A stretch of 64,000 nt of DNA from Squalus acanthias (Eukaryota), in assembly GCA_030390025.1 (NCBI GenBank), contig CM059432.1:23872001-23936000 (forward strand). Direction: 5' to 3'. The position numbers and the translations under genes were made by a program. Within the stretch, counting starts at the first letter, position 1, and the number at the start of each line of letters is the position of its first letter. The notes beneath the pieces are model-generated. The model was given only the letters and a program-made list of their open reading frames with translations, had not been told where the DNA came from and did no database searches. Positions 1 through 64,000 of this stretch are shown piece by piece.

Positions 1-232
1 AGGACAGAGTTAAAATTGCAGCCAGTGACCAATGACTTCATCAGATCCCACTCTGCATATTTAAAGAAGGACCCTGCTGCCTGTGGGTGGGCGTCTTAGC
101 TGCCTGTCCAAAAGTACTGGTAAAAATCGCCAATGGCAGGATCGGGCATGAAATCAGTGGGTAAGTCACCTGGTGGATTTTAACTGCTTACCCACCCAGT
201 TTCCAGCGGGCGGGTAGGGTTAAAATCTCCCC
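1..232. mobile_element. Partial Harbinger-type MITE (terminal part; other end outside window or eroded)
   Basis: GC-rich CCCG/CGGG motifs ending in GGTTAAAATCTCCCC, resembling the termini of other MITEs in this window. Confidence 0.35.
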
Positions 233-878
233 TTTCTCTCTCCTAATCAGCCAAGGTCAATCTATACTTTAGAACATAAGAACCTTTAGACAAAGAAAAA
301 CCTTGACATGAAGACATGTTAAGCTTCATATTACAGTGTACACTGGTTGAAGCGTAACAGTTCTTGAAAACGTAAAATGAGGAGAGGCCATTTAGCCCAT
401 CAAGTATATTCTATCCACCGACCGTGACACCAGGAGTGTCCAATTTGTTTGTCACCATGGGCCACTTAATGAGTACCAAGAAGCCTCATGAGCTGCATGT
501 AAATTTTCTGTCACAGTTCCCATTCATTTGTATATATCTCAGGCTATGAACACTGACAGACCTTGGGGTTCTTATTTATGCACCAGTGAGGTAATGGCAC
601 TTAAAACAGTCCTTTCCAAACTTGCAGGGCCACAAAATTTAAGCAAGACAAACCAGCATGTTAGCAGTATCGGGCCAATTTTCCAGTGCTGGTTAAGTGG
701 AGCTGGAACTGCCTATCAGCTAGTGTAAAATCACACTGAGCTGACTACCCATCATTTTCACCATCAGCTCGTTTGAATAGTTAGCATGAATTCCCAGTGC
801 AAAGTTATACTTATGCCCGGAGCTAGCCTAATGGGGCATGCAGAAAATCTAGCTGGCAAGTAACCCTTGAAAGCTCAA

Positions 879-1652
879 GGGGGGAAAATTTGGTTGGTTA
901 GTGCCTCCAGGGAGGCGCTAACGGGGCGCTAGGAACTTAGCGCCCGAGCACAGCGATTTTAGCTGGCGAAATTGACCAGTCATTTTGCGGCGGCGCTAAA
1001 CACTACCGCCACGATCTCCTGCGCCCGCAGATCGTGATGTCAGTCAAGCGTGCAACGCCCCAGACCGGATATTGAGTCGCGCCCCCTGCCTTAGCGCCTG
1101 CCGCTAGGAACGACAGGTAGAGGGGAACATTTTCAAGTCGGGAAGGGGCTGGGGGAGCGCTATTTAAAGGCGGGTGCTTCCTGCCTTTTCTTATCGGCAA
1201 AATTTTTGGTTTTACCGCTGTCCTAAGGATTTTGGCCCTCAGCACCACTTTTGAGGTTCCTAAGCGCCGAGCTCTGTCCGTGGGCCTATCCATTAGTGCT
1301 TCCAACACAATTGCTTTTGAGGTCTCTCCAGGCCGAGATTCAGGGCTGCAATGAGCAGGGTGTGGCTGGCCAGCAAGATGGGCCCTTCCCTTTAAGAACT
1401 GGACGGCGCCAGTCTGTCTGGCTTCCATGGTAATTGGCATCGCCTGAGCTTCGGTAGCGTTATGAGGTAGCGCCTCGCTCCCTGACGTTTGCGCCTTAAG
1501 AGAGGTGTGTAGTGCCTGATTTAACGCTCAAATCACCTCCAGGGGCGATAGAGGCGAATTTTGCAGTCGGAGGCGATAATTAGCGCCGGGTGCTAAACTT
1601 TACGCCCGGCTGATAGTAGCACCCCAAAATGACGATACCGAATTTTTCCCCC
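879..1652. mobile_element. Non-autonomous Harbinger-like element (GGGGG-AAATT TIR family)
   Basis: TIRs GGGGGGAAAATTTGGT / rc GGGGGAAAAATTCGGT (14/16); 3-bp duplication CAA (876-878, 1653-1655); many TAGCGCC/GGCGCTA motifs. Confidence 0.75.
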
Positions 1653-2969
1653 CAACCTTTTTAAAAAGACAAAAGGAGCATGTTTGTGTATCCCTATACG
1701 GAAATGAGTAGGAAGGGGAGCAAGAGAGCAGAATGGTGGAAGCTGAGACCTGGGGAATTCTTCTGCTTAACCATTCCCTAATGCTCTGCAAAGCTGGAAT
1801 TTCCACACAGACATACACAAGCATCACATGCAGAATCTTACTAAGTGAGCTCTGCTTGAAGTTGTGTCAGGAAGCTAGCATCTGCCCTTTTCTGTTATTC
1901 TAGGCTTGGAAAAGTGGCCTGCTAGCATTGCCTCTGACTCACAGCAACACAACACCACATAGCGTCCTGTGTCTCTCACAGAAGTTCGCTAGCACCAACA
2001 CAGCTACACCATGGAAAATGCAGTCAGTGAGGTTGAGGAGGCAGGACAAACAAGTCACATTGGGGGGGAAAAAAAGGAACAGGAACCTGCTGGACAGATG
2101 ATCACATGGGTGCCATCAGTCCCCCTTCACAGTGGTGCAGTGATATTGGCTAGCAGTGTCCTGCTTCTTTTTCTTTTAATCGAGAAAGGAGACAAAAATG
2201 CTGTGATGCTAACTGATGCTTCACTCACTTGTTGGATACATTGATTGTCAGCACATTAGCTGACAGTGCAGTGCTTGGCTGAAATGAGCTGGAGCCAAAA
2301 GTATTGAGCCCTGCAGTGCCATTGATGGAACTGCCAGGTTGGCTACAGATGGCATCGCATATGGTCGAGTCCTGTAATTGTCTCTCTGCTGACTTGGAGC
2401 CTGTGGAGACAATTGCCTCCCAGCATTGTTGGTTAGGTGTTTCAAGGGTTGCATAATGGGAAATGCAATCAATACAGTTCAGATGCCTGTTGATCTGCCT
2501 TGGAACCCTCGAAGTTTACAGCACAGAAGGAAGCCATTTGTGTCACATGCTGTTTTTTTTGCTAGAGCATTCCAAAACTCATCCCCCCAGCCGCGATTTC
2601 TCCCCACAGCCCTGCATCCTCCTCTGCTTCAAATACCTTAACCAATCTTTCCTTAAAAGATGCAGTGGTCTCTGCTTCCACTACTCCCTGTGGCAAAGCA
2701 TTCCATTCTCCAACAACTCTTTGTGTATGGAAATTTCTCATAACCTTTCATCTAGCTCCACTACAGCCATGCGACACTGTATTGCGGGAGCAAGCCAAAC
2801 TTCATCATTAATTTTACTTCGACTTGCAGCCCGCCAGGGACTCTGCAGTACGCGCTTAGTTGCTTTGTGATTCAGCCTGCTTTTGTGAAAGATAGAACTG
2901 GAGAGCTCCTTTTCATGTACCCTCTTTTTTTTTTTGCATCCATTCCAGTTGTGCTGAAGTCCTGTCATT

Positions 2970-3737
2970 GGCCCAGAAATTAGACATCGATGGTTGCCGC
3001 GGGGGGTAAGGATCCCCCGCGATATCGCACTCCGCGCCTGCCTTTATGGTTCGGGCCCACACGAACTTCAGTTCCTGGGCCTCTCCCTGGTGCCGGCGCG
3101 CAGTGTGTGCGTGTCCTAGAGGCGCAGTTAGTTCAATGCGACCTCTGGGATCACGTGGGCCAGTTAGAGCCAATGGCAGCACACCATCTTTCATTCATAG
3201 TTTTGACAGCAAGAGCTGTCAAAACTATGAATACAACTTGCCCCCAAAAGAACAGCTAAACCTCAATTAATTTTTTTTTAAAAAACCATCACATTAATAA
3301 AATAACTATAGTTAAATAAATTAACCACTTTAAACAAAAATTTTAATTTTTGAAAAAATTTAAATTCTTTTTAAAAGTTATAAAAATAAACTTACCTTTT
3401 TTTAAAGTCTCTAAAAAAGATAAACCTGTTGAATTTTTTTAAAAATAATACTTAATTAACTACTTACCTTGTTAAAAGGGGATCTTACGCCTCCTTTTTT
3501 CAAGTGTAAAATTTTCCATACTTACCCTCGCGTTCAAACCTGAAAAAAAATCTAAGTTTGCTGCGTGCGCACAGCCTGTAGTGCGCACGCGGTTCACTTA
3601 GGAACCGCCCCCTTCGCAATATCGGAAGTGCCGGTTTCCCACGCATGCGCAGTGCATGCAGGAAACCGGCACTTCGGGACCGAATATGGGTGAGTACACA
3701 GTGCGTACTCTCCCGTATTCGGCTGAATTTCTGGGCC
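2970..3737. mobile_element. Non-autonomous Harbinger-like element (GGCC TIR family), copy 1
   Basis: Perfect TIR GGCCCAGAAATT/AATTTCTGGGCC; GC-rich arms, AT-rich centre; homologous to 17663-18317 and 35220-35983. Confidence 0.8.
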
Positions 3738-4617
3738 AATGTGTCATTGATGGTCCACCTTCTGGTGACTTAACCCAACAGTAAAGGAATACTTCTACGG
3801 GACAGAAAGGAAACAGTTCAATGCGATGGAAATATAAACTGTAGCAATAAATAGTATCCAAAAAATTCCACTGATTAAAAACCCCACAGTAAGCATAAGG
3901 AAAAAGAGCAAAGAAAACAAAAGGCAAAGATATTACCCTTTTAAGAGCTGCCCAGCCAATCACACTTCTCTTTAAGCCCATTGAAACCCCCAATTCTAAA
4001 AGTCATAAATCAAGCTATAGCGACCCTTGATTGCATTGCCATTAATTTGAGGTGGGTAATGAAGCTCGCAGTCGACATAAATGAGAGCGTCGGAAAATCA
4101 CAGCACATTTGCCTAAGGCCCACTAGCCCAATTTTCCAATGCTTGCTGGTTCTTGGAAAAAAAATCTACCCTCATAAGCATAAATAGAAATGAGCTGCCT
4201 GTGTATCATGAGCTGAACTGCAAGCACTCATGGACCACGTATGGCCCGCTGACATAGTTTGGATACCCTCCAAGGAACACTACCTCATCCATATAATTTC
4301 TTAAAGGAAAGTAATGTATCAATCATCCCACTGAACTCAGTCGCTAACTGGTGGCAACATATTAAAAAATTAAAAATAGGTTTCACATGAAAATGCCGAC
4401 TGAGACACACTTTATTTTTCCCCTGCACTGTGGACCTTGGCCTTTCATCTCGGTTTCTCGATATAATTTTCAGTTATGCTGTCATGCTTTGTGATGTCAT
4501 CGGACCTTGATATTTGTCTCCTGTCCCTGGAATTGCTTATTCTCCATGTTAAATGTTGGCAACCTATATTTATCTTTCACTGCAGAGAGTGGAGTGGTCA
4601 CCCAATGTATTCTGTGA

Positions 4618-4884
<267 letters not shown>

Positions 4885-4973
4885 TGACTATTGTGATAGA
4901 TATTTTAAAGAATGTTACTTGACTGGTTAAAAAAAAAGTGGTGATTCTGTTGCTTACTAGTAAGAAACACTTA

Positions 4974-5829
4974 GGGCTGGATTTTACTTACCGAGATGAG
5001 TTGGGGGCGGGACTGCTGCCTTCTGGGTTCTAGTCCCGCCCCCAGCAACGTCTGACGAACAGACACTATTTTGCCCTGATTGGCCTTGTTAAGCCCGCCC
5101 TGCGGGCTTGCCGGCCAGTTAAGGGAAAGCCGGTGTCAGATGATGTCAGTTGATGACGCTTCATCTGCCAGTTTTCTTAAAGACATATGCACCACACTTG
5201 TTTGACAGATGAATTGTCAGTGTTTGACAGCATTGAGGTGCTGTCAAACACTGACAATCACTGTCCAAAGGTGAGCCCTTTCACCAAGGCTCTCCAATTA
5301 CTCTCTCCTTAGGATAAAACAGGTGGCAGCTGCAGCTGAGATTGCAAAAGCCATCTGTCACTTCTCCCGATGAGATGAAACTACACAAACACTTCACAGC
5401 TTGTCACATGCAGAAACATCTAACCACATGAAAAATTACTTTCACAACATTTCCTTACCTCCGATAATAACCAGTTTCCCATTGCATCCTTCAAACCACT
5501 TCTGCAGCTGTCATCCAAACACCAACATAACAGCAGACCCACAGCATGCCTCACTTACCCTGGCGGTGTTCCCTGACATTGGGAAGCCCGTAGCAGCAGT
5601 CGAAAAATTGGGAAAAGCCTCTTAACTGCCTGTTAACAAGCAGTTAAGTGGCTGTAATCCTCTTCCCGCTGCGAGGAGTCGGGTCCCTGCGCAAATCGGG
5701 GACCCGACTCCCGGGAAGATTGGTTGGAGGCGGGTTGGGAGCGGGTTCGGGACCCGCTCCCATTCTTTTTGACTTTCCCAGCAGTCCCGCCTCCAAACCC
5801 GCCTCCTCAGGGCTGGTAAAATCCAGCCC
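4974..5829. mobile_element. Harbinger MITE (GGGCTGGATTTT TIR)
   Basis: TIR GGGCTGGATTTTAC / GTAAAATCCAGCCC; TTA duplication at 4971-4973 and 5830-5832; same TIR start as the 36426-40634 element. Confidence 0.88.
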
Positions 5830-5834
5830 TTAGG

Positions 5835-6295
5835 CTCCCCACATCTATGCTGAAGACACCCAACTCTACCTCATCGCTACTTCCCTGACTGATATCAGGC
5901 TGCGGATGAGTCAGAATTTCTTCCAACTGAAGCCATCATTTTCGGCCCCCAGAATAAACTGCTCTTGATGCTGATTCCATCGTCTTCCCCAGCCACCTGC
6001 TCAGGCTAAACCAAATCGTGGAACTCCTTGGCCTCCTGTTAAATCCAGAGCTGAGCTTCAAACTCCGCACCTTGTCCCTCACCAAGGCCGCTTATCTTCA
6101 CCTCCACATCACTGCCCCGCATCTCCCTCCCACGGCTGCTGAAAACATTAACCATACTTTTGTCTACTCTTGTCAGCTTCCCATCCCCGACCCTCCATAA
6201 ACTCCAACTTGTTCAAAACTCATGTACCTGTATTCTGTCCCACACTAAGTCCCGCTCGCCCATTACCTCCGTTCTCGCTGATCCACATGGGCTTC
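5835..6295 (+). mobile_element. Degraded L2 LINE RT/3' fragment
   Basis: HIYAEDTQLYL (YADD-like) and LQLVQNS...TKSRSPITSVLADPH, similar to the other L2 copies here. Confidence 0.75.
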
Positions 6296-8313
6296 CTGTC
6301 CCTTCACTGAAGGACAGTACTGAACGACGTAGGTTTTTATGACAATCCAGCAGCTTTCACGATCATTGTTTTTTCTGGCACCAGCCCACAAATGAGCAGA
6401 TTTGTTGAATTCAACATTTACAAATTGCTGTGGTAGGTGACGGTCCAGGGTCGACCTTGAATAATGCCACTTGATCGAAGTACTGGAGAGTGAACAAATG
6501 ATAGCCCAGCAAGGGGACAACACCTTCAGGGTGGAGAGGGGGAGTAAGAGAGCTTGGCTCGAATCAGTCATGTGCAAACTCATGTATTATGTATGTGCAA
6601 CTAACAAGTTATTCATGGCAAACAATATCACTAAGAAGTCCTAATTACAGTTACAGAAGCTTTCTATTCACACACTGACATTCCCTCTGATATTTCAAGT
6701 GCGTACTTTTAGTAAATCCAAGTCTCTTTGAGAAAGATTTTTTTTTAAATCCTCTTGTTTCTTCTGCCTGGAAATAGAGACTTTTCCCCCTCCCTTTTTG
6801 TTGGAAACAAATGCTTGCTGATGAAAGGCACTGGAGGCAGTGACAGACTGTGCCGAGCATCCAACTGTAGTTTAGTTGTGATCTTAAGACAACAGCTGTT
6901 CCCATAGTTTTGTAATAAGACATGTTATACTCAATTCAAATCCACTCAGATGCTAATCAGTTTTAAACAAATCTTTATCAAGTCTCAATTTGTTCACAGA
7001 GAGACTGAAGAGTCGCAGCAGCATTAGCACGCCGTCCAGTTCACCTCTGGGATTTGCCGTTTAATCCAGCTCAGACGGATGAAAGTTAGCTGTCTCTGTG
7101 TCTCAGTCTGCGGGCGTCACTCTTATTCAACTGTGTCTTTTTCTCTCTCGCTCTCAATTTTTCTCGCCGTCTGTCTCTTTCACTCTCCGTTTAATTTACT
7201 CTCTCTCTTTCATCGTTTCTCCTGAAAGGCTCCGCCGTGAAATGAATTTGGCTGCTTCATCCAATTGCCGGTGATGTGATTCACAGCACACACCTGCCGA
7301 CAATTCTGCACTAATTGGCAATCTCAATCAGATTGCATCTGGTGTGGGGAAATAGGAATGTCACACTGCTGCAGCAGGAGTCGAACTCATTTTCTAGCGA
7401 GTCTGAGCCAAGACAGGCAAAGAAGTGTCTGTTGTAACAAATTTCTAATCCTGGTGGTAAAGAACTGATTCTAATTATAGTGGCAGCCCCATTACCTGCA
7501 ATAATGGTAGAATGCTCGGCAGACTGTCAAAAACTGCACTGTCAGGTACAAAAACTGGACAAGTGACAACCTCAGGCTTCAACTCCTTTGAGGGAGAGAA
7601 TGTAGCTTAAAAAACTGGCTGGGCATGGTATTAACAGCTGCTTTCTCTTCTTTCCATGTCTGAAGGTACGGACAGGTTATCCACTCTTGGATTACTTCCA
7701 GTATTCAGCTGGCCTCTATGAAGTGAACAAAAGCACCTTGCGGAGAGAGGCGAGGGCCTCACTTCTTATCCAATATAGTATTTACTCGATGCCTCTCTCC
7801 CCTTCCATTCTATGAACCTAGTTCCCACCCACATGTATGAGGCACTGAGATGCTTGATTGCTCAGCTCTTGGCTAACTTCCTACATGGCAATCAGTGGTA
7901 ACACTGGCAAAACAAAAGTGTAATCTCTCAAACTGTGATCAGAGAATTCTGATATGAATATCTCAGCTGCCTTTCAGATGCCATTTCTTCATTTATCCTT
8001 TCCGGCACCTCTTCTAAAACCTGTCTTGCACTTAAAAAAAAAAGCTGATTGACTGAATCTTCTTTCACTTTAACCTCCAAACTCTCCCTCCATCGATTTG
8101 TTTCTTATGTTTCTCTATTTTATTGGTTCAACTCTGGTCATTGCTGCTCTGAACTTTCCTCTCCTCCTCTGAAGCTGCAAACACAGTGTCCTACACCTTC
8201 TTCAATAAAGGTTGCACTGTATCTCACTCTTACCTCATTCCTTCCCTGGACCTCAAAACTACAACTGCTTCAGACTTCTTGCCACAATGTATCTGCTTTG
8301 AAAATCAAGCTAG

Positions 8314-8664
<351 letters not shown>

Positions 8665-9925
8665 TGAAAGCAATGACTACTGCTGGGGTACAATTGCACA
8701 AGTGCGAGCAACCTGACAGTACCTCACTCAAGTGCATGTTTATCACATGTGACCCTAGTCACTGCTGTTTGGAAGCCAGTCAACGATAGTGAGCATCGCA
8801 ACCGAGTCTGTCCTCGTCTGATATCCACACATATGAGCCCAGTAGGAGTCTGTGACAGTTCTGGCATTTTCAACACCTTTTTCGCATTCAAAAGCCTGAT
8901 AGTTTCACACTCCCTTATGATTTTAAAACCGGATCTTTTGCTTTCTGTCTTGCAGAGATAACTTGGTTCAAGTCTAATGATTAACTCTGATTGTGGTAAA
9001 TTGCCAGCTGAAATCCATTTAGGATTTCCTCTAGGTATTCATTGTATCGATTGACAGAAAATATGGCATGCTAAATTGATTCACACAGGCTAAAACAATT
9101 ATCCACTTATTTCTACTTAAATAATACACAAAAACAAATCCATTAGGCTTATACTATAAGCACACTAAATGTATATCAACAATTCTGACTCAGTCTCCAA
9201 GAGGTTTATTTACCCTTTTCAAACATTATAGCTATAAATAGTTAATCAAATAATTCTTCATTGGAATCTTTCAGTACTTCCTTCAAAGTATGTGTAATGC
9301 TCGCTAACGATTTCTGAGTTGGGTAGTCTAAACAAATGTTCAGAAATTCAATAAAGAATTAAAGACTCTGAGGCATGGTCTATTTGTTTTAAACCCTTTG
9401 TTCCTTTGAAGATAGGGCTGTCAGTCAATCATGATCGAAGCAACAATATATTTTGACATGATACAATAGCACAGGTTAGACTACAGTATCATGAAGAACA
9501 CCCAATGGAATGCTAATGAAAAGATAAACACGCACTGTCTGGAATCTTAGCTGGTATAATATTTCAGTGCGAGCAGCCAAAGAATAGTGGCAACTGCTAA
9601 CAAGCTCCATACCTTAGCTTACAATAAGTTAAAATGCACAGTCCAGTTCACCACATAGTCGATCTTGAGTAGCGGTCATTCTATGTAAAACTCCCTGATA
9701 TCTGTTATTCTGTATGTAATCACACAAACGTATTTATTATTCTCCTGTATATATTTAAATAACTATATGCTGAGTACTAAATAGAAGGCTTCGCATTGGT
9801 AGTAGTGAGTTAGTTGGCTGGGATCTGAATGCTTGGTTCGGCTCAACTTGATATTGCCTCATGTCTATACTTTGTTTTGCCATGAAATAAAGCGGCATTG
9901 GTGAGACACACGGGAACTGTGCTTT

Positions 9926-10236
9926 TCTTCGACAGCACCTCCCAAACCCGTGACCTCTACCACCTAGAAGGACAAGGGCAGCAGGTGCACGGGAACACCA
10001 CCACCTGCAAGTTCCCCTCCAAGTCACACACCATCCTGACTTGGAAATATATTGCCATTCCTTCATCATCGCTGGGTCAAAATCCTGGAACTCCCTCCCT
10101 AACAGTACTGTGGGAGTACCTTCACCACACGGACTGCAGCGGTTCAGGAAGGCGGCTCACCACCACCTTCTCCAGGGCAAATAGGGATGGGCAATAAATG
10201 CTGGCCTTGCCACCGACGCCCACATCCCATGAATTA
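9926..10236 (+). mobile_element. Non-LTR LINE 3' end (clade uncertain, CR1/L2 group)
   Basis: Reads ..SKSWNSLPN.. then a tail TAGGGATGGGCAATAAATGCTGGCC; the same tail recurs at ~27055 and ~29775 (rc). Confidence 0.65.
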
Positions 10237-11059
10237 ATTTAAAGAAACTTGCGTGTTTCTTTTATTTTTCAGGAAAAATGTTCTGCATCACAAATCTTCA
10301 CTGCGAAGAAAATGGATTGGAGATTTGCTCCCAACTCTGTGTCAATGTTGCTCAGTAGTCATCTTTCAGAAAGACATGACTGACAGGACCTCTGATTGTT
10401 ATTTAAATATTAAAAGCCTCCCCTTGTTGTGGGTAACCATCTGACTGGCACTGTGCGCGATCAGTACAGCTCACCTTGTAAGGAATTGTGACTGACAATC
10501 CATGTGCCATCCTTCAGTTACTCACATCAGTTGATTTCCTGTCCAAGCCTCCTGCGCTTTCTTTCGTTTAAATGGAATATGAAACACTTCTAAATTGAAA
10601 TGTCTGAATTAGGGCAAAATCAGATTCACGCAAAGCAGTGCAACACGTCCCATTGTGCATCTACTTCTTCTGCCCCTCACCCACACCCATTATTTACAGT
10701 GACCATCAAGAGAACAACTGACACCCTGAAAACTTTATGAATATGGTAGTTTAAAACAGTCAAAGGGCCAGTTGGGTGCTTCCTCCTCTCACTCTGTGTC
10801 CCTTTGCGGAGCTGTTGCTTTGTGTATATTATTCATGGCAGTGGGACGTCAATAGTACTGTTCTCCCTCTTCCTCTCGCTGTCCAGGGAGAGGAAACAAA
10901 GGAAAATATTAGGAAGTGACGTTATCCTAGCATATAGCGAAAGACAGATCAGAGAAATATTTCACAAAAGCATTAATGTTGTTGTTACACATACTACCAG
11001 ATGAGTTCTTGTGGAACTCCAGCCACAGATCCATTTCTCCTCATTGCATAGAAGTGGAG

Positions 11060-11867
11060 CAACAACAACAACTTGTATTTATATAGCGCCTTTAACATAG
11101 TAAAACATCCCAAGCTGCTTCACAGGAGTATTATCAAACAAAATTTGACACCGAGCCACATAAGGAGATATTAGGACAGATGGCCAAAAGCTTGGTCAAA
11201 GAGGTAAGTTTTAAGGAGCGTCTTAAAGGAGAAGAGAGAGGTACAGAGGCAGCGAGGTTTATGGAGGGAATTCTAGAGCTTATGGCCTAGGCAGCTGAAG
11301 GCAATGATCAAGCAATTTAAATCGGGGATGCGCAAGAGGCCAGAATTGGAGGAGCGCAGAGATTTCAAAGGGTTGTAGGGTTGGAGGAGGTTACAGAGAT
11401 AGGGAGAAGTGAGGCCATGGAGGGATTTGAAAACAAGGATGAGAATTTTAAAATCAAGGCGTTGCTGGACTGGGATCCAATGTAGGCCATCGAGCGAAGG
11501 GTGAAAGGGACTTGGTGTGAGTTAGGATACCGGCAGCAGAGTTTTGCATGAGTTCAAGTTTATGGAGGGTGGACGATGGGAGGCCAGCCAGGATTGCGTT
11601 GGAATAGTCAAGTCTAGAGGTAACAAAGGCATGGATGAGGGTTTCAGCAGCAGATGAGCTGAGGTAGGGGTAGAGTTAGGCGATGTTACGGAGGTGAAAG
11701 TAGGCGGTCTTTGTTATGGAGGAGATATATGGTCGGTAGCTCATCTCGGGGTCAAATACGACACCAAGGTTGTGAACGGTCTGGTTCAGCCTCAGACAGT
11801 TGCCATCGAGAGGGCTGGATTCGGTGGCTTGGGAGCTTCCCAATATTTAGTTGGAGGAAATTTCTGC
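11060..11867 (-). mobile_element. L2 LINE 3' fragment
   Basis: (AAC)n tail followed by TTGTATTTATATAGCGCC; L2 ORF2 C-terminal remnants on the minus strand. Confidence 0.85.
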
Positions 11868-12455
11868 TCAACAACAACAACAACTTGTATTTATATAGCA
11901 CCTCTAACATAATAAAACGTCCCAAGGCACTTCACAGGAGTATTATAAGACAACAAATTTGACACCGAGCCACATAAGGAGAAATTAGGGCAGAGGACCA
12001 AAAGCTTGGTCAAAGAGGTAGGTTTTAAGGAGCATCTTAAAGGAGGAAAGAGAGGCGGTGAGGTTTAGGCAGGGAATTCCAGAGCTTAGGGCCTAGGCAA
12101 CAGAAGGCACGGCCACCGATGGTTGAGTGATTATAATCAGGGATGCTCAAGAGGGCAGAATTAGAGGAGCGCAGGTATCTCGGGGAGGGGGGGGGTGGTT
12201 GTGGGGCTGGAGGAGATTACAGAGATGGGGAGGGGCGAGGCCATGGAGAGATTTGAAAACAAGGATGAAAATTTTGAAATCGAGGCATTGCATAACCAGG
12301 AGCTAATGTAGATCAGCGAGCACAGGGGTGATGGGTGAACGGGACTTGGTGCGAGTTAGGATGTGGGCAGCCGAGTTTTGGATGACCTCAAGTTTACGTA
12401 GGGTGGAATGTGGGAGGCAAGCCAGGAGTGCGTTGGAATAGTCAGGTCTAGAGGT
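11868..12455 (-). mobile_element. Second L2 LINE 3' fragment, directly abutting the first
   Basis: Its own (AAC)n tail at 11868; ORF remnant SRPDYSNALLACLP..LEVIQNSAAHILTRTKSRSPITPVLADLH. Confidence 0.85.
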
Positions 12456-14535
12456 AAATATCCAGTACTGGAGCATTCCTGAGAGTGGTCCTGAGCAAGT
12501 TATTGTTTGGGAATGTGGCCTTTGACAAAAAGCTTGCAAAATAAAATTGCTGTCCAAATTACTATTGCGAACATAAGTCAATATGAAAGATTTGCAATAT
12601 TTATGTGATTTAAAGAGATCGATGTTGTTGGCAGCTGTGTTTATTAATGAGCATATGTGCAAATATTAAGTAGGTTCTCATAAAGTACGAACATCTGTCA
12701 AAAATACTGAAACAGATGTTCTTGCAAGTCATCGTGCCGCTGTAAATGTTGCGGTGAAGGTTTTATTAACTGCTGTGCAGCAAGAAGTAATGTAATCTGC
12801 AAGACAAAGCTCATTACTGCTGATAACAAAGTCACAAAGAGTCCTATTTTGAAATATGTGGCATGTGAAATCATCTGAAGTTCTGTCACGAATCTGAGAA
12901 CAGCCTGTCTGAGCTTTTCCAGACGTGTGCATGGTGTGGACGAACATACAGTCTCAATTTTCTCAGAGCACCTGGCAATTTGAACTCAGCATTCACTTAT
13001 TGATTTGCTCTCTGTTAGATGAATGAGGACCAACAGAGGCTTTTAAAAAAAAATAAATGTTATTTACAAACTTTCATCATGATCAAAATAAAAATTCAAA
13101 CAGTTGAAAGTTAAAGCATATGAAAGGCTTCCATTTATCCAGCAGCTTATCACTGCTCGCAGAAACATCTCAAAGAACATCACTAACAATGCATTACTTT
13201 GAAGAGCAGAGCTGGTTTTGTCGGCGGACCCAGCAGCCATTTTGGACACCGCCAGATTCCCCAACCAATAACGAGCGATCTATTTCTGATGGTGTTGACG
13301 AAGGAGGAACCTTGACCACACCAGTAGGACTGCCAGCTCGACTGTGATTGGCTGGAGTTGGAGGTGGTTTTCAGCTAATCAGGATGATGTTTTTCCCCAT
13401 TTGAGTCCCTCCTCCAAAGTGGACAGTAGGCCGGGGGAACCAGAAAAAAATAAAACAAGTAGGATATTTTTCAAATTCAAAAAATAGATATGATATAGAA
13501 TGGTTATAATAGGGAGTGTGAATTATAAATGAGGTAAAAGAAAAGAAAAGTAGAAAAGAGAGAATGGGAAAAAGGGAAACTGGATGAGCAGAAGTGCAGT
13601 GTTTAAGATTTTTATGAGTTTGTTTTAGTGCTGAAGGGTGACTATTACAATAAAAATTAAAAATGATAGCCTTCCATTGAATCAGATAGTTAAATTTTTC
13701 AATTGCTCTGCTTTTTCTCTTTGCCACCCAGTAACAACTAAGCTCTTTCCACATATCGGTAAGCCTTAAAGCAGGAAAGTGTGTGGTAGTTGGTTGAGGA
13801 CACGATTAGACTCAGCCTTGATGCCCCCACAGTCAAACAGCCTTCTGACACTCACTGTCTAGGCTCACATATGAAGAATGGACATGCGCACGAGGTGCCT
13901 GAAAGTTGCTGGTCGTATCAGTTGTTGATAGTTGAATTATTACTTTAATGGTAGTGCTTGTTTCAGTGTTCATGTACAAGCTGAAAATAAAAAAAATGGC
14001 TTGCTCAGGGAGCCTGGAATTTTCATAGATCCATAAAGATTAAAAATAATGATTTGCTTTTTTTTTTCTTCAGAGGTGTATTTAAACATTGTGTTAATGA
14101 CATCCTGGGGAGTAGCTTGAGTACTGAGCTCGATGAAATTCTTCCCTTTTATTTCCATAGGCTGTCGTAGTCCTAAGTGAAATGAATTTTGGGCAGGTTG
14201 AACTCAATTCCCAGCGTCTGCAAGCCTACGACAAAAAGCTAACCATTATTACGCACTGAGTGGCACTAAATTGACAGCCTCCTTTGTAGAGGCCATAAAG
14301 GTGCCTGGTGTAGACAGTTCAAAGAGCACAAATACAAAAGTCACAAAAATGTCGTTATAGAAGATGCACACTGTCCAAAACAATAGGGAGCTAAATGTCG
14401 CATTGAGTAGGAAGTCACTACTTCCAACTGATTTGTGAAAGAAATAGAGTCTATGACTCGGCCAGCCATGCAACACGACAATTGCAAGGTTGAAAAATAG
14501 AGACATTTATTATATTACACATGTCATGACATATA

Positions 14536-15241
14536 GGGGGCAAAATTCAGTTACCCCCTGTTTGGGTGCAGTAATCGAATTAGCGCCAGACATTTAGCGC
14601 ACGGGACGGGAATACGGCCCCGGCTGCTAAATTGGGCTTACCTCCCCGGCGAGGAAGCGGAGCGCTATCTCGGGCACTCCACTTCCTCTCGGGGCGCTAC
14701 GCGGCTGCTCCGTCTAGCGCTGACGCGTTTCAGCGCCGCTCCCCTTCTGTCAAAGGGGAGGGCCGCTGTGCACTCTGCAGGGCCAACGATGGCCCACACT
14801 CGCCCATCAGGGCGGTGTGGTGCCGTGGCCGCAGCCCGGCACTGAGACATGGTGCCGGACGGCAGGATAGAGGCCACGGACCACGCCAAGCGCCGCCAAG
14901 AGGGGCCGACCTAGAGGACGCAGCCGAACCACCCCTTTAATTAGCGCCCCGCCAGCGGTGTGTGGCCTGGTTCGCGACCTGCGAGGCTGTCGCTGACATC
15001 GCCCGTGGCAGCCGACTTTCTCCCGCGGGGCGCTAAAGGGCCGCGGCGGGGCGCTAATGTGTCGCGTTGCCAGCGGTCCAGGGCACTTCCGGTGGGGGCA
15101 AGGCGCTATCGGCTAGCGCCTCAGTAGCGCCCCGCCGAATTTCTCGGCAGACGCCCCCGCCCGGGCGATAAACCCTTTGCGCCCCGTTAGCGCCCCCCGG
15201 AGGCGCTAACAGCGGGCGCAAAGGAGGTGAATTTCACCCCC
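14536..15241. mobile_element. Non-autonomous Harbinger-like element (GGGGG-AAATT TIR family)
   Basis: TIR GGGGGCAAAATTCA / rc GGGGGTGAAATTCA; ATA duplication (14533-14535, 15242-15244); right subterminal region matches the reverse complement of the left end of 879-1652; CpG-rich. Confidence 0.8.
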
Positions 15242-16008
15242 ATACTCTTTTTGTAATGCTTGTAGTGGTTTCTTTGAAAAAATAATATTTTTTGCCCTTT
15301 GTAAACCAGTTGAAGCAGTGATGTCATTCCAGAGGATACATACATTATATCATTTCTTTTTCCTTCCAATTTTCTCCCCTCCTCTCCTGAAAATGCTGAC
15401 ATGATTAAGATCAGTTCCAGAGGCACCAGCCCACCCATAGGTACCTCATAGTGGCCCATTCTTCATCTGTGAACTTAGACAATGATTGTCAGCGAGCTGT
15501 TTGACTAATGGTGGGGAGTCATGTGGGAGCTGCCACAACCAAACCTGATTCTCCTCATCTAACATCCATGCACACTTACTGTCCAACAGGAGTCACTGGA
15601 TGGTGATCAGCTCAGGTGCACTGAAGCTAATCATGACTGTTGACCCGGCTAAGATCAGCTAACTCTTCGCAAAGTAATGATTAAACCTGAGACATTCCTG
15701 GTCTGTATGATTCAATACCACACTGACTGAGAATTTGGACTTTTTATTTTTGAGTATCACTAGACAATTTTGGTGTCCGTTGGAATAACCAGGACACGTT
15801 TTGTCTATCAGTTGTAGGGTGGAATTTGGCACTGGTATCGATGTTATGATTTGCAACCAGCAAAAGAAGCTGAACTAGTTTATTCTGGTATTTTCTGTAT
15901 TTCCCACAAATCAAATGAATGAATGAAAATGCCCAGATTTCAGTCTCCACTCCGCTAAGTTCACAGCTCCAGCTCAGTTGCTTTGAAGGGCCTTATCTCC
16001 ACAACACT

Positions 16009-16029
16009 CCCCCCCCCCCCCCCCCCCCC
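16009..16029. repeat. Poly-C tract (21 nt)
   Basis: Seen directly. Confidence 0.9.
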
Positions 16030-16136
16030 AACCCACTGTGGACAGGTGTAGGGGGTGGGGCGGTGCAGGGCGGAAGAAAACATGGGCCTCTGAGTGGATG
16101 TTGTCATTAGCCTCCCAGCAATCAGCTGAAGAATAG

Positions 16137-16466
<330 letters not shown>

Positions 16467-17371
16467 TAGTTGATACAACTTTTTTTTTTTAAATTGAGAA
16501 ACCTACATGAAGGGTCAAGACCTATGTTTCAGGGCACCAGCGCGGTTGCAAAGGTTAGGAGAGATAGTGATTAGGTGACACCCAGACTGGGTTTTAAAAG
16601 CCTTTAGATTGCCGGAGAGAAGGAAGGACTGCCACAGGTCTGAAGGAATGACTCAGACTGGATCATGATCACCTCTTCGCCAGCTCACTGGCATCTCAAT
16701 ATAGTGCCAATCCAATTGCCACCTTAGATAATAGGACAGCTGTTGTTTCTCTCAATTTCCCCTCTTGTGACGCTATTTGGAGCTTAAGTGAAACACTATC
16801 TCCCATCGTAAATCATTACCAGGACATCAAAACTATGGAGCTCATTATCCCTGACAGTTTTCCCTTCCTTGCACAATCCACAGGCTTTTAAACCACAAGT
16901 GTGGTATCAGCTAGCTACTCTGTCCTGGTTTAGCTTATCTTCTTTCCTATTCAGCTTAACTTTACTGGTTTCCTGTACTATATATGCTTTGGCCCTTCAC
17001 CTTGGTTTCTCAGTAAATAAAATCCGTGATAACCGTTGCATGGGGAGGGAAATGAATGAGAAAAAGCCCACATTCAACTAGTTCCCATAGGAAACAGCAG
17101 AGCCAACCAATAGGAAGTGTTGCACCAAAACGGCTATTTCAGGAAAAATAAACGAAACATTTATTAAATGGTAAAAAATATTCCAGGAATGTGAACTCTG
17201 AACAACAGTGATGAAGTTCTAATTAACATATTGTAAAGACAATGGCTTACAGACCTGAGGGAAGGGAATGCTTCCATCTTTACCTAGTAAGACCATCAAG
17301 CGCTCTCTGCCTGGTTTGTGTTTGTTAGCTGGGCATTGCGCTGATTCTATGCCGCCTCCTGGAATCTGCGG

Positions 17372-17662
17372 ATGTTCTCACTGGAAAAGAGAAGGTTGAG
17401 AGGTGATATGATCGCAGTTTTTAGGATTCTAAAGGGACTAGATAATGTAGACCATAACAAGCGATTTCACCTTGTACAGAACAGCAGAACCAAAGGGTAC
17501 AGCCTGAGGTCGAAGGGGATGAATTCAAAACTAATCTGCGGAAACGATATTTCAATGCGCGAGTGGTCAACTATGGAAAAGCCGCCCGAGGGAGACAGTC
17601 GAAGCAGTTAGTATTAATTCATTCAAATGCAAGTTAGATAGATTTCTTTCAGAAAATACAAT
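17372..17662 (+). mobile_element. CR1 LINE 3' fragment, interrupted by the MITE at 17663; probably continues 18318-18580
   Basis: FSLEKRRLRGDMIAVFRILKGLDNVD..SRTKGYSL is a CR1 ORF2 C-terminus. Confidence 0.8.
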
Positions 17663-18317
17663 GGCCCAGAAATTCCGTTCGCAGCCCTCCCGCGGGCGGA
17701 GGGCTGTGATTTGGAAAAATCTCCGCCTGGACCGGAGGGCTCCCGGGAGGCACAGAATTCCGTTGCTGTGCCTCTTCAATCTGCCGGTGCGCAGTGCTCA
17801 CGTATCCCAGGGGTGCAGCTAGTTCGCAGCGTCCCCTGTGATCACGTGGGCCATGGGGAGCCAATCAGAGCAGGGAATCTCCATTCATAGATTTGACAGG
17901 AAGACCTGTCAAATCTCTGAATAGAAATCAGCCCCAAAACATAAGTAAAACTTCAAAGAATTTTTTTTTTTTAAACTTAACTTTCTTTAAAGTATTTTAA
18001 AATGATAAATCAGTGGAATTTTTTTTTTTTACTTTCTTAAACTATTAGCCTGCTAAAAGCAGGCCTTGCGCCCGCTTTTCTAGGCACAGCTGTTCCCGAC
18101 TTACCTGGACTCAAGCCAGTGTGGAAAAAACCGGAAGTTTCTAACGTACGCGCTGCCTATCCGGCGCAGGCGTTTGACCTGGGAAGCCCTTTCTGCAGAG
18201 AACGGAAGTGCCGGTTTCCAGCGCTTGCGCAGTGCAGGCGTAAAACCGGCACTTCCGTTGGCCCTACAGGTGAGTACACAGCGCGTAAACACCCGTAGGG
18301 AACGGAATTTCTAGGCC
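17663..18317. mobile_element. Non-autonomous Harbinger-like element (GGCC TIR family), copy 2
   Basis: TIR GGCCCAGAAATTCCGTTC / rc GGCCTAGAAATTCCGTTC; flanks AAT/GAT; colinear with 2970-3737. Confidence 0.82.
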
Positions 18318-19114
18318 GATCAAATGAGCAATTTGAGACATGATGTGTAAGTGTAGCATGCTCGGAATGAACAGGAGACTTTGGACCTATGGTTACCAAA
18401 GTTCTCCACCACTGGGGTTTTCCTTGCATCATGTCTGTGTCTGTTGTAGACTAATTGATAGAAATTGATTTCTATGACTAGTCAACCACTCCATTACTGT
18501 ATCATGCAACTACCAGCATGGTAGAGGGTGAACGAGATGGACCTTTGTCATTTTTCGTCTAACAATTCCTCTGTTCCTACAATCCACCAGTATTGCAAAT
18601 TTGATCCATTAAGCTGATTTGATAGTTTTGGAATATTACCCTTCCAGAGCGTATAAGAACAACTGTCGCCATCTATTATACTTTAGTAAGGCATTCTTGG
18701 AGTGGATTGGTTTTGGCAACTTAATGGTGATTGTCACAAAAAGTGGAAGGAAACATGATGCAAGCAATATGTTGCTGTGTCATCAACTTGAAGGGCACAG
18801 GTTGGTGGCTGTAATTTCTGTACATAGCGAAGTCCTTGCTTCAGACCTTCAACCATAGGATCAGAGTGAAGGTAATGTGCTTCCCACAGAGAAGATGGAG
18901 AAATTGGAGGGTGAGACAACCCTTGGTATTTTTTGCACAGTTCCTTCCTCAAGATTGGCATCACCAAAAGAGATTAAGTAGCAAACAGAAGGATGTAAGG
19001 GTCCCAACTGAAATAGGTATGGGCTGTCTCAATCCAGTTTGTAGTTATCAAGGGCCAACACCGGCAAACAGCACTTGATTTGCCAATAAATTGGAACTCT
19101 AACTGACAGACATT

Positions 19115-19800
19115 ATGGCCCCAATATTGGTGGTGAGGGAGCGGGGATGCCTGTCAGCGGCCAGGAAACCCAGAAGTACCGGGAAGGCGGAATTTGTATA
19201 CTCCATTTCCCACCTGGCAGCCGCTCAGATTGAAAGGCTGGCCGGCTGTCGGGTGGGAAAGCCTGTGCTACAAGGCAGCCGTCGGGGACCGCTGGCGATG
19301 GTCCCCAGCAATTGAGAGGATCATTGTCGGTGGGAGGGCTTCAGAGCGTGGCGGAGAGGGAGAGATGGTGGGGTGAGTGGAGGGGGGTGGAGAGATCGCA
19401 GGGGAGGGGGTGAAACAACGGGGCGGGGAGAGAGATCAGAGATCGCGGCAGCTTTGCTTGACAGGCCAGGGGAAGCACTCCTGCTCCTCCTGGCCCACAA
19501 GCAGTGCTGGAGGAACACTTATCCGCTGCAGCCGGCAGCTCCAGTCTCCTTTTAGCTGCGGGAAACCCGGCCCGCAGCCGTTAAATTTATATGGCACACA
19601 AAATCTGAGGCACGCAGCCTCATTAACATATCTTCACTGACTTGCCTCTCCAGAGCGGGTTACTCGGCTGACAACAAACCCACCGCGGTTAAACCGGAAG
19701 TAGGTGCATTTGCGGCGAGTTGGGGTCGGGTTTCACATTTTTACCAATTCCACCCCCGCCCGACCCTCTCCCGCCTCTCATGGGGGGTTAAAATGATACC
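19115..19800. mobile_element. Probable Harbinger-type MITE, diverged termini
   Basis: GC-rich block with CCCG/CGGG motifs ending GGGGGGTTAAAATGATACC, similar to 1-232; TIR and TSD not clean. Confidence 0.45.
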
Positions 19801-20060
19801 TTCTAACGTTGTCTGGTTTGGCAATTGGAAAATATCACACTGGTGCAGTTGGGACTAAGGCACAGAATTGCTTTGCCTGTCTTGGGCCCTGGATTTGGAA
19901 AACTTTCCATTCCTAACATCCCTCGCCTTGCAGAGAGCAAAATTCATACTTTTTTTAAATGGGGTATTTATTGACTGTATAAGATATTGAGGGGATCAGA
20001 AGTACAGTCAGGAAGGAAATAAATATATACATTTGAAATGTCAACTTCTGCTGTGAATAA

Positions 20061-20309
<249 letters not shown>

Positions 20310-21335
20310 CACCCCCTCGCTCATCCCCTCACTCACGGCACCCCAAAGTGTTTTTGTGACAACGTTTCCAGGTGCTTTCTTGTAGGAAAGCACTGACCGA
20401 GTCGGTGTTGATTCTTTATTACATATATCCATATATTAACCCGTGCGATCAACATGATTGTATTGTAAATAGGACTAAAAACAAATTTACATTTCAGATT
20501 AAATCTATCTAAAAATGCTTTCCTGCCTTAAATACACAGAGAAATTGAGAAAAGGCTTTCTATGAAAAACAACTTGAGTAGGCGATTCTGATTTATCTTT
20601 TTATTTATTGTTTAACTGTCACGTGTCTGTCTCCACATGGAAAAGAACAGATGTTGATTCCTCCCCTGTGAAATGAACACGGCACGGCAGTGGTTTCTGA
20701 GACAAACAAAATGGAATGTACGCCATCTAATACACGCGTGCCCGCCCCGTGTCAGTTTAAGCCCGCGCTCCCCCACTGCAGCCTATTTTGTCACATTTGC
20801 GTGCTCTGATGAGAGCCATTTCATGCAGTGACGAGAGACATGCAGAATGGTGGGTGAAGCAGAAGAATCACGTGTGAGCAGGCTTATTGTAGGGTTTGGG
20901 TGACATCAAGTAGTTTGAAAACATTACCTAAAGTCCCACGATGAGGTTAGAAAATCAATCACTCCCATGTAACTGTTATTTCTTATAATAGTTAGTGCAA
21001 AGGTCACAGCAGGATTTTTTTGTTTCGTTTTGGATTAATTTTATTTGTATCCTGGCAGACACTGACACTTGTAGCCAATCTTGGCCACATTGAGTGATTC
21101 GAGATTAGAACAAAATTTTAAATAGTTGTGTGCTCATCATGGTGAAGAATATTAGTACTGGGGAATGGAATCTAATTTTACTATGGGCACCAAGTTTCAG
21201 CGTGAAGTGTTCACAGGTAAGGTAATAGCGTTGGTTTAGATGCAGAATGGTGGCCAACGCTGTATTTTGAGGGAGGTAGGGAAAAGAACTTACTTGAGAT
21301 TTTTACTTCCCACCCGACCCAAAGCACCCGTTTCC

Positions 21336-21453
21336 CCCCACTCTCTCTCACCACACCCACACATACTCTCTCTCACACAGACACGCTCACACACCCTCTC
21401 ACTCACACTCACGCTCACACACTCTCTCACTCACGCACACACACAAACACACA
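21336..21453. repeat. Compound (CA)/(CT) microsatellite
   Basis: Seen directly. Confidence 0.85.
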
Positions 21454-22416
21454 TCAGTCGAGATCAACTGACTTTTCAAAGACCAGTTATTGAACATGGG
21501 GCCCGTTGTCCTGTTTGGTTCCGTTACATGCTGGCTTTACCAATTGGGCCATTGAGGAAGCTCAGAATCTTGGAGAATGTTATGACCTTAGTGGAATTAT
21601 GATGTCATCCAAAATACAATAAGTGTGCTACAGCCTTGTAAGGCACTCCCAGCCCTCTGTTAGTCTCTGTGTGAACTGCCACAAGGGGACAGGAATCAAA
21701 GAATTACTCTGAAATGTTGGTAGGGAATTGATTTTAGTATTAGGATTTGGTTTAATTATGTTGTGTTTGGGAGCTCCTCCTGTTAACTGTAAATGTGCCA
21801 TATCCTAATTCAGTGTGTTATTTGTTATTAAATATTCCCGTATCATGTTAGTGTACTGTAAGGGCCTCTATGTACCGTTTATCTTTCCATAATCACTAAT
21901 ATTTACATAGTGTGGTATCCTAATCCTGACAGTATTTGGGATTGTACATGTAAGAATGTAAAATCCAGTTTATAAATCGCACCTTCAAGTGTGTTCTTTA
22001 TTGAAATGACAGGGTAAAAATAAAATGAGGAAATAATTTATACACTGGTACGGTCTGTTACCTAGATGTTAGTTACTATGAATATGGGCCTATTATATTT
22101 GTGCAATATGAGTCTGTGGTTAACTGATGCTTACAACTGACATTTCAAAGTAGCATCCAGCTGAGTTTCTTTGGGTTAATCAAAATACGTAAGTATTTTT
22201 CTACTTACAAAGCAAGGTTGTGTGCCGTGACATTTTTGCCTGTTGTCTGCCCCCCATCCCTTCCCAGCATATCCAATCCCACTTCTTCTGCTTCATTTCA
22301 AAGACAAGGCAAATAAGCTCAGAAGAAACCCCATAAATCCTGGAAATCTGAAATGAAACAGAAACTGCGGAAGATAACACAACCGGTCGATCAGCATCTG
22401 AAAGAGAAACTGTAAC

Positions 22417-22587
22417 GGGGTAGATTTTCGTCTTCACAGCCTGGGCGCTAATCTGTCAGAGCGGATAGATCACCCATTACAAAACCCATCCGTAATCAAC
22501 GGAATGAAAATCGGATGGATTCTAATATGGATGGGAAATCCACTCCGCCAGATTACCACCCATGATATGAAGAGAAAAGTTTACCCC
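22417..22587. mobile_element. Short fold-back MITE inserted into a degraded Penelope 3' end (~22325-22620)
   Basis: TIR GGGGTAGATTTT / AAAGTTTACCCC; flanks AAC/AAT; imperfect palindrome along its length. Confidence 0.7.
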
Positions 22588-23312
22588 AATATTTCTGGTA
22601 CAAAACTCCTTCTGAACTGTTTTTTTCCTTTCTAATCAACTTGCTGTTTTGAACTAATGAGTTGTTAGCTCCTTCATGTCTTTCAGCACAAGATTTGCTT
22701 TTACCATATTTCTATGATTAGCTTTATGTCATTTCTACTCCTTTTAGACCATATGTTGCCATCCACCCTTCTTCCTGAAAAAACATTTCCTTTTGATAAT
22801 TTTACATTCCCTAGTTTCCATTGTTCCTGTCTAGGGCGAGCAATCTCCATGTGAAGTTCAATCTCTTTTACTGTTTAGTCAAGTGCCAGTCACACTGGAC
22901 CCCAGTATGCAATGCAGAAACTCCAAATGCAAGAACCTAGTTGCCCGTTATTTAATAAAACCAACCCCCTTAACTGGACGACATATTCTTAGATCACATT
23001 TATGAAACTGATGTAGGCAAGCTGCGTGTCTCCTATCGGCTGCATTCCTGCAATATAAAAGCCCCTTATGAAGTGATTAAACTCTTTCTATGGTGGCTGG
23101 TATCATTGAGACTCAGGCTTTATGGCAATGTCACAGAAAGCTGCCTGATCAATAGTGTACAAGTTAGAGTTGTGTCATATGTGCTCCTTTTTAAATATCA
23201 AACCATTATGAAATTTTACTTCCTTTTTTATCAGTCAATTTCTATTGATTTTTGTGTAAAAAAAAAAATTATGACTGCTAATGACATCATCAGGCAGAAC
23301 TATCTGAGGAGC

Positions 23313-23451
23313 ATTACTGAGCCCAACTGTGTGAGGGAGTTCAATTAGTTGAGGTACAGTTGACATGACAAGGTCATTGAGGCATTGTTGGGTAATGGAC
23401 TGTATCTGTTGTCATCCTAAATCAGTTCTTGGCACAGTTGGGCTCAGTAAT
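23313..23451. repeat. Inverted repeat, 19-bp perfect arms
   Basis: ATTACTGAGCCCAACTGTG (23313-23331) / CACAGTTGGGCTCAGTAAT (23433-23451). Confidence 0.9.
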
Positions 23452-25365
23452 AGCTCTACTCCAGCATCATCCTCTCGATAATGTCTTGGAAAATGTTTGA
23501 TTTCCCATATGGCCAGATCAACCCTGCTCCTGCCACATTTATAACAAGTTGTGCAGCAGGGGCTTGAGTATATACATGAAGGCACTCGCAAAAATAGAAT
23601 ATGTGGGGAGCTCCAGCCTGCCCTGTTTTATTTTAGATAATGCCATGATCGCCAAAAACTTTATTTATTAACAAGTGTGTTGGACTAACAAATTTCAAGA
23701 TGGCTGCTCAGGTACACATGCACATTACACTACTGCTTTTATTACTACAATAGAAATAATAAGCAGCCTTAATGCACTCTTAGTTTAAACAGTTAATATT
23801 AGCATTAAATGCTTAATATCATGACCTTTTTCACAGTTCATTTCATTAAGCAGTTACAGATTGTTTCTTGCCACTCGTGACAATGTCATGCAGTGACATT
23901 TTGCTACAGGTCCATTTACAGCTTGAATTTGTATCAGCCTTGTCAGTTTAACAAGGAAATATGCACTTTACCGAAGCCAACTTGCTCCAGGTTCAGGTGC
24001 TGGATTTGAGTAAATCGAGTGATAAATGTGCTTCTCTGAACCAGTTCCAAATCGGTGGCCAGATAAATGAGCTTTACAGATATAATAAAAAGTTCTGCAT
24101 TAAACTAAGTGGACTGTGCTAGGTCAGAGTTGAAACTGTGATTAAGTTATCACCAGAACTGTATTCATTAAGTAGAAAAGAGCTTTCCATTTTAACCTCG
24201 CTAATTAAGGGTTCCACATCACATGGATGAATTAACTGGTTTTGTTATTCTATCCGTTTGCCTCTTTTTTTCTCCCACAGATTACACCATGTAGTCGAGG
24301 ACAGATATAATAGTCCAATCTCTCTCTCTCAGCCTTTGTCTTTCTGTACTTTAGCATTTGCACTATGGTCATTGTTTTTCTAAATTTTCTTTTCCTGTTT
24401 CTTCTAATCCTGCAATTCACCATTCTACATAGTCTCCACCCAGCTTCACTGTGTTCAAATCATTTTAAAAAAACTCCCAGCACCTCAAAACTGTGGAACC
24501 CCGCCTTGCTCAGTCTTCCTTCTCGCCTATAATTTTCAGGCTTCTAAAAATCAAAGCTTGGTGTTATCTAATCAGCTCTCCTTAACTTATCCTACTCTCT
24601 TCAACCTTGGTGACATTCTCCCCTGTAGATCTTGATCCATCACCTAGATTAGTCAATAAGATTTGTCGGTCTGGAATCGAGTCATAACTAGACCAAGTTA
24701 CGTAAAAGTACATAGGCAAACTGCAGTTAAAGAAAAAAAAACTCCCTAATTATGGAATCATACAGCACAGAAGGAGGCCATTCAGCCCATCGTGTCTGTG
24801 CCGGCTCTTTGAAAGAGCTATCCGATTAGTCCCACTCCCCTGCTCTTTCCCCATAGCCCTACAATTTACAAAGAGGAAATTCTTCAAATGCACAGCAGGT
24901 CAGTCAATACCTGAAAGATGGTAACATTTTGGGTGGGAACCTACACAAGGACATATGAAGGATGAACCTATTTTTATCTGTTTCAGATGCTGTTCAAGCC
25001 TTCCACCAGTTTCTGTTTTTCATTCAGATTTCCAATATTCACGTCTTCTTTTTTGATCCAGGGTTTACAGACATTCTCATGGTGCTGTGGCAAGCTTAGA
25101 GTGCTATCACTAGCAAAACGAAATAAACTTCCTGGACCCCACTTTTAATATTACAACCACAAGATGTAACAAATAATATCGCCAATCCATTAGCAACTCA
25201 TTGTATTTTCACATTCCATCTGAGTCAGCCCATGTACTCACACTTTAAATCTGCCCTGGTCCCAGACCCAGTGCTGAAAAGGTTGACTTTGTGGCAAGCA
25301 CACAAACCTACACAGACCATTTAACAGATATCGGATACAAGCAGGGTGGAACGCCTTCAGACTTT

Positions 25366-25488
25366 GTCCGGGAAGTTCCTCGGAGCTGCTGCCCGTCCAC
25401 CGGCATTACTTCGCTGGCGGAGTGGGAGCATGTAAACGGGTGAAGTAACGCCAGAGGAGTGGGAGCAGCAACCAAGAATTTCCCGACC
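25366..25488. mobile_element. Small degenerate fold-back MITE
   Basis: CGGGAAGTTC/GAATTTCCCG ends; inner pairs GCTGCT/AGCAGC and GGCATTACTTCGC/GTGAAGTAACGCC. Confidence 0.6.
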
Positions 25489-25681
25489 TTTATAATTATT
25501 CATGTAAATGAAAGCAGAAGTTTATTGTAGACATTGATGCTATTGCAAGATGGAAATCCTCTATTTATTTTGACTAAAACTGTGTACAGAACAGATAGTC
25601 ATCAGTGCCAATATGATTCTACTATTTTTCTACATTTGCTTTTGCATCATTCGTGGTGGCTTGTGTTCTGTGTACAAACTG

Positions 25682-25687
25682 AATAAA
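25682..25687 (+). terminator. Candidate polyadenylation signal
   Basis: AATAAA with upstream TGTA (25671) and downstream U/GU-rich sequence. Confidence 0.5.
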
Positions 25688-26153
25688 GTTCTTGACTTCC
25701 TTTATTTGAAGCTTGTGTAGTCTTTCAATGTAGCAGCATCAATCTAGACCTGGTGATAGTTACATAGCATGTTTTTTCTGCTGGATCTATCACCATTGGA
25801 CATCATGATGAATAACAACAGGTCTTCCACTTCTGGATAAATATTGCCCCTTCAATTTGCTTAATTGGAATTATATGTTAATTTGATTTTTTTTCCCCCT
25901 GTGCCTTCTTATTTAAATTGCTTAATTCCAATTCCTGGATAATTGTAGATGTTTTTAAGCAGAACAAAATGAGTTCAGGAGTTCTCCCAATGTCCAGGCC
26001 AACATTCCTCTCAACACCGCGAAACAGATTAGCTGATCATTCATCTCATGGCTGTTGGCGCAGGGTAGTTGCTCAGTTTACCTACAGAACAGTCACAGCC
26101 TTTCAAGAGTAACCCATTCTATGTAGCACCTTGAGCCATTTTCATTTTAACAT

Positions 26154-26612
26154 TGTCAGCCTTGGCTCAGTTGGTAGCACTCTTGCCTCTGAGTCAGAAT
26201 GTTGTGGGTTCGAGTCCCACTCCAGGGACTTGAGCACAAAATCTAGGCTGACACTCCAGTGCAGTACTGAGGGGATGCCGCACTGTCGGTGGTGCTGTCT
26301 TTCAGATGAGACATTAAACTGAGGCTCCGTCTGCTCTGTCAGGTGGATGTAAAAGATCCTATAGTATTTCAAAGAAGAGCAGGGGAGTTCTCCCTGGTGT
26401 GTTGGCCCATATTTATCCTTCAATCTGCATCACTAAAACAGATTATCTGGTCATTATCACATTGCTGTTTGTGGGAGCTTGCTATACACAAACTGGCTGC
26501 CACATTTCCTACATTACAGCAGTGACTACACTTCAAAAGTACTCAATTGGCTGTAAAGCACTTTAAGACATCCTGAGCTTGTAAAAGGCGCTGTATAAAT
26601 GCAAGTATTTCT
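26154..26612 (+). mobile_element. tRNA-derived DeuSINE (SacSINE1-like)
   Basis: A box TGGCTCAGTTGG, B box GGTTCGAGTCC; Deu-like core GATGAGACATTAAACTGAGG; L2-type tail GGCGCTGTATAAATGCAAGT. Confidence 0.8.
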
Positions 26613-26877
26613 TTCACTTGGTAATCTGTTGTATAAATGCGAGTATTTATGTGGAACTGTAAATTAAAGAAAGTTAACTGATTCATTTGAGTGCATCAAA
26701 ATAACAGCATAATAGAACTGTTTGTCTCAATGGGTCAAATGCCCTATTCCTGTTCCTATAATGTACATGAAACAAATCATTCACATCGCGTCCGTCGGTG
26801 AATAGTTTGTATTACTTTAGCTAATTCAGTTGTCTGATGATAAATTATAGCCAGGTGTAAAACCCTGGTATCAGGAA

Positions 26878-27100
26878 ACGTGACCATGAAACTGTCGGAT
26901 TGTAAAAACCCAACTGGTTCGCTATCGTTCTTTAGGCAAGGAAACCTGCTGCCCTTAACTGGTCTGGCCTATATGTGACTCCATTCCCACACCAACTCTT
27001 TATTACCCTCTGAAGCGGCCGAGCAAACCACTCCGTGGTATCAAAATTTCTCAACTAGGGATGGGCAATAAATGCTGGCCTCGCCAGTGACAGACACATC
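26878..27100 (+). mobile_element. SINE 3' half with LINE-derived tail
   Basis: Matches the reverse complement of 29745-30175; tail TAGGGATGGGCAATAAATGCTGGCC. Confidence 0.65.
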
Positions 27101-28409
27101 AGTTTTTTTCTAAACTGAATTCAAATCAAAAGTAGTTCCTGTGTTAAATTTTCTATTTATGTCATGCACTGTTTTGGTGTTCACCAATTTGTGACACAAT
27201 CACACCTGTAGCTGCACACGTCTACCATGAGATGGAGTGCCAGAAGCTGCTGATCCCCACACTTGCACCCACACCATCACTAATACACTGATGGAAATTC
27301 ACTCGTACTGACTTTCTGTGGGCAAAATCATGGCAGATACACTCCTCAGTTTCTGTAAGTGATTTCTGGTTAAGGAAACCAAAGTCAAACAAGTTATACA
27401 AAATGATATATTTTTAATGAGAAGATTAGTCCTTCCAGCCACATCATCACCATCTCCTGTTTCATCCAGACAACCCCCAACTTTCTCATATAGTAAACTG
27501 ATACTGCTCCAGTTACTTTTCATCAGACTACCTGATATGGGCTATCTCAGTAACGATCTCCATAATATGTGGGACATGGTGCAGAATTGCATGACTGATC
27601 TCTCAGGTTTTATAAAATAATAAATCCATCTTTACATGGAAAGTATTTATTGCAAATGCACATCCATAACACTATAATAATTCCATAAATAACTTGAAAA
27701 CCTCCCCCGCCTTCCTTTCAGTTCTGTGTGCAAAGCGGCTTATTTGGAATTAAGACTAATCTCATATTTCCAAGCAGATGCGATGGGAGTTTAATGTTAA
27801 TCCACAAAAATAAACAGTCAATGAAAATGTTCAAAGATTAGATGAAAAGCACTTTAAGACAGTACCATTAATACGCCACCATCTGCCAGATCTCAGGCAC
27901 ATGAATCCTGTCCTACATGGAGTATTTAGGTTTTATTACTTTTTCTCGTCATCTTGTCCCCCATAGTTGGCTACCAGGCAGCATGAGAAACCACTTGCAT
28001 GTGACTCTTCCCCCTCCGATTTTCCCTTCACCCTACTTAGAAACACTGCAGCCCCGTTCAGTGCCCCTCTGTACGACATAGATCAGACTAGAAACTTACC
28101 AGCTGGGAGTCAAACTTCCATCTGACCCCGCTCTGTGGCATTGCTACACTCAGCACCACTACACTACCACCCACCAAAGACATTGTCCCCACTAAATCAC
28201 TGGTCATTACATCTCCACTTCCGTGCCAAAGGGACATCCAAATCCTAGTGGTGCTGATGGAACCACAACTCAAAGATGCTGGCTGATTGAAAGGAAAGGA
28301 AAGGAAATTCTTGGCAGAGGTCTGTGCCAGTAGTGTTTTTCCAGGGCCGGATTAGCTCTGCACTGGTCTGGTGGTCCCTATTAAAATGAATATAACCATT
28401 CGGTAATGC

Positions 28410-28530
28410 CCATGATGCGGAGATGCCGGTGTTGGACTGGGGTGGACAAAAGTGAGAAGTCGCACAACACCAGGTTATAGTCCAACAGTTTTATTTGAAA
28501 TCACAAGCTTTCGGAGCTGCTGCTCCTTCG
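28410..28530 (-). mobile_element. Severely 5'-truncated Penelope-like insertion (3' terminus only)
   Basis: Nearly identical to 57468-57587; 11-bp TSD TTCGGTAATGC (28399-28409, 28527-28537, partly overlapping the element). Confidence 0.88.
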
Positions 28531-28590
28531 GTAATGCAGCCAGTTCTGCCCTGTCTAATTGCAAGTGAATCTCCTGTAGTGTTCTGGCTA

Positions 28591-29027
28591 TGTCAGCCAG
28601 TGGCTCAGTTGGTAGCATTCTCACCTCTGAGTCAGAAGGTTGTGGGTTCAAGTCCCACTCCAGAGACTTGGGCACAAAAATCTAAGCTGACACTCTGTTA
28701 GAGTGTTGTCTTTTGGATGAGATGTTAAACTGAGGTGCCGCCTGCTCTCTCTCAGGTGGACGTGAAAGATCCCATGGCACTATTTCGAAGAAGAGTAGAA
28801 GGATTATTCCTGGTGTCCTAGCCAATACTTATCCCTCAATCAACATAACAAAAACAGATTATCTGGTCACTATCACATTGCTGTTTGTGGGACCTTGCTG
28901 AGGGCAGATTAGCTGCCGCGTTTCCTACATTAAAACAGTGACTACACTTCAAAATTACTTCATTGGCTGTAAAGCACTTTGGGACGTTCGGTGGTCATGA
29001 AAGGTGCGATATAAATGCAAGTCTTTT
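28591..29027 (+). mobile_element. tRNA-derived DeuSINE (SacSINE1-like)
   Basis: Colinear with 26154-26612; A/B boxes, Deu-like core, L2-type tail. Confidence 0.8.
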
Positions 29028-29744
29028 TAGTCTGAGATCTAGTTTAGCTGCTAACTTGGCCTATCCTAAGATCATGCTGAAGGATTGTCTGTAGGAGATC
29101 TACAATCTCGGTGACTGTAGCTTCTCGTAAATTCTTCAGGTCAATTAAACCATGGGTGTCCAAGCTTTTGTCATCATGGCCTGAAAAGGTACATACTATG
29201 GTGTCTCGGGAGTTCAAATCCATGTTTCCATTAATCTGCATACATCTCAAGTTGCTCATAATAACAGACCTTGGTATTCCGATCCACTAATGAGGCAACA
29301 CTGCAATTGCAGCTTTTTTCATTCGTCGAAGCCCATAAAATTCAAAAAGCATGAACCAGGAAATCAGTATATGCGTGGGCTTTGAGGGACAGATTGTTCA
29401 GGGTCACTTGTTGGACGCTCTTGAGTTAGAGACCCGTAAATTCCTTGTAAATGTCAGGCTCCAATATGACATGAGCTTTTATTTTCTTACATTGTTTTGT
29501 TTCTGTAATCTGGAGTATGTATGTATACGTATAATTCTGCTGCCAAGGTGGATATTTGACCCTTTAAGGCTATAAATTCTAATTGTTAAGTAAACCGAGG
29601 CTCAGTTCAAGCACAGTTTAATTGTTGGTTAGTCAGGGAACTTTGTGGATGGAAAATGCTTGTAAGTTTTAAGTTGCAGGTCAGAAATATCCAGCATTAA
29701 GTGATTGGCTTTCTTTTTTTTTGTGCCCCGACGATGGTTTTATT

Positions 29745-30175
29745 TAAATCATTCTCGGTGCGTGGCCGTTGCTGGCAGGGCCAGCATTCATTGCCCATCT
29801 CTAGTTGTTCTGAAAAGGAGGTGGTGGGCTTTGTTCTTGAACCGCTGATGGCAGTTTGATACAACTAAGTGGCTTGCTGGGCCATTTCAGAGGTCACTGA
29901 AGAGTCATCCATATTGGTGCGTGACTGGAGTCATATGTAGGGCAGACTGGGTAAGGACGGCAGGTTTCCTTCACTAAAGGATATTAGTGAACCAGTTGGG
30001 ATTCTACGACAATTCGACTGCTTCATGGTCACTTTTACTGATACCAGCGTTTTTATTTCCATATTTTTTTTCCTAAACTGAATTCAAATTCTTAAACTGC
30101 CAGGTTCTCAGGATTATTAGTCCAGGCCTCTGGATTACTACTCCAGTAACATAATCACTATGGCACCATACCCCA
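29745..30175 (-). mobile_element. tRNA-derived SINE (second family) with the tail of the 9926-10236 LINE
   Basis: tRNA-like head near 30175 on the minus strand; tail homologous to 10135-10230; related fragments at ~6300-6440, ~47540-47650, ~57390-57470 and ~58714-58870. Confidence 0.65.
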
Positions 30176-30525
30176 CTAGGTTAATCAAAGGATACAGGTA
30201 TTTTGGTTCCTGTGCTTATAAAATATATTCTATTTCTCCATACATTGCAAATTATTAGTTTTTGTCATACTTTTTTAGAAGAATGGAAGAGAAACAACAT
30301 TTTAATATAGACAGATGTGATGGCCAAAACACATGATGGATGCCCTGTATGAAACGTATATATTTTTACTGTTATCTGGCTCTCTTGACGTCACTGGACC
30401 ACACACTAATATGGCTGGAAAGGTAGGCAAGCAGTTTCCTCCAGTGCTGCTCTGTAGTGACCCCTAGAGGCCAGTTGATGAATCCTACTCATTTTACACT
30501 GCTAACCCAGTGGGGAAAACATTAA

Positions 30526-32256
30526 GGCCGGGATTTTGCTCACCTCGGCGGGTCCGGTGCGGCCGATGTCGGTGGTGGGTCGCGGCCCTGCTGCTGGCTC
30601 CAGCCTGCTGCCTAAAATGAACTGACGTTGATAGAGCTTGTTAAGCCCGCCCAGTGCATTTCCCAGTCCAATTAGAGGAAGCGGGTCAGGTGATGTCATT
30701 TCATGACGTGTCATCAACCGGTTTCCTTAAAGGGACCACGGCCAACTTTCTTTTGACATTTGTGCTGTCAGTGCTCTTCAGCATTGAGGTGCTGCAAACA
30801 CTGACAATCATTGCACAGAGGTGCAGGGCTACACCAAAGTTCTCCCATGACTCCCTCCATATGCTTATGGAGGGAGTCACACCATGCAGGCAGGTCCTCT
30901 TCCCTTCCAATGGGCAGAAGAGACCTCCCCAGGAGACCAACACAGCCTGGTTGCACATCGCAGAGGAGGTCACAAGCAGGGATGTCGTCAGGAGGACCTG
31001 GATGCAGTGCCACAAACCTTTCAATTATCTCATTAGATCACAAAACATTAGTACAAAGCTACACTCACCTTCATCCACGTGCACCTCTCATCACATCCCC
31101 ATCACTCTGCCTTCCCTACCCTACTCCTGCACATCCTTACTCACACCAACTTACCTTGCACCTGAACCCATCCCTCTCTATCTACATTATCACATCCCCA
31201 TCTTACTAACCACCCCTCACATCCACCCTCATCCTAATGCAACCACACCAACTAACAACACACAAGGGTAGCCACTTGGGTGTTTTATCCAATGTTCATG
31301 TGAAGTTTCTGTTAATGTGCTGTCAAACATTGAAATCTTTATTTTCAACACTTTGCGTTCTCGGACAGATTTGTGTGCATGTTTGGAAGTGGCTTAGTGA
31401 GTTGCAGTGAATGGTGAGACATAACGGTACCCCACTCAATGGTGATGAGTGTGAAAGAAATGGCTTGGACATTGTAGGGATGCTTTATGGTGTTGGTGTG
31501 GGGTGGTGCCAACCTGGCGCATCATGTGGCAGCCAGGGTGTACAGCATCAAGTGAAGTAAATCTGGCCATGGTGAGGCCATACCTGGGCTGCCGGGCAGC
31601 AATGTGCTCGCGTGCTGATGCCCTCTGTCCTGTGCAGCATCAGGTGATTGCGGAGAAGGTTGGTGTTGTTGTTGGTGCTGCTGGTGTGCCTGGTGCTGCT
31701 GGTGTTGGGGCTGATCGTGGTGGGATTCTGAGGATCAAGGTGAGAGAGTATAAAGGGCACCCATGTTGATGGAATAGATGACAGTTGAAGTACAGATGAC
31801 AGAAGCATTCTGTCAATGGTGAGATAGTTCTTCCAATGAGGTGAGAGTGGATGGAAAGTGGAAAGCCTGCAGAATCTGTGCTGGAAATTGAGTGAGAAAC
31901 AGCTTGTGGCTGAGGAAAGTGATGATCTGTCAGGTGGGAGCTTTTACTGTACATTTGAAGCTGTCAAGTAATCAGCTGATTCAGTAACCACTGAACTCCC
32001 GCCTCAGGTTGACAGACGTGGTCCCCGAACAGCGTGGTTCCCGTGGGCGAGCAGTTAAAGTGAAAAGGTAATGTTAAAAGCATTATTCAGGGTCTGTTAA
32101 TAACCCAATAATAGGTTTAATTAGGTCGCCCGCCTCTGCGGGTCAGATCGGAGATCACACACGCACCATCGGGAAAGGCGGGTTGACAGCAGGGAAATTT
32201 CCCACCCGACCCGCCACCGATCCCGCCCGCTGACCCCCCCGGAAAAGTCCCCCCCC
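30526..32256 (+). mobile_element. Harbinger internal-deletion derivative, copy 1 (keeps Myb exon 1 and both extremities of the transposase gene)
   Basis: TAA duplication (30523-30525, 32257-32259); Myb motif KFSHDSLHMLMEGV..WLHIAEEV..RRTWMQCHKPFN; minus strand has MGALY..Q-rich N-terminus joined to IAAR..MARFT. Confidence 0.88.
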
Positions 32257-33559
32257 TAAGATTCTGTTTGGTTCCTCCCAGCAATCCTACAGAGATGCAG
32301 CTCAGATCAGATACTTGTTGATTTATGGATCAAATCAGCTTTTTTGCACTGTTTTGCTCAATGCTTCAGTGTTCCAACGTACACCACTATTGTGCCGTTG
32401 ATACTTAGTTTGTGTTTAGCTCAACCTACCTGCTTATTCCTCCCTTCAGATCTGCTGAAGTGACTAACATGATAGGGAGAAACGGGGTTAGGTTGTTAGT
32501 GGCCAGATAACCAAATTGATGCACACTTTAAATTCATTTAAATTAATTTTATAAAAATATATTTGTTTATTTTTGTTATCTCAAATGAGGCCACTAAAAT
32601 AGACCTGAGTGCTTCCAGGATCCTGATCACCAATTAGTGACTCCGTATGAGTGGCTGTCGGGCGAGGACAGCATCAAGGCCGGCTGTGATGCTCCCACAG
32701 TGGAATATAGCCTCACCTATATTATTGGTTGGTGAGGGGACTTTGTAGATTGGAAATTACTTCCACGTTTCAGGCTGCAGGTCAAACACTTAGGTCACTG
32801 TCTAGGCTTACACTTGACTGAAGTACTGCAATCCTGTCGGTGCAGTGCCTTTTTGTTCTTGTGAAACACTTTTTGATATAGGTACTGTTTTATAATCTTT
32901 TGATCTTGAATTAAATTCATCTGTTAGTCATGAACTGGAAAGCAACATTCAATAGAATCTAAACCTTTCTTCCACTGCAATTTCAACGAGTGCCTTCAGA
33001 GGCAAACTCTGCAAAATAACTAAGGCCCCACTTGAGAGAGGGTTTTCCCTGGCGCTTCTGCTCGCTGTGTGACGACGAGATCTGATCCGCCATGGAGCTT
33101 CCCACAACATTGGGAAGGACACAACCAAACTGGCATTGTCGCAAATGTTGCACTAATTGTGTCTCTATGTGATTCAAGTATCTGCAGCTCCCATTAAAGT
33201 TATGTTTGTGTCTTTGGAGAAACTGAGCATGCGTGAATTGCCATGCAATTATTACTGTTACCAAAACCACCATTGCCCCCTCCCCGCCCCCCAAGTATAA
33301 ACTGACCTGATACAGAAGCAAGTGAGCCAGATCACATTCCAGTTCCACTTCCATATTCGACTTTAACAATCGGATCAGAAGTAGCAACCGAGAAGTGGAA
33401 TAACATAAGCTGTGCTTATAATCATAAAACTCCTTTTTTTTTAACAATCACAGTAAACCTTTCTGGTTTGAAGCTTTCCCAGTAGTTCACTGCTTTGTGT
33501 GAACTGAGCCGTACAGATCAAGAATAATCTGAATCCAATCCCTTCCATACTGAACTGAA

Positions 33560-33802
33560 CAACAACATCAACTTGCATTTATATAGCCCCTTTAACGTAG
33601 TAAAACGTTCCAAGGCGCTTCACAGGAACGTTATCAAACAAAATTTGACACCGAGCCACATGAGATATTAGGACAAGTGACCAAAAGCTTGGTGAAGGAG
33701 GTAGGTTTTAAGGAGCGACATAAAGGAAGAGGGAGAGGTAGAGAGATGGAGAGGTTTAGGGAGGGAATTCCAGAGCCGAGGGCCTTGGCAGCTGAAGGCA
33801 GG
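33560..33802 (-). mobile_element. L2 LINE 3' end
   Basis: AAC tail followed by TTGCATTTATATAGC; matches the 11060 family. Confidence 0.8.
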
Positions 33803-34079
33803 GATGTCCTGGTCGCTGTCCAGTAACATCTGCTAGAAAGCACACGTGTGTGGTCATTGCATAAAGACAGCGGGAGGCTGGATTCCCCCACTCGCAGCTA
33901 GCTTGGCGATGCTCGCTGTCTAGACTCATCCATGCAGAATGAGCACTCGGATAAAAAGAAAGTGCTTTACTGTGTTTCCTTGGATGCTTCGAAGTGCAAT
34001 TGAATGATTTTTTGAAGCACAGTCGCTATTGTTATTTGAGCAAACACAGCAGCCAAATTATACACAGCAACATCCCACA

Positions 34080-34490
34080 GGAACATAAGAAATAAGAGCA
34101 GGAGTAGGCCATACGGCCCCTCGAGCCTGCTCCACCATTCAATAAGATCATGGCTGATTATCGACCTCAACTCCACTTTCCTGCCCGATCTCCATATCCC
34201 TTGATTCCCCTAGAGTCCAAAAATCTATCTATCTCAGCCTTGAATATACTCAAAGACTCAGCATTCACAGCCCTCTGGGGCAGAGAATTCCAAAGATTCA
34301 CAACCCTCTGAGTGAAGAAATTCCTCCTCATCTCGGTCTTAAATGGCCAACCCCTTATCCTGAGACTATGCCCCCTAGTTCTAGTCACTCCAGCCAGGGG
34401 AAACAACATCTAACCAGCATCTAGCCTGTCAATCCCCTTCAGAATCTTGTATGTTTCAATGAGATCACCTCTCATTCTCCTAAACTCCAG
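34080..34490 (-). mobile_element. CR1 LINE 3' end inserted in a degraded DeuSINE
   Basis: LEFRRMRGDLIETYKILKG..FPLAGVTRTRGHSL..WNSLPQ; tail rc (TTCTTATG)n. Confidence 0.88.
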
Positions 34491-35219
34491 AAAGGAGATG
34501 AACAGCCAGTGAATCTGTTTTGTAGTGGTGCTGATTGAGGGGAGTAATGTGGCTGGAACACAAGGTAACAGGATGAGGGCAACTGGTGTCTGTAGACCAA
34601 CACTCCAAAAAGAGTCAGTACCTTCGTCAAGTGAGGGAAGCAAAATGGAAAGGAAAACTTTCATTTTGCAGCAAATTTGCAGTAACAGGATCTGCGTTTT
34701 TTTCAGACTTCACTATTAACTGAGTTTTACACATTTCAGGCTTTCTCGGTTAAAATGTGCAATTACCAGTAATGGATTGTGTCTTCATGTGACCTTGTTT
34801 GATGTTAATAAAGCTAGGCTTTTCAAAGGTTATAAAGAAAGCAATTTTCATTTTCTCTTCCTTTTTCTATTTAATTTTGCTTTTAACAATATAGATTCAA
34901 GCACAAGGTTAAAAATTGGCACATTCTTTACCATTTGAAAGCGTGGCCGTCTTAACAGCTGATGGACGTGGCACACAAATGGGAACAATTAACGTAATTG
35001 CAAACTTCAGCACAGCCAGGCTTATTATCCCTTTTGTAAATTGGTATTGCAAAAGGCATTTACTCTGGTCCCGTGTACCAATTTCTGGATCAATCATCGA
35101 TTATACAAAAGGGTAAGTCAATCATTTTAAGCTCTATTTCAAATAAACGGAGAGACTCAGTATTGAGACTTTTTAAAAAAAAGGGCAGTATCGCAATCAA
35201 GACCCTTTTAAAGAGGATG

Positions 35220-35983
35220 GGCCGTATATTCCGATGCCTACGGGTGTGTCCGCGCTGTGTACCCACCCGTAGGAACATCGGAAATGCCGGTTTCAGGCAT
35301 GCCAAGCGCATGCGCTGAAAACCGACACTTCCGATCTGTCAAGAATGCTCTTGACAGATCGGACGCCTGCCCTAGAGAAGGGCCTCTGCGGGCGAATAGT
35401 TCCGCTTTCTGGAGAACATCCGCCCTCATAAAACCCTTAGAAATCTTACGCCTGGTAAAAGCAGGTGTAAGGCCTGCTTTTACCAGCATAAGAGTTGAAA
35501 AAAAGTAAAAAAAAAAAAAAAAAATTTTTTTCACTCATTTATCATTTACAAATACTTTAAAAAAGGTAAGTTTATTTTTAGCCCTGTAAAAAACTTTAAT
35601 TATTTTTTTCAAAAAATTTAATTTTGTTTAAAGTATTTAATTTATTGTAATTTCAACTCATTTTAAAAATGTGATTAAAAAAAAAAATTATTTAATGTTT
35701 TACTGTGTTTTTGGGGTGATCTCCATTCATATATTTGACAGGTCTATCTGTCAAGTGTATGAAGGGAGATTCCCTTCTCCTACTGGCTCCCCATGGCCCA
35801 CGTGATCCCAGGGACGCTTGCGAACCACATGCGCCTCTGGGATACCTGGGCCCTGCGCATTTCAAGTTTGGAGAGGCCCAGGAATGGAAGTGTACGCACC
35901 TCGGGAGCCCTCAGGTAAGTTCGTAGATTTTTTCCAGATCGAGGCCTCCGCACGCAGGAAGCCTCGGATCGGAAAATACGGCC
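35220..35983. mobile_element. Non-autonomous Harbinger-like element (GGCC TIR family), copy 3, opposite orientation
   Basis: TIR GGCCGTATATTCCGAT / rc GGCCGTATTTTCCGAT; GAT/ATG flanks; internal blocks are the reverse complement of copies 1 and 2. Confidence 0.8.
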
Positions 35984-36239
35984 GATGTTTCACATTCAGG
36001 ATTGTCGACAAAAAAGCGAGCCCGATTTTAACTCGGTGGTGGGGGCGGAGGGGGTGGGGGGGGGGGGTTTGCAGGTCGAATAAGGGCAGCAATTTACCCC
36101 GTGGTCCCGATATTAACTTGCTCTTTTAAGGAGGCGATCAGGACACCCGCAGGAAGGCAGCGGGGTTCTGTTTTAAAATTGCTGATCGGGTCCCGATGAC
36201 ATAATCGGTAAAATCGCACTTGGAGTGCTGGCCGCAGTT

Positions 36240-36425
36240 TTGGGCTCCACATTATTGAAGGATGTTGAGGCATTAGAGAGGATACAGCACAGATTCACAA
36301 GTATGCTGTTCCGTATGAGGAAATGCGAAGAAAGGCTTGAAAATTTCGGCTGTTTTTTGTTGGCACAGAGGAGGTGACGTGTGATTTGTTAGCGGTGTTC
36401 AAAATTTAGAATGATGGGACAGACT
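36240..36425 (+). mobile_element. Old CR1 3' fragment, left half (continues at 40638)
   Basis: WAPHY..ALERIQHRFTSML remnants. Confidence 0.7.
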
Positions 36426-36690
36426 GGGCTGGAGTTTGTCATGGGGGCGGGTCAGGTGGTCGGTGGGTCACGCCTCCGATGTGAGGCGGGATAATTTAGC
36501 GATTTTGCCCTAATTGGGCACTTGATTCCCAGCGTGTGGGAACCCCTGGCCCAATGAGTCTTTTGGTCCTGAAACTCGCCTCTGATGACGTCATTTATGC
36601 TGCTGCATTTAAGGCCTGCAAGCAGCCTTGGTTCATTTTCTGCCCTCCAACTTTGATTTGGGATTGTTCTGAAGGATTTGTGGTGCAGAG

Positions 36691-38661
36691 ATGTCAAGCT
36701 CAAGGTCCAAGGCCACATCCCGCTTTGATGAGGACTCCCTCCAAGCTCTGGTGGAGGGAGCCAGAGCTCAGAAAGAGGTATCGTTTCCTTCCTCTGGGAG
36801 GAAAAAACCTGTGCTGTGTGGCTGCAAGTGGCACAGGAGGTCAGTGCCATATCAATGTGCAGTAGAACCTGGCTGCAGTGCAGAAAGAGGTTTAATGACC
36901 ACCTCCACACAGGAAAAGTGAGTATGACATCACCATGACCCTCAATCTGCTCCCCATCGCCTCTCATCACCAGCACTCTGCATTGTCAACCTCCTCCTCC
37001 ACATCCCACTTGACCCTTACATCCCTGCACCCTTAACCATTCCCTCTCTCTCTAGGTACACATTCACTTAACTATTCGACTATGCTGCCCTCACACTCCC
37101 TATCACTGTTTTGCTATGACAACAACTTACAACACACAGGGAGGGCCCTTGGTCCTGGGACCTCACTCCATCTTTGTGTCCATCTAAGCATCTATGCTAT
37201 GGATTCTTGACACTCACTCCATCATTCTCACTCAAACTCCACTTGTGTCCCTCATTGCAGGAAAAGAGAGTCCACAATAAGAGGGAAAGGGCAAAGACTG
37301 GAGGAGGGCCACCCTCAATAGCCCAGCTCACCAGCACAGAGGAGGCAGCCCTCAAGATCGTGGGAGTCGAGGAGGATGCACAAGTGGGGGACAGACAGAC
37401 GGGCGCATCAGAGCAAGTTGGTGACAGAATAGTTTTTCATCTCTCTCATTGACAATGCATGAGTGACTGATATTGATTCTGATGCTCTAACAGATTGACT
37501 TATGATGATCTGCACAATTCAATGTGCATGCAACGTTTATCTCACATGTCTAACTCTTTCCTTTACTCCCCCACAGGACCATTGACATTCCCCCTCCCAA
37601 CTGTCCAGGAGGAATAGCCTGAGCCACAAGACTCCTCAGAGGAAGCTGCAACCTCTGAGGGCGCAGCGTCAGCAGAATTAAGCAAACCCAGCACCAGCGC
37701 AGACACTCACAACTCGGTGGGACCTTCGCGAGATATAGTGTTGTCACCTGGTGTATCACAGCTCACAAGTGAGCATCAGCAGATGGTGGAGACAGGGACA
37801 GCAATGGAGAGTCCTCATTGGAGGCCGCAGGGCACTCCCAGATCGGCTCAGCTGCATGTCGACCCTGTGCCTCCGGGTCCATCCAGAAGGAAAGCGGTGA
37901 TGGAACTCCAGGAACAAGTGCAGGGGTCTCTGGCAGGTTTTATCTCCAGGGTCACTGCGAGTGTGGAGCGGATGGAGGACTCCATTGCTAACATGAGCAG
38001 AGCCTTTGTGGAGGCATTGGCGAATGAACGCATCACCACGGAAAGGATGGCAAACTCTGTGGAAAGGATGGCTACCTCCATGGTAAGGATGGCTACCATA
38101 GAGGAGAGGATGGCTACGGCCATGGAGGAGCTAAGTCGCCAGGGTCTTGAAAACATGGTCATTGTTCAGAATAGACTGACATCTCTGGAGGAGCGATGGT
38201 CAGCTATTGAACAGAGAAACCAGAGCTTCATGGAAGTCCTCTGGAGTAGGACTGCCAGTGCAGAAGCGGGTCCTCATGGCCCCCCTGAAGTGCAGCAAGG
38301 TGCTGTCAAGCCACTTGCTAGCTCTGAAGTGGGGCTGACCCATGAGAGGGATGTCGGTGGCAGACAACAAGGAAGTGGGGGCTCCTCTCCAAGCACTCAC
38401 ACGGCCATGCCACTGCAGTGCCTTCTGTCAAAGCCCCACCAGAGTCCTCACCCAACTGAGATCGGCGTCTCAGCCCCTGCACAGCCGCAGGAGCAGCAGA
38501 CTTTTGGCGAGCCCTCAGAGGCTCGCAACCCCAGAGGACGCCCGCCAAAGGTGTCAAGGCAGGAGCAGCATGAAAGTGAGCAAGGGGCCTCCACATCTGC
38601 TGAAGCCACAGGGGAAGCACCACGTAGGAGCACGAGTAAGAGGAAGATAAAGCACAAGTAG
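36691..38661 (+). pseudogene. Harbinger Myb/SANT-like DNA-binding partner gene; exons 36691-36917, 37261-37420, 37577-38661
   Basis: RFDEDSLQALVEG..WLQVAQEV..RTWLQCRKRFND | EKRVHNKRERAKTGGGPP motifs; GT-AG introns with matching phases (0, 1); frameshift near 36810 and in-frame TAG at 37615-37617. Confidence 0.85.
38041..38127 (+). repeat. 21-bp coding tandem repeat (heptads ERMANSV/ERMATSM/VRMATIE/ERMATAM)
   Basis: AGGATGGC recurs every 21 nt, in frame. Confidence 0.85.
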
Positions 38662-38901
38662 TCACAAGGGTAGTCACTTGGCTGTTCTGTTGTGTTTAAT
38701 TGTGAAATGCCATCTTGACTGAATGTTATAAAATGACTTGATGGCAAACTGTTGAAGTTGTGGGCTGTGTCATTTCGCAAATGGGACTTCTACATTGAGG
38801 GCTTCGGGCGACTTGGAATTGTCAGCATGGTGGTCAGAGTGATAGGAAGCCGTAGGTTCTTGTCCATTGTCGATGGTGTAGTAAGAAGGTGATTGGGCAG
38901 C

Positions 38902-40125
38902 CTAAGCAAATCTGGCCAAGATGAATGCATCCCGGGCAGCAATGTTCTCGCGTGCTGCTGCCACTGGTTGATGCGCCTCCGCAAGCTCTTCGTTCTCGCT
39001 CTCCTCCTCCTCCTCCTCATCCTCATCCTCATCCTCATCTGAGGAGGCTATTCGATGAGCCACTTGTACCTCAGGCAGCTGCAAGCCACAATGCTGTGCC
39101 ATGTTGTGAAGTGCACAGCAGACCACAATGATTCTGGAGACCCTGGCTGCTGAGTACTGCAGGGCTCCACCTGATCTATCAAGGCATCTGAATTGCATCT
39201 TCAGCAAGCCGATGGTTTGCTCGATAATGGATCTGGTGGAAATGTGGCTGGAGTTGTAGCACTCCTCAGCTTCGTTGGATGGCCTTCTCAACGGCGCCAT
39301 TAGCCACGTCTTCAGGGGATAGCCCTTGTCTCCAAGTAGCCATCCACAAAGCTGGTCTGGCGGACTGTAAAGCGGAGGCACACTAGACTGCCGCAGGATG
39401 AAGGAGTCATGGCAACTGCCAGGGTACTTGGCACAAACATGCAAAATTTCCTTCTTGTGGTTACACACCAGCTGCACGTTGAGGGAATGGAAGCCCTTGC
39501 GGTTGACAAAAATACCTGGATTGTGATGGGGTGCCTTAAGGGCCACATGTGTGCAGTCTACGATGCCCTGCACCCTTGGAAAGCCTGCCATATTAGCAAA
39601 TCCAACCGCACGCGCGGTTACACTTGCTTGATCCTTGGAGAAGTTGATGTAATTGTGCGCGTTGGCAAAGAGGGCATCAGTTACCTGCATGATGCAAGTG
39701 TGTGCGGCCGCCTGGGAGATGCCGCTGATGTGTGCTGTTGATCCCTGGAATGAGCCTAAAGCAAAAAAGTTGAGTGCGGTGGTGACTTTGACAGCTCTGG
39801 GCTCCAGGTCTTGCTGCAGCATTGCGCAGATGTCACCCACTACCTCTCGTGAAAGTCTGAGCCTCCTTTGGCACTGCTGCTCAGTCATGTTGAGGTAGTT
39901 CATCCTCTGTCTGTAAACCCTGTTTTGGGGGTATCTCCTGCGGCGACGTCCTTCCCTGCGCTGGCGCCTTCTGGCCTGTGCAGCTTCAGGTGGGTGAGCA
40001 GCAGGTTGGCGCTCCAGTTGTTGCTCCTGCTGTTGGTGCTGCTGTTGTTCCGGGTTCTACTGCTGCCGCGACTGGTCTTCGTCCGAATCTGAGGTCCAGG
40101 ATGAAAGGAAATAAATGGTTCCCAT
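38902..40125 (-). pseudogene. Harbinger DDE transposase (HARBI1-like, DDE_Tnp_4); open from 39903, upstream ATG at 40125 cut off by a TAG at 40059-40057
   Basis: Motifs [53 protein letters not shown]; acidic tail; Q-rich then R-rich N-terminus in the same frame. Confidence 0.92.
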
Positions 40126-40637
40126 GCTGCAGGTATATACCTCAGTTGAGGAAGCGCTCAGTCAAGGTGGGGAGAGGGATTTCCCAGGAGGTCACAGTGG
40201 AGATTGGTCTCAGCTTCAACACTTCCAAAATTAGTAGACCTGCAAAAAGTTCTCCAAGACCTGAGAAAAGACAGTTCTGCCACCGGCAAATGATCATCGT
40301 GGAAAACGGCGTTTTTATGGTGGAGTTGCAGCTGTTATTAAGCCATCCACTTGTGAACCCGACAGGATTAGCTGGCGTGTTCCATGGGAAATGTCGTAAA
40401 CTCTGAAAGGCCTCTCAAAATGGGATTATAGAGGTACTTAAGTGGTTGTTAAGTGCCTTAAGGGCCTATCCCGCCGCTTGGAGGCAGGACCGAAACGGAG
40501 TCTGCAAGCCCGCGTTTGGGAAAGTTGCGCAGAGGCGGGGTGGCGACGGGATCGGAGCCCGACGCCATTTTTTGCAACTTTCCCACCTGACCCGCCTTCA
40601 AACCCGCCTCCTCGGCCCTGACAAAATCCAGCCCACT

Positions 40638-40955
40638 GTGTCCAGTAATTGAGGGGTCTAAAATGAGGGGTTATAAATATAAGATTAAATGTAAGAGATT
40701 TAAGGCAGAGCGCAGGAGGAAGTTTGTTTAAAAAGAAGTGGAATACACTTCCTAAAGTTAGTGATTGAAGCAGAGACCTTGTTAACATTTAAGAATAGAA
40801 TAGGTGGCTTAAGGAAAAGGGAAAAAAAGGATATGGGAAGAGAGTGGGCCCATGGGATTAGAACAACCGCTCAGTGGAGTATAAACACCAACACGGACTG
40901 GTTTCAGCTGAGTAGCTTGTTTCCGTGTTGTAATTTCTATGCAATTCTATGTAAT
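40638..40955 (+). mobile_element. Old CR1 3' fragment, right half
   Basis: ..WNTLP..VIEAETLLTFKN remnants and a TTCTATG tail. Confidence 0.7.
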
Positions 40956-43899
40956 GACATAAATAAATGTTGATGTCAATTACTCTTCCTAATGGTTTGA
41001 TCAAATTTTAAAAGAGCCGAAACTACCCTTTAAAAGGACACCTTCATGAAAAATTACTTGCTATACATGTGCTTCTTTACAGGCACATGACACAATGATG
41101 TAAATTGCTTTGAAACATGTCACTGTCACTCAGTGGTGCCATTGTAACAAAAGACACTCAGCAATGTGGACTCTTCTCCCTCGCCAAAACCTAGCCCTCA
41201 ATCCAGTTCTAGTTGCAAAAATCCTACTTATCCTGATAAAATAGTCACGTAGCCAGCACTGAGTTTGAAAATCGCAGGAAATATTATACAGTTAATGCTA
41301 CTTGCAAGAAAATTTAGCTTCTCAGCAAGATATTTACTGTTGGTGCCATTCACTGAACAGCAGAGTTCTCTGGTGTCCTGTGCAACATTCCTCCTTCAAC
41401 CACCTACCAAAAATACATTATCTGATCATTCATCTTGTTTGCTATTTGTAGAATTCTGCTGTGATTGTATTGACTGCTGTGCTTGGCTACATGACAACAG
41501 TAACTACACTTCAAAAGTTATTCATCGGATATGAAGCCCTCTGGGACATCTTGAGAATGTGAAAAGGACAATATAAATGCAAGTTTTGTGTTTCAGTATT
41601 CACTTCCTCTTTCTAAACTCATCAATGTTGCTACATCTCTCAGCATCTTCAAAACCTTCTCAAAACCTGCCTCTTCAAGTCACCTCCCCTAACTCTTCTT
41701 CCAACGCCTGGTTGATGTCCTGCACGCTATCCTTTGTGAAGCCCTTCGGGATGTTTTAGTACATTAAAGTGAAATGTTGTTGTTGAAGGCGCATACATAA
41801 CAAATGCTAATTTGGCTAAGATACCACAGGGTAGATGATATCCATCAAATATACCTGAGCATTAGTCAGCAACCTTCTGGAGCAAAGGGGAGAAAATTAG
41901 GAGAAAATAAAAAGAGAATTCTTTCTTTCAAGGGGCGATATTCGTACTTTGACCACTCCAGCTCCCCAAGGAGTTTCCAGCAGTCAATGAAGATGCATGT
42001 CACTATAAGAATAACAGAGCAGATCCAACACTTCTTTGCAATAGCTTGTGATGAAGGAGATTGGATGACATGACAGAACTATCTAACACTGCTTCATCTT
42101 GTGAGAGTCGCAAAATGCCAGTGTTTTGGTAACAGGTTTTTGTCATTTCAAGAGCTGCTTAATGTTATCAGCATGTTTTGTTTTTGAAAAATTGGAATAA
42201 CTGGGGTAATTTGCTCTGGTGTGTTAGCGACATTAGAAGCACAGTAGGAGGATAGTCTCTCATTGCTATTTCGAGCAAAATCATAAAAGCATTCCAAATG
42301 ATTATGTTTGCAATTTCACCAGAAATACCGAGAGCATCTTCCGGCTATGATTACGTTGCTGACACACAGTAACCACAGGACATCGCTCCCCGCACCCCCT
42401 CCCTCCCCGGTTACTTCTAGTGCAAGTTTGGTTTATCACGAAAGAGGGTTAGAAAGTAGCTGGAGGAGAGGCAGAGACCTGGTGCAGCAACAGGATCTAA
42501 AACTTGCTGTGACTTACAGAGGCAATGGCAGTGTGGGAGGCAACAGGGATGGCAGCAAAAGAAGAGCAACCAACTTCAGGGCGTCGGAACTGGATGTTCT
42601 ACTTATGAGAAACGGGGAAGAGAGGATGGGCTGTGTGGAGTTCGAGAACTGGAGACTGGTCAAAAATGTGGTATGCATTCTGCCACCTCCATGACCCTCA
42701 TGTCTCATTTGCAGTGCAGCATGAGGTTTAACAACCTTTCCAGAACATCCAATGACATAGAAATTATGGCACAGAAACAAAGGTCTCAACCAGTCTGTGT
42801 TGGTGTTTATCCTCCACGCTAGCAATAGATCTAATCCCACGTACCTGCCCTGATCCCATATCCCTTTATTCTGCTTTACTTCAACCACCTATCTAATTTA
42901 TTCTTAAACGTCTGCTCGCAGCTGCTAGTAGTGCGGCATAAACCAGGTTTACGCATGCGTACAAGCTTTCTGTCACCCTTCCGGCAATGTTATGACAGCG
43001 GATAAGGAGCATCTCCGAGGAAATTCCTGGCCATGGTCTCTCTTCAATCACTAACTAGTGCATTCCAAAACACTACAGCATGCATCCTATACTGCACTAA
43101 ATCCCGTACACCCATCACCTCTCTTTTCTCTGATCTACACTGGCTTCCTGTCCTCCAACACCGCAGATGTTAAATCCTTGTCCTCGTCTTTAAACCCATC
43201 AATGACCTTGCTGAACCCTATTTCTTGGACATTAAGGGAATTAAGGGATATGGGGATAGTGCAGGAAAGTGGAGATGAGGTAGAAGATCAGCCATGATCT
43301 TATTGAATGGCGGAGCAGGCTCGAGGGGCCGAGTGGCCTACTCCTGCTCCTATTTCTTATGTTCTTATTTCTACAATCTTCTCCCTTCCCAATCTGTCGC
43401 GGAAATTAACTATCAGACGGAGACTTCGAGGTTCGCTTTAGGAATTTATTTCATGATATCACGGAGAGTCTGCAGCAGTCCCTACTGCTCACCAGCACGC
43501 TAAATTACTATTGTACAGCGCTCATCGTTATACAGCAAGGTAAACAACTTCATGTGATTAGCTTACCTTACATTTCAACGTATGGTTTCATAGGTTCCAT
43601 TGTTTCTTAAGAAACAGATTAACATGTTCACATTTTATCATCAGATATCCTAAGCCAAAAGGTCAGCTTGACTTTATCATGGCAGTCAGCAGTTCTTTTA
43701 GTCTTAACTAGTTTAGTGTCCTTTGTTCAATTAGTAAAGTGGTCAAGTATCCCAGCATGCCTTAATGTTTAATACGTTTTCTCCCACACAACCCCTCTAT
43801 TCCTTTGACTTCAGCCCTTGTCCATCCCACTTACTTTCAGCCCACTACTGGCAGCAGGGCCTTCAGTCACCTGGATCCCACAGTAGAATTTCCTCCAAC

Positions 43900-44780
43900 G
43901 ATTAAGGATTTGTGTATGTGAACCTCATCCCTCTGCTCATCTACTCTTTCAGAGTTTTACTATCTAGTATATATTCCTTACCTGATCCTTTCTCCCAAAA
44001 TATATTACTTCACATTTTGCCATCTTAAATTATATCTGATATCTATTTGCCCAATCTAATTTTTTTCTGCCTTCCTGAAGTCTTCCCTCCCTATTTTTGT
44101 GTGATTTGCAAATTTTGATAGTATGCTCCCTATAAGCAAGTTTAGAGCATTTACTACATATGTATTGAGAAGGGCGATTGTCCCATTACTGACCCCTGCG
44201 GAGTACTACTTTTTCGATCTGTCCAATCCAATAAAACATCCATTGACCATTAATTTCTGTTTTCTGTTCTTTAGCCAACATCCATGCTGTCACATTCCCT
44301 TTAATACCGTGCGCCTTCATTTTAACAATAATCCTCCTATGAAGCACCTTTTGAAAATCTAAATACACAGCATCCACTGTACTTCCTTTATCAATAATTC
44401 CAATATTTTTTCAAAGAACTGTATTAAATTTGTCAGACATGTCTTGTCTTTTACAAATCTGCATTGGCGGCCCTTAATTGACCCATGTCTTTCTAGGTGA
44501 TTATTAATTTTATGTCATATTATGGCCTCTGCTAATATAGTAGGCTAATTGGTCTATAGTTACCCAGTTTATCCCTTTCTCCTTTATTGAATAGAACCAT
44601 TACATTGGTAACCAACCCTCCATCATCTAACACAACTTCCTATGTTTGAAAAACTGTGGTCAGAGCCTCTGCTGTTTACTCTCTGACTTTCCTCAGCATA
44701 CTGGAATGCATGCCATCAGTGCCCAATGCCCTTCTTTGAATTACACCCATTTTTTTCAGTATTACCTCCTACTCTATAGT
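43900..44780 (-). mobile_element. Highly degraded CR1 RT fragment
   Basis: DAVYLDFQK..KMKAHGIKG, NYRPISL and KFANHTK remnants on the minus strand. Confidence 0.7.
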
Positions 44781-46144
44781 TATCCGATCTAATTGCTCTC
44801 CTTCCTCCCTTTGTAACCTTTCATTCCCACTACCAGAGTCTGCTGTAAAACCTGAGGCAAAATACTCATTTAATATCGTTCCTTCATTTTTGTCATCTCT
44901 ACTCAGCCTTTTTAACTATTTTTTTTCTTTCTTTCTAAAACCCTTGACTATTTCACTTTATGCTACCTGTCAGTCTTTCTTCAAATCTCTTCTCAGTCTT
45001 TATAGTCTCTTTTTTCTCCCCTTCTGTCTTTTTTTAAAGCTTGAAATTTTTTTGTATTATTATTTAAATTTGTTATATACCTTTGCTTAAAATCTGATTT
45101 TAATATTTTTTCTACTCATCCCAGAAACTCCACCTTCCTAATGATTTCCTGTTTGAACAACCACTATATCAATCTGTCAGAAACTGTAGCCCATCAAGTA
45201 CTTTCAGTGTTTTCTGCCCTGTTAATTAGTGTAATAGTTCTGATACTTTTTACTGTTAATGAAATATCAATAATCTCACAATTGCCCTCAATCCTATTAA
45301 AACCTTTCAAGTTGTTTGCTAGATAACATGCTGGCACTAGTTTTGCTGGGAATCATATATTTTGAATAGTGAAATCACAGAACTGTACTGGGGTTGCATT
45401 CCCAGTGCTTAACATTTTAATTTTCCATTTGAAATGACTTTTCACCTGATACAGTCACGCAGAGCCAGGAACAGTCAAACAGAAACAGAACAGGATCTGT
45501 CTTTGATCAGTTTAGAGTCATAGAGTCATAGCAGCACAGAAGGAGGCCATTCGGACCATGCCGGCTCTCTGTAGAGCAATCCAGTCAGTCCCATTCTCCC
45601 GTTCTATCCCTGTAGCCCTGCAAGAGTAAATAGACGTCTTAACTAAAAAGCACTTTGAACTGGGAGAAGCTCCAAATCTTTTTCTTTCCTTCTGTATCTC
45701 CTTTAGAAACAGGAAGGAAGGGGGGGGGGGTCATTTATATTGTGCATTTCACAACCTCAGGACACCCCTGTAATATGGCATTGTTATTAAGTTCAGTTGG
45801 TAACAAACTAGAAAAGTCTTCAGAGTTTAAAAACATGGCTCTTTATTGCTGAGCAATTTTGAAACAGCTACGTGCAGTTGTAAATCATTTTCAGATCAGA
45901 GGAAACAGCCTGGGAACTTCCTGTACTTCACTATGGATAGAAAGTTACAACAATATAAATAAACCACCTTTATATATTTTTCTCTATGCTATTTTATGCT
46001 ATGGTATTTTAAATGGGTTAAGTAGCAAAGAGAATAATTTAATACAAGCGTGCTATAATAACATCATCAACAGTAATTTCTACTACCATATCTCAAAACA
46101 TTTATGTCTGCTTTAGTATCTATATATGTGTAACTTCATCTTAC

Positions 46145-46628
46145 ATCTAGATCTGTCTTTATACCTGGCTGGCCTCCCACGTTCTATCCTACGTAAGCTT
46201 GAGGTCATCCAAAACTCAGCTGCCCGTGTCCTAACTCGCACCAAGTCCCGTTCACACATCACCCCTGTGCTCACTGACCTACATTGGCTCCTGGTTAAGC
46301 AATGCCTCGATTTCAAAATTCTCATCCTTGTTTTCAAATCCCTCCATGGCTTTGTCCCTCCCTATCTCTGTAATCTCTTCCAGCCTCACAACCCTCCAAG
46401 ATATCTGCGCTCCTCTAATTCTGCTCTCTTGAGCATCTCTGATTATAATTGCTCAACCATTGACGACCATAACTTCAGTTGCCTGGGCCCTAAGCTCTGA
46501 AATTCCCGAATGCCCTAATTTCTCCTTATGTGGCTTGGTGTCAAATTTTTGTCTTATAACACTCCTGTGAAGCGCCTTGGGACGTTTTACTACGTTAACG
46601 ATGCTGTATAAATACAAGTTGTTGTTGT
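46145..46628 (+). mobile_element. L2 LINE 3' end
   Basis: LAGLP..LEVIQNSAARVLTRTK..HITPVL..LHWL..FKILILVFK; (GTT)n tail. Confidence 0.88.
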
Positions 46629-47644
46629 GTGTACATATCTGTCTCTCTACCTCTAAAGCTACTATCTATAATTCAACGCAATGTCTATTCAGCCCTACAT
46701 TTATTGGTTTAGAAAGCATTTTTTTTTTCTTCCTTCAGTGTTTCCTGCAACCATTTTTCAGACAAATGCTCAATGTACATGAACCATGCAGTGTTAAATC
46801 CTTTTCAACCAAGCATGAGATAAACCAGCCGGGTCTGTCATGATATCAATGTCACTTGTGCCTCAGAGAGTTCAGAAAGTGAGCAGTGAGTTGCTCTAGC
46901 AGCTTCCAGCAGTGTCAATGCAGCAGTGCGTCAGTTAACTCACTCCTCTTTGTGTGCTGCGACTGGTTGGTCTATATAGAATTACTTCAGAACGGGTTTA
47001 TCCAGCAATCCATAGCACCTCCTGTTCTAAATAAGAGAATTACTGTGCTGCAAATTTGACAGAGAAAGAACAAGAGATGTTTTAAAACTCCGTAACAGAG
47101 GAAAGTTAAATAATGAGAATCTTAAGGCATATATTAAATAAATCTACAAAATTGCGTGTCTAATTAAATAACTACATTTCGAACATTTACCTAGTTTTTG
47201 GCCACTGGGGTTTCCATAGAAAATGAATATTATTCAAACTAGAGACTTACTTAGTGTATTAGTGGAAGCCTTAGGATACCCCGTAATACTCCCCGTGACC
47301 ATGTATGATGCTTCTCTTTTTGCAGAGGACTTTTGTCATCATCTTCCGAATGCAGATAGCAGTGTTACATTATAAGTGATAAGTTCCCCTAATGGCTTAA
47401 TGCACAGCTGGTCTGATACTGAGCATGCAGATCCAGAAGGTCTGAGTTAGCTGGGCCAACAGTGGGAGAGCTACAACTGGTCCTAGTTTGCCTGAGCTAG
47501 GGAAGGAGAGAATCAACAAAAGTTCTCATTCTGAATTAATAAAAGTGACCATGAAGCTGTCGTATTGATGCAAAACCCACTTGGTTCACTAAAGTCCTTC
47601 AGGGAAGTAAAACCTCTGCCTTTATCCAGTGTGGCCTATATGTG

Positions 47645-49904
47645 ACTCCTCCATGGGGGTCAATTCATGCAGGTGCACCGGTACCCCTCCCAGTACCCCC
47701 TGCTGCCTCCGGTTATGCGCCACCTTGTCCGGCAAGAGAGAGGAAAGTGTGACAGTGAGTGTGGTGCAATGTGTTTGGGTGATGTTATAGTTGAATAGCT
47801 GACAGTATGTGCAAGCTGTGAGATGTGGGAGCAGTGGTAAGTGTGTGAGGGTGAGGTGAAGCTACGAATGTTAGGCATGAGTTCTGTTTGATAAAGATTG
47901 TTGGTAGGTGAGTGATGGGGGTGCGGTGCATTGAACAGTGTGTGAGGGTTGTGGTGCAGATGGTGGGATATGGCATTTGATGATGCATTCACTCACCTTG
48001 ACTACTCATGTGAGATCATTAAACGTTTTGCGGCACTGGATCCAAGTCCTGATCCAAGTCCTGGGGACAACACTCGTCGTAATCCTCTAATCCTCCTTAG
48101 ATACGGGGCTGGTGCCAGAGGACTGGAGAATCCGTGACAAAATTAACAGACACTTAGACAAGTGTGGATTAATTATGGAAAGCCAGCACGGATTTGTTAA
48201 AGGCAAATTATGTTTAACTAAATTGATTGAGTTTTTTGATGAGGCAACAGAGAGGGTTGATGAGGGCAATATGGTTGATGTGGTGTACATGGACTTCCAA
48301 AAGGCATTTGATAAAGTGCCACATAATAGGCTTGCCAGCAAAGTTGAAGCCCATGGAATAAAAGGGACAGTGGCAGCCTGGATACGAATTTGGCTAAGTG
48401 ACAGGAAACAGAGAGTAGTGGTGAACACTTGTTTTTCAGACTGGAGGAAGGTTTACAGTGGTGTTCCTCAGGGGTCGGTTCCAGGACCACTGCTTTTCTT
48501 GATATATATTAATGATTTGGACTTGGGTGTACAGGGCACAATATCAAAATTTGCAGATGACTCAAATCTTGGAAGTATAGTGAACAGTGAGGAGGATAGT
48601 GATAGACTTCAAGAGGACATAGACAGGCTGGCAGAATGGGCAGACATGTGGCAGATGAAATTTAACACAGAAAAGTGTGAAGTGATACATTTGGGTAGGA
48701 AGAATGAGGAGAGGCAATATAAACTAAAGGGTACAATTCTAAAGGGGGTGCGTGAACAGAGAGACCTGGGGGTATATGTGCACAAATTGTTGAAGGTGGC
48801 AGGGCAGGTTGAGAAAGCAGTTAAAAAAGCATAAGGGATCCTGGGCTTCATAAATAGAGGCATAGAGTACAAAAGCAAGGAAGTTATGATGAACCTTTAC
48901 AAAACACTGGTTCGGCCTCAACTAGAATATTGTGTCCAATTCTGGGCACCGCACTTTAGGAAGAATGTGAAGGCCTTAGAGAGGGTGCAGAAAAGATTTA
49001 CAAGAATGGTTCCAGGGATGAGGGACTTCAGTTACGTCGATAGACTGGAGAAGCTGGGGTTGTTCTTTTTAGAGCAGAGAAGGTTGAGAGGAGATTTGAT
49101 AGAGGTATTCAAAATCATGATGGGTCGAGACAGAGTAGATAAAGAGAAGCTGTTCCCAATGGCGGAAGGGTCAAGAACCAGAGGACACAGATTTAAGGTG
49201 ATTGGCAGATGAACCAAAGGCGACATGAGGAAAAACTTTTTTACGCAGTGAGTGGTTTGGGTCTGGAATGCACTGTCTGAAAGGATAGTGGAGGCAGATT
49301 CAATTGTGGCTTTCAAAAGGGAATTGGATAAGTACCTGAAGGAAAATAAATTGCAGGGCTACGGGGAAAGGGCGGCAGAGTGGGACTAGCTGAAGAGCTC
49401 TTGCAGAGCTGGCACGGGCTCGATGGGCTGAATGACCTCCTTCTGTGCTGTAACCATTCTATGATTCTACAATTCTATGATTCAGTGATGGCTTGAGTGA
49501 TCTCCTCCCACAGCCTTCTGGTGTTCAGTCTTAAAGGCCTCCTGCCCCGCTGTGGGTAGAAGACCTCACGGCATTTTGTACCACCAGGACCAAGGCCACC
49601 AGTGCCGCATCCGAAAACCTCCTTGCCCTTTCCCTTGGCTGATGGACCATGGCTCTTTTCACAATGACAATGAAGTGCTTCTGCAACAAAGCACCTCCCC
49701 TTTAACTAGTGCAGGGAGCCTAGGCCAAACTTTATTGGCCAGTAAACTGCACTCGATATTGGTGCCCCTGTTCAGCGCTGCAATCATTAGAATGAGAAGG
49801 CAGCACGAATTTTGCGTGCTGCCTGCACCACTTTGAACGGGCGCGGGAACATAGTGCTGTGCGATGCCGGCGCCCACTTTCGGGCCATTTCCAATTTCTA
49901 GGCC
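47645..49904 (-). mobile_element. Harbinger left-end remnant (TIR, Myb exon 1, intron, exon 2), split by a CR1
   Basis: TIR rc GGCCTAGAAATT ends at 49904; ATG 49650 MVHQPRERARRFSDAALVALV..LWEEITQAIT | CR1 | VVPRTWIQCRKTFNDL..gtgagt; exon 2 DKVAHNRRQQGVLGGVP. Confidence 0.8.
48079..49482 (+). mobile_element. 5'-truncated CR1 LINE (RT domain pseudogene)
   Basis: QHGF..DFQKAFDKVPH..GVPQGSV..FADD; stop at 48832-48834; internal deletion after VPEDWRI; (TTCTATGA)n tail. Confidence 0.93.
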
Positions 49905-50385
49905 TTTCTGTTCTCCCAAGATTCAGCAGCAATGCTGAAAATACCGTTTAGGACAGATCTGGACATTTTAGGGCACTTTGAAATGACTTCTCTTACAGTG
50001 CACAATACACACAATTCTTAATGGGCTACCAGCCTGTTGAAAACACTTTCTGCTTGAAGTCCTTATGAAACTTTGAATAGACAAAACCATTCAGAAGGAC
50101 ACAGAGGAAGGTGCCGCCTCATGTTCTACGTAGAATTCTAATGCGAGCCTGAGTGCAGCTGTTCATTCCATGGAATATTGCAGCTACCTCTTGTGGTGTC
50201 ACAACAGCTTTTTTCAATCATCACACAGCTTAACTGCCTGAAGTGTTAACACTTGCAACACAATTCAGCATTACTCTTCTAATGCATAGAAGGAAGCCAG
50301 TGGGAAATGAGGTATTTTTCAACGAGCTCAAAGAAGAAGGGATGCCCAATAATTTAGAGAGGGGGGGTGGGTGACTGGAAACTCA

Positions 50386-51783
50386 GGTCAGAATTTTCCG
50401 GGGTGTCAGCGGGCAGGTTCGGTGGCGGGTCGGTAGGGAAAGAGCATTTCCACAACAGATTCTGCAGGCTGCAAGTCTTTCCACAAGTCTCCATCCAGTC
50501 TCACCTCATTACTTCTCTCACCATTGACAGATTGTTTCTGTCATCTCTACTTCACCTGCCATCTATTCCATCAGCATACTGTCTCACCTTGGACCTCAGA
50601 ATCGAACCACGATCAGCCCCAACACCAGTAGCACCAGGCACACCAGCAGCACCAACAACTACACCAACCTTCTCCGCAATCACCTGATGCTGCACAGGAC
50701 AGCGGCATCGGCACCCGACCACATTGCTGCCCGGGAGGCCAGGGATGGCCTCATCATGGCCAGATTTACTTCACGTTACACTGTACACCCTGGCTGCCAC
50801 ATGATGCGCCAGGTTGGCACCGCCCCACACCAACACCATAAAGTATCCCTGCAATGTCCAAGCCATTCCTTTCACACTCACCACCATTACGGAGGGTACC
50901 GTTATATCTCACCATTCACTACAACTCACTAAGCCATTTCCAAAGGTGCACACATCTGTCCAAGAACAGAAAGTGTTGAAAATAAAGGTTTCAATGTTTG
51001 ACACCACATTAATAGAAACTTTACATGAACATTGAATAAAACACTCAAGTGCCTACTCTTGTGTGTTGTTAGTTGGTATGATTGCACGAGAATGAGGGTG
51101 AGTGTGAGGGGTGGTTCGTGAGATGGGGAAGTGATAATGTAGATAGAGAGAGATGGCTGGAGGTGCAAGGTAAGTTGGTGTGAGTAAGGATGCGCTGGAG
51201 TAGGGTAGGGAAGGCAGAGTGATGGGGATGTGATGAGAGGCACATGAGGATGAGGTTGAGTGTAGCTTTGTACTAACGTTCTGTGATCTAATGAGCTCAT
51301 TGAAAGGTTTGCGGCACTGCACCCAGGTCCTCCTGACCACATCCCTGCTTGTGACCTCCTGTGCAATGTGCAACCAGGCTGTTTTGGTCTCCTGGGGAGG
51401 TGTCTTCCGCCCATGGGAAGGGAAGAGAACCTCCCTGCGTGCTGTGACTCCCTCCATAAGCATATGGAGGGAGTCATGGGAGAACCTGGGTGCAGCCCTC
51501 TGCCTCTGTGCAGTGATTGTCAGTGTTTGCAGCACTTCAATGCTGTAGAGCACTGACAGCACAAATGTCAAAAGAAAGTTGGCCATGGTCCCTTTAAGAA
51601 ATCGGCTGATGACACGTCATGAATGACGTCACCAGACCCACTTCCTCTAATTGGCCCGGGAAATGTGCTGGGCAGGATTAACAAGCCCTATCAACGTAAA
51701 TTCATTTTAGACAGCAGGATGGGCTGCGACCCGTCACTGACATCGCCCATTCCGGACCGGCCGAGGTGAGCAATATCCCGGCC
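50386..51783 (-). mobile_element. Harbinger internal-deletion derivative, copy 2
   Basis: Reverse-complement homologue of 30526-32256 with an extra ~0.3 kb deletion; TCA duplication (50383-50385, 51784-51786). Confidence 0.88.
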
Positions 51784-53049
51784 TCAGAGAGGCAGGGGTG
51801 CTTAAAAGTGGGAGATATGCTGCCAACGCCCCCTTTAAGCTGCGCGGCAGCGTGGCTGCGCAGTAATGGGAAAGGTCCCCCTCAGGCCGCTCATTGGCTT
51901 TTCCATTGTAAATACCGCGTATGCGCAGAAATTTAAAGGGACCGCGCATTAAAAGAAACAGGCCACGCAGAACAATGTGCAGCTCACAGGGAACATTGTA
52001 TGCTGCCCTTTGCTCCAGCGCAATGTGGGGAAGGACTGAATTTTACCAGTGTCTCAGGAAAAATTGCACTGAAAATGAAATGTCTCTTGAATGTGAAATG
52101 TGCAAGTCTTCACCCAGAAGTCATTGGTTTCCCATCACACATCCAGTAAGTAGCTCCCTGGTGAGGTTCAGAAGATATAAAGCTCCAGTACATGTCTAAA
52201 TTCGCTCATTACACCATTCCGTTTGACACTTCCGAATAACAGAATAATTAATGAGTTCATTATAATTAATTTCTTACAATATTTTTTTTTGTCAGCTGCA
52301 ATTGCTCAACACCTCATTTACGATATCATTAGCGACTAGAGCTGAGAGTTACCCCCAGTGACCTGTGGTCTCCCTTGAGGACAGAAACGGGTCTGAGACT
52401 TAATAATCTTGTAATAGCTGCCATCGCAACTAATGCAATTATGGAAATTGTTTTTGCCTTATCAGTTGGAGGTAGTGCACTGTTTTAATACACAATTTCA
52501 CTTTGTTTTAAACTAATTCAAAAGGAAATCTACACAACTTGCTCTTCTGTTATAATTAGCCTGTACAGCTGACTACACATAAAGACATAATAGATCCAAG
52601 CAGAGAACTGTAATATATCAAATCACTTCCCACTCATTGCCTGCATTAGAATTCTTACTGAGAAGTGTTGGATAAAACATGCTTCCTTTTAATAAAATAT
52701 CGAAGTGCTCGTGAATTAAAAGTCCTACATGTGTTTCGCTGGTGACTCAGTTGGTAAATGTTCTGAGCCAGGGAAATTGCAAGTTTAATCCCTTATTAAC
52801 TGAGCTTAGCTCGCGCTAACACACAATGCCTGGGCTAGGAAGGTGAACAAAACTAGCCAGGGGTTCCTGTCCCAGTCACTGTCCGGCGATTCCTCTCGAA
52901 GAGTGTGTGTATATCAGAAAGGGCAGCTGGCACCTGTGGACCTGTAGCCCAGCATAAGTCAGCAACTAAAGGGAAGGCAGGGAAGAAAATGGGGGCTAAT
53001 GCAGCCTCAAAAACCTTTTGCTCAGTCATCACAGGGCCAGCTGGTCGAG

Positions 53050-53370
53050 AAGATGTTTCCACCTGTGGTGGAGACCAAAACTAAAGGCCATAAATATAGG
53101 ATAGTCATCAATAAATCTAATAGGGAATTCAGGAGAAATTTCTTTGCCCAAAGACTGGCAAGAATGTGAAACGCGCTACCACAAGGAGTAGTTGAGGCGA
53201 ATAGCATAGATGCATTTAAGGGGAAGCTAGATGAACACATGAGGGAGAAAGAAATAGAATAATATTCTGATAGATTTAGATGAAGAGGGGTGGGAGGAGG
53301 CTCATGTGGAGCATAAACACCGGCATGGACCAGTTGGGCTGAATGGCCTGTTGCTGTGCTGTAGACTAAC
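53050..53370 (+). mobile_element. CR1 3' end
   Basis: KMFPPVVETKTKGHKY..FRRNFF..ALPQGVVEA remnants. Confidence 0.75.
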
Positions 53371-53409
53371 TGTAACTATACATGTTCTTGTTGTGATTCA
53401 TTCATTGTT

Positions 53410-54972
53410 ATAAGAACATAAGAAATAGGAGCAGGAATAGACCACTTGGCCCCTCAAGCCTCCTCCGCCATTCATAAGATCATGGCTGATCTTGGGGCTC
53501 AAAGCCACTTCCCTGCCCACTCCCCATAACACTTCACTCCCTTATTTTTGCAAAAATCTGTCTATCTCCGCCTTAAATGTATTTAATAACCCAGCCTCCA
53601 CAGCTCTCTGGGGCAGGGAATTCCATAGATTTACGACTCTCTGAGAGAAGAAATTCCTCCTCATCTCAGTTCTAAAAGGGCGACCCTTTATTCTGAAACT
53701 ATGCCCCGAGTTCTAGATTTCCCCACGAGGGGAAACATCCTCTCTACATCTACCTTTTCGACCCCCCTCAGTATCTTATATGTTTCAATAAGATCACCTC
53801 TCATTCTACTAAATTCCAATAAGTATAGGCCCAACCTGCTCAACCTTTCTTCATCTCAGGAATCAACCGTGTGAATCGTCTCTGAACTGCCTCCAATGCA
53901 AGTATATCCTTCCTTAAATAAGGAGACCAAAACTGTACGCAGTACTCAAGGTGTGGTCTCATCAATACCCTGTACAGTTGTAGCAGGACTTCCCTACTTT
54001 TATACTCCAACCCCCTTGTAATAAAGGCCAACATTCCATTTGCCTTTTTGATTACTTGCTGTACCTGCATGCTAACATTTTGTGTTTCATGCACAAGGAC
54101 CCCCAAGTCCCTCTGAACTGTAGCATTTTGTAATCTCTCCCCATTTAAATAATAATTTGCTTTTTTATTTTTCCTGCCAAAGTGTATAACCTCGCACTTT
54201 CCCACGTTATACTCCATCTGCCAAATGTTTGCCCACTCACTTAGCCTGTCTACATCCCTTTGCAGGTTCTTTGAGTCCTCTGCACAACTTGCTTTCCCAC
54301 CCATCTTTGTATCATCCGCAAACTTGGCTACATTACACTCGGTCCCTTCATCCAAGTCATTAATGTAGATTGTAAATAGTTGAGGCCCCAGCACCGATCC
54401 CTGTGGCACCCCACTAGTTACCGTTTGCCAATCAGAAAATGACCCATTTGTCCCGACTCTCTGCTTTCTGTTAGTTAGCCAATACTCTATCCATGCTAAT
54501 ATATTACCCCCAACTCCGTGAGCTCTTATCTTATGCAGTAACCTTTTATGTGGCACCTTCTCAAATGCCTTCTGGAAATCCAAATACACAACATCCACTG
54601 GCTCACCCTTATCCACCCTGCTCGTTACATCCTCAAAGAACTCCAGCAAATTTGTTAAACATGATTTCCCTTTCATAAAACCATGCTGACTCTGCTTGAC
54701 TGCATTATGATTTTCCAAATGCCCTGCTACTGCTTCCTTAATGAAGGGCTCCAGCATTTTCTCAACAACAGATGTTAGGCTAACTGGTCTATAGTTTCCT
54801 GCTTTCTGTCTCCCTCCTTTCTTAAATAGGGGCGTTACATTTGTGGTTTTCCAATCCGCTGGGACCTCTCCAGAGTCCAGGGAATGTTGGTATATTGCAA
54901 CCAATCCATCCACTATCTCTGCAGCCACTTCTTTTAAGACCCTGGGATGCAGGCCATCTGGTCCAGGGGACT
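53410..54972 (-). mobile_element. 5'-truncated CR1 LINE with a 362-codon open RT segment (53840-54928)
   Basis: NYRPVSLTS, QHGF, DFQKAF, GVPQGSVLGP, FADD motifs; small deletion near 53840; CR1 tail at 53410. Confidence 0.95.
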
Positions 54973-55069
54973 ATCTAATTTAAGGGTTATCTAATTTAAC
55001 TGCATCCTTCCTTCATGATAAAGACCATATGCAGTTTGTTTTGAAGTTTTTCTCCCAATAGAAAGAAGA

Positions 55070-55491
55070 AAGCCAATTATATAGTGGCTTTTATGACCCC
55101 AGGAATTCCCAAAATGCTGAACAGCTAATGAACTACTTTTGAAATATAGTCAGTTAGAATGTAAGAAAATGTAGCAGCCGAAGTCCCATAAATGGCAATG
55201 AGAAAAAGGACCAGAGAATCTGTTTCAGTCATGTTGGTTTAGGGATAAATGTTGTCCGAGTCTCCGAGAGAACTCGCCTGCCCCTCTTTGAATAGTGCCA
55301 TGGGATCTTTCAAATCCCCCTGAGAGGGCAGGTGGGGCTTCAATTTACTGCCTCAGCCAAAAGATGGCACCTCTGACAGTACTGCACTGAAGGGCCAATC
55401 CAGATTATGTGTTCAAGTATCTGGGGTGGGGCTTGAACCCATGAATTTCTGACTCAGAAGCAAGAGTGCTACCACTGAGCCAAGGCTGACA
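55070..55491 (-). mobile_element. tRNA-derived DeuSINE (SacSINE1-like), diverged
   Basis: Reverse complement of the 26154 family, A/B boxes near 55430-55490. Confidence 0.75.
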
Positions 55492-55919
55492 CCAATGAGC
55501 TCCTGAGGGTGTTTCTTGCTATGCACCACGCCTAACTCGTAGGCCTCTGCTATTGCCATTCTGTGATGGGGACATGTACAAGTTGGTCTAAGGTGAAACC
55601 TTTTTGGTTTTCCTATTCTCCATGTTGAGCGGCCTCCAGCCTATAACTAACAACTCGAATGGCTGAGTTTGAGAATTTTTTTTGCGATGAGCCACAATCA
55701 CAAACTGGGGCTGTATTTTTGAGTCAAATTCTTGGATGTCCCAGCTACCTTACAATATGCACTCATGTCAGTTAGTAATAGGTTTAGATGTTGGATTATG
55801 AGGAGCCGAGAAAAACTGTTCCAGTGGCAATACCACTGATCAAGCGAACTGCTCTGTCCTTGATGGTTTTTAGTTTATTGAGTGCTGTTGCTTCTGCATC
55901 CATCCAGGTAAGTGATTAG

Positions 55920-56580
55920 TAGGAATATAGAAACAGGAATAGGTCATTCAGCCTTTTGAGCCTGTTCTGCCATTCAATTAAATCATGGCTGATCTGTGCT
56001 TCAACTCCATTTACACGCCTTTGCCATGATACCCTTACCCAGCTATCGATCGCAGTCTTGAAAATGTCTATTGACCCAGCATTCACAGCCTTTTGGGAGA
56101 AAGAGTTCTAGATTTCCTGCTCCCATCTACACAACTTAATATGCTTCCTAAAATAATGTCATCTGAAAACTTGGGTATACAACTCTCTATTCCTTAATCC
56201 AAGTCATTAATATATATTCTGAAAAGCTGAAGTCCCAGTACAGATCCCTGGGGAACACCATTTGTCACATCCCACATTCTATGATTCTATGATTCTCATT
56301 ATTCCTACTCTCTGTCTTTTACCTCCCAAGCAATTAAAAACCCATGTCACAAGGTTACCTCCAATTCCATGTGCATTCATTTTTGATGATAACCTGCTGT
56401 GTGGTACCTTATCACATGTCTTCTGGAAGTCCATATAGACAACATCCATAGACACTCCCCCATCCACCATGCTAGTGACCTCCTCAAAAAATTCAACTAG
56501 ATTAGTCAGACATGACCTATCCTTTACAAATCCATGCTAACTCTCTTTGATCAGCTGATACTTATCCAAATGCTCATTCA
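55920..56580 (-). mobile_element. Deleted/degraded CR1 fragments
   Basis: MDVVYMDFQKTCDKVPH..AHGIGG; CR1 tail at ~55920. Confidence 0.75.
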
Positions 56581-57558
56581 CTCTGCCCTGTTTGTGTAGC
56601 TAAAGTACTGACATGGCTGGTTCAGTTAAGTTTCTCTACTGGGTCATGAGGTTACAATGCTGCTGCTGCTACTGGGCCACAGAACCTCATGGATGCCCAG
56701 TTTTGGGCTGCTAGATCTGTTCTTAGTCTCGGTAGTAGTGCCACATTGCAGGATAGAGAATGCCCTCACTGTGGAGACAAGAGTTTGTCTTCTCAAGGAT
56801 TATGCAGCACTCAATCCTTCAAATGCTATCCTGAACAGACGTAGGTTGATAAGGGAAAGATTTGAACATAAGAAATCGGAGCAGAAGTAGGTCATTCAGC
56901 CCCTCGAGCCTGTCCGCCATTCAATAAGATCATGGCTGATCATCGACCTCAACTCCACTTTCCCGCCTGATCTCCATATCCCTTGATTCCCCTAGATGGT
57001 GATCAGCAGCAAGTTTTCTTGGCCTTATTTGACCTGAAGCTGCGAGACTTCAAGGGGCCCTGAGACAATGTTGAGGGCCACTCCCACTTGACTGTATATT
57101 ACTGTGCCAATGGGATAGGACAGACCAAGGGATACTGATGGAGGGGTCTGGGATGTTGGATGATAGATATGAATTTGTGAGTAGGACTATGTCCACGCTG
57201 TTGCTTGACTAGTCTGAAGAACAGTTTTCCCAATTTTGGGACCAACACCCAGATATTAGTGAGGAGGACTTTTCAAAGTCCCCTTGGTTGAAATTGCCTA
57301 CCTCTTGTTCTAATATGATGCCTGGGCCATTGCTGGTTGGTCCATCTGATTTTATCCCTTATGCTCCCTTATATGCAATTGCTTAAAACTGCGTGGCTTG
57401 CTTGATCATTTCAGAGGGCTTTAACAGTTAACTACAGCATGCGGGATAGAATTATGTATAGATTAGACCATGATGCGGAGATGCCGGTGTTGGACTGGGG
57501 TGGACAAAAGTGAGAAGTCGCACAACACCAGGTTATAGTCCAACAGCTTTATTTGAAA

Positions 57559-57595
57559 TCACAAGCTTTCGGAGCGCTGCTCCTTCGTCAGGTGA
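57559..57595 (-). ncRNA. Minimal type I hammerhead ribozyme (left arm)
   Basis: Exact reverse complement of 58614-58650. Confidence 0.7.
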
Positions 57596-58613
57596 AGTGA
57601 AGAAATACATATGGGCACAGCATAAATAGTCAGAGAACAATGCCAGACGACTACAGTTAATCTTTCTAACTGCCCTTTATCACACCTCGGCAGAGAGACA
57701 ATCACAGCAATCAAAGGTGTGGATGGTGTCCAACCAGGTCAGTCAGGAAGACATTACATCAAAGACAATAGCAAAATACAACAAAGACAATGAGGTGGGG
57801 TCACAAGGGGTCAAATGTGGCAGCTGCTGGAGTCTGTATGGAAAACAAAAAGATTTTTTACTTTTTTTGCTGGAAATTACAGCAGGCCGCATCTGTGTAG
57901 AGAGAACAAGCCAGCGACGACTCGAGTCTGGATGACTCTACGTCAGGTGGGGTTACATGTAGCGTGAAATGAACCCAAGATCCCGGTTGAGGCCGTCCTC
58001 ATGGGTGCGGAACTTGGCTATCAGTTTCTGCTCGATGATTTTGCGTTGTCGTGTGTCTCGAAGGCCGCCTTGGAGAACGCTTACCCGAAGATCGGAGGCT
58101 TCCGATTCAGCCTCTGATCTTCGGGTAAGCGTTCTCCAAGGCGGCCTTCGAGACACACGACAACGCAAAATCATCGAGCAGAAACTGATAGCCAAGTTCC
58201 GCACCCATGAGGACGGCCTCAACCGGGATCTTGGGTTCATGTCACGCTGCATGTAACCCCACCTGACGTAGAGTCATCCAGACTCGAGTCGTCGCTGGCT
58301 TGTTCTCTCTACACAGATGCGGCCTGCTGTAATTTCCAGCAAAAAAAGTAAAAAATCTTTTTGTTTTCCATACAGACTCCAGCAGCTGCCACATTTGACC
58401 CCTTGTGACCCCACCTCATTGTCTTTGTTGTATTTTGCTATCGTCTTTGATGTAATGTCTTCCTGACTGACCTGGTTGGACACTATCCACACCTTTGATT
58501 GCTGTGATTGTCTCTCTGCCGAGGTGTGATAAAGGGCAGTTAGAAAGATTAACTGTAGTCGTCTGGCATTGTTCTCTGACTATATATGCTGTGCCCATAT
58601 GTATTTCTTCACT

Positions 58614-58650
58614 TCACCTGACGAAGGAGCAGCGCTCCGAAAGCTTGTGA
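58614..58650 (+). ncRNA. Minimal type I hammerhead ribozyme (right arm)
   Basis: TCAC-CTGACGA-A-GGAGC(AGC)GCTCC-GAAA-GC-TT-GTGA: stem I TCAC/GTGA, core, stem II, palindromic AGCT stem III. Confidence 0.7.
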
Positions 58651-59157
58651 TTTCAAATAAAGCTGTTGGACTATAACCTGGTGTTGTGCGACTTCTCACT
58701 TTAGATTAGACCAGTTAGACAAGGTAGGTTCCCTTCCCTAAAGGCAAAACTGAGCCAGTTGGGTTATTCTTCTAATGCTCGTGCACAGTTTCATAGCTTA
58801 CAGCAGTGAGAATTGAACTCACACTTCTAGGTTGCTAGTCCAGTACCATAACCACTTGGCAGCCATACCTATAGCCGGAGATCCTATTTTATGGCTTATG
58901 ATGACAGTTAAAATGGTGTTATAAGCCTTCTAACAGACTGTAAATCCATTGAATTACCACTTCTTGGCATTGTGTATAGCAGCTCAGTGCCACTAAACCA
59001 CTCCGCCTCCATTTTTTTTGCAATTTCACCTACGAAAAACCAGAAATTAATGTCAATGATGTCAAGATAGTTCAGATACCTTCTGTACATTATATAACTA
59101 TGGATATAAAACAGTGAACCAATGTAATGGCCTTGAAATAACGCTATACCAATATTA

Positions 59158-60001
59158 AAGCAAAATACTGCCGATGCTGGAAATCTGAAATAAAAACAGA
59201 AAAATGCTGGAAATACTCAGCAGATCAGGCAGCATCTCTGGAGAGAGAAACAGAGTTAGCATTTCAGATTGATGACCTTTCAACAGAACTAGAAAAGGTT
59301 AGAGATGTAACAGGTTTTAAGCAAGTACAGAGGCAGGGAAAGTGGGGAGGGGAGGAAAGAACAAAAGGGAAGGTCTGTGATAGGATGGAAGACAGGAGAG
59401 ATTAAATGACAAAAGGGATGACGGTGCAAGGCAAAAGGAGATGGCAATGGAACAAATAAAGAAACAAACAATGGGTCTAGAGGAGCTGTAAATGGGAATA
59501 TCAGAATCAGCAGCAGCAGCTGCGGTCCTGGGGCAGATTATATGATCTGAAATTGTTGAATTCAATGTTAAGTCTGGAAGGCCCGAAAGTGCCTAATAGA
59601 AAGAGGAGGTGCTGTTCCTCGAGCTTCCCTTGAGCTTCATTGGTATAGTGTAGGAGGCCAGAGAGCTCAGAATGGGAGTGTTCTGGAGAATTAAAATGGC
59701 AGTCTACCGAAGCTTGGGTCATGCTTGTGGACTGAACGGAGGTGTTCCGCAAAGCATTCATCCAATCTGTTGTTTGGTCTCCCCAATGTAGAAGAGAACG
59801 CATCGTGAGCAGTGAATGCAGTATACTAAATTGGCAAGGAGTACAAGTAAACCGTTGTTTCAGCTGGAAGGAATGTTTGGGGCCCTGGACGGTGGGACAG
59901 AAGGAGGTAAAAGGGCAGGTGCTGTGGGAAGGGGAGTGGGCATTGGGGGTGATAGAGGAGTGGACCAGGGTGTCGTGGAGGAAGTGGTCCCTTCGGAACA
60001 A
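59158..60001 (-). mobile_element. Older Penelope-like element 3' part (GIY-YIG endonuclease remnant plus 3' end with decayed hammerhead)
   Basis: FRRDHFLHDTLVHS..QRFTCT..HFNS..KLEEQHLLFLLGT..LNIEF with frameshifts; rc CTGTTGAAAGGTCATCAATCTGAAATG near 59260-59287. Confidence 0.82.
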
Positions 60002-62339
60002 ATATTAGTGTGCGAACACGTAACGCAATGATATTCAATTGCTTTGTCTGCTATTTCAATAGAGGCATTAAATGGAGTTACATTTCTGTTTAAGTGTAAA
60101 GGAATTGCTTACCAATACATTAACTGTTCTTTCACTAATATTTACACAATGTAATTTCAAGACGAATGTTTTTATATAAATTAATCAGTATCTTTTATGA
60201 GAAATCTTCATCACTGTTTAGTACCTTTCTATCTAGTGTCTAATAATATGCTAATACACATGTGGAAGCAGAGGAAACATCCTGTTAGACACAATGAAAC
60301 TGCTGACATTTTCCCTGTGATCACATTGTACAAACAATGTAACAGATGGGCACTGATGTGCATATCCAGGGGGACTAGAAAATGCAAAGCAACAGAAGAG
60401 TCGTACACTCACAGTGTAAAAATAAGTATACGCAGATAAGTGTCTTACAATAAGTGTTAACTTGACTATTCTTTCCCCTCAACAATAGCAATTCATTCAC
60501 TAGATTTGGCAATATATTCTCCGATAAAATGTCACGTAAATAAAATTCATTGTAACAATTGCCCTACTCAATTCACTCACTGTTTCGAAGCACTGGATTA
60601 CTGAATTGTCACCAGAAGGTGGTGCTGTGAGCTTGCAGTACAGAGCTGGCACTAACTATTGTTAACCAATAAACAACAACCATACACTCACTGGCATCCA
60701 TCATAATGAGGGGTTATTGTTGGGTCATCGGAGGTCCTCAGCACTTGACAATGACAAATACATTTCCTGTTGTTACCTTGCAGATTATTTGTAATACACA
60801 ATTTGCCATAAAAGCTTTCGCCCAAGTACTCACTGGAAACAAATTCTCAATTAGATCTTTAATCAACAAAATCTATTTACCAGGAAATATATGTAGGGAT
60901 GATTTAGTAAGATTTAACTTCCATTGTAACAGATTAAAACAAAAAGCAGCTTAACCTTGTAGTAAATGATCAGCAATAAATCTCACAAATTATTCATCTG
61001 CTCCAAGGCTTTAGTATTTCGTGTCTTTATCCCACCAACTTTCCTGCCTTCCTGTCCTGATAGTGCTGGTTGAGACAAGTTACCCTCCAGTGGCCTTTAT
61101 CCACACGTCCTGAGGTCGTGGAAGGCGCTATATAAATGCAAGTCTTCCTTTCTATGTGAGCCTAGATGTAGAAAGTGGCAGGTTGTTTGGCGATTCAAAA
61201 GAAATCACAGTCGAGATTGATTCTGCCTTCGTCAAAGAGAAAAAAATTCCGGCCAGCGGGAAAGCATCTGGTGGTGCAAAGTGGCCAAGTGGGATTCGGG
61301 ATGCTTACAAAGTGTCTGGGTCCCTGCTCGAGTAAAGCATTGTCAGAAACCACATGTCTGGTTATTTGTCAGTAATCTTTGCTCTTGCACAGAATATGCG
61401 AGAGCCTCATAAGATCTTTGAAAATTGTGCAAATAAATGGCAAATTGGCTAACCTTCTGCCTTGGATGCAAGGAATTTCTTAAGTCTCGACTGTAATGAA
61501 AGGACTATGGGAATGCGCTTATTTGGTGTCATATTTCGATATGTATTCCTCTTTTGTTTTCATAGGTTTTCAAGAATAGAGCCATGGGTTCCAAGCAAGC
61601 CAGCACCTTTGCCACCCTCACTACTTTTGCAAAGCACCAGCACAGCCACACACACCTCAGAAGGTGTAGACAGTGAGCATGAGGAGGTCGTACTGGGTGG
61701 GAGGAGTAAGTGGTGGCAGTAACTGAGGAGAAGGCACCTGCTGTTTGGAGGACCAGCAGTCCATGCCTTTCCTGCAGAAGCTAGAAACTCTGACCTCAAA
61801 GGGCTTATAAAATGAGATTGCTGTCCAATTAGGAGTATCTACACAAATGAGCAGCTCGTGCAGCAGTCTCCCTGGGAACAGTGATGTTACTGTAGCTACA
61901 TCCTTATGGTCAGTGTCTGTCTGCAGTTTGAGCATTTTTTTCCAGATTGGCCTTCTCCTCCTCCATGGTTAAAGCCCTTTATAGAACAAAGTCATAGAGC
62001 ATACAGCAGACAATAATGATCCTGCAAACCTTGGAGGTTCTGTCCATGGCAGCCACAAGAGTGTCATGTGCCAGGACTGAAAATGGTAGAATTGGTGTAG
62101 CAGGAGCAATCCTGCCAATCTCTCTTTGCCTTCAAATGAGTGTGGCACAGATGATTGGCACAAAATGGAAGCATAGTGGCAGCTTTCTGGGAAACAGGCA
62201 TTGACCTGCATGATACGATGCTGGTGCTCAAAGAACTGCTACACATAGAACATCTTTCTGTTCATGTAGGCTGTTACATTATGGATAGTGGCCCAGATAG
62301 GTCACAGGAGTGTCGTCAATCACCTCTGTACTGGTGAGG

Positions 62340-63190
62340 CCATGAAGAGATTTAAACACAAGAATGAGAATTTAAAATTGGAGAGAGTGGGGGATCAGAA
62401 GCCAATGTAGGTCAGCAGGGACTGGTTGAACAGGACATGGTGCGGGATAGGATACAGGCAGAGAGTTTTGGATGGGCTGATGTTTACAGAGGGCGCAGAA
62501 GGGAGGCTGGCCAGCAAAGCATTGGAATAGTCGAGTCTGGGGTGACAAAGGCATGAGTGAGGGTTTCAGGGGCAGATGGGCTGAGGCAGGGTCGGAGGCA
62601 GGCAATGTCATAGAAGTGGAAGTAGGTGGTCTTTGTGATGGAGAGCATATGTGATTGGAAGCTCAGCTCAGGATTGAATACGATGCCGAACTGGCAAACA
62701 GTCTGGTTCAGCCTGAGAAAGTGGGCGTGGGGGGGAGGGCGTGGGGGGGAGGGCGCGGGGTTGGTGGTGGTAGGCATGGAATCGGTGGCGAGGGTATGGA
62801 GCTTATGGTGGGGCATAAGGCTTCAATCTTCTCAATGTTTAACTGAAGGAAATTGCGGCTCATCCAAGGATAGATATTGGACAAACAGTCGAATAACACA
62901 GAGACAGTGGAGCGGTCGCGAGAGATGGTGCAGAGGTAGAATTGGGTGTTGTCAGCGTACATGTGGAATCTGACCCCATATCTGTGGATAATGTCACCAA
63001 GGAAGGTGCATTTCAATGCTGCGGCAGGGACTGAAACTTGATTAGAGAGATTCAAACATGGAGTTGCAGGAAAGATGAACATGGATTTGGGAGGCGGGAA
63101 CACATTCAAAAACTTTGGAGAAAAAACGGAGGTTGGAGATGGGGCATAGTTTGCAAGGACAGAGAGGTTGAGGGTGGGTTTCTGAGGAAG
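62340..63190 (-). mobile_element. Degraded L2 LINE RT fragment
   Basis: LGDIIHRYGVRFHMYADNTQFYL..WMSRNFLQLNIEKIE. Confidence 0.85.
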
Positions 63191-64000
63191 CCTCCAAATC
63201 TTCATCCTCTAGACGCAGACCCGATGGATGGCATAGGCTGAGTATGGACAGTAATCCTTTAGTGCCACCTGGCATCTCTAGCAGCTCTTTAGTTGTGTAA
63301 TCAAGTGTTAGGACAATATTAAAAGCAATCCCTATTGTGGTGAACTTTCTTCCAACATAGACTGAGTGAAACAGTATTTCTTTCACAATCCCATTGAGTG
63401 GGAACCTGGCTAAGGTGCAACTCGATTCACATAAGCTGTAGGAATGCATTACATGGGCAAAGTGTAAAACCTATAATTTTGTATGTTTCTGCCTTAACTT
63501 ATGCAGACAAAAACTTGCACAATTAGGCTAATGCACACATTAAACACATGCCAATCTCAACATTTCCTCAGAAATTTGACAACTGTTAGAAAAGGATCCA
63601 GAAGCAGGTACAGATGCACATTCCAGAAGTTACTTGACAACATCTGACATTTGCAGTCAGCCTAACTAATATGACTGACTGTAGGCTGTAGGCCACAGTC
63701 CACCAATGTGCATCATCCAGGCTCATACATGAAGAATGTGGGAGAGCTGCTAATGGAACTGTACCCAACCACGAGTCAGCTGCTTCAGGAGCAGAAATAA
63801 AATGTAGGCAAGTGGTGTGAGACCATCCCCAGGAGATACTCCAACATGGAACAAAAGAACAGAGTAGATAAAAAAATTATTTTTTGATAATACCAAAACA
63901 GTTTACAAACTCAACAATTTCAAGTCAATTTACCAAGGAAACAAAGCGAACATTGGTTCAGTCAGTGTTGTGCAGACACTATTGGACCATTGATTGAGCG

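Follow-up and report, generated by a model that had tools for sequence, protein, structure and literature searches.

A 1.2-kb head-to-head Penelope-like insertion: its anatomy and a possible origin by two-ended target priming

Penelope-like elements (PLEs) are the closest retroelement relatives of telomerase. In a 64-kb window (the whole stretch of 64,000 nucleotides analyzed here), a PLE insertion forms a nearly perfect 1.2-kb palindrome, which raises the question of how two mirror-image copies of the same part of an element could be laid down at one target site. A preliminary description of the locus had answered with a simple snap-back of the cDNA. The value of the locus is that of a clean fossil of the insertion reaction, with its center and its outer ends legible base by base; as a single locus it matters little, being a most likely dead copy whose form is the one shown as typical in reviews.

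Anatomy, family and age of the insertion

Direct comparison of the two arms (57507-58100, with the sense strand minus, and 58109-58702, with the sense strand plus) gave 594 bp each, aligned without a gap and 98.99% identical, with six mismatches at 58094/58115, 57968/58241, 57960/58249, 57767/58442, 57725/58484 and 57625/58584. The preliminary description had arrived at the same arm length, no indels and about six substitutions; the 607 nt returned by the repeat finder resulted from its extension into the mismatched flank. Between the arms lies the 8-nt spacer TCCGATTC (58101-58108), recognized before as such, though its last four nucleotides are native right-arm sequence and not a neutral loop. 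Both arms are 5'-truncated and stand head to head, each with the end of the open reading frame (ORF), the 3' region and the terminal repeat. The right arm holds the last 49 codons and the stop of the RT-GIY-YIG ORF (58107-58256, plus strand), with Cys where nine of ten aligned sequences have Tyr, and the mirrored frame of the left arm occupies 57953-58100 (minus strand); the content of each arm had been foreseen as about 50 codons of the GIY-YIG ORF plus the 3' region. An inverted-repeat scan found four close inverted repeats with a score of at least 16 in the 64-kb window, of which the fold-back is the sole long one, the other three having arms of 17-20 bp.

Both arms are bracketed by the 12-mer TAGATTAGACCA, found exactly twice in the window (57459-57470 and 58702-58713, plus strand) and read, now as before, as a target site duplication (TSD). 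The chance of such an exact 12-mer match is about 1e-5 with 11x11 junction offsets allowed, or about 3e-3 when the match is limited to the eight bases that cannot be element sequence. The four bases dropped in the second estimate are shared with the element: T58702 is common to the right arm and the TSD, and the last three bases of the left copy (CCA, 57468-57470) are also the element's own terminus, as judged from a sibling copy at 28410 that begins with CCA. Since this CCA doubles as element terminus, the extra piece carried by the left arm only (57471-57506, minus strand; previously put at about 36 nt) is a tail of 36-39 nt. As a single TSD encloses both arms, the earlier view that the whole unit arrived in one event holds. 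The sibling (28410-28530, minus strand; 98% identical over 118 nt) is a simple 5'-truncated insertion of about 120 bp with a tail and without an inverted partner; it is flanked by an 11-bp TSD (28399-28409 and 28527-28537) and has 4 nt of microhomology at its head.

Contigs of four of 24 listed sequencing runs were compared over 56800-58132, which takes in the left side of the insertion and its center. Fifteen of 69 joints were listed, and in seven of the 15 a flanking-repeat copy abuts an end of the element, at 57468-69 in two of them and at 57503-57511 in five. Because the listed joints, which come from other loci and whose positions family variants at 57509-57512 make less sharp, cluster at these two places, the family uses both outer ends seen here, and the tail would be the interval between its two RT start sites. 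Strand-switch joints in other family copies, at 57507-57598 and 57548-57596, indicate that short inverted forms exist elsewhere. The element family is very abundant; contig depth over the arm exceeded that over the flank by orders of magnitude, a ratio that is not a copy number. Family sequence is also present in run X16 (presumed to be an RNA run), which says nothing of the fold-back locus.

By its protein similarity, the insertion is built from an endonuclease-bearing Penelope-like element (EN+ PLE), of which it holds two 5'-truncated ends, in concordance with the Penelope identity proposed before. Among 38 candidates, 25 matched the 49-codon piece; the best named match, P0002, is labelled Heptranchias perlo and is 94% identical at its C-terminus, and further matches are labelled other sharks. 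The left-arm ORF remnant compared with residues 596-643 of P0002 gave 94% as well (tblastn). The 49-codon remnant had no Pfam match of its own above the cut-off; an RVT_1 domain (E 5e-9) is present in P0002 and a GIY-YIG domain (PF01541, E 2e-5) in P0005, a relative aligned with it, and it is on these two domains that we assign the family to the endonuclease-bearing PLEs. A CX2-5CxxC linker zinc finger (C-x4-C-x2-C) was found in all seven aligned relatives spanning the RT-endonuclease linker, a region that lies outside the arms. As PMC8557442 describes Neptune and Nematis with this motif and Penelope/Poseidon as lacking it, we provisionally call the family Neptune-type, by a linker motif that Nematis shares. 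A Poseidon label (Penelope/Poseidon clade) was dropped because of the zinc finger in the relatives.

The terminal repeat of each arm contains a predicted hammerhead motif: our own pattern scan found a minimal type I core with stem II (57567-57591, minus strand, and 58618-58642, plus strand), together with a stem III seed that is palindromic. In the distant loci L001 and L002 the core is kept along with both stems, with 22 of 22 cells paired and one compensatory change, a pairing that is not significant, with three sequences only and 166 of 500 shuffles equally high. An Rfam search gave no hammerhead match at E up to 1. The loci used for this comparison came from a protein-alignment search, which found two among 120 candidate stretches in metagenomes and one among 51 in prokaryote genomes, all three being distant PLE fragments without a long inverted repeat; the 25-nt terminal-repeat pattern found no stretch in metagenome contigs and none in viral contigs. 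In L002 (523 to about 1010), a short PLE 3' end with the hammerhead motif sits inside an AT-rich, microbial-looking marine metagenome contig, as a chimera or a real insertion. L003 (1-1304) is a PLE ORF filed under a bacterial symbiont assembly and is probably host DNA.

Within the 3' region, a decayed stretch (58303-58396, plus strand), with its mirror image in the left arm, is similar to the 3' end of a different element at 59160-60004, with a local alignment score of 55 that none of 2000 shuffles reached (maximum 36). This likeness suggests that the arm family once captured the 3' end of that element's family. The element at 59160-60004 (minus strand) is a second, older one, with a frame that tentatively resembles a PLE GIY-YIG end and a possible 7-bp TSD; against A1, hhalign gave this frame a probability of only 6%. 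The family's GIY-YIG C-terminus also occurs inside the shark gene models P0003, P0015, P0017 and P0025 (XRCC5 X2, PPP1R12A-like X3, FAM210B X1 and FAM204A X2), and three of the four enter it at nearly the same point (R-K-G-C-P), which lies outside the present arms. These entries hint at a possible recurrent cryptic splice acceptor.

Other repeats lie on both sides of the insertion. A tRNA-like match (58798-58867, minus strand; Rfam RF00005, 33.5 bits) stands 85 bp to its right, with similar stretches near 29959-30172, and is probably the head of a tRNA-derived SINE. LINE reverse-transcriptase remnants (RVT_1), which we take to be CR1-like, are found at 48091-49209 (plus strand) and 53840-54970 (minus strand), and short copies of related LINE 3' ends are scattered, including one at 56864-56994 to the left of the insertion. 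A DDE_Tnp_4 transposase frame (38902-40056; Pfam, E 4e-37) lies within 37618-40056, and the segments 30525-31888 and 50446-51784 are 87% identical in opposite orientation, one of them with a Myb/SANT domain; these three elements are presumably Harbinger-type. The small perfect hairpins at 3193-3232 and 5213-5258 (18- and 20-bp arms) share TTTGACAGC beside the loop, and a third small hairpin lies at 18201-18259.

Both arms carry G at 57852/58357, where A makes up 94-96% of the summed contig depth in two organism-A DNA runs, and the possession of this minority base by both indicates that the arms share a source. At 57706/58503 both have A, the minority state in organism A and the majority state in organism B, a related species. 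Derived states are found on either arm: on the left at 57968 and 57625, where the right arm has the family state, and on the right at 58249 (the change of Tyr to Cys). As to an empty allele, which the preliminary description had suggested looking for, an organism-B contig matches 56942-57470 with 16 differences in 530 nt, followed by 142 unlike letters. If these letters are the right flank, the contig ends 58 nt inside the SINE-like repeat, its start being 55 nt inside the left repeat. Since the flank match stops exactly at the end of the left TSD copy and the length of 142 letters fits the right flank, this contig is probably the empty site, the left side judged by sequence and the right side by length only. 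Divergence between the arms amounts to 1.0% (6/594; 95% interval 0.37-2.2%) versus 3.0% between the flank and organism B, and an arm drift of a third of the flank distance fits an insertion after the split from organism B. With a mutation rate of 7e-10 per generation, which PMC10587355 gives with a tenfold interval, the arms would be about 7 million generations old (2.6-15.7), a loose figure that gene conversion would bias and of which we use the relative order alone.

Center of the palindrome and its possible origin

The bases at 58101-58106 are the reverse complement of 58091-58096 and form with them a small fold-back with a 4-nt loop (DNA fold -5.2 kcal/mol). Loose contig ends running past 58100 start with GAATGTCC in all four runs (28, 32, 38 and 6 records). 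As the last four spacer bases, ATTC (58105-58108, plus strand), are the reverse complement of this continuation, they are native to the right arm, where they end a His codon and start a Ser codon, in agreement with the family protein, which reads GHSASDLRV near the turn point. The four bases before them (58101-58104) are a non-native insert, and the templated and the native sequence overlap by AT (58105-58106), a microhomology of 2 nt. The join is thus ordered as the left head, four templated bases, the 2-nt microhomology and a right head that reaches 4 nt deeper into the element. In a post-hoc test, about 1e-5 of random 8-nt spacers would agree with the templated prefix and with the native suffix at once.

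With the tail only on the left and the native ATTC only on the right, neither arm is a full copy of the other. A simple snap-back product would have one arm wholly templated by the other and a native loop, which is not what the locus has; its center is shaped like an end-join with a templated insertion, and on this point the preliminary description is not supported. The center has the form of the snap-back class of SD-MMEJ, in which fold-back priming is followed by microhomology annealing (PMC5728401), and RT slippage could write the same letters. These eight bases add a clue to how mirror copies form, the inverted shape itself being already described for the class.

Of the possible origins, we lean, by a modest degree, toward one in which each cut end of the target primed a cDNA, each using a different one of the family's two start sites, and end joining then connected the heads of the two cDNAs. 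The GIY-YIG endonuclease would have cut both strands 12 nt apart, a distance taken from the TSD. The top-strand end would have primed at the outer start site, where 3 nt of pairing is possible, giving the left arm with its tail, and the bottom-strand end at the inner site 36-39 nt upstream, where 1 nt of pairing is possible, giving the tail-less right arm. With no more than 4 nt between the end points of the heads, some coupling is required: the two cDNAs may have run to a shared broken 5' end of one RNA or, alternatively, one cDNA may have folded back with its returning strand annealing to the other. A short fold-back extension (the four templated nucleotides) and the 2-nt microhomology would then have sealed the heads by synthesis-dependent end joining. 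The order of these steps, the single RNA template and the joining enzymes we infer.

Two-ended priming is favored by the unequal ends of the arms, by the make-up of the center and by the listed joints at the two ends of the family, which match both outer ends of the fold-back. According to PMC11167929, a PLE protein from Anolis cleaves and extends both target strands in vitro, and it begins reverse transcription at two sites on the RNA, the tail being the stretch between them; the protein is a predicted dimer. The RT starts of that Poseidon element were not homologous to the cut DNA (PMC11167929), so the priming matches of 1-3 nt at the present locus may be chance. Further points weigh against two-ended priming. 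With a single junction at hand, a join that dates from the insertion looks no different from one left when the center of a once-perfect hairpin was remodelled later; independent truncations would rarely stop within 4 nt, so that an extra assumption of coupling is required; and the fold-back primer would be very weak, with either a single G-T wobble or a single untemplated base.

If true, two-ended priming would account in a single step for the inverted copy as well as for the tail on one side, and the many shark fold-backs would be a large natural record against which to test a stage of the PLE cycle left unvalidated in PMC11167929. The same signature across many young copies would settle how PLEs finish integration. 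That Penelope-type inverted insertions generally arise by two-ended target-primed reverse transcription of the 3' part of one RNA, closed by templated microhomology end joining, we put forward tentatively, as a proposal whose chances fall a little short of even. A literature search, with most subscription papers outside its scope, found no two-ended priming model for PLE inverted insertions, and the available part of a 2026 retrozyme preprint holds nothing on inverted insertions.

The alternative that survives best, unlikely though we find it, supposes one priming and a true snap-back beyond 58104, with the second strand ending at the tail boundary because the endonuclease cut or halted it there, and the perfect center later nicked and rejoined asymmetrically, which made the 8-nt spacer and stabilized the locus. 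The equal heads of the arms and their shared alleles would be directly accounted for, the tail is ascribed to endonuclease resolution of an intermediate in PMC8557442, and perfect palindromes are known to be cut at the center and stabilized by a 9-nt spacer (PMC1851657; E. coli and in vitro). However, two separate events are required, and PMC11167929 puts both ends of the tail at RT start sites, not at a cut. The present GC-rich center is moreover a poor cruciform substrate, though the original center may have differed.

Self-priming on antisense RNA, put forward in PMC3846280 as the source of head-to-head junctions with palindromes in rotifer Penelope elements, would also give the head-to-head form, and a small palindrome does sit at the turn. 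We regard it as quite improbable here: the turn lies 49 codons inside the ORF, where the native continuation is GAATGTCC, which means that the element had no palindrome of its own there to serve as the small hairpin, and the TSD, the tail and the 5' truncation fit a sense template. An assembly or read artefact, or two unrelated insertions abutting by chance, is extremely improbable: although none of the contigs listed from the four runs spans the center or the filled-allele junction of left flank and tail (of run X1, about 55% entered the comparison, its missing cover at 57429-57440 and 58105-58132 carrying no weight as evidence) and the palindrome therefore rests on the assembly and on internal consistency, the arms differ at six sites with derived states on both, the mirror ends at the family's inner terminus and gives way to unique flank with the TSD, and one TSD encloses both arms.

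Stability and possible function of the locus

The preliminary description had also proposed a cruciform or fragile site. According to PMC1851657, a 600-bp palindrome no longer extruded once it had a 9-nt spacer and four mismatches near the center, and extrusion required an AT-rich center. Measured against that work, the 8-nt spacer, the 60% GC of the central 20 nt and the mismatch 7 bp off center make a cruciform unlikely. The locus has neither the central symmetry nor the AT-rich center of PATRR-like fragile palindromes, and its arms have both drifted, being 1.0% apart without any indel; the proposal is weakened accordingly.

The locus might instead be a functional source of hairpin RNA (endo-siRNA or an ADAR substrate) that restrains its family, a role compatible with any origin and one that we judge improbable. 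Read-through RNA would pair at 591 of 594 positions, with perfect runs of up to 192 bp (computed), and siRNAs were mapped precisely to inverted Penelope regions in transgenic Drosophila (PMC3681739), but these siRNAs did not silence Penelope efficiently (PMC3681739, PMC3136932). Since the sense strands of both arms point outward from the center, a hairpin RNA would arise only if transcription entered from a flank or began at an antisense promoter. Nor was a host-gene Pfam domain found in any of the 116 of 116 open frames of at least 60 aa at 40-64 kb, where the matches (two RTs and one Myb/SANT domain) are all of mobile-element type; at 1-40 kb, the scan took in one of 213 frames only. The hairpin siRNA idea is established for the Penelope class and hypothetical for the fold-back locus. 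Rfam miRNA matches at the center were rejected as being below gathering scores and reflecting any long hairpin. The locus has drifted and is most likely dead and without effect, and a 594-bp hairpin would form only on read-through from one of its flanks. A regulatory role, if it were true, would be of greater consequence.

Comparison with known inverted insertions

The typical EN+ PLE insertion, as presented in PMC8557442 and PMC3846280, combines an inverted truncated copy, a one-sided tail of 30-40 nt and a short TSD, in line with the earlier remark that inverted forms are typical of the Penelope class. A tail of 30-40 nt is given in PMC8557442 and PMC11167929, and the inverted insertion form is mentioned in PMC8969392. 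The present locus has the same features: 5' truncation with an inverted partner, a tail of 36-39 nt at one end and a short TSD (12 bp, and 11 bp in the sibling).

At the center, the closest likeness is to SD-MMEJ snap-back, where fold-back synthesis also creates microhomology and leaves an inverted templated insert (PMC5728401); that class was defined at nuclease breaks in Drosophila plasmids, whereas here it is read from one junction. At the outer ends, the likeness is to PAc, a Poseidon element of Anolis carolinensis, with two termini a tail length apart and a hammerhead in the repeat (PMC11167929). PAc cuts and extends both strands, the activity that two-ended priming needs, but it belongs to a different clade by the linker motif, and the available text of PMC11167929 does not derive inverted insertions from two-ended priming.

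Complex insertions of EN+ PLEs such as Pen2a_Av (PMC3846280) resemble the fold-back in the head-to-head partner, the tail at one end and the hammerhead in the terminal repeat. Their TSDs are 8-10 bp long, versus 12 bp here, and the inverted part is there usually a terminal repeat before a longer direct copy (PMC8557442, PMC3846280). In contrast, both arms of the fold-back are equally truncated inside the ORF, which leaves a pure 1.2-kb palindrome. Two-ended priming itself has a counterpart in the twin priming of LINE-1, in which both target ends prime cDNA and microhomology joins the products. The parts of the one RNA that LINE-1 twin priming inverts do not overlap, whereas in the present case the same 3' part would have been copied from both ends, and the outcome is an inverted duplication.
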